Part shown: positions 1 through 64,000 of the stretch, piece after piece
Layout of the letters: each line of letters begins with the position of its first letter
Position numbering within the stretch: the stretch's first letter is position 1
DNA from: Octopus vulgaris
Taxonomy: Eukaryota
Length of the DNA: 64,000 nt
Reading direction: 5' to 3'
Assembly: GCA_951406725.2 (NCBI GenBank)
Contig: OX597818.1
Span: forward strand, 49,972,001 to 50,036,000
Position numbers and translations under genes: made by a program
The notes under the pieces: generated by a model
What the model saw: the letters and a program-made list of their open reading frames with translations, nothing else
Database searches by the model: none
What the model was told of the DNA's origin: nothing

Positions 1-931
1 GGCATGCTTTGCAAACCTTGAGTAGAAAGGTCATATCATTGAAGAAATCACTAATGGCGATTAAAGGACTTTGATGAACTCAGCGGATTGAGTGGACGAA
101 AAATTAGATGAATTAAATGGTTAAATTAACACGAATGAGGTGAAAAACAACGAGTGCGTGTGTCTATTATTGACAAAATGACCCTCCTGAAATATAACAA
201 AATATAACAGAAAAGTTTACATCACGAATCTTGCAAATTAAATACGTAAACGAAATCTTTGGATTTATTATTTGTATGCTTCAATAAGATATTTGTTCCT
301 TACACCCTCTCTTTCACTATCTCAGAATATTTGAAAAGTGTACCAATAATTGTTTAACTTGCATTTGTAAAGGTCATCGATGTGCGGGGAGCTGATATAT
401 GAGTATTAGCGAAGCTATGCTATATCAAACCAGGGCAATTTAAAATTGTTGTTGCAATTTTAGAGGTCACTTATATATGTCAATACAAAGTATTTCTCGA
501 ATTTCTCAGTTTACGTTTTGACAAAGCAATAAGCTCTGTTTATTTCCAGGACACGGCTCTATTTGCCTTAACATTTCTCCAGTTACAGTCAAGAAGCTAA
601 ACGACAAGGACGTACGTTGAATCATTAAAAAACAAATTATAAATTGAATACATATGAAAAAACATCCATAAACGCAAACACACCCAAGGCTCTGAAACAC
701 ACAAGTTTGGTTGAACAAACAAGATAAACTGCTCTAAATACACGAGTGTGTGTATTTTTCATTTTTAATCAGTAGAGGTTACAAAAATATATGGCACGTA
801 TCAAAGTCCCAGCCCTTGAGATTTTGATGAAGTGGTTTGTCATATTTTTCTAAAGTTGTTTAGTTGTTAGGAAGATTTTCTGAATACATCTTGAGATTTA
901 TCATATATATATATACATATATTATATATAC

Positions 932-963
<32 letters not shown>

Positions 964-1283
964 GTATATATATGTATATATCTCATTTCATTTTATATAT
1001 TGCCTTTACTCATATGTAATATAAAGTATATTATATCATATATGATATATAAGTATATATATATATATATTATACCATTTAATACAATAGATATGATTGC
1101 TATGACAATTTTTAACATCTATGTATTAATAGCAGTATATTGGATATATATATGGTAGAAGTTACAAAAATATATGGCACGTATCAAAGTCCCAGCCCTT
1201 GAGATTTTGATGAAGTGGTTTGTCATATTTTTCTAGGAAGATTTTCTGAATACATCTTGAGATTTATCATATATATATATATA

Positions 1284-1350
<67 letters not shown>

Positions 1351-1670
1351 ACCACGTGACCGACCAGACCATCAGATGTTGTTACACATCGCTGGTCACA
1401 ATGCGTTCGCATTGTTTTAGCCTTTGAATGACGCCACCCCGCTGGCTAAGCGAGCAGGCCAACAGAAGAAAGAGTGGGAGAAAGTTGTGGTGAAAGAGTA
1501 CAGCAGGGATCAACACCACTCTCTGCCGGAACCTCGTGGACCTTTAGGTGTTTTCGCTCAATAAACACTCACAACGCCCGGTCTGGGAATCGAAACCGCG
1601 ATCCTGCGACCGCGAGTCCGCTGCCCTAACCACTAGGCCATATATATATATGTATGTGTATATATATATG

Positions 1671-1701
<31 letters not shown>

Positions 1702-1706
1702 GTATA

Positions 1707-1773
<67 letters not shown>

Positions 1774-1775
1774 TA

Positions 1776-1959
1776 TATAAGGAGTTTACAGATATAGAAC
1801 TGTTTCATTCAAGAGAAATCTTCAGGAAGCTCCTGAAGATTTCTCTTGAATGAAACAGTTCTAGTCCTGTAGAAGCTCCTTCTATATAATAAATTAATTT
1901 TACTCTGCTATGTATTGAGTACCTTATTTACTGTGGTTAAACCCGAATCAACCCGGGAC

Positions 1960-1962
<3 letters not shown>
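1776..1962. mobile_element. Fold-back PLE terminal relic in (TA)n with two head-to-head hammerhead-like motifs
   Basis: 33-bp inverted arms 1795-1827/1831-1863; each strand reads CTGAAGA-TTTC TCTT GAAT-GAAA-CAG..CTG-TA. Confidence 0.65.
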
Positions 1963-2006
<44 letters not shown>

Positions 2007-2214
2007 TGAAATGGATAAATGAATTATCTTGTTACGGATTATTCAAAATTTAACCGATACCTGGGTAGCAAAAATCACAACAGAAAAAACACGGTTGAGG
2101 TTACGACCATGGGGTGTCGCAACCGTGCCTTAGCGCGGATAATTGAAGTTTTATATATTTAGTGAAGGGAAGAAATGGAGCTGAACGAAGATTCTACAAA
2201 ATTCCTTTTTATTA

Positions 2215-2298
2215 TTTTCTACACATGTTTCAAAGGCTGCAAATTTCCAAATTCGGATTGAATAAGGAGACCGTTTTGCAGCTTTCTCTTCAGGAAAA
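2215..2298 (-). ncRNA. Type I hammerhead ribozyme motif (PLE terminal relic)
   Basis: Minus strand TTTTC-CTGAAGA-GAAAGCTGCAAA...TTTGCAGCCTTT-GAAA-CATGTG-TA-GAAAA: paired stems I and II, intact core. Confidence 0.8.
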
Positions 2299-2488
2299 AC
2301 CAGGAATTTAAATCTCCAAACAAATGCGCAGCAAGCTATTCGATCAAAACGCTCCCTAGGAACCCATGGTAAGGCACAAAACTGTCTCTCAATGTGTGTT
2401 GACGTCAGGGTGGGTGAAGGCCGACGAAAAAGTCCGGACTTTTTCGTCGGCCTTCACCCACCCTGACGTCAACGCACATTGAGAGGAC

Positions 2489-2520
<32 letters not shown>

Positions 2521-2565
2521 ATATCATTTATGATTATAGTATAATATATTCTTATCTTTCTAAAA

Positions 2566-2614
<49 letters not shown>

Positions 2615-2649
2615 GGTCTGTGGTAAGGCAATTCGTTGCAAACTTCTTA

Positions 2650-2746
<97 letters not shown>

Positions 2747-3004
2747 CATACACGACGGACTATATATATATATTTATGTATGTGTCTTTGTGTCTGTATT
2801 TGTCTTCCCACCATTGCTTGATGTTGGTGTGTTTATGTCTCCGAAACTTAGCTGTACGGTAAAGGACACCGATAGAATAAGTACTAGCCTTATTCTAGTT
2901 CTGGGATCGATTTGTTCGACTAAAGGCGGTGCTCCAGCATGGCTGCAGTCAAATGACTGAAACAAGTAAAAGAATAAAAGAACAGACAATAAAGTTTCAA
3001 CATA

Positions 3005-3167
3005 GGCGCAGGAGTCGCTGTGTGGTAGGTAGCTTGCTCACCAACCACATGGTTCCGGGTTCAGTCCTACTGCGTGGCACCTTGGGCAAGTGTCTTCTAC
3101 TATAGCCTTGGGCCGACCAAAGCCTTGTGAGTGGATTTGGTAGACGGAAACTGAAAGAAGCCCGTCG

Positions 3168-3223
<56 letters not shown>

Positions 3224-3470
3224 TGTGCGTGTGTGTGTGTGTGTGTGTTTGTATATGTTTGTGTGTCTGTGTTCCCCACCCAATTCGCTTGACAACCGAT
3301 AGTGGTGTGTTTACGTTCCCGTAACTTAGCGGTTCGACAGAACAACAGACCGATAGAATAAGTACTAGGCTTCCAAAGAATAAGTCCTGGGTCGATTTGC
3401 TCGACTAAAGGCGGTGCTCCAGCATGGCCACAGTCAAATGACTGAAACAAGTAAAAGAGTAAAAGAATAC
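3005..3470 (+). mobile_element. Second tRNA-like SINE family with an internal (TA)/(TG) microsatellite. Other copies: ~2750-2985(+), 10865-11283(-), 18930-19110(+), 35935-36340(-), 37130-37537(-), 57925-58325(-)
   Basis: Head AGGCGCAGGAGT.GCTGTGTGGTA..GGTTCAGTCC; tail GACTGAAACAAGTAAAAGAGTAAAAG repeated across copies. Confidence 0.88.
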
Positions 3471-3785
3471 AGCATATATAAAATGTTAGATACACACAGT
3501 ATGTTGTATAAATGCTTATGTCTATAATTTTATAAGGTCAAGTGTATAATTCAATGTGGTAAACATAATTGAACTAAATTTCTTGAATAAGTGTCTTACA
3601 AGATAAAGAAAGATAGTAACACAAAATAAAAATAATAAAATTCACGTGATTTTAACCTGGTGGTAATGGAGATTAGCAAATAATTTTTCGTTCAGTTTAA
3701 TATGTTAGTAGATTCTAGTAAAAAATATGCTTGTAGATTCGAGAAAAAAAAAAAACCTTTGAATTCAGCATTATGTCATCAAAAG

Positions 3786-4170
3786 TGGAGGCGCAATGGC
3801 CCAGTGGTTAGGGCAGCGGACTCGCGGTCGTAGGATCGCGGCTTCGATTCCCAGACCGGGCGTTGTGAGTGTTTATTGAGCGAAAACACCTAAAAGCTCC
3901 ACGAGGCTCCGGCAGGGGATGGTGGTGATCCCTGCTGTACTCTTTCACCACAACTTTCTCTCACTCTTACTTCCTGTTTCTGTTGTACCTGTATTTTCAA
4001 AGGGCCGGCCTTGTCACTCTCTGTGTCACGCTGAATATCCCCGAGAACTACGTTAAGGGTACACGTGTCTGTGGAGTGCTCAGCCACTTACACGTTAATT
4101 TCACGAGCAGGCTGTTCCGTTGATTCAGATCAACCGGAACCCTCGTCGTTGTAACCGACGGAGTGCTTCC
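3786..4170 (+). mobile_element. tRNA-Arg-derived SINE (octopus OR-type). Other copies: ~1345-1640(-), 14145-14443(-), 15675-15980(+), 38593-38970(+), 39390-39636(-), 44368-44850(+, tandem), 45250-45750(-), 60902-61285(+)
   Basis: Head GGAGGCGCAATGGCCCAGTGGTTAGGGCAGCGGACTCGCGGTC..GGTTTCGATTCCC with Pol III A/B boxes; shared core, variable tails; 16-bp TSD at the 38.6-kb copy. Confidence 0.9.
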
Positions 4171-4402
4171 AATGGAGATTAGCAAATAATTTCTCGTTCA
4201 GTTTAATATGTTAGTAGATTCTAGTAAAAAATATGCTAGTAGATTCGAGAAAAAAACCCCTTTGAATTTAGCATTATGTCATCAAAATGATTGACAGGAT
4301 ATTGTTCGGGTGTTTGTCTAAATAAATCTGCTTTATTAATGTTCCTCTCTAGATTGATGAGAAAATAGCTATTGATATTGAGTAATATAAAACACACACT
4401 TG

Positions 4403-4506
<104 letters not shown>

Positions 4507-4519
4507 CACACACACACAC

Positions 4520-5430
4520 TCCCCCTCTCACAAATGTGTTTCTCCAATTTTGCCATCCTGTTTGTTGGTTACATTGAGGACCAAGCATTCTCCCAATTCT
4601 CCAGGCCGACCCCAGAGCTATACGGTCGCTAAGTAGACGACTGTATAGGTGCCACCGCCCTCTCCCGTGAACAACTCTGCCACTTCATCTCTTTCCTCTC
4701 TAACTTCCACCCTTCTCTCCAATTCACTTCTATCTTTCTTTACTACCCACAAGGGGCTAAACATAGAGGGGACAAACAAGGACGGACAAACGGATTAAGT
4801 CAATTACATCGACCCCAGTGCGTAACTGGTACTTAATTTATCGACCCCGAAAGGATGAAAGGCAACGTCGACCTCGGTGGAATTTGAACTCAGAACGTAA
4901 CGGCAGACGAAATACCTATTTCTTTACTATCCACAAGGGGCTAAACACAGAGAGAACAAACACGGACAGACAAACGGATTAAGTCGATTATATCGACCCC
5001 CAGTGCGTAACTGGTACTTAATTTATCGACCCCGAAAGGATGAAAGGCAAAGTCGACCTCGGCGGAATTTGAACTCAGAACGTAGCGACAGACGAAATAC
5101 TGCTAAGCATTTCGCCCGGCGTGCTAACGTTTCTGCCAGCTCGCCGCCTTATTCACTTCTACTATCTCTAACACCTCGGTTAACTTCCTCGACATCTCTC
5201 TTACCATTGACCACCCTTTCCACTCTCTCACCACCTCTGCTTTCTTCAAACCCACAGATTCCCACCTCTACCTCAACTTCTGCTCCTCCCATCCCTTCCA
5301 CACCAAACGGGACATCCCCTACTCCCAGTTCCTCCGCCCCCGACGCTTGTGCAGCCAGGACCAGGATTTTGAGACCTACTCCCAGTACCTTGCCCGCCTG
5401 TTCATGCATCGAGGATACCCCTTGACCCTT
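4520..5430 (+). mobile_element. Penelope-like (Neptune-type) RT fragment interrupted by two SINEs
   Basis: NFAILFVGYIE, xVDDCIG, FHPSLQFT, VNFLDISL, FKPTDSHLYLNFCSSHP..IPYSQFLR..RLCS..RGYP; ATTCACTTCTA duplicated around the SINE pair 4735-5150. Confidence 0.8.
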
Positions 5431-6384
5431 GTCCAAACCCGTGTTCTCGGACCCCGCACACGAACCCGGGATAACAGCGGCTTGTCTGAGAAATGAACCT
5501 CGCGAGTTGGTCATTCTTCGCGGCAACGCCTTCGCAATGATGTCCGAGATTAGCGGCTGCATACACCATTTGGGTTGGGTTGGGATGTACAACCTGTTAA
5601 CCCTCTCTATCTTTTGTTGCTCAACCTTCTCACCTTTTCTTTTACTTTGCTTCCTTGTTGAAGTAATTCTTTTTTTTTCTTCTAAAATATAACCTTTTAT
5701 GCTTAGACCTTTTTTTCCCGCCTCCTATAAAAAATAGGTTGCTAGATAAAGATCCTTTGTTCTTAAATGTGGTTATAAATTTTCGGTAGGGAGGAAGTTT
5801 GTCATGGGAGGCAACTCTTTTAGACGGGAGGTAACTCTGTGTACCTAGTTAATTGAAATCTAGACAATGAGTACAGGATTAACTTCTTGGTTCATTTCAA
5901 TTGACTGAAAGGCTGAAATCAATGTCCTAATATAGTCCTAATCTAATGACTGAAATTAGCAAAAGGATAAAATAAATATACATCTTCAATTGAGTGCTTA
6001 ATGTAAATATTTACTGTATATTACGAAACGAGAGATAAACTCGTGTTGTGGTTTAACCCCACGTCGACCTTGATGGAGCTGAAATGTAATCAACAGCATT
6101 CCACTCATGACCATCCCATCTTTTTCAGGCAATGGACTACGTTATCCAATATGTCCTTCGCTGGATGAAGACAGTAAAGAGAGAACCGAGGGAAATTTGT
6201 CTTCTATTTTTAGTATGTAGAACGAATACACAGAGACTTCTTTGTGGACATAAACAGAGAACTCGCTGTACAAGGCAGCTGCTTATTCATCTACAGTGCA
6301 TGTTATAATGAAGACTGTAGAGTGTGAGTTGAGGGATATTTGGCTTCTATTTCCAGCTCATTCAATGACTACATAGAGACTAAC

Positions 6385-7810
6385 TTATATTTTGTATTTG
6401 CGGCTCCGTTGGTGGTTAATGAGCCCTGCTCTTGACAAGCATACACGACTGCAAACATTGCAAACCAAGCTTTGCCCATTCACTACACAAGCGGTACGCT
6501 TTCGAGCAGCACGCTTAAAGTCTTTATGCAGAATACGTACTCTCGCAAAAGTGTCGACCACCTTTGTAACCTGTTTCCTCCATCTGTGGCGATGACAGGC
6601 ATTGCTCTCCCAGTCCGTCTCCTGCATATCACAGGCCTTTAATGAGGACTTGACACAGCCCTTAAATCGCAGCCTTGGTTTTTGCAGGAGTCTCTTTCCA
6701 CTAACAAGCTCTCTCTATATAGCATCTGTTTAGGGATCCTGCTATCCTTTAATCTAATAAAGTGTCCAGTCAATCGTAACCGGAGCTTGTGCACTATCGC
6801 TGTAATACTCAAGATATCAGCTTTCCTCAGGATCTGTGTGTCTGGTCTTTTTAAGGTTCAGCCAACATTCAAAACGTGTCTCAGACATCACTGATGAAAG
6901 CGTTACATGACAGTTGTAAAAGATCCATGTCTCACATGAGTGACGGAGCGATGTCAGTACACATGCACGGTATATTTTTGTTTGCCTTGTGATGCCATGC
7001 TGGGACCAGACACAAGACTGAAGAGATTGGAAGGAATCAGTTGCTCTCTGCAACCTGAAAGATATTTCATCATCCAGGGAGCAAGAACGGCTGAGTGTGC
7101 TGCCCAAGTAGACAAACTTGTCTACCACTTTTAGTATTGTTCCTTCAGCTGGTTCCACATATGGATATCCTGGTGCAGGCTGGAATATTACGACAGTCTT
7201 GCACAGGTTAATGCTGAGTCCACAAGCTTTGCAAGAAGCAGAAATACGATTTATAAGTAGTTGCGTGTCATCCACTGTATGAGTGACTAAGTCAGTCATC
7301 TGCATAAATGAGGTCGCGAATAAGAGACTGGAAAACTTTTGAATTGGCAGCAAATCAGCGCAAATAAAAGAAGCGGCCAGAAGATCGATACCTGACATAT
7401 ATTCCCAGAGAGCTAACCTTAGCAAAAGCATGAGTAAAAGCAGCAGCAAAGTAAAATGGAAAGAGAGTTGGGGCAAGAATGTCATCCTGCTTGACACTAT
7501 TCTCTATAGGAATGGGTCCCGCCGTGCCACCACCAACATTGACACAAGCCTCCGTCTCATCATGAAATGATTTAGTTATAGATACAAAGTGATCCGGACA
7601 TCCAAGTTTGCCAAGTACTTTCCATAGCAAGGCTCTATTCACAGTATCAAATATGTTGGTTAAATCAATGAATACCTTGGACAAGTTCCATATTCTGTTC
7701 ATAGCACTTCTGTATCTGTCTTGCTGTGAAAATCATATCCATTGTTCCTCTACCAGATTGGAAGCCACATTGAGATTCACATAGGACACCATTTACGAGT
7801 CCCCCATTCA
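6385..7810 (-). mobile_element. RTE/BovB-like LINE ORF fragment (RT to C-terminal Zn finger), degenerate
   Basis: ESQCGFQSGRGTMDMIFTARQ, FIDLT..FDTVNR, VDKFVYLGSTLS, CNVCSRVCLSRAGLINHQRS; frameshifted. Confidence 0.9.
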
Positions 7811-7899
7811 GGTGGTCAAGAAGAATATTTTGACAACAGAACACAATCACATATGATACATATCCAATGTTCACTGTTGGTTACAATTCCAATCGTTCC

Positions 7900-8420
7900 T
7901 TTGAGACAGACCCTTTTAAGCTCAAAGTGCCGAATCATCTTTTCCTTCTAGGCATTGCAAGCAGTCCTAACAGCATCTCTCCACTTGTTCCGATCTATAA
8001 CATCATTTTCCCAATTACCTTTGTTCATATCTAGTTTCTTCAGGGTTTCCTTCACATAGTCTTTGTACTTCTCCACGGCTTATGTTGTGATCGCTTACCA
8101 GAGTTGAGCTCACCGTAAAAAAGACGCTTTGGCAATCGGTCGTCTTTCATTCTAATAGCGTGTCCAGTCCATCTTATTTGAGCCAAGATAACATGTTGTT
8201 CAATTGAGCTACAACGTGTCATGCATAAAACTTCTGTATCTGGTACGAAACATTCCCGCTTGACTCCTAAAATGCATCTGAGGCACTCTTGATGAAATCT
8301 CTCCAGCATTTTTATATGACGCTTGTAAGTGGTCCACGTCTCATTTGAATAAAGAAGTGTAGTCAATACACACGCTTTATAGACACTGATTTTTGTCTGT
8401 ATATTGTCAGTTCGAAACCA
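7900..8420 (-). mobile_element. Second RTE LINE 3' fragment
   Basis: LLYSNETWT..LERFHQECLRCILG..RWTGHAIRM..RLPKRLFYGEL. Confidence 0.85.
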
Positions 8421-9102
8421 AATTCACATTTTTATTCATTGTTGGATGAATTTCCGGTCTTTGTTTTCTCCTCTTTGCACTTGGTGATTAATGAGGATGA
8501 GCTGACCTCTGAGACCTTCTCAGGTCATGGAAAAGTCAATCCTTTGTTTTAGGTTGACCTACTTTAGTTGCCAAACTTTATAAATGTCCAGCGAGGGCTT
8601 GATCAATCTTTTGGGTCAATAACTTTGATCAATAAGCTTTCTGGTGCCGAATGGAGAAGAGAGGGACAACACATTCCGGATCTTTTCTGTTCAGCTACAC
8701 CAGTGGACATTTCAAAGTTTACTGAAAATTTAAAAAAATTGGTTGGCTGATGTAATTTTCCACGCTGAATCTCAGGGACAAGTTTACTTTTTCCAGAAAA
8801 TTAAAATGATAAAAAAAAAAGTTACAGAGGTTTCAAGTTTGATAAATTTTACCCAGTCAGGAAACAGGATTTGGAAGCTGTCATTTTGTACGTGATTGCC
8901 CGTGTTAATTGTAGGTACCTTTTGGTTAACTCACTCCAATTAAAAATTTGCCATTAAAAAACTGGGTTATCTCCCCACTAGAAAAAGTGAGTTTATGTGG
9001 CGACAAGAGATTGGATTAAAAGAGTTAGATCCTTTTGATTGAATACTTCTACACGTTGTTGACGTTTGGGCATGGTATGATTTGTTATAAAAGTATTATC
9101 AG

Positions 9103-10245
9103 ACTAGCACTATGACCCGGCGTTGCCGGGTCATAGTGCTAGTGCATGCATATACAACTGCGTGCGTGCGCACATACACGCGAGTACTGTCCAAATTTCC
9201 GACCAATCACATACAGCTAGCTGGCATTCAATTGGCGTATCAAGTTTCAGGCGGCATTTTGTTTGGGTTTTGGATAGAAAATTCACAAAAAAAGTAACTT
9301 CTATTGATTTTTTAATGGCTTTGCGAGGTGACTGGGGAAATGTAAAGATGTGCACGGCCACCCTTGGACGGTTTTGAATGACCATAGAAAGTGCGAGCCC
9401 TCTAACTAAAAAATTGTGGATTTGTATAAAGGATACACACACACACACAGACAGACATTTTGCCATTTATATATAGACTAGCAGTATCGCCCGGCGTTGC
9501 TCAGGTTTGTAAGGGAAATAACTATAAATCATTTTTAGAGAGTTATAGCCAAAAAATAGCCAAGAAATGGAAAAAAATTATGGTAAATTTTTTTTTAGAG
9601 TTAAAAAAGGTGGAGTTGCGTCCCCTAGACAGTTTGTGGTTTGTGTTTCTGATTCTCGACCCCATGTCGAATTTATCGATTTTTTTCAGAACTGGGGGAA
9701 CTTTACAAAATTTTCGCTGCGTTAGTTTTGAATTATGACATTGGGCTATGTGTGTGTCAAGTTTCATCAGAATCGGCTGAAAGCCGTGGTCAGGGTGAGG
9801 GTACAAGCAACAGACACACAGAAACACGCACAGACAAACTGCCGTTTATATAGAGAGAGATAGCAGTATCGCCCGGCGTTGCTCAGGTTTGTAAGGAAAT
9901 AACTATAAAGCATTTTTAGAGAGTTATAGCCAAAAAATAGCAAAAAAATGGAAAAAAATGATGGTAAATTTTTTTTTGAGATTTAAATAAGGTAGAGTTG
10001 CGTCCCCTACATAGTTTGTGGTTCGTATTCCTGATTCTCGACCCCATGTCGAATTTATCGATTTTTTTCAGAACTGGGGGAACTTTTCAAAATTTTCGCT
10101 GCGTTAGTTTTGAATTATGACATTGGGCTATGTGTGTGTCAAGTTTCATCAGAATCGGTTGAAAGCCGTGGTCAGGTGAGGTACAAGCAAACAGAAACAC
10201 ACAGAGACACGCACAGACAAACTGCCGTTTATATAGAGAGAGAGA
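9103..10245 (-). mobile_element. Tandem array of three non-autonomous Helitron-like elements (~9103-9476, 9477-9861, 9862-10245)
   Basis: Each unit on the minus strand starts TC(TC)TATATA and ends with a GC hairpin (GCAACGCCGGG) + CTAG/CTAT; units 2 and 3 are near-identical. Confidence 0.75.
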
Positions 10246-12439
10246 TGATTCATTAACATGTTTAATTATTTCAGTTTTCGTGTTTATTAATCTTTTCAGT
10301 TATGTATACTTTGTTATAAAAATATTATCAGATTCAATACGAGGTTTCATCGTTTCACTTTTTATGTTTTGTTTTATTAAGGGTTAAACAATTTTTTTTA
10401 GTAGATGGAGATAACCAAAAGTACCGTTGTTTCTCATAAAACGTGGGGGGAGATAACCCAATATTTTAATGGGGGGTGAGATAACCCCAAAGTACCCACT
10501 TATAAACAAACGAAATGTTGGCGGAATTATGCTTTCCGCACGCCATATAACCCTCCTAACATTTAATTTTTTTTTTTGGAAATCTCAGAAAATTTCTGCG
10601 AATTTATATTCCGCACTCAGGAATCCATACAATTATGCAAGAAGCAAAAAAGGTGCGTGAGTTAAGGCCTATTTAGTTATTATTTTTAGCATATCCCATG
10701 ACCACCTCATACCGCAGGTGTTTTAAGCATTCAGTAAGCGAAACATGACCACGTGCGTCAGCAGCTTGATAACAGCTTGGCTTGTTACTATGGAAATAGA
10801 CACCGATATGTCTGTGACTTTCGATTGGCTAAAATTATCCCCAATTTGCAAACTTTAAAAGCTTTTTTTACTCTTTTACTTGCTTCAGGCATCTGAATGT
10901 GACCATGCTGGAGCACCGCCTTTAGTCGAGAAAATCGACCCCAGGACTCATTCTTTGAAAGCCTTGTACTTATTCTATCGGTCTCTTTTGCTGAACTGCT
11001 AGGTGACGGGGACATAAACACACCACCATCGGTTGTCAAGCGATGTTGGGGAGACAAACAAACACACACACACACACAAACATATACACAAACACACACA
11101 CATATATACATATATACGACGGGCTTCTTTCAGTTTCCGTCTACCAAATCCACTCACAAGGCTTTGGTCGGCTCGAGGCTATAGTAGAAAAAACTTGCCC
11201 AAGGTGCCACGTAGTGGGACTGAACCCGGAACTATGTGGTTCGTAAGTAAGCTACTTACCACAAACAGCCACTCCTACGCCTATTAACTCTTTATTTATT
11301 GATTTATGGCGAAAACGAATTTCATGTCAATGATTACCGTACAAAAAAACTACAACTCACCAAATATGAAATCAAGTAGAAAATTGAAGAAACAGACAAG
11401 TAGCAACCAAACAGAAAAGATACTCTCTTGTGACAATACAAATCTCACCCTTTCTCCTTCTCTAGCAGCGGACAATGAAGCTAGATCCCACATGCAAAGA
11501 ATCATTGGAACCAGATAGTATTTTACTGCTAAAAACTGGTAATGTGTTCCATACACAAACAAACGACGCGATGACGTTGTTTATTTTATATTTGTAACGA
11601 CATTATAATCAACTAGATAAATGGCCATCTTCATAATTAATTGTTCTTAATTCATTTCTCCGCTGCATCAATACTTTCGACGTCTCATCCCAATTATGTC
11701 GTTACACACACAGACACAGACACACACACATCTTTTAGAACTGCTACTACCTACTACCAAGCTTTCACAAGAGTAAAAGAGAGAGAGAGAAAGAAAGAAA
11801 GAAAGAAAGAGAGAGAGGGTGAGAGAGAGAAAGGAAAATGTCCCTTGTATTTGAAAACTATGGAAATATTAAAAAAAATATTTCATTTAATTTTTCCACA
11901 ATTCAACTGTTTTTTATGCTTTATTCCAAGTTGAAAAAGTTGCAAAGGCTGAAACCGGTACTAAAATGTTCATGATAAAATTATTTTAGCATTTTCTACC
12001 TTGTCATATATATATTTTAATAATGGAAGGCAAGGTTTACAATATCGGAGGAATATCGTCTCCTTCCATCAGTTTTCCTTGTTCTTTATGTAGTTCAGGC
12101 TTTCGGCAGGCGAAGAGAAGAGACTTCAAGTATAAATGCTATTTACAGGAAAGGTGAAGTGTCCTGTTCTCAGCAACCATTTTAAGCTCCGATAGTGCGG
12201 GTGCAAATTGCCTCCAGCCAGTGGTGTGTTCAGCAAGCGCTGCTGTGTAGTGATGCCAAAAAAGAGAGTTGAATCGGGTTTTCCCTTTATATAGTTTCCA
12301 TCGTGAGTTTCGCTGTGATCTTGCGCATGGCAAATGGATGCAGGTGAGGTCTCGCTCCAGTCTTGGAGATGGCAATGGCTGCCGCGAGATCTCATCCAAT
12401 ATGGCGCTGGCTGCTTGTGCCGCTACAAGGGCTCCCCCC

Positions 12440-13459
12440 TGAGTATGGGCAGCTGAATTTAGGAGGGGAAGGAAGAGTTTTGAAAATGAACCAACGTCTG
12501 GACGTCCTGTAACTGCCATCACCAAAGAAAACATTGTGTACACCACATGGTGACAGATGATAGGCGATTGATTATAAATTAAATAGCCAATGCTATAAGC
12601 ATATCCTGTGAGAGAGTGGAGAATATTCTACCCAATGAACTTGGCATGACGCTCCAAAGAAGGCCATGGTCGTTTCTTCCGCAGGGTAGGTGGTTGCCTC
12701 AGTTTTTTGGGATGCAAAATGCATTGTGTTTATTGATTATCTTCAAGAAGGCCACGCCGTCAATGGAGTGGCCTATGCCAACCTGTTGAAACAGTTACGG
12801 AAGGCTATCATGACTATATACCCAAGCAAACTGACGAAAGGGGTCTTGTTTCATCAGGGCAATGGTCCAACAAGTCCTCGTTTCAATGGCTGCTGTGCAT
12901 GACTGTGGCTTTAAACTGGTTGACCAGCCTTCGGATTTAGCCCCATCTAACTCTCATCTGTTCCCCAACATGAAAAAGCGCATGGCTGGGAAGTAGTGTC
13001 GTAGTGATGATGGCATCATATTTATTTCTTTATTGCCCACAGGGAGCTAAACATAGGGTAAGTCGATTACATCGACTTCAGTCCGTAACTGGTACTTATT
13101 TAATCGACCCCGAAAGGATGAAAGGCAAAGTCGACCTCGGTGGCATTTGAACTCAGAACGTAACCTAAGCATTTCGCCCTAATACCACCTAAGCATTTCG
13201 CCCTAATACCACCTAAGCATTTCGCCCAGCGTGCTAACGATTCTGCCAGCTCGCCGCCCTATGGCATCATATTTGCTGTTGATGGCTTCTTTTTTTTTTT
13301 TTTTTTGACCAAGAGGACGAAAGCTTCTTCAATAAAGGGATCCAAGCATTGAAACACCGATAGAAGTATGTGGACCACAAAGGGGACTATGTTGAAAAAT
13401 AGATCTCATTCCACGAGAGTATCTTGGACAGCCTATGAAATTTTCAGCCGTCCCTCGTA
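12440..13459 (+). mobile_element. Mariner transposase relic with right TIR, interrupted by a SINE (13021-13260)
   Basis: WAAEFRRGR..SGRP, VASVFWD..FIDYLQ, GVLFHQ.N, DLAPS..HLFP; ends GTCCCTCGTA; ATGGCATCATATT duplicated around the SINE. Confidence 0.85.
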
Positions 13460-16400
13460 GCCTTCTTGAACGTCAATAAAACACAAAGAGTACATATAAT
13501 ACGGCTTGTATTGTATATACTCTGTGTGCATGAACAACAGGGATTAAATTTTATACCAAGCATTTCTAGTAACTTTGAAGACTTTGTATTTTAAGGTAAC
13601 GTGGCATAACATACGTAGCTAAAAGGTGGATATCGACAGGTTCAGACGAGCCCCCAGCCAGCTAGGGTCGTCTGTATAATATACGCATACAAGTGTATAC
13701 AAGCTCGTATGAGATAGCTAATAGTGTAGTACCATAACTAGCATGTAACGCCTGGGGCAGCTTTTGATTTAGTCGTCCCCCACCGGGCCCCCAAGTCTAT
13801 ACAGACTTATACAGTAAACCTAAAAGTGTCCGGGGTGAATTGTACCCTCGTTCGCCCCATCATCTACACTACTGTTATGGCAGATCCATTTAAAAAATTG
13901 AGAATCCCACGGTTGAAATACTAGTTATGGCCATGCATATAAAACATTGTCAAAGCCACGATAGAAGCATTAGGCTTCTTTAGTACCAGTAAAATTTTAA
14001 AAGCTTTATCAGTTACGGATCTTCAACAAAGCTCAAGTGCGTTAGAGTAGTGATTTGCTGCACACATAAACATGCTTGTCGGTATCAAGCATTTCTGATT
14101 TACAAACATGCTGCTTCTTTTACGATAAACGATAAGCGTTGCCCTTTTCAAGCCTAGCCAGGCTCATGGGCCCGGTTTCCCGGTTTCTGTGGCGTATGTG
14201 CTCCCCTCAGCTGGACGGGACGCCAGCCCATCGCAGCGTTACCCAAGGAACAGGAAGAGAGAGTGAGAGAAAGATGTGACGAAAGAGTACAACAGGGGTC
14301 ACCACCAACCCCTGCCGGAACCTCATGGAGCTTTTAGGTGTTTTCGCTCAATAAACACACACAACGCCCGGTCTGGGAATCGAAACCGCGATCCTCCGAC
14401 CGCAAGTCTGCTGCCCTAACCACTGGACCATTGCGCCTCCACGCTGTTTCTTTTACCATTTTCATATTGGTCCATAAGGCGTTGAACTGGCAGAATCGTA
14501 GCACGCTGGGCAAAATGCTTAGCGGCATTTCGTTTGTCTTTACGTTTTGAGTAAAAATTCTGCCGAGGCCGACTTTACCTTTCCTTCTTTCGGGGTCGAT
14601 AAAATAAGTACCAGTTGAGCATTGGGGGCGATGTAATCCTTTCCCCTAAAATTGTTGGCCTTGTGCTAAAATTTGAAATTATTATTATATTGGCTCTTAT
14701 CTGAATTGCCTAATTATCTCCTACCAAACTCGCTCGATTCATTCCTCTCCTTCCTGTTTTCCAGATCCTAACACCTCCAAAATTTCAAGGCTTGTGCTTG
14801 GAGAAAGAATTATTATAACATCAGTAAAGGCGGTGAGATGGAAGAATCGTTAGTGTGTCGAACAAAATATTGAACAGCATTTCTTCCGGCTCTTTACGTT
14901 GAGTTCAAATTCCGCCATGGTCAACTTTGCCCTTCATCCTTACAAGATAAAAATAAAGTACCAGTCGAGAGCTGAGGTCGATATAATCGACTGTCCCCTC
15001 GCTTATATTTCTGGCCTTGTGCCTGTATCAGAAAATATTATTATAATATTGCTTTCAAAGGCGGCGAGCTCGCAGAAACGTTAGCACGCCGGGTTCGTCT
15101 GCCGTTACGTTATGAGTTCAAATTCCGCCGAGGTCGATTTTGCCTTTCATCCTTTCGGGGTCGATAAATTAAGTACCAGTTACGCACTGGGGTCGATATA
15201 ATCGACTTAATCCGTTTGTCTGTCCTTGTTTGTTCCCTCTGTGTTTAGCCCCTTCTGGGTAGTAAAGAAATATATAATATTGCTTTCAAATTTTTGCACA
15301 AGGCCAACCATTTCAGGGGCGAGAGTTAACTGGTGCTCAACTGGTACTTATTTTATCAACCCTTAAGGATGATAGTCAATATCGAGTTCGGCGGAATTTA
15401 AACAATTATTATAATATTGGTGGCGAAGGTAAAAAATACGCACACCACCTATTTCGGCCTTAAGGGTTAGAGTTATGCCGAAAACAGGTGGTATGCATAT
15501 TCTTTACTTCCACCATATTGGTTTTAAATCTTGACACAAGGCCAGCAATTTTGAGGGAGCGAGTAATTCAATTACATCAACCCCAGTCCTCACCTGGTAC
15601 TTATTTTATCGATCCCGAAAGGATGAAAAGTAAAGTCGACTTCGGCGGAATTTGAAGTTATTATATTAGTAGTAGAGGCGCAATGGCTCAGTGTTTAGGG
15701 CAGCGAACTCGCGGTCGGAGCATCGCGGTTTCGATTCCCAGACCGGGTGTTGTGAGTATTTATTGAGCGAAAACACCTAAAAAGCTCCACGAGGCCCCGA
15801 CAGGGGGTGGTGGCGACCCCTGTTGTACTCTTTCGCCCCAACTTTCTCTCACTCTCTCTTCCTGTTTCTTGGGTAACGCTGCGATGGACTGGCGTCCCGT
15901 CCAGCTGGGGGGAACACATACGCCACAGAAACCGGGAAACTGGGCCCATGAGCCTGGCTAGGCTTGAAAAGGGCGCATAAATAAAAAAAATAATATTAGT
16001 AAACGATGGTGGACTGCCAGAATGTTGACAAAATGTCTCGTGGGACTTAATTCCGTCTCAAATCCTGTAATGGTAAACTTAGCCTTTTATATAATTCGGC
16101 AGTCAATACGATAAGTACAAATCAAATATTGAAGTCTACCTAATCGTCTGTAGTTATATATATATATATATATATATATGTTAGAAATCATTATTATAAT
16201 ATTAGTAAACACCCGGTGCTAATAAATGAAGTATTGACACCCTTTCTAGACGTTTCCGTTAAATAGTAAAACGATGTGTCATTCTTTTAAAATGTTTTTA
16301 TACAACAAAACATAAAAAATAATAAACGGAATCATATTTATTATATAAACTTAAAAAGTATTCGTCGTAAATAAAGTAAGAATTAGACACCAATATCAAA

Positions 16401-16491
16401 GTAGTTTGTGATTGACCGAATGACACACTAATTCCCGAACAAAAAAAAAATATTAATCAACAGGTGACTGTCCACCTGAATAGGACTCCTC

Positions 16492-16503
16492 CGCGCATGC
16501 GTA
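16492..16503. promoter_or_regulatory. NRF1/Ewg-like palindromic motif (CGCGCATGCGTA) upstream of the Ly6 gene start
   Basis: GCGCATGCG core ~260 nt upstream of the ATG in otherwise very AT-rich, repeat-free DNA. Confidence 0.45.
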
Positions 16504-16760
16504 TAATTCACGATATCTGCTGTGACAAAAAACTATTTCAAAACGTGATTTATAATTTTGAAGCATAATTTCTTTGATAATATCATATTAAATAATTTTA
16601 AGTAAATATTTACGTTTTAAAAACTATTTCGAAAACTTATCATCTAAATTAAATATTGTCATCACCTTGTTACCTGGTGTACGTCAAGTCGGTGAGGTGG
16701 GGGTCTCAGTAGCCAGGTACTCCAACTACGCACTGCCATATTTTGCACGGACCTTATGAT

Positions 16761-16806
16761 ATGAATTGCCTTTTGCTTTTAACTTTGTTGGCAATTATAC
16801 CGCCAG
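16761..16806 (+). CDS. Ly6/uPAR (three-finger, quiver/sleepless-like) GPI-anchored protein, coding exon 1 (signal peptide MNCLLLLTLLAIIPPG)
   Basis: ATG at 16761, hydrophobic signal peptide, phase-1 donor CAG|GTAGGT at 16807; joins exon 2 in frame to give ...IPPG-IA|IQCYQC. Confidence 0.8.
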
Positions 16807-17597
16807 GTAGGTTGTTTATATCATTTTTCTACCTTAATAACTAATCCAATTTTCAATCGATGAATATTTTCAGTTTAATAAAATTCAAAAATTATGTGAA
16901 TTATTTCCCAAATGTTCATTTCCTCTTCGGTAAATTCGTTAATTAAACTTGCATTTTCTTAATTTCTGATCTTGTAATTTAAAATACCGATATATATTTC
17001 TCTTTATATATTTCTTTAGTATTAATATTATTTTTATCACCTGCGACACTTATAATTTGCTTATTTCCCGGTTTTGTTGAACTGTTACATTGGATTACAA
17101 TATTTTGTTTAGGCCTATATTACTTTCCAAATAACTTAACCTAGGAAGCAAACCAAAATCTGGCAAGACTCTCCAGATGTTGTCTTTGTGGAGTTCAGAC
17201 GATCTACAAAATCTTGTTTAAATCTTAATCATGTAACAATATGTTTTGTTAATTAAAATATTATTTTGCCTTTGTGTCAATTTTCTTAGTATCGAAGTCG
17301 ACAAATCCCTAGATTATCGAAGTTTTCAATAAAAATGTGTTCGTCGTTAAATATATTACCACTCATTAATGAAAATAGCATTTGTTAGTTTATAAAATAT
17401 AAATAAGCATTTAAGTAATTATCCAAAATTAGTGTATTGTCTGCGTAATGCATGTTATGTTGTGTTGGTCCATACTCAAAATGATCAACTTCTGTCTCCA
17501 TATCATGACGTTTTTATTCGATTGCAAACAGTCTGTTTTAAGTCGACATTTAAAATCAAATAAAGTAATAATTGCTCGAGTAGTTTTTTAAAAAAAA

Positions 17598-18022
17598 GGC
17601 GATCTTTCGTCTCTGGTAGACCTTTCCGTCGATTTCCGTAAAAAAATTTTTTTTTTTACATATGGGCTTGCGGGAACTTTTGAAGTAATATACATACATA
17701 TATACATACACCGAGTAAAAAATTTCAGTTATCTCTCTCTTTCACACATTACTCTCTCTGTCTCTTCACACACACTAACAGAAGCACTTCACTTACACAA
17801 CATACTGTCTGTCTCCCACACCCCATCAAACGCACACACACACACACGTCCATCAATGCTCCCATGCACGGTAACTTCAAAAGAACTTCCCTCCTCATAC
17901 AATCGCTTTCTCTTAGTCTCTTTCGCTCTCATTACTTCAAAAGTTCCCGCAAGCCCATATGTAAAAAAAAAAAAAATTTTACGGAAATCGACGGAAAGGT
18001 CTACTAGAGACGAAAGATTGCC
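17598..18022. mobile_element. MITE with ~90-bp TIRs (possibly Merlin-like), Ly6 intron 1
   Basis: 17598-17689 is the reverse complement of 17931-18022; termini GGCGA; A-run flanks are compatible with an 8-9 bp TSD. Confidence 0.8.
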
Positions 18023-18882
18023 AAAAAAAAAATTATTTCTGAATTCCGTGAATAGCAAAGAAAAATCGTTCAAATTTCTTCACGCAAGTCTTTTCGATTA
18101 TATATTTGTCATTTATTGTTAATAAGATGACAGGTTATAAATGTCTTATTGCTTCTTGCTTTTATGAAAGCGATCTCCTTGAAAACATTGCTTTAATCAC
18201 TAGCAATAAAGAATGTCCCTTCTGTTGATAATACTTCCCTTGTTTAGCCAGATCCCCTTAGTTCAATTGAATTTCATCTCTTAACACACATGAGCCATCG
18301 TGAGAACCTTGACGTTGTTACTTATAAGAAATGGGAAGAAATTCTTCAAACCACACCCTGCTGCCTTTAAACACCAAATGACACTGAAGTTACTCTTTGA
18401 TGCATTATACCTTGAAATAAAAACGAGATTGTCACAACTGGAACGCCTTTGATCATAGGTTTGCTAAATGAAGAAACAGATTTAAGGCTACACAACAACA
18501 AATACAATGCTCACCTGCGACTCATTGGACCTCTGCGCTGTCCACTTGTCCTGCTAGAAATAACAACCATATCTTTCTCAAACCTGTTCCATCTTAAAGC
18601 GTGGGCGAACTGGTCAGTTCCCTGGGGTCACTGAGGGCCCAATGATGCTGTTGCTGTGCATTTAGGGATGCCAGTGTAGTACATTGTCCAGGTGGTGGGG
18701 CTATAAATGTTGTTAAGGCAGTCCTACCTCAAACCATGTCTAATATTCTTGGAAAAGCAGTATCAATAGGATAACCTGATTGTGGATACACTGTATGTAT
18801 GAAAAAGAAAAGATGATGGATCTTTTTGGTTTGAACGGCAGTTTTTAAAAATAATTTCCACGTAACTAAACACTTTTAAACT

Positions 18883-18941
<59 letters not shown>

Positions 18942-21023
18942 TTGTATGTCAGTGTTTGCCCCCCTAACATCACTTGACAACCGATGCTGGTGTGTTTACG
19001 TCCCCGTAACTTAGCGGTTCGGCAAAAGTGACCGATAGAATAAGTACTAGGCTTACAAAGAATAAGTCCTGGCCGCAGTCAAATAAATGGCTGAAACAAG
19101 TAAAGAGTCTGTGTAGTAATATCAAATAAAAACTGATACAAGATAGAGGGGAAACTCTTTAGTCACAGAAAAAGTATCTAGGTTAGGAGAGTAGTTAACT
19201 TCAAATAAAATCTGTTACAAAGTAGAAGTGGGATGCTTTAGTCTTGTTGCAAATAACCTCTGTAGTATTGGGCTCATGATAAAATGCATGAAATTTATGC
19301 TGTAAAATGGTTAATGATAGATGGGACATCAAGCCATGGAAACCATGTCAAAGCATGACATATACAGCAACAGTGATTGACAGATTTCTCTGGTGGTGTT
19401 TGTCTGATAGTGAGGATCTATAACCAAGTGGTGGTGTGTCACTGATATTTGACTGATCCATGTCATGATAGAAAGCAGTTCTAAAATAGTAATGATGATG
19501 AATTCAGGCAAGAGACACAGGCAGGGTTCATATATTTGGGACACAAAACTCTGCTTGCGAAGACCTGTTGAGGCAAGTGAAATCGAAATCAATAAAAAAT
19601 CAATGGAAATTGTAGTTGTCATACCAGTGCCGGTGGTACGTAAAAGAACCATCCGAATGTGGCTGTTGCCAGCGCTGCCTTGACTGACCTCCGTACTGGT
19701 GAGACATAAAATGCACCAACCGATCGGGCCGTTGCCAACCTTGCCTAGCACCTGTGCCGGTGGCACATAAAAAGCACCCACACTACACTCACAGAAGGGT
19801 TGGCGTTAGGAAGGGCATCCAGCTGTAGAAACACTGCCAGATCAGACTGGAGCCTGGTGCAGCCTCCTGGCTTCCCAGACCCTGGTCGAACCGTCCAACC
19901 CATGCTAGCATGGAGAATGGACATTAAACGATGATGATGATGGTGCTGATGTAAAAGTGAATTACAAATAATTGAGAGTCACAACAAAATGGCACCGAAT
20001 AATTTCCACTTGTACCTAACAGACAGCTCTCTCTCAAATCACGCTCTTCTGTTTTCAAAAAATGTAAGGATATAATTTGGATAAAGTACTCTAACATCAG
20101 CTACATCTAAAAAAAAAAAAATTGTCATGGTTGCAATGTCATTGATCATTGGTCTGTTTGACCAGAGCTGACCTGGTGTTAAACAACAATAATGATTCTG
20201 TTTCCAAATAGAGAGGAACCAGTTGAGATTTACTTTAGTTGTAACAGTTACAGTATTTGTAATATTTTTCTAGAATTCTCTCTTCAACATCATTGAACAT
20301 TGTCTTTCCATGCTAGCATGGGTTGGATGATTTGACATGAACTGATTAACCAGAGGACTACAATGAGCGCCATTGTCTGCTTTGGTATGGTTTCTACAGC
20401 TGGATGCTCTTCCTAACCACTTTATAGATTGTACTGGGAGCATTTTCATGGCACTAGTGAGGTCACCGAGTATTTGCAGATGCATATGGATGCTGAGAGC
20501 TCCATGAAGAACTGCTGATCTCTAAAAGTAGATGGAACTCTTGGAAAAGGGAGACCCAGGAAGACATGGGACAAGGTATTGAAGGCAACCTCAGGACACT
20601 GAGCCTTTCAGATGAGATGATAAAGGACCGAGATGTCAGACACATTGTTGTACCCAAGAAGACCCCTCCTCCACAGCAGCAATATTAAGGCTACTCCCCC
20701 TCCCTGCCCCTGCTGAAGGGGATTGTCCTGTGAGAGTCTTGTGCCAGTGCCACGTTAAAGTGCCCATGCCAGCACCATGTTAAAAGCACCCAGCACACAC
20801 TATAAAGGGGTTGGCCTTAGGAAGGGCATCTAGCTGTAGAAATCAAGGCAAACCAGACTGAAACCTGGTACAGCATGTCAGCTATGGTCAAACCGTCCAA
20901 CCCATGCCAGCAAGGAAAACAGATGTTAGAGGATGATGATGATGATAATGAAGTGAAAGTATGCTAGAGGAACAATAATTAAACTTTACTGTAAATCATG
21001 CTACCTATGCTAATGTATTTGAT

Positions 21024-21251
21024 TACCCCTTTCGTTACCAACCCAGCTGAAACCAGCTCTGGCTCTGTAGTACAAATATCTTGTTTTCATAAGTTTTGAA
21101 TTAAAATCTTCCACCAAACCTTAGTCACAATTTATGTTCCTAACACTAGCTTAATGATAACTAAGTTATTTTACTAAATTCTTTGTTATATTTAAAGTAA
21201 TTAAAAGAAACACAGAGCATCTCAAAATAAATACAGTAATAAAAGGGTTAA
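21024..21251. mobile_element. piggyBac-like (TTAA) MITE
   Basis: Ends CCCTTTCGTTAC / GTAATAAAAGGG-TTAA. Confidence 0.55.
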
Positions 21252-21558
21252 GATATAAAAATGCAAATTTTCTTACCAAATTACAGTATTTAAAGAATGA
21301 TATAATTCAAGGATTGTTGAAATTTCACTTTGAACATCTATTCAAGAGTTGCCATCATTCTTTTGTCTCAAACCAGTATCGTATTAAAATATTTCATGAA
21401 GAGAGAAATAAAAAAAATCGAATAAAATATGAGGGAAATATCTAAAAAAACAAAAAGCAAGACAAAAAACGCTTATTGTTCTCTGTTCATAGAAATTGTA
21501 ATTTTGTATTGAATCATTGATGCCAATGTGCTTTTTATTTAATTTGCTTTTGTTTTAG

Positions 21559-21720
21559 GTATTGCCATACAGTGTTACCAATGTGACAGCAATGAAGATA
21601 TTTCTTGTCCATCATCGGAGGCATTTGATACTAAAGTTAATGGTTTAATTGATTGTAATAGCTTCGAAGCAAATGTACCTGGGCAGTTTTGCATGAAAAG
21701 GTACCAGCAAAGCCCTGGAT
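21559..21720 (+). CDS. Ly6/uPAR protein, coding exon 2 (IAIQCYQCDSNEDISCPSSEAFDTKVNGLIDCNSFEANVPGQFCMKRYQQSPG)
   Basis: Polypyrimidine acceptor ttttgttttag, donor GTAAGT at 21721, 162 nt phase 1-1, canonical Ly6 N-terminal IxCYxC motif. Confidence 0.92.
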
Positions 21721-22396
21721 GTAAGTAAAATGAATACACAAGTATTTAAAGATGAATTTTACATGCTGAGGTTGCCTCTATGAGGTCACTTGACTTGCTA
21801 GAAATAGCAATTAAATACCCTTGAATTTAACATTTTACTGTCTTGGAAATAAAATAAATAAAAAGGAATGGTTACAGCTGAAATATTTTCATGATATTTC
21901 TACTTAATCAGAGTTGACCTGGGCTTAAAAACTTCAAATATAATTATTAACCATAGGTGCAGGCTGTGTTAAGATGCTTGCTTCTCAACCATGTGGTTTT
22001 GGGTTCAATCTCACTGTATGACACTGAACAAGTGTCTTCTATTTGGTAGATGGAAGCCATGTGGAATTCCATCGCACATACACACACACACAAATAGTGT
22101 ATCTTATGTGTACAGTTTGACATTTTGTCTCTGTAATAGAATGCATTAGTGCTTTCTTGACCCATTGTGGTTAAGCATTCAACTGCTCTTGGAGCATTCA
22201 ATACTTATTTCTGAAAAATCACACACACACACACATACATATATATGTGTGTGTGTATGTATATGTATGTATCTGAATATATATGTGTGTGTATGACTTT
22301 GTGTCACTGTTTGTCCCCACTCATCATTTGAAAAGAGTTGTGGTTTTTTTTTTTAACTCTGTAACTTAGTGGTTTTGCAAAAGAGGCGGATAGACT

Positions 22397-23257
22397 ACGT
22401 GGTCTGATCAATAAGTGTCCGGACTGTCACCATAGTAACGAAACTAAAGCACGCAGAGTGAAGCTGCTTGGCACAGATTGACCTTAAACTCTGCTGTGCA
22501 TGTGCACTAAGTTTTAACGTTCTAGCTCACTTCTGCTGTTTACAGCAATGCTTGGAAGGAACATGTGTAGCATGTGATTGTTGCATTGACCATGAATCTG
22601 CATCAACTTTTGCCAAAAGCTTGGCGATGTCAGCTCAGGGGCCAATGCAAAGTTGCAGGAAGTGTATGAGCTCCAAAAATGTCAAGAGTGATAAACGTTT
22701 TGGGAGACCTGCAACCAACAGAATTGAGAAAAACATCAGAGATGTGTGTGCAGCTGTGAGGGAAAATTGTTGAATCACCATCCATGAGTTATTATAGGAT
22801 GTGCAGATTAGTTACAGTTCAGTTCAGTTCAGTTCAGTCCATTATCACTGAAGATTTGGGTATGAGATGTGTGTCTGCCAAGTTTGTGCCAAAACTGCTT
22901 TCGGCTGACAATGCACCTGCACATTTAGTGCAGCTTGTGCATGTGTTTTTAACTAGGCATAGCATTCTCCAGGTCTGACAGCCTCCATATTCCCCAGATC
23001 TCGTCTCTTGCAACATTTTCTTCTTTCCAAAAGTCAAATCCCACTTGAAAGGAAGATTTCAGGATGTTGAGGAAATGTGACGAGACCGCTGCTGATTATC
23101 TCAGGAAACAAGTTTCAGGAATGCTTCCATCAATGGAAATAATACTGGATTAAGTGTGTGGCTTCTGAAGGGGACTTACTTTGAAGGAGATTAAATACCA
23201 AATTGGTATGTGTTGTGGTTTTGTTTTTATAGTGCCAGTCCAGATACTTATTGATCA
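22397..23257 (+). mobile_element. Internally deleted mariner element in Ly6 intron 2
   Basis: TIRs TGATCAATAAGTGTCCGGACT / AGTCCAGATACTTATTGATCA; VSAKFVPKLL, DNAPAH, PPYSPDL motifs. Confidence 0.85.
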
Positions 23258-25555
23258 TAAGTACTACACTTAAAAAACGAATAATTACTGGGGTCAGTTT
23301 GTGTGACTAAACCCTTCAAAGTGGTGGAAAACGAACTTTATAACCACACGGCTATACCTGCACCTATGATATGTAAAAAGGGATAGTTGTAGCTAGAACA
23401 TTCTTTGATAATCATCATCATCATTTAATGTGTATTGCTCATGTTGGCATGGGTTGGACAGTTTGACCAGGGCTAGTAAGCTGAGCGGTTGTATCAGACT
23501 CCAGTGTGATTTGGTATGGTTTCTATGGCTGGATGCCCTTCCTAACACCAGCTACTCCAAGAGTGTAATGGGTGCTAGTTGCATGACACCAGTATTTGCC
23601 ATGACTATGTTTTCACTTGGCTTCATGGGTCTTCTTAAGCACAGCATAATGCCAAAGGTCTTGGACATTTGTTATTGTCTCTGTGAAATAGGTTTGTTTA
23701 ACCATGGTTGACCTGTAGTTAAACAACCCAGTAAGTCTATTAGCCTATATTAAAGGAAAAACACCAACCTTTTGACTAGCAAACAAATTGTTAAATCCCT
23801 TATAATCAGATATCATCATCATTTTATGTCTGTTTTCCATGCTGGCATGGATTAGACAGTCTGACAGGAGCTGGCCAGCTGGGGAACTGTCCAGACCCCA
23901 ATTGTCTGTTTTAACCTGGCTTTTATGGCTGGATGCCCTTCCTGACACCAACCACTTTACAGAGTGTGCTGGGTGCTTTTTACATGCCACTGGTACAGGT
24001 GTGTTTATGTAGCACCAGCACATTTGCATTTCATGTGGTACCAGCACCTGTAAAAGACTAGCCTGTATGTATGGATGACAGCAATTTTACTTAGCTTGAT
24101 TCATCTTTTCAAGTGCAGCAAATTGCTACGACTCCCAGTCCCTTGTAATTTCCCCTGGTCAGAAGTAGTTGAGCAGACCTAAAGGCACAAAACTGGTAAA
24201 TGACTATTTTCCATTGTCCTAGATAAACTATGTTACCATCCAACTGAGGGTTATACTGCACATTGTGACATACAGTGTTTAATTCATTTATTTTATGTAT
24301 TACAGTATTACCATCTACCTAATCTTCTTTTCTGGCACATTGGTTGTAACGCACCTGAAAAGAGGGCTAGCTGGATGTTAAAAATCATCATCATCCTTTA
24401 GTGTTTGCTTTCCATACTGGCATAGGTTAGATGGTTTGACTAACTGGTAAGCTGGAGAATCTGTAGCAGGTTCCAGTTTGATTTGGTTTGGTTTCTACAG
24501 CTGGATACCCTTCCTAATGCCAATTATTTCAAGAGTGAAGTGGTTGCCTTCTGCATGTCACTGACATGGGTGCCTTTCATGTGTCACCAGCATGGATACC
24601 TTTTATATATCACGGGTGCATGTTCCTGTTTACATGTCACCAGCACGGGTACCTGTTATGTGTCACTGGTACTGATCACAACTATGATATCACTTGGCCT
24701 GATGAGTCTTCTCAAGCACAGCAAACCACCAAGGTCTCAATCACTTGTTTTCACCTCCATAAGACCCAATGAATTGAAAATCATGCTTCACCACTTCATC
24801 TAATGTCTTCCCGAGTCTACTTCTTCCACAGCTTCCCTCCACAGTTAAAGATAAATTCAGTAGTAGTTACTGTTTAAATTAATGTTATCAGTTGTAGATG
24901 CACTGGCCTGACTCTCCATCAATTATGATCAACTAAATAGCCTGCTCATGAAATGAACATGCAAGTGGCTGACCACTTCACAGACACATGTATCCTTAAC
25001 ATAGTTCTCAGGGAGATTCAGCATGACAAGGATGGTCCTTTGAAGTACAACTCATTTTTGCCAGCTGAGTAGACTGGAGCAATGAGTGATAAAGTGTCAT
25101 GCTCAAGGACTCAACATGCTGTCAGGAATCAAACTCATGCCCTTGTGATTGTAGGCTGAACACTCTAGACATTAATAATAATAATAATGAAATTATTGTA
25201 TACAGTGCTCAGGTGCACCACAACTTGCCAAAAGTGCATATAAAGCATATGCAGTAATGTACAAATGTCTGGGAAGTGAACAGTGTATGAGCCAGATACA
25301 TGCTTGCTTGTGTATGGAGGGGAGAAAATCAGGTGTAGTGTTGGCGAATCTCAGAAAGCATGGAAGTTTTGAAGGATGCAGTGTTCTGATAACTAACAAC
25401 TGATGCCAGCAGTTTGTTCCATGCTTCAGCCATGTCCCTTTCTATTTTATGCTTTGTCTTCATGTAATAAAGATTCTTTTCAGTATTAGGACAGTAATTA
25501 TAAAAATATTTCTCATCTGACACATTTTAAACAAAGAACCTCTTTCTCTCTCAAG

Positions 25556-25606
25556 GGAACGGCTGGATCAAGATAACTCGCAGGTGTGCCAGCAGAACAT
25601 CTTCTG
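25556..25606 (+). CDS. Ly6/uPAR protein, coding exon 3 (WNGWIKITRRCASRTSS)
   Basis: Acceptor tctttctctctcaag, donor GTAAGT at 25607, 51 nt phase 1-1; the ITRRC motif is typical of the central Ly6 finger. Confidence 0.88.
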
Positions 25607-26521
25607 GTAAGTTATTTCCTACATTACCATTTTATCAATCTATATTATCTCTGAATTAAAGGGGTGAATTTTGTATTTCTTTCAAAAAGTCTAGAATGCC
25701 TATTTCTTTACTACCCACAAGGGGCTAAACACAGAGAGGACAAACAAGGACAGACAAACAGATTAAGTCAATTATATCGACCCTAGTGCGTAACTGGTAC
25801 TTATTTAATTGACCCCGAAAGGATGAAAGGCAAAGTTGACCTTGGCGGAATTTGAATTCAGAATGTAGCGGCAGACGAAATATGGCTACGCATCTTACCT
25901 GACGTGCTAACGATTCTACCAGCTCGCCACCTTAGAATGTCTAGAATGCTGATTAATGATTCTTGAACCTTCAGATACGGTGCTCTTATGGGAAGAAAAT
26001 GACTATATTTAAAGCTTGAATGAACTGCAAGGAGTTTTTACATTTGATCAATATTATTGCATGTGTGCAAAGCAGCGAGTTGGCAGAATCGTTAGCATGC
26101 CAAGCAAAATGTTTAGTGGTATTTTGTATGCTGCTACGTTCTGAGTTCAAATTCTGCTGAAGTTGACTTTGCTTTTCATCCTTTCGGGGTCAATTAAATA
26201 AGTACCAGTTATGAACCGGGGTTGATGTAATCAACTTAATCCCCTCTCACAAGCTGCCCTTGTAGCAAAAATTTGAAATCATTAATCCATCCATCCATCC
26301 ATACATGCATACATACATATATTTGTTCATTCATTCATTCGTTAGTGTGTCTATGTTAAAAAACTTTTTTTTTAGATCTGAAAAATCTTGATTTGATTTC
26401 TAAATATTGGTAATTTAGTTATTATAGGGTTAAAATATCCAATTAGTCCTTTTTATATCAACTCATCTGAGACCGCCTTTGGTTTCATGATATGAAATCT
26501 GCTGTTTTAAAATTTCCACAT

Positions 26522-27045
26522 TTAACCCATTAACTGCCAGATTTTTTATTCATATTTTTTGGCTTTGCCAGGTGTCTTAGGAGTTAAAATAATATATAGT
26601 ATTAAAATTTTCTTCATATGTGAATTATTTTGGAAATTATAAATTTTTCAAAAAGTCCAAATGGAGATTACTGAAAAATAGCATATTTATCCTTTTCTAT
26701 TCAATTGCAATAATAAACATTTATAGTTTTTCTGAAACTATAATATCAAATGCAAATGTGTATGAAATATCAATGAATGATATTGATGGGAGAGGCAAAA
26801 AAAAAAAAAAAACGTTTTCAAAACGGTCAATATTTTTGTTGTTCAAAAATTGCAGTTTATGACATGAAATGTCCTCTAGAATTAGCCAGAGCTAATAATG
26901 ACAAACTTTAACTACTAAATATTGTTAAACACACCTCTGCAAATTCAATGTACATAAGCAATTCACTTTAAATACAATGAACAACCAGCAGTGAGACTGT
27001 TTTTAACAGATCCTCAAATGGGGCCCATGGCAGGCAATAGGTTAA
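26522..27045. mobile_element. piggyBac-like (TTAA) non-autonomous element
   Basis: TTAA-CCCATTAACTGCC ... GGCAGGCAATAGG-TTAA. Confidence 0.5.
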
Positions 27046-27786
27046 ATTAAAGCTATCCATTATAATTTTAAAAACAAAAATTCTATATGCTGTACATGAG
27101 CTGAATAATGGAAAAAGTTAGCTAGGTAATGTTATAAATTATTGAAATTTTAAATCAATAGAATACATTAAGTTAGCATCTGCCACACATGAAAGCTATC
27201 TTCCCAGTTAATCTTCTGTTGATGTTGTTGCACCTCTTGTGTGTCCGTAGCTTACACTGGGTACATCTTATGGAGTTTCTACCTACACCTTTTCTACAGA
27301 TTGAGCAGTACATCTAATATCTATAAGTAACCAATATAGTGATTATTCAAAGATGGTAGTGATACTTTGAATGGGGTGATAGTTTACTGTAGTTCCACAT
27401 ACACTTTAAACTTCATTTTCAGTCAGCAGTAGGAAAAATTTACTAGCTACTAATTAGAAACAATTTGAGAGTTTTTAAATATAATGTACAGTCTATCTTG
27501 AACCACTGTTTTTTCTATATTGAAGTATATAGCAGTCCATGAGTTTTTGATGTATTCATCAATTACCAGGCAGTGATTATATATAGGTACTTATTGCAAT
27601 TCATTCCTGGTTAGTTGATATTGGTACATTACTACAATTGGCTAACGGTCATAAATTATTGGGTGGATACAGTCACTAAATCAATACCACTACTTGACTG
27701 ATACTGTTAACCTTGTTTTAAAGTCAAACAAATGTGTAAATAAAATATCACTGAAACACCATCCTAAGATCGATTTAGTCTATCAA

Positions 27787-28343
27787 AACTCTGCTTGCGA
27801 AGACCTGTTGAGGCAAGTGAAATCGAAATCAAAATCAAAGTGAAATTCGATGACGGGCATGAGCACAGTACGAGCGTGATCGTTGACAGAGTGGCACATA
27901 AAAGGCACCATTCGAGTGTGATCGTTGCCAGCCTCACCTTACTGGTACTTGTGCCCTGTTCTAGTAGGGTGCTAAGAGCACCATCCGAGCATGATCGTTG
28001 CCAGAGCAGCTAACTGGCTTCCGTACCCGTGGCACATAAAAGGGCACCATTTGAGTGGGATCGTTACCACCATCGCCTTACTGGCACCTGTGCCGTTGGC
28101 ATGTGTAAAAAAATTCGAACGAGGTCGTTGCCAGTACCACCTGACTGGCTCCCGTGCCGGTGGCATCTAAAAGCACCCACTACACTCTCGGAGTGGTTGG
28201 CATTAGGAAGGGCATCCAGCTGTAGAAACTCTGCCAGATCAAGATTGAAGCCTGGTGCAGCCATCTGGTTCGCCGGCCCACAGTCAAACCGTCCAACCCA
28301 TGCTAGCATGGAAAGCGGACGTTAAACGACGATGATGATGATG
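27787..28343 (+). mobile_element. Retroposon family with (GAT)n tail. Other copies: ~19545-19945(+), 20290-20460(-), 20740-20950(+), 23413-23690(-), 23812-24150(-), 24385-24840(-), 37735-38380(-)
   Basis: Shared 3' block AAAAGCACCCACTACACTC..AGGAAGGGCATCCAGCTGTAGAA..GTTAAACGATGATGAT. Confidence 0.8.
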
Positions 28344-28957
28344 AAGACCTTTAAATGTGTCACCTGCTTTTCTTCTCAGGCACATCATTTCTCTGTTGAG
28401 CTTTCTAGAAAATTCTTTCCTCAGTTTTCTTTATTTGTCCACTGCTCTAGCAATTCTATTAATCTTGATATGACTAAAGTTAATTAAGTAAAACTATCAC
28501 AATCGATATGTTACTCCCCTGTTCATTAAAATAAAATCTTCAAATCAACATGGAAATGAAAAAAAACCAAACTAAATATCTTCCATATCCATTATTCTTA
28601 TAATTAATATATGATTAGCATCAAATTGCTAAAGATGTTTATCAAATAAAGGAAAACTAAGATTAACGATTTCAAGATTAATTGTAATGGAAGAAAGAAA
28701 TCAAAACAAAGACAACCAGATTAAGTGTCTGAAAATGTTGTTCAGGACCCATGCCCACCCTGACTGAACAAACCTATGGACTTAGGACCTATCTGACTTT
28801 TATTCAGAGTATCTACATGGTGTATAATGGTTGAGAGAAACTTTGAAAATATCATTTTGAGTTAAATTTCTCTGTAGCTGTCCCCACTTCTCTCTCCAAA
28901 TAAAGTATAAAATTTAATATGGTATTTAAGGATATATTTAATAAACAGTTGCCATGA

Positions 28958-29136
28958 TAGATCTTTAGCCACTACACACATTTTTTTCTCTCCTTGTTTT
29001 TTCTGTGTCCCTTTCTGTAGAAGAGCGTAGGCTTGAAACGTAAAAGACTTTTTCTATTCCTGAGCGTTATGCTAATACATCTCTTTATTTTGTACACCAC
29101 CTGTCTTCGTCTTGTTTGTTTCGTAAACTCTCCCTA
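28958..29136 (+). mobile_element. PLE 3'-terminal relic with a degenerate minimal hammerhead, in Ly6 intron 3
   Basis: CTTT-CTGTAGA-A-GAGC GTAG GCTT-GAAA-CG-TA-AAAG at 29011-29046. Confidence 0.5.
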
Positions 29137-29405
29137 TTTAATAAACACATTTATAAATGTAGACAGGGCATTTTTAGATTGATTGTTAATTATCTTATAA
29201 TTAAGTTTGTAAATACATTGAAAATGAAAGTACACTTTTATGCTAGAGATACAGTTTTCACCCTCATTGTATCAGAATTATTAATTTGTTTTTGTAAATG
29301 TCTTTTTGTAAATTCTTTCAATAAATGTATTTTGCAATTTTCTTTTTTAAAAATCTGTAAATTCAAGAATTGATTTAAAAGCCTTTTTTCTCTTATTTCA
29401 TTTAG

Positions 29406-29563
29406 GTGTCGCTTGGGGTTGCCAGTGGGTTTGGGATGAAGCTGGTGTGTTCACAGAGACGTGTTATTGCGACCAGGATGGCTGTAATACAGCTCCATCC
29501 AGTGCAGTAATCAACTACATGTTATTAGTATTAGCAGTGATGTTTGTGATTTTTAACATTTAG
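29406..29563 (+). CDS. Ly6/uPAR protein, last coding exon (GVAWGCQWVWDEAGVFTETCYCDQDGCNTAPSSAVINYMLLVLAVMFVIFNI*)
   Basis: Acceptor cttatttcatttag; CxCxxDxCN Ly6 signature followed by small residues and a hydrophobic GPI-signal-like tail; TAG at 29561-29563. Total CDS 417 nt = 138 aa. Confidence 0.93.
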
Positions 29564-30169
29564 TTATCTATTGAATGAAGCTGTATCCTTCTTCAGTAGG
29601 GTGCTAACATATCCTTCCAAAACATATCCATAAAGTCACCAGAAATTGATTGTATTTTCATATATTCCATGAAGATTTTTTTATACAGTTCCCATGATGG
29701 GATTATATTTTCATAATTCCTTATCCATACTTGCATTTTATTTTCAATTTTATAAAATTTATAATTTTATTTTTTTCACATGTATTAAATATCATACGTT
29801 AGATTGTTGTGTAAATATATTGTAGCATAAAACATATACTATTTTGTAACTATTCAGATACAGTATGCTTTATTTGTAGCAGTTGCATTTTTTAAAGATT
29901 TTAATATGGTTTAATATAAGGCGGCAAGCTGGGAGAATCGTTATCGTCGAGCAAACTGCTTAGCAGTATTTTGTCTGTCTTTACATTCCGAGTTAAAATT
30001 CCACCAAGGTTGACTTAGCCTTTTATCTTTTTTGGGGTTGATAAAATAAGTACCAGTTGCACACTGGGGTTGATGTAATTGACTTACCCCACCCCTAGAA
30101 ATCACTGGCCTTGTGCAAAGATTTTAAACCAATATTAAAATTTAATATGCTGCTTTCAAAACCTAAAAT

Positions 30170-30219
<50 letters not shown>

Positions 30220-30467
30220 GGTAAAAATGGTAAGATAGCAAAAGAAAGAGAGAGACCTTAATATTATGTAAATAGAGGAAATTTATCTGTAAATGTAATA
30301 TGTGACAATTATTCAGTAGCCAAGATAAAACTCTGAGTTTTGGATGCCGAGGTGGAAATCCACACCACCATCTCTTCGGTTATCTGGCTGGTGGTGTGGA
30401 TTTCACCTCGGAATCCAAAACTCAGAGTTTTATCTTGGCTACTGAATAATGTCACATATTATTTTAC

Positions 30468-30718
<251 letters not shown>

Positions 30719-32696
30719 TGAGTGTGCATTAAGCATTAATTGTATTGCTTTACAAATTAGGTCTCTCAAAAAGTAAATTGACAAGCTTCTGTGACATTAT
30801 TTAGGTTGTTGTGACCCATTCTTATTATTGCTGCCAAAACAAAAAACAAAAGTCTTTTTTATGTACTCTTAGATATCCATATACAACTGATTCTTCATTA
30901 AAACATCTCCTCTAGGTATGGTTGTGAAGTTAAGGTGACTGACCGGTGGCCATATGGTTATGAATTAAAATCTTTATGCTTTCTTCTATTGTAGAGCACA
31001 CAGCTCTTGTCCCAGTCTGTATGGCTTACTACAGGTTCTATACTCATTTCGTAGTTTCCATGTCTTTACAATAAATTTCACAAACTTGAATGAATTATTT
31101 TGCTGTGGAATATGTCTAGTGTTTTGAGCAGAATCCTTCACCAGAGAATTTGCCATGAGGTGGAGGAGAACTCATTTGTTTTAGGCATAACCCTTCTGCC
31201 CAATATGACAAAATAGTTTGCTTCCCTCTGTAAACATTTTATATTTGATAGTTTCTGGTGTAGACTATCTCTAGTTTTCTTTGATTCTTCTCGTTCACAA
31301 AGATACGTAGAGGTTGTGATAATATTTTATATGGCTAGTATTTTTTTTAATTGTTAACATCTTTTGATTAAAAATTTTTATTGCTCATTCTCTTTTCGTC
31401 ATCTCTCTCTTTCTCTGTCTCTCTTACACTATTGGTAGAGCTATGACTAAGTTTCCTAACAATGAATAAAATACTTCTTGCCATTGTTTGTTTTTTTCCA
31501 TATATCAAGACAGTTTATTATTGCACTTGTCACAATGTTTCTAGTTTAAAGAAGACATGTTCCTTTTTCATTTTATAAAGACTTACCTTAGCTTTTAGCA
31601 TTAGATTCTTCTGCACTGCTCAGCACATGGGGCAGTAATCTTTCTCCACTGGGTTCAGTCAGCTGTTATTCTTGCACATCCCTTCTTACCAAATGAAAGC
31701 TATTCAGTGATACACTTATTTCATTTTCTTTAATTAATATCCACCTAAAGTAGTATGTAACCTGCTTTCTATGAAAATCTTATACAAACTTTGAGCAAAA
31801 GTAAAATGTAAATATCTTTGATATAAATAAGGTTAAGCAGCAGTGTTATAACTAAAACACTATTCTAGCCATTCAGTCAATAATATACAGATATTTAATA
31901 TAAATATAGTCTGATTTATAAAGTATTTCATATTTTCTTTCTAATGAAAAGTACTGCTTGATTTTTTTCCCCCTTCTACCCTGTTAGTGCTCTAGAATGC
32001 TTTTTACATGTTCATTTTTGACTGATACTTGCCAACACTTAACACTATATCCTCTTTAATGTCAAAATATTATTTTCAGTGCATCATTACTTATTATTAA
32101 AAAAAAAATTTTTTACATATAGCTATTTGTAAATTAAGGAAAAACTCAGCTGTGCTTGCTTGAGTGAGATAATTTTTGAAAACTTGGATGGATTTATATT
32201 GTATATAAGATAAAAATTAGAAATATATTTTGAAGCTACAGTGTTTCATTTTGGTCTAACACTGAAAGTTAATTGCAATGCTGAATCTCTTGTATATTTT
32301 AGAGATCTTATTATCTTTAACTGATGACTCCACAATTAATTTCTGTACAGTTATTGATATTTTCTTGTTAATTGCCAGTTTTTGTTTCCATTTTCTTTTT
32401 TTTTTTTTTCTTACTTATTTTTGGCAGTTTTCTATCTATACATCAACTCTACTGGTTCAAACTTTAAACAAACACGGCTTTAAAAAAAAAAATTATTACT
32501 TTTCTGCTCCGCCATCAAGCTATTAGATTTTGAATTCGAGTCAATGTGTGGGCCTCTTTACGGTATTTTGACCTACTAGAAATAACAGCCAAATTATCTC
32601 CAATTGCAAACCACCATCTTAAAAATGACAAACAAAACAAAAAAGGAAAGGACATAATGAATGATGTTGTCATCTATCTATCTATCTATCCGTCTG

Positions 32697-32756
<60 letters not shown>

Positions 32757-33931
32757 CCTACCTACCTACCTACCTTCCTTCCTTCCTTCCTTCCTTCTTT
32801 TCTTATCTATCCTCCCATCTGACAGCCTAAATAAATAAATAACTTCAGTAGGATGGCTTTGGCTAGAACATCCTTGACCACGGGCTATCATCTAGTATAA
32901 TAGATTTAGGACTAGAGTTTTATTTATGAGTTAAAACATTAAATTTATTAAGTCAGAGACGAAGGACGAAGTTGTTCTGAATTGCGCTGTGAAACTGAAA
33001 GTGAAAATACGAATTGCCATTGAGTTTGTTTCTAAGTCAATTGTTTATCTATATGCAATTTCAGGGTTTATCATACCAGGTTATCAATTGCTACCATAAA
33101 AAAAAGAAAAAAAAGTAGAGTTTACGGCTGTAATTAGCAGAAGCCCTGTAAACTCGACAAGTGTTTGAAAATGTTGCATGGTAACTGAAGAAAGCTGCAG
33201 AAAAAACATTCCACGATAAACTTCGCTTGATGTTATGCTTTCATTTGTGCTTCAGACCAATGAATTATATTGGATAAAAGACTTTAACATCTTAAATATT
33301 AGAGACAGCGGAAGCATTGTCTATATCAACAGGCAATGTTATAATTCAACTTGACTTGATATGAAGATTACCTTCTAATAAAATACAAGGGCCGCAACTC
33401 AGCTGAAAAAATATTACTCGATTATTTCCCTTTAAATGGAAAACGAGTATTGGAGAAATAAACTCTCTCACTTTAGTTACGTCTATTTTTGTCTCCATAG
33501 AAAGGGTTTATTTAATCTTTTAGACAGAGTACACTATATTATATTATTTAGTACTGTTTTCTATGCTTCTTTGTTCTGAATTCAAATCCTGCCAGAGTCA
33601 GCCTTGTCTGTCATAAATCAATATGATTAACCTCCCTCCCTTATAAATTTTGTGGCTTTCTGCCAAAAATGTAGAATTTGATATTTTCATTGTAAATATT
33701 TTATACGGAATGTTTCCAGATTTTTTTTTATCTATTTCAATATCAACTTATATATCTTATATACATATGTATTTTATTAAAAAAAGTCGTGTATATGCAC
33801 ATACATACAAGCAGACACATTCAAATATTAGGGTTTGTAAACTTAATTCTTTTCTTGGGATTCTAGTTTCATGTCACTGCGATCCTTCTGAAAGATTGCA
33901 GTGACATAAACTTCAGTCTCAAGAAAAAAAT

Positions 33932-33962
<31 letters not shown>

Positions 33963-34794
33963 TGGAGAAATGGCGCTAAGCAGTGTTTGCGTATAATCAC
34001 AATTTAGGTTAGTTGAAATGATTGTCACATATTTCAACTAACCTAAATTGTGAATATATATATATATATGTATATATTTGAAATTCATTTAGGTAATGTT
34101 AGGGTTATGCAAATAAAGCTCCTATTTCATTATGCCAGCTACTGTTTAATGATAATGACTAGATGTCAAAATCATCTGATCTGTGGGAATGTATGTAGCT
34201 ATGTATTAAATATTTGTAAATTTCATCCTGGTATTATTATAATGTATATATATATATATATATAATGTGTGTGTGTGTGCATGTATGTGTATATATATAT
34301 GTGTGCATGTATGTGTATATATATATATATATGTGCATGTATATATATATATATATATATATGTGCATGTATATGTATATATATATATATATTTACTTGA
34401 TTTTGCTTAGTCACAGAGTTGTTAGAACTCAATATACTTTACAGTGTTTGTAAGGCTTGGCAGTGAGAAGGTGTGAATTATTAGAGATTCTCCTTTCCAG
34501 ACTCTTATATAAACCTGAAAGTCAGTACAAAGCATAATATCAAGTAATAAATGAATGACAAAATAACATGACTGTTTTCATTAGCTTACAGGTTTTTTTA
34601 CTACTATAAGGAACTCTGCACCTAAAGCCGAGTGTCAGTATAACATAATTTCCTCAGAGCTATTTGATTGCATATCTCCAGTTCTTTTGTCATTCATTTA
34701 TTAATTAATAATATATATGTACTTATATATATATATAGTTCAGTAAAAATTTAGATTCAGTTGAATATGGTACTTAACTAAATTCTATATTTTT

Positions 34795-34884
34795 ATGCAG
34801 CTGAAGATTGCTCTACATTTTAAAACTGATGCAATATTTGCATTGTTCAATTAAATGGAGTTGCATGAAACGATCGTACTGCAT
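34795..34884 (+). ncRNA. Type I hammerhead ribozyme motif (PLE terminal relic)
   Basis: ATGCAG-CTGAAGA-[long stem II]-GAAA-CGATCG-TA-CTGCAT: perfect 6-bp stem I, intact core, palindromic stem III, GUA cleavage triplet. Confidence 0.8.
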
Positions 34885-36334
34885 TACCTCTGGATATCCT
34901 TGTTGCTTATTTTGATTATATATATATGTATTAATATATATAATAAGCACACACGCACATCTACTTTATATCATAACCAGAGTTTCTATTCAACTAGCTG
35001 CAGTTTATTAAAACTATTTCATGACATATTGAAATATATTGTACAGGTCATACCATATTTTCTCTTTTCTATTTCCTATACCAGATAATTATTCTGTGTG
35101 TGTGTGTGTGTGTGCTGATTGTTATCAAACTGCTACTGGAGTTTAGATGAAAAATTGTTATATATCTTTACCCAGTATTTGTTAAATTTGATTGTTATAT
35201 ACATTAATGACAACTAATTTGTCTTTCAAGAGGTTGTGCTATGATATTCATATTGCCCTATTTTTTATGCTTTTGTGTATTTTAGTAACTGTACCGACTC
35301 AGTGTCTTGTCACACTAGAAACAGTTACTGAACGAATGCTTTACTATTCAGTGCATTGGGATCCATTCTGAAAAGAATATCAGAGTTGAATATTATTTCC
35401 TATAAAAGCAACTGACATAAATATATCCTTAAAATTTCTTCTTTATAGTCTAATGAAAGTTTCTTTGATTATATTCTTCCTGTTTCTTTGATGTGTTTTT
35501 TTGGGTAAACTTTAGATAATTTCCAACTAAAATTCTGTGATCAATTTTTCACCTTTAGTAATAGAATTTTGGCTGTTATGCGAATTTTACTTTTCATTAA
35601 TGATACAAAATTGTTTGGCATCATAGAATGCCAAACAATCTTGGTTATTTCATTAATACATGTAAAGTTAAACAGTCAAAGTATTTGTATTCTTTAAAAT
35701 GTCAAGACATGAGCTTTCGTTTATTATGTTCTGATGTTTTGTAGGCATTTCAATAAATAGTTTGATTAGCCCTGTTTTTAACGATGCATTTCTTTCTTAA
35801 GTTTTGAAAATATTTTCCAAATTTATATATATAGACTTGCATCATTTATATACAATAAAGTAGAAAAATTGTTTTTGTTGTTTTTCATTACATGTATTGT
35901 ATCTCTTCTTCACACACACACACACACACATATTCTTTTACTCTTTTACTTGTTTCAGTCATGTGACTGTGGCCATGCTGGAGCACCGCCTTTAGTTGAG
36001 CAAACTGACCCCAGGACTTATTCTTTGTAAGTACTTATTCAAGTACTTATTCTATCGGTCTCTTTTGCCGAACTGCTAAGTTACGGGGACATAAACACAC
36101 CAGCATCGGTTGTCAAGTGCAATTGGGGGGACAAACACAGATACACAAACATATACACACACATACATACATATACATATACATACATATATACGATGGG
36201 CTTCTTTCAGTTTCCGTCTACCAAATCCACTCAAAAGGCTTTGGTCGACCCGAGGCTAAGTAGAAGACATTTGCCCAAGGTGCCACACAGTCAGACTGAA
36301 CCCGGACCCATGTGGTTCGTAAGCAAGCTAATTA

Positions 36335-36384
<50 letters not shown>

Positions 36385-37026
36385 ACATGTAAATTTGTTT
36401 GAATTATTATCAAAAGGAACTTTAAAATTCAATTTTTATAACTGCTCTTATAAAATGTTATTAACATGTTCAGCGACATTCCACAGATTTTATTTTTTAA
36501 ATATCTGATTAACTAGGATTAGCTGTAACAACAGTATGTGGATTAATATTGTTGCTTGTTGTTTCTCTTCTTCTATCTCTTATTTTGTAAATTAATAAAT
36601 AACGATATTCTTGTATGAAAAAATTTGACCTTCACCGTTCATTAAACACTTCTGATATGGTTCTGATTTCAGTTATTTTTGTAGCTGGCAACAATTTAGG
36701 TTTAATTATCATGTTTGTTATCTTAAGTTAAAATAACAACTGTAAATAAATATGAAAATATAATTTTTAAATAATTAGCCGAATGTAAAATTTGTATTGT
36801 ATATTCTCTTCTCATTTTATAACCAATATGAAATATATTTCAAGTGCCTTCTATGAAATCATGTAAGCTCCTGGCTTCATACTTTGAGCCACCATGTATC
36901 AAGACATATCAATGTATTATAGAAACATCTTTTATTTTATCTTGTTTTGTATTTAACATTTTTTCCTTCAATAAATTCTACGATAAATGAATTATGTCTT
37001 TGAATTATTTTTTCTTCTAAATTGTT

Positions 37027-37657
37027 TTAACCCTTTAGCTTTCAGATTATTCAGCCAATTTCACATTGTTTTGTATTAATCATACGTTATCTCATAGCTT
37101 CAAAATTTTGATGATATGATTCTCTTTCTCTTTCTCTTTTTACTTGTTCCAGTCATTTTTTACTGCGGCCATGCTGGAGCACCGCCTTTAATCAAGCAAC
37201 TCGACCCCGGGACTTATTCTTTGTAAGCCCAGTACTTATTCTATCGGTCTCTTTTGCCGAACCGCTAAGTGACGGGGACATAAACACACCAGCATCGGTT
37301 GTCAAGCAATGCTAGGGGGACAAACACAGGTACACAAACATATACACACACACATACATATATATACATATATATGACAGGCTTCTTTCAGTTTCCGTCT
37401 ACCAAATCCACTCACAAGGCTTTGGTCGGCCCGAGGCTATAGTAGAAGACACTTGCCCAAGGTGTCATGCAGTGGGACTGAACCCGGAACCATGTGGTTG
37501 GTAAACAAGCTACTTACCACACAGCCACTCCTGCACCTTGTATATTTTTAGAATAAAGCTGTAGGATAAAAACGAGAGGCCATATCTGGCTGTGGCTGGT
37601 CTGGGCATAAAATAGCTTTGGGCCAGATATGGCTGGCTTAAAAGCTAAAGGGTTAAA
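37027..37657. mobile_element. piggyBac-like MITE with nested SINE (37130-37537)
   Basis: TTAA-CCCTTTAGCTTT ... AAAGCTAAAGGG-TTAA. Confidence 0.7.
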
Positions 37658-38592
37658 CAGTTTTTATGCTCTGATTTGCTTTGTACAGTAATCCATCGAC
37701 TAGGTGAAAATCCGCTAAGTAGAAACTACTTGTTTAACGTCCGCTGTCCATGCTGGCATGGGTTGGATGGTTTGACTGAGGACTGGCAAACCAGATGGCT
37801 GTACCAGGCTTCAATCTGACCTGGCAGAGTTTCTACAGCTGGATGCCCTTCCTAACATACATATATGTAATATGTATATATATATATATAGTATATGTGT
37901 ATATATATATATTGCCATCATCATCGTTTAATGTCCGCTTTCCATGCATGGGTTGGATGATTTGACTGAGGACTGGCGAACCGGATGGCTGCACCAGACT
38001 CCAATCTGATCTGGCAGAGTTTCTACAGCTGGATGCTCTTCCTAACACCAACCTCTCCGAGAGTATAGTGGGTGCTTTTACATGCCACCGGTACAATAGC
38101 CAGTCAGGTGGTACTGGCAACGGCCATGCTGAAATGGTGTTTTTAATGTGCCACCTGCACAGGAGTCAGTCCAACGGCACTGGCAATGACCTCGCTCAAA
38201 TGTTTTTTCACATGCCAGTAAGGCAACGCTGGTAACGATCACAGTCGAATGGTGCCTCTTATGTGCCACCAGCACAGAAGCCAGTTAGCTGCTCTGGCAA
38301 CGATCATGCTTGGATGGTGCTCTTAGCGCTCCACTAGCACAGATGCCAGTCATCGAATTTGAATTTGATTTCACTTGCCTAAAAAATTTTTATGATTTGT
38401 ATATATTTATTTTATTATGAATGCAAAACAACACCATAGAGGAATCAATGTAAGGTTAAATAATGAACCGCAATATGGCAAGGGATTACTGTATTAACCT
38501 TTTTCTTATTTTGTTTTCTGATCCTAATTTGCAATCAGAAAATAAATTTACAGGCCTTACTCTGGTATTATTAGTAAGCCATATATGGGGCT

Positions 38593-38970
38593 GTGGAGGC
38601 GCAATGGCCCAGTGGTTAGGGCAGCGGACTCGCGGTCATAGGATCGCGGTTTCGATTCCCAGACCGGGCGTTGTGAGTGTTTATTGAGCGAAAACACCTA
38701 AAGCTCCACGAGGCTCCGGCAGGGGATGGTGGTGATCCCTGCTGTACTCTTTCACCACAACTTTCTCTTACTTCCTGTTTCTGTTGTACCTGTATTTCAA
38801 AGGGCCGGCCTTGTCATTCTGTGTCACGCTGAATATCCCCGAGAACTACGTTAAGGGTACACGTGTCTGTGGAGTGCTCAGCCACTTACACGTTAATTTC
38901 ACGAGCAGGCTGTTCCGTTGATTCGGATCAACCGGAACCCTTGTCGTCGTCGTAACTGACGGAGTGCTTC
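38593..38970 (+). mobile_element. tRNA-derived SINE with 16-bp TSD
   Basis: CCATATATGGGGCTGT on both sides; near-identical to 3786-4170. Confidence 0.9.
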
Positions 38971-39099
38971 CATATATGGGGCTGTATAGTAAATTACCAA
39001 TAGTTCTGTATCTCTCAAACCCCTGATCAATGTGTTTTTTAGAATGCTTGAAATGTATCTTTTCATGTCTCTTTAATCCTTTTGTTGCTATATTCCTGT

Positions 39100-39960
39100 T
39101 GAAATTATTTACTTCTTGTGAGCCATCTGAACATCTAAGAGATTCAATTTCTGGTGTATAAGCTGTTCCAGTGCATCTACTGCATATGAAGCTTACATTC
39201 TTGAATAGTCCATCAGTGTGTCAACTGTGTGTCCATAGCTTACATTAAGTACAGCACATGAAGATTATTCTATTTCTTTACCTGCATGTCAAGCAAATCC
39301 ATTTCCCAGCAGGAACCAGGGTCCTCTCTTTCTTACTTACTAAAACTTTCATCTTTGCTAAGTTTACCTTATATAAATAAAATATAAATGCGCCCTTTTT
39401 AAAGTCTAGCCAGGCTCATGGGCCAGTTTCCCGGTTTCAATGGCGTATGTGTTCCTCAGCTGGACGGGACGCCAGTCCATCACAGCATTACTCATTTTTG
39501 CCAGCTGAGTGGACTGGGGCAACATGAAATGAAGTGTTTTGCTCAAGAACACAATGTGTCCCCCAGTTCAGGAATTGAAACCACAATCTTATGATCATGA
39601 TGCTGACACCCTAACCACTAAGCCACGTGCCTCCACAAGTTTACTTTAAGGCCTCTTAATTCCAAGTTTAGCTTCCATGCCTGGAATTTCTTCTCTAATT
39701 TGCCTAAGGATTCAGCTATGAGAACTAGCTCTTCAGCATATAGGAGTCCCCATGGATTGCCAGTCTTAAACCATTTTGTTGGCATTTGGGACTATGATGA
39801 ATAGGAGCGGTCTGAATCTTGATGGATTCTTACTTTCCTGCTAAATTCATCTCTGAACTGATTACTAACTCTCACTTTGCTTGCTGCAACCTTGTATATA
39901 ACTTGAACTACCTGCAGAAGTCAGTCATCTACTCTTAATTTCCTCTGTGCCCTGTCTCTC
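39100..39960 (-). mobile_element. Old RTE LINE fragment interrupted by a SINE (39390-39636)
   Basis: PWGLLYAEELVLIAES..WKLNLELRGLKVNL (degenerate YADD region); AAGTTTAC duplicated around the SINE. Confidence 0.7.
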
Positions 39961-40280
39961 TTTACACTCAATCCAGAACTGTTCTAGAGTTGAACTGCAT
40001 GTCTGACGAACGGTGACCACACTTGCTCACACTCTAGAACGCACCTAAAATACCGTAGCCTCAGTGCATATCAGCACATCATTATCCACAGCCTACACAG
40101 TCCTCTACACAGCAGATGCTGGCAGCAAATGTACTGTCAGTCCATCTCCCTCCACAGAAAGTAGAAGCATAAGAGGCCCAGTCTGGTTAACCATGAAGCC
40201 AGAGTAAGGTGCGACAGTCAGGTGGTAGTAGATGACAGATGCGATGTAGGTTTTCACCGCCTCCGCCGGACCATTCATGA

Positions 40281-40452
40281 ACATTTCTGGGCGTGACTAG
40301 CTACCTCCGGCCAACCCTTTAAGGATAATTTCTGGGCGTGACTAGCTACCTCCGGCCAACCCTTTAAGGATAATTTCTGGGCGTGACTAGCTACCTCCGA
40401 CCAACCCATTAAGGACAATTTCCTCTCAGTCCATTTCTGGGTGAGACTAGCC
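40281..40452. repeat. 46-bp minisatellite, ~3 copies plus a degenerate partial copy
   Basis: ATTTCTGGGCGTGACTAGCTACCTCCGGCCAACCCTTTAAGGATA repeated head-to-tail. Confidence 0.85.
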
Positions 40453-40549
40453 ATCTTGCTCGCTTTCTCTTATCAGTTCTTGTCTACCTGGAAGTCTGGA
40501 CTAAACAAAACCAAACCCTGAGCAATTTAACCACTTTATCCGTCCATTG

Positions 40550-43060
40550 CCCTAAGACGCTGTCGGATGGCACGGATCTACCACCCAAGGTACTGAGCGA
40601 TGGACCCTCCAGCATTTCCTGGTTAATTTTCGCTCCTTTCACACTTCGTACATCCTCAGTGAGTAATACTGATCATGTCAATGTGTTTACTGTCTGATAC
40701 TTTTAGATGGTGTCGTCCGCATCCGCTGGCACAGCTCTCCTCACATCCTAGTTCGCACGGGATGCCCTCTCAAAACCTCTAAATTCCGCAGTAGTGGTTG
40801 AGTGCCAGCTCGTACAGATAAGAGTGAAAGGAAGCGGCCTTGCCGAACCAAATGCGTGATACTGAACAGTCTGGATAGACGGCCTTTCGCTCTGCCGATG
40901 TTGCTGTACATTATTGTAATCCAACCTCTGATTGACGGTCAACCCTATCGAAAGCTTTCGTCTGATCTAAATTGATCAGAACCTCATCGATGCCAGGTTC
41001 TTTACCCATCTTTTCTATGACACATCATGTGAGGTGGAGTTTGTCATGGATAAATCTGTTCGGTATGGCGCATGTCTGTGCCTCACTCCTTCAGACAACC
41101 GTCGGTCTCTTCGCTAGCACCTTAGTTAAAATCTTCAATTCTGCATTTAGCAGCTTTACGGGCCTGAAGTTGTCAAAGTTATCCCCCTTGTTCGGGTTCT
41201 TTCTCAGCTGTACCACATCTCATTTCGTAGGACTGGAAGATCTCCCGTTCCATTGTCAGTTGAAGTTGACATCTGCCAAGAAGCTCCCAACAAGTCAGGC
41301 ATATGAAGACAAAGCCCATAAGACAGACCATCCAACACCAGCTAGTCCACCCTCATGCAGTCAGTTATCGTTTCCTGATTTCGTCAACTGTTATCGGACT
41401 ATTGCAGAATTCTGCAACCATAGTCGAGAGCTACGGCTAGCCATCGAGGGAGGCGGTAAAGTCCAACCCTATCTCAGGGCTGCCGTCCGCCTCAAACAGT
41501 TGAGCAAAGTGTCACTGTATTCATATCTTTTTGGAATCGAGTAGTATGCACCCCTCCCGACGCCAGTCAAAGAATACATTGTTATTATGATGCTACGTCG
41601 CACCTCTGTCACCCGAGCCCACAGGACAGCTTTCGTTTTCTTATCTTAGAGCACGTGCCCTATTTCTGACAACGCAGCTTTCATACTTAACGTTGAAGAA
41701 TTAAGGAAGGACCAATCTCAGAACCAGCATGTCAGTCACAATGCCTTTCATAAGTATCTCTTCTAGGTTCCTAGTTAGCTTTCCCGCTACTCCAGAATTC
41801 TCTATCGCTACTTCTTCATAAAACCTTATCGGCTCTAATCTAATAGCCTTTTTCAAGGGCCAACCATCTTCGATTGTTGACAATTTGACTCCATGAATTC
41901 CGACTCAACAAATTCTCTAACTCGATCTCTGTAAACCTGATGCGCCGTGGAAGACACGTTCAATTTCCAGTAATCGGGTTCCTGCCTCTGTAGCCTATCT
42001 AGATCGATCGTACACGTGATCTGATCAATAAGTACAAGGACAATTGCCATAGTAACGAAACGAAGCTAAAGCGCGCAGAGTGAAGCTGTTTGTCACAAAT
42101 TGACCTTGAACTCTGCAGTGCATGCATATTAAATTTTAAAGTTCTAGCTCACTTTCGCTGTTTACACCAGTGCTTGGAAGGAAGGTGTGTAGCGTGTGAT
42201 TGTCGCATTGACCATGACAGAGAAAGTTGAGCAGAGAATCTGCATCAAATTTTGCCAAAAAGCTTGGTGATATCTGCTCAGAGGCCTACACAAAGTTTTC
42301 AAAAAGTTTTCATCGTTCTCGACACAATCAAGGAGATATTGTGCAACTGAAATCCGAGTATCTTTTTGGTCAGCTGAAAGCAGTTTTGGCACAAACTTGG
42401 CAGACATGCATCACATACCCAAATCTTCAGTGATAATGGACTGAACTGAACCATAACTAATCTGAACAACTGATAATTCACGGATGGTGATTCGACGATT
42501 TCCCCTCTAAGCCTGACGCACATCTGCGATGTTTTTCTCAGTTCTGCTGGTTGCGGGTCTCCCAGAATGTTCGTCAATATCGACATTTTTTCGGCCATCT
42601 TGGAAACGTCTAAACCACTCGTACTCTTGTGTGCGGCTCGTACACCCCTCTCCATATACTTTCAGAAAATTTGCGTGAGCAGGTAACGCCATGAGAACTT
42701 TCTCTGTCATGATCAATGAGACGATCACAGCTACACACCTTCCTTCCAAGCACTGTTGTAAACAGCGGAAGTGAGTTTGTGCGCATGCACAACATATTTC
42801 AGGGTCAATCTTTACCTAGCGGTTTTACTCAATTCTTTAGCATCATTATTGACGGATACTTATTGATCAGACCTTATAAGTCCGGATACTTATTGATCAG
42901 ACCTTATAAATGACAAATTTATGGTCTGTGCAGCCGAATAATTTGAATTGTAGATACCCTACGCTATCCGTATCTAAAGAATACTCTGTCTAGATCCAGC
43001 GTCCCCAAAGTCCATCCCCTCGTCCCCGTGGTGGGGACGCTGGCAACGGGTAGTGTCAGA
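40550..43060 (-). mobile_element. Degenerate Tx1/L1-clade LINE ORF2 (end of EN plus RT)
   Basis: LDRVF..TDHKFV, PDYWKLNVS, FRPVKLLNAELKILTKVLA, QTCAIPNR; many frameshifts; split by the mariner. Confidence 0.75.
42013..42908. mobile_element. Rearranged mariner (two 5' halves in inverted orientation, duplicated TIR) nested in a Tx1 LINE
   Basis: Same TIR family as 22397; MTEKV start on both strands; YEWFRRFQDG..SGRP and SAKFVPKLL on the minus strand. Confidence 0.8.
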
Positions 43061-43072
43061 GCTATGCCGTCA

Positions 43073-43610
43073 GGAACTTCGGTTCCTGGTAGGGCCACCC
43101 AAGGCGGATTGGTCTGACACCGAGTGGTATTAGGGCCACAACCCGGCAGACGGGGCTCTGGTGAAAATCCTCAGAGTGCAACCGGCGGCTCTTCAGTCGG
43201 GAACTTCGGTTCCTGGTAGGGCCACCCAAGGTGGATTGGTCTGACACCGAGTGGTATTAGGGCCACAACCCGGCAGACGGGGCTCTGGTGAAAATCCTCA
43301 GAGTGTCTGTTTCGGCAACCGGCGGCTCTTCAGTCGGGAACTTCGGTTCCTGGTAGGGCCACCCAAGGTGGATTGGTCTGACACCGAGTGGTATTAGGGC
43401 CACAACCCGGCAGACGGGGCTCTGGTGAAAATCCTCAGAGTGTCTGTTTCGGCAACCGGCGACTCTTCAGTCGGGAACTTCGGTTCCTGGTAGGGCCACC
43501 CAAGGTGGATTGGTCTGACACCGAGTGGTATTAGGGCTACAACCCGGCAGACGGGGCTCTGGTGAAAATCCTCAGAGTGTCTGTTTCGGCAACCGGCGGC
43601 TCTTCGGTCG
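43073..43610 (+). repeat. GC-rich tandem repeat, 4 units (127+137+137+137 nt), with predicted RNA structure
   Basis: Unit starts at 43073, 43200, 43337, 43474; each has GGAAC-TTCG-GTTCC and further hairpins. Confidence 0.9.
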
Positions 43611-43727
43611 TTCTGTACCTGCGTCTGCGGACAATCTGCGGCAAACAGGATGTCTCTACATGCGGGATTGTTGGGGACCGCTTGTGAAATTCATATTCCC
43701 ACGAAACTTCTTCCATGAGTAGAAGAT

Positions 43728-44027
43728 AGTTAAGTTAAGTTAATTTTTTGGCTCAAAAAGCAAAAAGCAAGGCCATGTAGGGGGACATGGAATTATGTAC
43801 AGGGAGGGTGTTCATGTAAAGAGTTCAGGCCACTTGTGGTCAAGGGAGACTTTGAACCGAGCGGTCGTCAGCATCTTCACTATCTCGTCCGGCAGCTTAT
43901 TCCACGGATCCGCAACCCGGACGGAGAAAACCCCTCTCCTTCGATTGAGATGAAATCGTCGCAGATAGAGCTTTTCAGAATGACCCCGCAGCCGACGCGC
44001 TGGAGCAGGAGTGAAGAACAGCTCTTT
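43728..44027 (-). mobile_element. CR1-clade LINE 3' end
   Basis: LRGHSEKL..RRGVFSVRVADPWNKLP..FKVSLDHKW* followed by a 3'UTR and (TTAAC)n tail. Confidence 0.85.
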
Positions 44028-47000
44028 CGAGAGGTTACATTTTCCGCTTATGCCGACTCAACCCGCCCAGGGTGAATGTCGTCACAAGTACAAGTAAGTA
44101 CTGTCTAGATGTGATCATGGCCCTGTACTGCTTGCCCACGACCACATTGGCGCATTCATGAAATTCAATTGATATGTATCGTCAAAGGATATCCTGCTAT
44201 ACATGGTGGAGAACTCCTTTTACTTCTGCGTTCGTGGGTGTCTTCGGGTGACCAGTTGTTAAACCCACGCAGTCTTTTTAGAGTTGCAGCTAAATTTTCA
44301 GGAGCAACAATTAGTTTTAAACATAACTAACCTTACCGGTATTAATAACCCTCTAATCTCCAACTACGTGGAGGCACATGGCCTAGTGGTTAGAGCAGCG
44401 GACTCGCGGGTTCGAATCTCAGACCGGGCGATGTGCGTGTTTATGAGCGAAACACCTAAGCTCCACGCGGCTCCGGCAGAAGGTAATGGCGAACTTCTGC
44501 TGACTCTTTCGCCACAACTTTCTCTCACTCCAATCTCCTACTACGTAGAGGCACATGGCCTAGTGGTTAGAGCAGCGGACTCGCGGTCGAGGGGTGGCGG
44601 ATTCGAATCTCAGACCGGGCGATGTGTGTGTTTATGAGCGAAACATCTAAGCTCCACGCGGCTCCGGCAGAAGGTAATGGCGAAACTTCTGCTGACTCTT
44701 TTGCCACAACTTTCTCTCACTCTTTCCTTCTGCATCTTGCAGCTCGCCTGCGACGGACTGGCATCCTGTCCAGGTGGGGAGCCTATACGCCAAGGAAACC
44801 GGGAAACTGGCCCTTATGAGCCAGGCATGGCTTGAGAAGGAACAAACAACAATCTCCTACTACACTTCGCTGCTAATTCATCACGCAACTACACACTAAC
44901 TTCCCTTCATTTCATTAAGTGCTCCCTACACTCTTATTTCAAAACCACCTCCTTTACTCCACTGGTTCGTGTTCTATTTTGATGTAACGTCGTATTTCCC
45001 CCATATTTTTCTTCCCCTTCTCCTTTCTTTCTTTCTGATACATCAATTTATTTCCCCTTTTATTTCCATACAGCGCAATTACATTGACTTAGTATTCCTG
45101 TTCGTTGATTTTGTGTCTTTTTGTTCCCCACTGACTTTTTTTTTCTATTTGTGTCTTACATGGATATGGATATTAATTACTGCATTGATACTGACTTAAC
45201 TCGGATTACTTTGGAATTATCATTCTTTTGTAAAGGAATCGATTCCATGAACTAATCTTCCAGATACTTATTCAAGATACAATACCATCCTTTGGTGTTG
45301 TTTAATTTCAAATCAGTCCTGATCAAAGATGTTGTCGGTGCCCCTGCTGTTGCTGTTGCTGTTGAGCGAAGCGGTCTTCGTCCCAGAGCTCGCAAGATCG
45401 CGCCTCTGTAGTGGGAGAAGTCCGAAACGTGGTCCTTTGCTATTCGTAAGACCCGCAGAAGAGAAAGCAGGTCAACCCCCGACACCGAGAACATCGACGG
45501 ATGGATGAATGCGCATCCAGGCTCAGCGGTTGCGTAGGAAGTCGGGGGACAAGAAACAGGAAGAAAGAGTGAGAGAAAGTTGGAGCGAAAGAGTATAAGA
45601 GGGGTCGCCACTACCCCCTGCCGGAGTCTCGTGGAGCTTTAGGTGTTTTTCGCTCAATAAACATACACAACGCCCGGTCTGGGAATCGAAACCGCGATCC
45701 TCCGACCGCGAGTCCGCTGCTCTACCCACTGGGCCATTGCGCCTCCACTGCTGTTGCTGTTTCAACAGTCTCTGCTGCGGTTTATGGTGTTGCTGTCGCT
45801 ATTGTTGATGCTGGCGAAGGCGGCGAGCTGGCAGAATCGTTAGCGCGCCGGGCGAAATGCGTAGACGTATTTCGGTCTGTCGTTACGTTCCGAGTTCAAA
45901 TTCCGCCGAGGTCGATTTTGCCTTTCATCCTTTCGAGGTCGATTTTGCCTTTCATCCTTTCGAGGTCGATTTTGCCTTTCATCCTTTCGAGGTCGATTTT
46001 GCCTTTCATCCTTTCGAGGTCGATAAATTAAATACCAGTTACGCACTGGGGTCGATGTAATCGACTTGATCCCTTCGTCTGTCCTTGTTTGTCCCCTCTG
46101 TGTTTAGCCCCTCGTGGGGTAGTAAAGAAATATATAGTTGATGTTGTTGATGTTGGCACTAATGCTGTTGCTTCTCCTTCTTTTCCTTGCCGCTACTGTT
46201 GCTTGTGCTTCTGTTGTTGCGCATCAGATCTGTGATCAAAAGTATTCCAGCGGAGACCAACCCATCATCTTAGGTTCACATAATCTACACCACTTTTTCT
46301 CAACTATTTTTTTTTCCTATGGAGCCCTTTGATTTCTATTTTACTTAAGACTTTCATAACCATTCGATGTTTAAAAATTATTATATTTTTATAATTAAAT
46401 ATCATTAGAAATTGTATAAAAAAATGTTTAAGTATTTTGTGTGTTGCAGAAGTGTAATCAATTTTAACAACAAATTCTTATGTGGACCCCCAGGAGTCAG
46501 ATGGACCGGGGTTGAGAACAACTGGTCCACACTATCGGAGGTATTCTTCCTTAAAGGTTTGATTTGAGGGATTTTGACTACCTTTTCTTATTTCTTTACT
46601 ACTCACAAGGGGCTGAACATAGAGTGGACAAGCAAGGACAGACAAACGGATTAAGTCGATTAGATCGACCCCAGTGCGTAACTGGTACTTATTTAATCGA
46701 TCCCGAAAGGATGAAAGGCAAAGTCGACCTTGGCAGAATTTGAACTCAGAGTGGCAGACGAAATACGGCTGCGCATTTCGCCTGGCGTGTTATCGTTTCT
46801 GCCAGCTCGCCGCCTTTTGACTAGCATTTCTAGCAGATCGAACGACCGGATAGAAATTTTCCCTCGTTACTCATAGAGTGGCAAGTTGCAAGAATAGGCA
46901 AAACTTAGGATTAGGTTCACTACTGCACCATGTCTTGTCTTCCTATCAGACCAAATCCAGTGTCCCTTTGTGAGAATTGGGCCTGTGAATAATTGATATA

Positions 47001-47516
47001 AATTAATTTTATAGACGTTAAGGATCGAGGGGGTGGAGTAGTAAGTAGAGGGCACAATACAGTTCCACATTAAATGGCGCTATATTGGATAACACTATCC
47101 AATGGCACTAACTGGATAACATCCCGAATCCGAGGAAACTGACGATAATTAGTGTAAGCAACAGTTAGTCTATAGGATGGTTGTGAGAAGTGTTAGATAA
47201 GTTTAATTGCCTATTTCTTTACTACCCACAAGGGGCTAAACACAGAGGGGACAAACAAGGACAGACAAACGGATTAAGTCGATTAGATCGATCCCAGTGC
47301 GTAACTGGTACTTATTTAATCGACCCCGAAAGGATGAAAGGCAAAGTCGACCTCGGCGGAATTTGAACTCAGAACGTAGCGGCAGACGAAATACCGCAAA
47401 GCTTTTCGCCCGGCGTGCTAACATTTCTGCCAGCTTGCCTCCTTGCGTGTTAACGTATAAGTTTAATTGCCATCAACAGTGAAGAAGCCAATGTCTCGGG
47501 TCCTTGAACTTCATCT

Positions 47517-47588
<72 letters not shown>

Positions 47589-48365
47589 TTATCTTCTTCT
47601 TCTTCTTCTTCTTCTTCTCAGGACTCACGTCATTAGCCACAAAGAATAATCTCTAATTCGAGCCTACTCTAAGCTACTAAGAATGCGTGTGGAAACTTGA
47701 AGATCCACTCACCACACGCGATAGACTTTATCCATAAAGGGTTTGGGCGACCCGTCAGACTAATAGCGGAGGACATATAGTTCTTCAAACTTCGGAGGTA
47801 GAAATCCGTTATGGTCAGTTAGAAAGTAAACAGAGTATACAACTCGGGGTCGGCGAGGATGGGTTACTTCCCTTAGACCAATCCATGAGCCAAAAAAAAA
47901 AAAAGGCGAAGGGTGAACTTCGCTCTTAAGGTTGTTTGTAGCTTGTAAGGACCTTTTCGAATCCCATACTTGTAGCATGTAGCGTTTGAAATGTATGCAG
48001 GAGCTATAAATTACGGCCGGGATCCTATATTAAACGGGGGCGGACGCAAGGATTCTCAAAGACTCCCTGGAACCAGAATTATTTTTATCTTCCCGGCACG
48101 AAATCTAAAGCCCCTGCATCCATTTCAAACGCTACCTGCCGCAAGCATGGGAGTCCCCCATTCATCGATTGGACATATACTTAACTGCATTGAAATACAT
48201 TACGGCTCTATGTTTGAGGGTGTGCTTCTTTTTCGAATAATATGATACACTGACGACACAAACACACACACACACAACAGGTTATGTTACAGTTAAATAG
48301 TTCAAACTCTGTAAGAGACAGTGTAACAGTCAAGGTGGAAAAAATTGCTTACTGCTCTCTCTCTC

Positions 48366-48433
<68 letters not shown>

Positions 48434-48623
48434 GAGAATGGAGAAACATACTTAAATCAGTAAAACATCAACTATCCGATGATACTCAATCCATACTTTA
48501 ATACACCATTACATATGAGTAAAGGCAATATATAAAATGAAATGAGATATACAGTAATAGTAAAAGTAAAAGGATAAAGAGATATAAGTAAAATTTCAAA
48601 TATAATATGCAAATAAATCAAAA

Positions 48624-48731
48624 CTGACAGCTGTTTCGGCAGTGAGGACAGTCATACCTCATTTAACCTATAAGCCATAAAGGCAGGTATAAATGAGGCA
48701 TTAACAAGGATGCCCCACGGCCTCTTCAGAG
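48624..48731 (-). ncRNA. Mirror hammerhead ribozyme motif in the left PLE arm
   Basis: Reverse complement of 56380-56487. Confidence 0.75.
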
Positions 48732-49069
48732 AATTAAATTAAATTTGTTATAATAGTGAAAAATATTATATAATCATATACATATAAATATAAAAATATA
48801 AAAATGTAAAATATAAAAACTTATACATCATAATGCTACACTTATATAATATAATACACATTTGTACAAAAAGGAAGGTAAACAGAACAATATAAAACAA
48901 AATATATAACAGTGTATATATTAATATTAATAAGTACCGATATTATACATATTTGGCTAATAGTTTTTTTTATAAAAAAAGGGCTAACACATATGGAGAT
49001 GAAAAATAATAATTAAATCCGTGGTACAGTTCATAAAATTCTAAAGCTATAAAAGTTAATAAAAATTAC

Positions 49070-49128
<59 letters not shown>

Positions 49129-50868
49129 TAATAATAATAAAAAATACTAAAAATAGATACAGTTAAGTTAGCACCAAGTCCATCCTTTCAAGATCGAAAT
49201 AACTATGAGTTAAGAAATGCTGACCACTAGGTAAAGAAAATTTAGATTAATTCGATTGGCTATTGGTTTGAAATTTAAATCACAAAAGAAAATTATACGG
49301 TTGGTTAGTCAAGGAACGCCAATATTCACACACGCATCTACAGATCAATCGCACATACACACATAGTTATATGTATATACATACACTTATACACATACAA
49401 AATTACAAGCAACAACTAGCACTTAGATAAACAAAAAAGGGAAGCAACTATGCTAACATTTAGTCCTTCAAAATTATAACTGAGCCTTAATAACAAAAAA
49501 AGAACCATCCATGCATTCTATAAAATATTTAATTTAGATATAAATATATTTTTAAATATCAGTATGTTACTAATTCAGATAATTATTTCATGGGTAACTT
49601 AAAATTTATAACACCGGTTTGTTACAGAGTAAACATACGGTTGTTAGGTTTATCGTAAGTTTGTTATGATTTTAAGTACGCTAAATTATAAAATATAAAA
49701 TATAAAATATATATTAATTTAGATATTATAAATAAGTCACTTATTAACTTAATAAATATAGTGCCATAATATACCAGTTTAGGCATTAAAGAATAGAAGG
49801 GGAAGTATTAATGTAAACGCTTATGAGAACATCACAGAAATTTTAAATAAATTTTATATTATAAAGACTTAAGATGAAAAGAGATAAAATAAATAAAAAG
49901 GAATACATACGAAGGAATAAATACGGTTATACACATAATTATAAGTACAAACTAGTATATATGTATTCATATATTATTAAAATTAAATACAAATAAATGA
50001 TAGATATGTATGTATAAAACTACACCAGTATAAGTAAATAAGTAAAAAATAAATAGGTAACAAATTAGATGACTTGATATGTATGTAAACATCTACACTT
50101 AAATAGGCAAATAAATAAATGAATAGAAGACTAGATGCAAAGATTGATAATATTACAATAAAATGGGAAATAAACAAAAATAAATAAAGTGAATATATAT
50201 TTTATATATATTTTATATTGTTGAAAGTAAATATGTATGGAAGGATAGTTTAAAGTACAGATCCAGAGGACTATAGATATAAACTAAATATATGAGGCTG
50301 GTAAAATTATAAAGCAAAATGCATGTAAATGAGAAAATGAAAAAAAAAAATGAAAAAGGTTTATCAGTGAATAGCATAAGATACAAATTAAGGTGAGTAC
50401 AAAAAGACCAAATATATAATAAAAACCTTCCAAATAAACACATACAAAAAAGCTATAATCTCAACCTAAACCCACCAAACTCACAAAAGGCTCTCATATA
50501 TTACATATTATACAATATCATTACATTATCTAGAGCTAGGTATCTAACCAAGATATACATATATACTATGCAATATACTATGCAATATTGGAAAACTTCA
50601 AAAATCACACATTACAAGGCAAATACCAAAATGAATATGCTATTTTATGTCATATTGCATTTCTCTTAAAAAACAAACAAAAACCCACATACAAAAATCA
50701 AGAAACCAATAATACTAGACACATCCATTAATTATTATACAAATGTAGCTATAAAAATTATAAAATTATGAAATTTATAAATTGTATACTTTAGAATTAT
50801 AGAGGACCACAGGTATATTTAGTTAAAGAAGGGAATTAAAAAATTAATAATAGTGGAAGTGCTAAGTT

Positions 50869-52982
50869 CTATTTGAATCTAGAAAAGGTGAACGGTAGCC
50901 TATGAATACAAAAGAAGTTTTTCTCATTAATGTTGTTAATAATTTGCCGACCCGCTTTAATAATGAAGAAAATTTCATTAATACATAGAGAGCATTTTTT
51001 ATTTTTTCCATTATACACAGGTGCTGAAGTTAGTATTTTCCAGTTTAATCTAAAATCTAAGTTCTTACTTTTAAGTTCCCAAATGTATGCACTTAGCCCT
51101 GTAGAGTACATTCTATTTTTATTCCTAAAAGTATATCTGTGATAATTCCATCTTTGTTTTATGCTATTCATAGTTGCACCGATATACACCCTACTACTCA
51201 ATTGTGTATCTACAGTGCATTGGTAAACTACCTCCTTCCTGAGGCATTGATTACCAAATACACATTTATTTTTATTTCTGCAATTACAAAGATTAACAGA
51301 ATGAGGAAATCTAAGATTGGACACCACCCCTATACTACTATTCACATTATAAGTGTTACAATTGTTATCATCATCCAAACCCAAAATCAACGAATGAGTT
51401 AATTTCACATTATCGGCTATATTTCTATCACTAGTACTAGTATTGGTAGTAGTAGTATGATCTATTACATTTATATTATCTCTGACAGGTATAGTGCACT
51501 CATTATTAGTAAGGAGGTTGTTCCCATTTGTTCCAAGAAAATTTATATTCGTATTATTAATGAAGAGGGGCAAGTTATCCTGGTCTAAATTCAATTTTCT
51601 ATCCTTATAGAAGTGATCCAGTTTCTTGTTATTAAAAGAGGAGATAATGGTGGCTAGATTATGAGTAATGCTATATCCCACTCTAACAGTACCGTTGTTA
51701 ATTAAAGGACTAAATTTATTCCTATCCTTACCAAAATGCCTAAAAATAACATTATGCAAAGCTCTCACTATGTTTGTTTTAATCTGCATTGCATACGGGA
51801 TAATCAACCAAAGAGTATCCTTATCAGAATTAGGATTGCCTATAGAATTAATGTTATTTGTAAAAATCCTATTCGTAGACCAACTCATAGGATTGCTATT
51901 CTTACCACTGTTATTATTATATCTATCTATATCAATATTACCATGGTTATTGCGCAAGTAAACTTTACCATTATCATGTCTACCATAAGTTTTAATTCGT
52001 ATATTATTATTAATATTACTACTATTACCCGTATGTTTAGATCTATTTGAGCTACCGTTCACCTTTCCAAGGTTAACGTCACTTCTACATTTATTATAGG
52101 TGTTATCATATATTCTATTTTTACTATTCTTATGTATATTGTTGATTATCCTAAATCTATTTGTGTTGTTCCTGATAGTTCTACCTCCATTAGGGGGTTC
52201 CCCTTAGGTATAAACCAAATCTTACTTTTATATCCTGCCTTAAGTAATGCTGCATTGTATCTATCACAGTGTTTGTTAAAAATTTCCTCGTTTGAGGATA
52301 AACTAGAAATTCTCTGACTAATGCTACGCACTAGTGCATTTTTAATTTGGGGGGGTGATTACTAGAACGGTTAATGTATATTAGGTTAGAATTAGGTTTA
52401 ATATAGGGTTCATGTAAACCATTAGTAATGTTACAATTAACATCTAAATAATTAGCAGAATAATTTTCACTTTCAATGATAATGGATAGGCCGAAGCTTT
52501 TAAAAAATTTATTTATTCTTTTTTTCAGAAGATCTAATCTCCTATTTGATGTATTCCTAACACAAAATAAGGCGTCATCCCTGTATAATCCACCTTTTAA
52601 TTCAGGGAATTCCCTACTAAAGTTATCTAATAGATACATCCCAACTAGATCAGTCACCTCCGCTGAGTCCGGCGATCCCATTGTGATATCGAACAAGTTG
52701 GGTGTGTCCTTTCTAGCCCAAAGTTTATTATCAAACTCTATTAAAGTTTTCCTGGCTGTTAGTATAACCTTAATCTCCCCCATACTTAATTTAGTGTGTT
52801 TTCTAGCAAAAATTAAGGACTTATTTAATATAATAGGGTTAATTGAAGTGTAATAATTCTGTATATCGAATTGTATAAATTTATTTCTATTATAGCTAAA
52901 GTTGTTACTGTCACAGACCTTAATGGTAGAAAAACCAATCCAAAGCACCCTGAGTATTCTTCCAAAGGTTTAGTTTGATTTT
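50869..52982 (-). pseudogene. PLE RT + linker + GIY-YIG endonuclease ORF, 5'-truncated, with three single-base homopolymer frameshifts (~52932, ~52350, ~52200)
   Basis: Motifs NLWKNT..DWF, FIQFDIQNYYTSI, FDITMGSPDSAEVTDLVG, GLYRDD, NYLDV, YINRSSNHPP, SSNEEIFN, CNCRNKNKC..C, VVYQC..VYIGAT..KQRWNYH, KCSLCINE, CIH. Confidence 0.9.
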
Positions 52983-54259
52983 ATATACATAAGAATAGTA
53001 AAAATAGAATATATGATAACACCTATAATAAATGTAGAAGTGACGTTAACCTTGGAAAGGTGAACGGTAGCTCAAATAGATCTAAGCATACGGGTAATAG
53101 TAGTAATATTAATAATAATATACGAATTAAAACTTATGGTAGACATGATAATGGTAAAGTTTACTTGCGCAATAACCATGGTAATATTGATATAGATAGA
53201 TATAATAATAACAGTGGTAAGAATAGCAATCCTATGAGTTGGTCTACGAATAGGATTTTTACAAATAACATTAATTCTATAGGCAATCCTAATTCTGATA
53301 AGGATACTCTTTGGTTGATTATCCCGTATGCAATGCAGATTAAAACAAACATAGTGAGAGCTTTGCATAATGTTATTTTTAGGCATTTTGGTAAGGATAG
53401 GAATAAATTTAGTCCTTTAATTAACAACGGTACTGTTAGAGTGGGATATAGCATTACTCATAATCTAGCCACCATTATCTCCTCTTTTAATAACAAGAAA
53501 CTGGATCACTTCTATAAGGATAGAAAATTGAATTTAGACCAGGATAACTTGCCCCTCTTCATTAATAATACGAATATAAATTTTCTTGGAACAAATGGGA
53601 ACAACCTCCTTACTAATAATGAGTGCACTATACCTGTCAGAGATAATATAAATGTAATAGATCATACTACTACTACCAATACTAGTACTAGTGATAGAAA
53701 TATAGCCGATAATGTGAAATTAACTCATTCGTTGATTTTGGGTTTGGATGATGATAACAATTGTAACACTTATAATGTGAATAGTAGTATAGGGGTGGTG
53801 TCCAATCTTAGATTTCCTCATTCTGTTAATCTTTGTAATTGCAGAAATAAAAATAAATGTGTATTTGGTAATCAATGCCTCAGGAAGGAGGTAGTTTACC
53901 AATGCACTGTAGATACACAATTGAGTAGTAGGGTGTATATCGGTGCAACTATGAATAGCATAAAACAAAGATGGAATTATCACAGATATACTTTTAGGAA
54001 TAAAAATAGAATGTACTCTACAGGGCTAAGTGCATACATTTGGGAACTTAAAAGTAAGAACTTAGATTTTAGATTAAACTGGAAAATACTAACTTCAGCA
54101 CCTGTGTATAATGGAAAAAATAAAAATGCTCTCTATGTATTAATGAAATTTTCTTCATTATTAAAGCGGGTCGGCAAATTATTAACAACATTAATGAGAA
54201 AAACTTCTTTTGTATTCATAGGCTACCGTTCACCTTTTCTAGATTCAAATAGAACTTAG
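52983..54259 (+). pseudogene. Inverted second copy of the PLE linker/GIY-YIG coding region
   Basis: Same translation as the minus-strand copy until an A5 vs A6 run at ~54122 shifts the C-terminus out of frame. Confidence 0.9.
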
Positions 54260-55980
54260 CACTTCCACTATTATTAATTTTTTAATTCCCTTCTTTAACT
54301 AAATATACCTGTGGTCCTCTATAATTCTAAAGTATACAATTTATAAATTTCATAATTTTATAATTTTTATAGCTACATTTGTATAATAATTAATGGATGT
54401 GTCTAGTATTATTGGTTTCTTGATTTTTGTATGTGGGTTTTTGTTTGTTTTTTAAGAGAAATGCAATATGACATAAAATAGCATATTCATTTTGGTATTT
54501 GCCTTGTAATGTGTGATTTTTGAAGTTTTCCAATATTGCATAGTATATTGCATAGTATATATGTATTTCTTGGTTAGATACCTAGCTCTAGATAATGTAA
54601 TGATATTGTATAATATGTAATATATGAGAGCCTTTTGTGAGTTTGGTGGGTTTAGGTTGAGATTATAGCTTTTTTGTATGTGTTTATTTGGAAGGTTTTT
54701 ATTATATATTTGGTCTTTTTGTACTCACCTTAATTTGTATCTTATGCTATTCACTGATAAACCTTTTTCATTTTCTCATTTACATGCATTTTGCTTTATA
54801 TTTTTTACCAGCCTCATATATTTAGTTTATATCTATAGTCCTCTGGATCTGTACTTTAAACTATCCTTCCATACATATTTACTTTCAACAATATAAAATA
54901 TATATAAAATATATATATTCACTTTATTTATTTTTGTTTATTTCCCATTTTATTGTAATATTATCAATCTTTGCATCTAGTCTTCTATTCATTTATTTAT
55001 TTGCCTATTTAAGTGTAGATGTTTACATACATATCAAGTCATCTAATTTGTTACCTATTTATTTTTTACTTATTTACTTATACTGGTGTAGTTTTATACA
55101 TACATATCTATCATTTATTTGTATTTAATCTTAATAATATATGAATACATATATACTAGTTTGTACTTATAATTATGTGTATAACCGTATTTATTCCTTC
55201 GTATGTATTCCTTTTATTTATTTTATCTCTTTTCATCTTAAGTCTTTATAATATAAAATTTATTTAAAATTTCTGTGATGTTCTCATAAGCGTTTACATT
55301 AATACTTCCCCTTCTATTCTTTAATGCCTAAACTGGTATATTATGGCACTATATTTATTAAGTTAATAAGTGACTTATTTATAATATCTAAATTAATATA
55401 TATTTTATATTTTATATTTTATAATTTAGCGTACTTAAAATCATAACAAACTTACGATAAACCTAACAACCGTATGTTTACTCTGTAACAAACCGGTGTT
55501 ATAAATTTTAAGTTACCCATGAAATAATTATCTGAATTAGTAACATACTGATATTTAAAAATATATTTATATCTAAATTAAATATTTTATAGAATGCATG
55601 GATGGTTCTTTTTTTGTTATTAAGGCTCAGTTATAATTTTGAAGGACTAAATGTTAGCATAGTTGCTTCCCTTTTTTGTTTATCTAAGTGCTAGTTGTTG
55701 CTTGTAATTTTGTATGTGTATAAGTGTATGTATATACATATAACTATGTGTGTATGTGCGATTGATCTGTAGATGCGTGTGTGAATATTGGCGTTCCTTG
55801 ACTAACCAACCGTATAATTTTCTTTTGTGATTTAAATTTCAAACCAATAGCCAATCGAATTAATCTAAATTTTCTTTACCTAGTGGTCAGCATTTCTTAA
55901 CTCATAGTTATTTCGATCTTGAAAGGATGGACTTGGTGCTAACTTAACTGTATCTATTTTTAGTATTTTTATTATTATTA

Positions 55981-56039
<59 letters not shown>

Positions 56040-56379
56040 AGTAATTTTTATTAACTTTTATAGCTTTAGAATTTTATGAACTGTACCACGGATTTAATTA
56101 TTATTTTTCATCTCCATATGTGTTAGCCCTTTTTTTTATAAAAAAAACTATTAGCCAAATATGTATAATATCGGTACTTATTAATATTAATATATACACT
56201 GTTATATATTTTGTTTTATATTGTTCTGTTTACCTTCCTTTTTGTACAAATGTGTATTATATTATATAAGTGTAGCATTATGATGTATAAGTTTTTATAT
56301 TTTACATTTTTATATTTTTATATTTATATGTATATGATTATATAATATTTTTCACTATTATAACAAATTTAATTTAATT

Positions 56380-56487
56380 CTCTGAAGAGGCCGTGGGGCA
56401 TCCTTGTTAATGCCTCATTTATACCTGCCTTTATGGCTTATAGGTTAAATGAGGTATGACTGTCCTCACTGCCGAAACAGCTGTCAG
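56380..56487 (+). ncRNA. Type I hammerhead ribozyme motif in the PLE 3' region (extended stem II, palindromic stem III)
   Basis: CTGAAGA(56382)-GGC...GCC-GAAAC(56474)-AGCT-GTC(56485); stem II extended by TGCCTCATTT/AAATGAGGTA; stem I weak. Confidence 0.75.
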
Positions 56488-56863
56488 TTTTGATTTATTT
56501 GCATATTATATTTGAAATTTTACTTATATCTCTTTATCCTTTTACTTTTACTATTACTGTATATCTCATTTCATTTTATATATTGCCTTTACTCATATGT
56601 AATGGTGTATTAAAGTATGGATTGAGTATCATCGGATAGTTGATGTTTTACTGATTTAAGTATGTTTCTCCATTCTCTAATTTTGTAGTATTAATTTACG
56701 GTAATATTATTACCTTTACCCATTTAATACAATAGATGAACTGATTGCTTGACAATTTTTAACATCTATGTATTATTTTTGTTGGGTACCTATCTAGCAG
56801 TATATTGGATATATATTATCCCATGGTGGGTTGAATTTTCAACCCCTATCTCATTTTATAACC

Positions 56864-56897
<34 letters not shown>

Positions 56898-56898
56898 C

Positions 56899-57753
<855 letters not shown>

Positions 57754-58775
57754 ACATATGTATGTACCCATGTATGGGTTAACATAACAATATAATATAC
57801 ATTAAAATTGATTGGGTATATAGGCGCATGCGTACTTGAATGTATGGATGTTGTATGTGAGTATACAAAGGTGTATATGTATATACATATATATTTTTAT
57901 ATGTGTCTATACGCATACTCTTTTACTCTCACTCTTTTACTTGTTTCAGTCATTTGACTGCGGCCATGCTGGAGCACCGCCTTTAGTCGAGCAACTCGAC
58001 CCCAGGACTTATTCTTTGTAAGCCCAGTACTTATTCTATCGGTCTCTTTTGCCGAACCGCTAAGTGACGGGGACATAAACACACCAGCATCTGTTGTCAA
58101 GCGATGTTGTGGGGGACAAGCACAGATACACAAACATACACGCACACACACACATATATATATATATACATATATACGACGGGCTTCTTTCAGTTTCCGT
58201 CTACCAAATCCACTCACAAGGCTTTGGTCGGCCCGAGGGTATAGTAGAAGACACTTGCCCAAGGGACTGAACTCAGAACCATGTGGTTGGTAAGCAAGCA
58301 CTTACCACACAGCCACTCCTGCGCATATACATGTATATGGATGTTAATCACATACAGCTAGCTGGCATCATTTCTATCCTTATTCTATATACTGATTTAA
58401 ATATTCTCAGTTTAATATTATAAATTTGCTAAGTTACAAATTACACCCTCCCGTATCCTTCAATTCTAATTCCTACCCCCCAAAGTTAATATTACTTATC
58501 TCTTTTGGCTATTCATTATATTCCCCTTTATTTGATAACCCAAATAAGTATTGGCCACCCCTATCCTTCTTTCTTCCAGTTACCACCACTTCCTCATCAG
58601 AAATTTTCTTGCTACCAACCTTGCAATCTACCCTTTTATGTAGAGAAAGCTAGATATATTGTTCTAGTACATTGAGAATCAAGTAGATTATCTGACATTA
58701 ACTGATTTATCACCATTAACTAGAATACCGTTGACAACTCCCAATGGATTTAATTCTAAATGGTTGAAGACTACA

Positions 58776-59154
58776 TCTTTATATATAAAAGAGAGGTTGT
58801 GTGTCTGTCTCCAACGATTTAGATTCCTAACTACTCCCACATTTTGCGGTGCAGTTTAACCAAAACCAGGTATCTTATAGTCGTGATCGAGCCCTTCTGG
58901 GTATTAGCGCGCGTCTACGATTTTAAAAATAATTTACCATCATTTTTTCCCATTCTAATGCATTTTTTCGCTATTATATAAGGGAAGTAACTCTCTAAAA
59001 ATGTCTACGATGAGTCAACGATTTAAAAAAAAATTTACCATCATTTTTTTTCCATTTTTAATAATATTTTTGCTATTTTTTGGCTATAACTCTCTAAAAG
59101 TGCTTTATAGTTATTTCCCTTACAAACCCGAGCAACGCCGGGCGATACTGCTAG
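58776..59154 (+). mobile_element. Non-autonomous Helitron (same 3' end as the 9.5-kb copies)
   Basis: A|TCTTTATATATAAAA ... CCCGAGCAACGCCGGG..CTAG|T; inserted between A and T. Confidence 0.8.
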
Positions 59155-59397
59155 TACTACATAAAGTTTTCTAAATACAAGTAACTACGTCACCACTTTT
59201 TTAATCTTGATCCTCCCCCTCCCCACTATTCCCTCTGCTACTCTCTAAATTATAGTAGGCTTAACAAGGTATGTATTATTTTCTAAACTCATTCTACCAC
59301 AGTTATAGCAAAAGGAAACAATGTAAATATTTTGGTTTCCATTATTGATGTAAATTTGTTAAAAAATGGTTTATCCTTTGTGTTTGAAGTCTATGCG

Positions 59398-59484
59398 TTC
59401 ACCTGACGAGAACGGTTTCTTTCAAATTGATGCAATGTTTTCATTAATCAATTAAATGGAGCCACTTGAAACGGCCGTAATAAA
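59398..59484 (+). ncRNA. Degenerate type I hammerhead motif
   Basis: CTGACGA(59403)...GAAA-CGGCCG-TA(59479); long stem II; stem I mutated (TTCAC/ATAAA). Confidence 0.55.
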
Positions 59485-59799
59485 TTGATACATGTACATC
59501 TTTGTTACTTATTTATATTCTGTTCACCTAACTTGAGATCTGCTCTTCGGAAATACTATAGAAAGTACCTTTATAAAAGCACATGTCTGAATTACCAAGA
59601 TCGGATATTTTTTACATAGCTGGGTTGCGTTGTCTACACACACGACAGGAATATTGGGTACAAATACCCCTATACGGAATCTTGATATTCAATAGTCAGA
59701 TAATATTGTTGGGGTGTGCAGATTATACCGAACTAGCAAGGTGCCTCAGTCTAAGTACCTAATTCAACTACATCATTTTACATCACGATAAAAAAATCA

Positions 59800-60900
59800 A
59801 AACCGTCCAATGAACATTGTAGACAATATAACCTACCCACGAATTCCGAAGTTGCTGCGTTGGTTCCTGGTGATATTAAAGATCCTTTGGATGTCATCCT
59901 CCACTGTCAGAATACACCGTACAAATGTATTAACTCACTTCATCGGTCTTATGATCCGCTACAGTATGTCCTGTTGTTTCCAGAAGGAACTGGTGGCTGG
60001 CAGCTGAATTTGAAGAAAATCAAATGGACAGACATTGACAGCAATAGATTTCTATGCTTATCAGCTTCAAGTGAGAATAAATTCGGATAACCATATGATG
60101 CAATGCAGAAGGTTCTTGCAGCAATATGCAGTAGATCAATGGGCGAAAGTTGAACGAAGCAGGCTTCAGTGGGTTGAACGAAATCAAACTACGATAAAAG
60201 CAGAAGAGTATTCAGGATTGCTTGATGACATACATCAAAATGATTCAGTGACACCTGGGAGAAGAATCATTCTCCCACCGACCATCAAAGGGAGTCCAAG
60301 ATTTTACAATGAAGCCTTTCAAAGTGCCATGGGAAAGCCCAACTACTTTATTGCTTTCACGACAAATCCAAAGTGGCCAGAGATTCAGAGTACGTTATTT
60401 CCTGAGGACCGTTCCGACATTTTAGCTAGAGTGTTTAAAATGAAGCTCGATGCCCTTCTTGACGATCTTCTGAAAAAACATGTATTGGGGAAAGTTATCA
60501 CCCACACACCCACCACTGAATGGCAGAAACGTGGACTAACACATGCGCATATACTGCTTATAATGGCTCCTCAATACAAGCCTGCCGTGCCAGAAGTCAT
60601 CGACAAAGTAGTCAGTGCAGAAATTCCTGATAAAAATAAGAGTCCACAGTTATTCAAGGCCGTAATGGCGCACAATATACACGGTCCCTGTGGTTCTACT
60701 AACAAATCAAGTCCCTGTGTGTGGAAGTTGGTAAGGATGGAGCACATTGTACAAAGGATTTCTCGAAGCCGTTCCAGCATTCAGCCATCATCCCGAAAGA
60801 CAGCTACCCCACGTATCTAAGAAGAAGTCCATCAGACGGCGGGCTGACACATCAGAAGCTGCTCACACGTCAGGGTGAACAGATAGATTTTGTGGTGTAC
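59800..60900 (+). mobile_element. Helitron Rep/helicase fragment (HUH Rep domain), frameshifted and truncated by a SINE
   Basis: SYDPLQYVLLFPEG..GW, LQQYAVD, GRRIILP, FTTNPKWPEI, EWQKRGLTHAHILL, SAEIPD, HGPCG, YPTYLRR. Confidence 0.92.
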
Positions 60901-60901
60901 G

Positions 60902-61285
60902 GGAGGCGCAATGGCCCAGTGGTTAGGGCAGCGGACTCGCGGTCATAGGATCGCGGTTTCGATTCCCAGACCGGGCGTTGTGAGTGTTTATTGAGCGAAA
61001 ACACCTAAAAGCTCCACGAGACTCCGGCAGGGGATGGTGGTGATCCCTGCTGTACTCTTTCACCACAACTTTCTCTCACTCTTACTTCCTGTTTCTGTTG
61101 TACCTGTATTTCAAAGGGCCGGCCTTGTCACTCTCTGTGTCACGCTGAATATACCCCGAGAACTACGTTAAGGGTACACGTGTCTGTGGAGTGCTCAGCC
61201 ACTTACACGTTAATTTCACGAGCAGGCTGTTCCGTTGATTCGGATCAACCGGAACCCTCATCGTCGCAATCGACGGAGTGCTTCC
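60902..61285 (+). mobile_element. tRNA-derived SINE truncating the Helitron fragment
   Basis: Near-identical to 3786-4170. Confidence 0.9.
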
Positions 61286-62842
61286 AATTCCAATATCAAC
61301 ACGTCCTATTCTCTTCACTTCATTTGGCGTTTTACTTTGAGAACATGTTTATCCTCCTTTTCTGCTAGTCTTATGAAATTGAAAACTTCGTGAATGCTCG
61401 ATTTCAGATAATTTGAAAACTAGTTGTGGACAAACGGAGAATATTGTTTACAAACAGGTTTTGTAAAGACAGCACCATGAATGTGTTATGTAAATGTTTG
61501 CATATATATTGTTCAATAATGTACACTATATAGTTTGGTACTATCAAATATATATTTCTTTATTGCCCACAACGGGCTAAACACAGAGGGGACGAACAAG
61601 GACAGACAAACGGATTAAGTCGATTACATCAACCCCAGTGCGTAACTGGTACTTAATTTATCAACCCCAAAAGGATGAAAGGCAAAGTCGACCTCGGCTG
61701 AATTTGAACTCAGAACGCAACGGCAGACGAAATACGGCTACGCATTTCGTCCGGCGTGCTAACGTTTCTGCCAGCTCGCCGCCTTTGGTACTATCAAATA
61801 TAATGAATAAAAATAAGAACATTGCAACTTAAATTGTCTCGATCTGTACCCTGCTCTTATCACCCGTCGTAGATGTGTAAGTTTGCTAGTCCTATAAATT
61901 TAGTACAGAAGGCAATTTCATAAACTGTAGTTATACAATTATATATGCAGTTATACAATTACGTTTGCAGTGAGCAGAGTTATACACTATAAACTATATT
62001 ACGTCATATCAAAAGAGTCAGTTATGGCGGGGGGAGATGCCAGGGTGGGGCTCTCAACATTTGAACATTCCACATAAAATTGGCATTTAGTAATTCAAGT
62101 ATCAACATACTGCCCTTTCTAAGTGGTGCAAACTTCGCAGATTACTATTCGGAGATCTTAAAATAACTTGAATATCTGACTTTATGGAGAGGTGTCTTAG
62201 AGAGAAACATTCTTGTTTTCTGGCGTGTACAGTATATTGTGCCACTGTCAATACTGATGTCTGATTGGCTGCCAAAGGATAACATATGAACGAGAAAGGA
62301 AGGGGTGATGGCAAACTGGTAGTGGGAGCGTTTCAACCTTGTGTGAGTATATGTTTGTGTATGTAAAAGGGAGGTATGTGAATGTTTGTGTGTGTATGCA
62401 ATGGAAATGGGATGGTGAACATTCAACGCTAAAAAGAGAAATCAAACAGCGTTTCAACTCTGTGTGAGCATATGTGTGTATGTGTACAAGGGAAGTATGT
62501 GAATGTATGTGTGAACCAGCGTTCTTTCAGTAACAATCGATGATCGATGTCACATCTCAACTGAGAACCACTGGATAACATTGACAAGTGTATTAATTTG
62601 CTTCACCATCCATATCTATATATAAAACACTACAATTAGCCGTCATTTTTGACGACACGGGGGTCAGCTAATACTAATCTTCATCTCAATTGCTCAGTGT
62701 TTTATGTACAGTAAGACGGAGTCTGATGGTAAAGTTTTTACGAAGGGAACACTAGTGTAGCTTGAAAAAGAATGAAAGCCGTTGTGTCTTAACAGTTGTG
62801 ACATTACGAAAGAGTGTTGATTAGAAGGTATTAGGACATGAA

Positions 62843-63080
62843 AGGCGGCGAGCTGGCAGAAACGTTAGCACGTCGGGCGAAATGCTTAGCAGTATTTCGT
62901 TTGCCGTTACGTCCTGAGTTCAAATTCCGCTGAGGTCTACTTTGCCTTTCCTCCTTTCGGGGTCGATAAATTAAGTACCAGTTACGCACTGGGGTCGATA
63001 TAATCGACTTAATCCCTTTGTTTGTCCTTGTTTGTCCCCTCTATGTTTAGCCCCTTGTGGGTAGTAAAGAAATAGGTATT
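62843..63080 (+). mobile_element. Third SINE family (AAGGCGGCGAGCTGGCAGAA head). Other copies: ~4735-5150(-, x2), 13021-13260(-), 14477-14680, 14827-15030, 15058-15270, 25699-25933(-), 26072-26280, 29918-30130, 45818-46130, 46588-46815(-), 47210-47443(-), 61555-61785(-), 63082-63175, 63300-63515(-), 63708-63940(-)
   Basis: Highly repeated ~235-nt unit with B-box GAGTTCAAATTCC and core TTTGCCTTTCATCCTTTCGGGGTCGAT. Confidence 0.88.
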
Positions 63081-64000
63081 TAAGGCGGCGAGCTGGCAGA
63101 AACGTTAGCACGCCGGGTGAAATGCTTAGCGGTATTTCGTCTGCTGTTACGTTCTGAGTTCAAATTCCGCCGAGGACATGATCTGTCAAGTGGACGTTGC
63201 TTATTGCTGTAGTACGAAAATCAGAAGATTTACGCACCTGTAATGTGCACAAGATAAGCATTAACCAAAAGATTTGTTCGGATTCTTGTCCAACCACTAA
63301 TATTGGTTTCAAATTTTGGTACAAGGCCAGAAATTTCGGGTGATGAGGGGTAAGTCGATTACATCGATCTCAGTATTCTACTGGTACTTATTTAGTCGAC
63401 CTTGAAAGGATGAAAAGCAAAGTCTATCTCGGAGGAATTTAAACTAAGTCCATAAAGACGGACGAAATTCAAAGCATTTTGGCCGGCGTGCTAACGTTTC
63501 TGCCAGTTCGTTACCTTATCCCAACCCTAATATTGAATCCACCTTCCACTCTTGAGGTGGAATTCTTGAGTAAACTTCGCTCTTCGGAGTGCGTACAACG
63601 AAATCAGATGACATTGTCAAAGAAATCGTTTTACCCTCATTCGCTTATTTAGATAGACATAAATGCCTTATGGTATAATAAACAGAAAGTTCAACATGCA
63701 ACAGAAAATACCTATTTCTTTACTACCCATAGAGGGCTAAACACAGAGGGGACAAACAAGGACAGACAAACGGATTGAGTCGATTATATCGACCCCAGTA
63801 ACTGGTACTTATTTAATCGACCCCGAAAGGATGAAAGGCAAAGTCGACCTCGGCGGAATTTGAACTCAGAACGTAGCGGCAGACGAAATTCGGCTAGGCA
63901 TTTCACCCGGCGTGCAAATTTTCTGCCAGTTCGCTACCTTGTCCCAACCCTAAAATTGAATCCTTCTTCCACTCTTGAGGTGGAATTCTTGAGTAAACTT

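Follow-up and report, generated by a model that had tools for sequence, protein, structure and literature searches.

The palindromic locus examined here, within the 64,000-nucleotide stretch of Octopus vulgaris DNA that we analyzed (the window), consists of two 5'-truncated copies of a young Penelope-like element (PLE) of Hydra type arranged head to head in (TA)n. With a probability of roughly 0.7, we attribute this arrangement to one insertion, in which each nicked strand of the target primes reverse transcription of a single RNA, the two fixed start sites being separated by 179 nt, before end-joining unites the cDNAs. As the best explanation, this draws on sequence comparison and on an in vitro analogy with a lizard Poseidon element. 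An earlier note on this DNA had treated the locus as a special case, but its architecture and one-sided tail are already published and are a common outcome; the origin of the inverted arms and one-sided tail is an open question named in the same work (PMC8557442). Our analysis adds the counted rules that each two-armed insertion has one tail and one template lineage and that arms with unique sequence are not fold-back copies, and relatives supply a short RNA motif as the candidate signal that marks each start site at its foot.

Confirming the near-perfect palindrome described in the earlier note, reverse-complement alignment of the arms (48427-52139 and 52983-56684) gave 3,698 matches, 5 mismatches, and 9 gaps. 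Of these, a single mismatch and a single gap fell at the outer edge; the remaining gaps lay within homopolymers or short repeats, with three internal substitutions between the arms outside repeats. The overall palindrome measures ~8.4 kb. The 843-nt spacer, the tail on the right side only (previously given as ~180 nt), and the placement of both ends in (TA)n all held (Table 1), and the YRDD, TMGS, CNCRNKNKC, and RVYIG motifs were all found in the palindrome. A hammerhead motif in each arm was likewise corroborated, in keeping with the motif that EN+ PLEs bear in their pseudo-LTR: descriptor and folding identified its core, its stem II, and a stem III that is palindromic, all kept in sister families, with a mirror copy in the left arm. 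An Rfam scan returned no hammerhead for either copy and only miRNA noise driven by microsatellites.

Table 1. Features of the inverted PLE insertion (positions in the window)
Feature	Position	Strand	Remarks
Left (TA)n target tract	48370..48427	.	Preceded by short (CT)n; flank beyond has one 100% genome match
Copy 1 (left arm plus spacer)	48427..52982	-	5'-truncated; 3' end at site 1, untailed
AT-rich 3' region	48427..50868	-	~2.4 kb; includes (TAA)n tract
Stem P1, 5' strand	48435..48446	-	Predicted pairing with start-codon region in tandem transcript; site 1 follows ~8-15 nt further 3'
Type I hammerhead motif, left copy	48626..48729	-	
444-aa frame	50869..52203	-	Asn-rich inserts, CxCX5C linker, GIY-YIG-type endonuclease, in-frame CxxC..E..N..CxH end
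Spacer, RT palm and thumb fragment	52140..52982	-	843 nt; FDIQNYY, TMGS, YRDD, HPP
Head-to-head junction	52982..52983	.	2-nt microhomology (AT)
Copy 2 (right arm plus tail)	52983..56863	+	5'-truncated in linker; 3' end at site 2
Type I hammerhead motif, right copy	56382..56485	+	CUGAAGA, 85-nt stem II, GAAA, palindromic stem III ACAGCUGU, C; short stem I
Tail, site 1 to site 2	56685..56863	+	179 nt; predicted hairpins, compensatory changes in older subfamilies
Right compound tract	56864..57077	.	(TA)n / (TCTA)n / (TC)n

Two claims about the coding regions were upheld in part. An RT fragment does occupy the loop, but neither a complete RT nor a special layout was found there: the first ~245 residues of the ~947-aa natural protein are absent, and the frame breaks near 52930, 52348, and 52192. 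GIY-YIG regions are present in both arms, and the left arm alone keeps the KCxLC..E..N..CxH tail in frame; the right-arm endonuclease frame shifts near 54125. An intron behind the breaks in the RT-endonuclease frame was an unnecessary assumption, as the breaks sit in C-runs of copy-variable length. The window copy is dead and cannot encode a whole RT.

The family to which both copies belong has a unit of ~5.6 kb and hundreds of copies in the genome. For the RT spacer, the 40 best copies were 99 to 100% identical, and two natural copies (L120 and L088) have RT and endonuclease in a single uninterrupted frame, supporting the proposal that this is a young family, likely active now or recently. 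We also observed the family inserting beside older copies (locus L039). The natural protein exceeds the median length of its homologues (712 aa) by two Asn-rich, low-confidence inserts; Asn-rich inserts have also been described in rotifer Penelope (PMC8557442; PMC3846280). Pfam and PDB sequence searches with this protein gave no match, and the Pfam GIY-YIG profile matched one homologue, below cut-off only, and not the family protein. The seven best PDB fold matches of an AlphaFold model of L120 (pLDDT 79.7) were telomerase RTs. The endonuclease (VY..YIG..R..H..E..N) aligned with homologues (E value of 9e-28 to P0009), and visual comparison matched it to the published alignment of Hydra elements.

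This telomerase RT-like fold and a set of clade motifs support the Penelope-like identity and Hydra-type features recognized in the earlier note. Features shared with the Hydra clade of C-terminal EN+ PLEs, which includes Hydra-2_Amil, Hydra-1_Obim, and Penelope-13_HM (PMC8557442), are RWR at residue 38 (RW[KR] in 100/106 aligned proteins), DKT (changed from DKG) at residue 139, the CxCX5C linker CNCRNKNKC at residue 810, an endonuclease without CCHH in which CxxC and CxH flank a conserved E and N (left arm and L120), the hammerhead, and a (TA)n target, seen at nearly all listed ends (384 and 312 exact end-plus-TA matches). P0009 is 37% identical to the RT part of the family and, by eye, almost identical to Hydra-2_Amil. 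Hydra-clade elements have neither an insertion-in-fingers domain nor an N-terminal CxC; for the window family, an alignment restricted to homologues showed no extended insertion in the RT core. The Hydra-type assignment comes from these motifs and from by-eye comparison with the supplement of PMC8557442. Unlike Hydra-clade elements, which are "generally" <3 kb, the window family has a ~5.6-kb unit with a 2.4-kb 3' region and an 85-nt hammerhead stem II, and it differs from Hydra-1_Obim (2,507 bp) in both hammerhead and length.

A canonical PLE unit contains a pseudo-LTR from a partial tandem, an inverted 5'-truncated copy, and a one-sided tail (PMC8557442, PMC3846280), and the Penelope-13_HM entry includes such an inverted copy (PMC8557442). 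All of these were found in the window family in an identical layout, with the tail at a single end. Published tails measure 30-40 nt, in contrast to 179 nt in the window family and ~120-155 nt in sister families. Whereas one-ended tails have been described as occurring "often" or "optionally" (PMC8557442, PMC3846280), an untailed and a tailed end were paired in 70 of 71 two-ended insertions from two families. Site 1 was combined with site 2 in 19/19 RT-selected insertions, in 23/24 pattern-selected pairs (P of about 1e-6), and in all 28 insertions of a second family (identity of ~50% across the N-terminal 248 aa). The sole exception has non-element DNA between its ends and looks like two insertions.

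Arms of one insertion also proved to be of one template lineage. Across 17 pairs, arms differed by 1.9 substitutions/kb within insertions and by 12/kb between them, rare alleles common to both arms occurred at 0.71/kb versus 0.01/kb between insertions, and the nearest subfamily of the two arms was always identical. The arms of 4/17 insertions differed at 3-10 family-segregating sites in an interleaved pattern, which fits assembly polishing; two RNAs or conversion may also apply. The untailed arm extended further toward the 5' end in 8/19 and 3/14 insertions, including the window locus, where the spacer on the left and the tail on the right are unique to their arms. Because each arm holds sequence absent from the other, neither arose from its partner by fold-back. 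The 5' stops of the two arms lay ≤25 nt apart in 7 of 14 short insertions (permuted mean of 1.8, P of 4e-5), as expected if both were copied from one RNA with a single 5' end. At 13/27 junctions, microhomology spanned at least 2 nt, against 21% by chance. The 37 head-to-head junctions were scattered over many positions, so a designed placement of the RT within the loop is rejected; the loop is the extra 843 nt copied by the site-1 cDNA, set by random truncation, and nothing more. Among 14 junctions of apparently one-armed copies, one (L088) hid a clear 29-nt arm. Since most one-armed junctions directly adjoin (TA)n, double priming is not obligatory.

In the mechanism that we propose, the GIY-YIG endonuclease of the element would nick both strands of self-complementary (TA)n, and the template would be a read-through (tandem) RNA. 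Its folded leader would present, in order, the hammerhead, P1, site 1, a hairpin, site 2, a hairpin, and the AUG, with each site holding one RT. The enzyme that starts from site 2 may follow or displace the cDNA begun at site 1. Each cDNA would stop independently or at the RNA 5' end, and the two would then be joined through 0-6 nt of microhomology, while priming by one strand alone would yield a one-armed copy. This scheme preserves the priming by both target strands put forward in the earlier note and replaces its sequential rounds with one concerted event on a single template, which fits better.

In LINE-1 twin priming, one RNA is likewise primed by both target strands, leaving an inverted junction with microhomology, and the second primer is used at variable internal sites to give cDNAs without overlap. 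Here, in contrast, both start sites are fixed near the 3' end, and the cDNAs overlap by kilobases. A closer analogue is PAc, a Poseidon element of the green anole, whose protein in vitro cuts and extends both strands and uses two internal start sites that bound the tail (PMC11167929). The window family resembles PAc in the both-strand use proposed here, in two start sites bounding the tail, and in an AT-rich target. The PAc start sites occupy an AC-rich stem-loop within the ORF, whereas those of the window family are upstream of the ORF and, unlike in PAc, each start site in Hydra-like relatives precedes its own hairpin. In vitro, top- and bottom-strand start sites of the lizard protein did not differ, so that strand coupling was not seen (PMC11167929).

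The tail might instead reflect two RNA molecules that come from one source copy and are linked as an asymmetric dimer, perhaps via hammerhead stem III, with one RNA per target strand. All families that we examined in this genome have an 8-nt palindrome as stem III, which varies in a paired manner, a dimer is predicted for the lizard protein (PMC11167929), and the 4/17 insertions with segregating differences between arms would suit two templates. We consider this arrangement unlikely, as an extra rule would be needed to bar site 1 with site 1 and site 2 with site 2 (seen in 1/71, apparently two insertions), matched 5' stops are simpler on one RNA, and both arms always share their nearest subfamily. 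Self-priming or fold-back of one cDNA or antisense template, with endonuclease resolution trimming one end to leave the tail (PMC3846280, PMC8557442), would account for near-identical arms and for the near symmetry at the junction of 7/14 short insertions, two of them exact hairpins. Fold-back may apply to some symmetric insertions, but it cannot yield the window locus or 10 further insertions whose untailed arm has unique 5' sequence while the tail is on the other arm, and as the general explanation it is improbable.

That the palindrome is an assembly or read-chimera artifact of a high-copy repeat has even less to commend it. The junction at 52982|52983 is documented by the genome assembly only: among contigs listed from four public runs, none bridges it, and those contigs extend instead into the normal upstream ORF. 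Assembly and short-read contigs also differ in homopolymer length in this family. Nevertheless, contigs of high-copy families lose single-locus joints, the two flanks are dissimilar, with a unique sequence on the left, the arms end differently, enclose a spacer, and carry internal substitutions outside repeats, and the end rule recurs at dozens of loci with differing junctions. We give scarcely any credence to two independent insertions into the same (TA)n tract at different times, homogenized later by gene conversion. Insertion beside older copies does occur in this family, as at L039, but the junction retains no residual (TA)n, orientation is always outward with end types always mixed, and direct tandem parts are alike to the same degree as inverted arms. 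A single RNA primed at two sites remains our preferred explanation.

The window locus is a dead copy, and its significance lies in the insertion mechanism rather than in an effect on the host. If the proposed mechanism is true, a telomerase-related RT would start at structure-marked internal sites on both strands, which would bear on RT evolution and gene-writing tools. Since both arms read outward from the center, formation of the double-stranded RNA suggested earlier would need a host or antisense read-through transcript. None of the listed runs is recorded as RNA, and in run X1, which we guessed to be RNA, A>G and T>C changes were not in excess over DNA runs; this is evidence neither way.

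Candidate signals for the two start sites come from relatives. A GCUC...GAGCAC hairpin is present twice in distantly related Hydra-like elements. Among metagenome relatives, 21/29 had exactly two GAGCAC-type motifs ahead of the ATG, and 11/12 mappable ends fell 8-26 nt before such a motif, i.e., at the hairpin foot. We tentatively suggest, with slightly more doubt than confidence, that the Penelope tail may be the spacing between a pair of RT landing pads carried by a single RNA, so that a two-armed insertion must have one tail. The pads would be a GCUC...YGAGCACU hairpin duplicated between ribozyme and start codon, usually 54-82 nt apart, with each hairpin loading one RT protomer at its own start site and the two protomers primed by opposite strands of the cut (TA)n. 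In the window family, the exact twin hairpin was absent, and a relaxed descriptor found one analogue, in the tail and within background; there the pads would have diverged into a larger fold with the 179-nt tail. A stem pairing the AUG was not supported as a clade-wide trait and was retained for the families of this genome: the AUG was fully paired in 7/26 metagenome loci, and the stem beat controls in 2/26 of these (within 5% of controls) and in 2/15 of a second metagenome set. The leader of the window family folds with a z score of -8, and 18 of its 111 pairs are altered on both sides across six related sequences, the same sequences from which the structure was derived.

The two arms of the palindrome (48427-52139 and 52983-56684) are reverse complements of each other: 3,698 positions match, 5 mismatch, and there are 9 gaps, the internal ones all falling within homopolymers or short repeats. 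They flank a spacer of 843 nt, the right arm is longer by 179 nt, and (TA)n adjoins both outer ends, which confirms the architecture that an earlier note had read from the sequence alone, including its near-perfect inverted arms and one-sided tail of about 180 nt. The locus maps to contig C5 in a genome of 2.8 Gb, where its left flank has one 100% match genome-wide. Its two 5'-truncated copies are joined with 2 nt of microhomology. The earlier note also placed the RT in the loop; RT sequence does occupy the spacer, but only partially, as the fragment lacks roughly the first 245 residues of the natural protein, and this copy is therefore unable to encode RT. We conclude that the palindrome is real and that the insertion is a dead copy, unremarkable for an element of its class.

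Features of the window, with strand where assigned
Feature	Position	Strand	Remark
Tandem array, 185-nt unit	4735-5100		
228-aa frame	6817-7503	-	No Pfam match; from its motifs, presumably a C-terminal fragment of a LINE RT
Tandem array, 45-nt unit	40283-40422		
Tandem array, 137-nt unit	43051-43610		Within a kilobase of 56% GC
Tandem array, 27-nt unit	45907-46024		Inside a dispersed repeat
Minus-strand copy	52982 to 48427	-	5' end truncated
Plus-strand copy	52983 to 56863	+	5' end truncated
Helitron helicase-like N-terminal fragment	60014-60820	+	Pfam PF14214, E 4e-43

A genome-wide copy search, as suggested in the earlier note, gave 566 candidate matches to the spacer, and the best 40 scored were 99 to 100% identical. 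Mapping of 10-kb stretches around spacer matches revealed a unit roughly 5,574 nt long, present as partial tandems and head-to-head pairs. Of 43 copies assembled over the thumb region, 1 (L065) had RT and the GIY-YIG endonuclease (EN) in a single frame, and a protein search found the whole RT-EN frame, including the cysteine-histidine end, in the natural copies L120 and L088. Frames of the remaining copies break mostly at two C-runs. The length of the first C-run in short-read contigs was unlike that in the window in 4 of 4 runs and that of the second clearly so in 3 of 4; many of the frame breaks therefore likely stem from undercalling in the assembly. A search for protein relatives yielded 573, and the 120 listed were mostly unnamed, about 700 aa long, and 32 to 43% identical.

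The resemblance to the Hydra clade proposed in the earlier note was borne out by the RWR, DKT, CxCX5C, and CxxC..E..N..CxH motifs and by the absence of CCHH from EN, using the motif set given in PMC8557442. P0009, a homologous protein 37% identical to the RT of the window family, appears almost alike in sequence to Hydra-2_Amil in that paper's supplement; the Hydra assignment rests on motifs and this by-eye comparison. The seven best PDB matches of the predicted structure (pLDDT 79.7) were telomerase RTs, and its two Asn-rich inserts were of low confidence. The hammerhead noted earlier was likewise found, at the motif level: CUGAAGA, an 85-nt stem II, GAAA, a palindromic stem III, and a short stem I. 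Its core is identical in 77 of 85 young copies, and sister families retain the hammerhead with paired changes in stem III. Rfam did not detect the motif of the window family. PMC4209133 describes hammerheads of this form, with a palindromic stem III, as probable dimers whose in vitro activity is weak. We regard the motif as a putative ribozyme.

Copies of the family terminate within a few bases of site 1 (the untailed 3' end, equivalent to window position 56684) or site 2 (the tailed 3' end, 56863), followed by (TA)n. The 37 loci selected by RT comprised 19 two-ended, 1 three-ended, and 14 one-ended loci and 3 without an end. All 19 two-ended loci combined site 1 with site 2, and the sole three-ended locus was a young copy next to an older one. 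Exact end patterns numbered 384 for site 1 and 312 for site 2. Among the first 100 listed of each type (100 and 72 ends in the shared range), 24 pairs lay within 20 kb versus 0.8 expected by chance, all outward-facing. Mixed ends were found in 23 of these 24 pairs (sequences were examined for 17 of the 23), and kilobases of other DNA separate the ends of the lone site 1-site 1 pair. A second family has an 899-aa frame that is about 50% identical in its N-terminal 248 aa and a tail of about 155 nt. In part of contig C1, 28 of its 34 site-1 ends were partnered outward by a site-2 end, and none of the outward pairs there had both ends of one type. Across both families, the one-tail rule holds in 70 of 71 two-ended insertions; genuine one-armed copies exist as well.

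These insertions likely result from two-strand priming on one RNA, followed by end-joining of the cDNAs. After nicking of both strands of the (TA)n target, each strand would prime at a different site of the same folded RNA, site 1 for one and site 2 for the other, and the resulting cDNAs would be end-joined. The one-tail rule would follow because one RNA leader has exactly one site 1 and one site 2. Across 17 inverted pairs (38,188 sites), arms of one insertion were 1.9 substitutions/kb apart versus 12/kb between insertions, and rare alleles common to both arms occurred at 0.71/kb versus 0.01/kb between insertions. Counting against a shared template, family-segregating sites account for 32 arm differences, of which 26 are confined to four loci. 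These alternate from arm to arm, with the same nearest subfamily for both arms, and may reflect polishing toward the majority. A dimer of two RNAs as template is the least improbable of the alternatives, although we consider it unlikely. We give independent insertions hardly any credence.

In 8 of 19 and in 3 of 14 insertions, as in the window, the untailed arm reaches beyond the 5' end of the tailed one, and each arm therefore holds sequence missing from the other. Fold-back of a single product with endonuclease trimming fails for such asymmetric insertions, and we consider it improbable. Both arms of short insertions stop at most 25 nt apart in 7 of 14 cases (P 4e-5). Among 37 junctions, 30 had clean anchors and 3 of these had inserted bases; microhomology of at least 2 nt was present at 13 of the remaining 27 versus 21% by chance. 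That the palindrome is an artefact might be argued from the contigs listed from four read runs, which leave the window junction unbridged, but contigs of this kind drop single-locus joints and 1,874 pieces lie outside those listed, and we judge an artefact very improbable.

The 451-nt leader between the end of the pseudo-LTR and the start codon has a folding z of -8. Changes on both sides occurred in 18 of 111 pairs across six copies, including older subfamilies, a level reached in 0 of 500 shuffles and near zero in slid controls; the six sequences are related, and the structure was derived from the same alignment. Both sites fall in unpaired linkers of the predicted fold, and the AUG is predicted to pair, within a stem, with a CCAU immediately 5' of site 1; sister families in this genome share the fold. 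This AUG-pairing stem was not general among 77 metagenome relatives, which are distant Hydra-like elements. Of the 29 whose sequence covers 150 nt before the ATG, 21 had exactly two GAGCAC-type words, 4 had one, and 4 had none, versus 0.03 per 150 nt in ORFs. GCUC or UCUC lay 5 to 36 nt upstream of the word in 48 of 52 cases versus 7 of 43 inside ORFs, and the twin motifs were spaced 37 to 82 nt apart. Fourteen element ends could be mapped, 12 of them in loci with a strict GAGCAC word. Eleven of these 12 ends lay 8 to 26 nt before the word, at the base of either the first or the second hairpin; the twelfth lay inside the ribozyme. The two loci without a strict word had, by eye, a variant hairpin in that position. 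The window family lacks the exact twin-hairpin motif, and so the hairpins may bear on the window locus by analogy.

PMC8557442 defines the Hydra clade, including a 2,507-bp family from cephalopods, and describes an inverted copy and a tail of 30-40 bp that is "often" present at one end. PMC3846280 reports Asn-rich inserts and a tail carried by one inverted pseudo-LTR, and proposes self-priming as a model; PMC11167929 reports extension of two strands and two start sites. The accessible portion of bioRxiv 10.64898/2026.07.22.740005 does not mention a "tail." Our literature search found no count of the one-tail rule and no twin-hairpin report; older Penelope papers may carry qualitative statements. 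The window family is a large variant of an already known kind of element, and its interest lies in the end rule that holds across the family and in a candidate RNA signal; with these, an unsettled question of mechanism can be put to the test.

Other observations concern neighboring or related copies. Degraded remnants of the window family, from its 3' end and tail, lie at 977-1160 within an AT tract that has a local duplication on its flanks. A 30-nt 5'-truncation hotspot at 55900-55925 (unit 4800-4830), directly 5' of a (TAT)n tract, holds 9 of 28 arm ends of the pattern-selected set, two of them exact hairpin junctions; it may mark where transcripts begin, where they are processed, or where the RT stops. 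At L074 (1431-2330), one of the 17 mixed pairs examined, about 0.9 kb of microsatellite-rich non-element DNA separates a site-1 arm from a site-2 arm, representing either captured DNA or two insertions, and at L039 (7986-9009) a young copy has inserted directly against the tailed end of a two-armed copy that is older (90% identical). Loci L120 to L139 contain at least three further Hydra-like families with open frames of 899, about 980, and about 1090 aa. Many of their copies are uninterrupted, their hammerheads have a long stem II, and their tails, where mapped, measure about 120 to 155 nt. Hammerhead-type motifs beyond the mapped elements at L128, L130, and L136 (element-sense positions of about 7464, 6969, and 7046) probably belong to other Penelope-like families.
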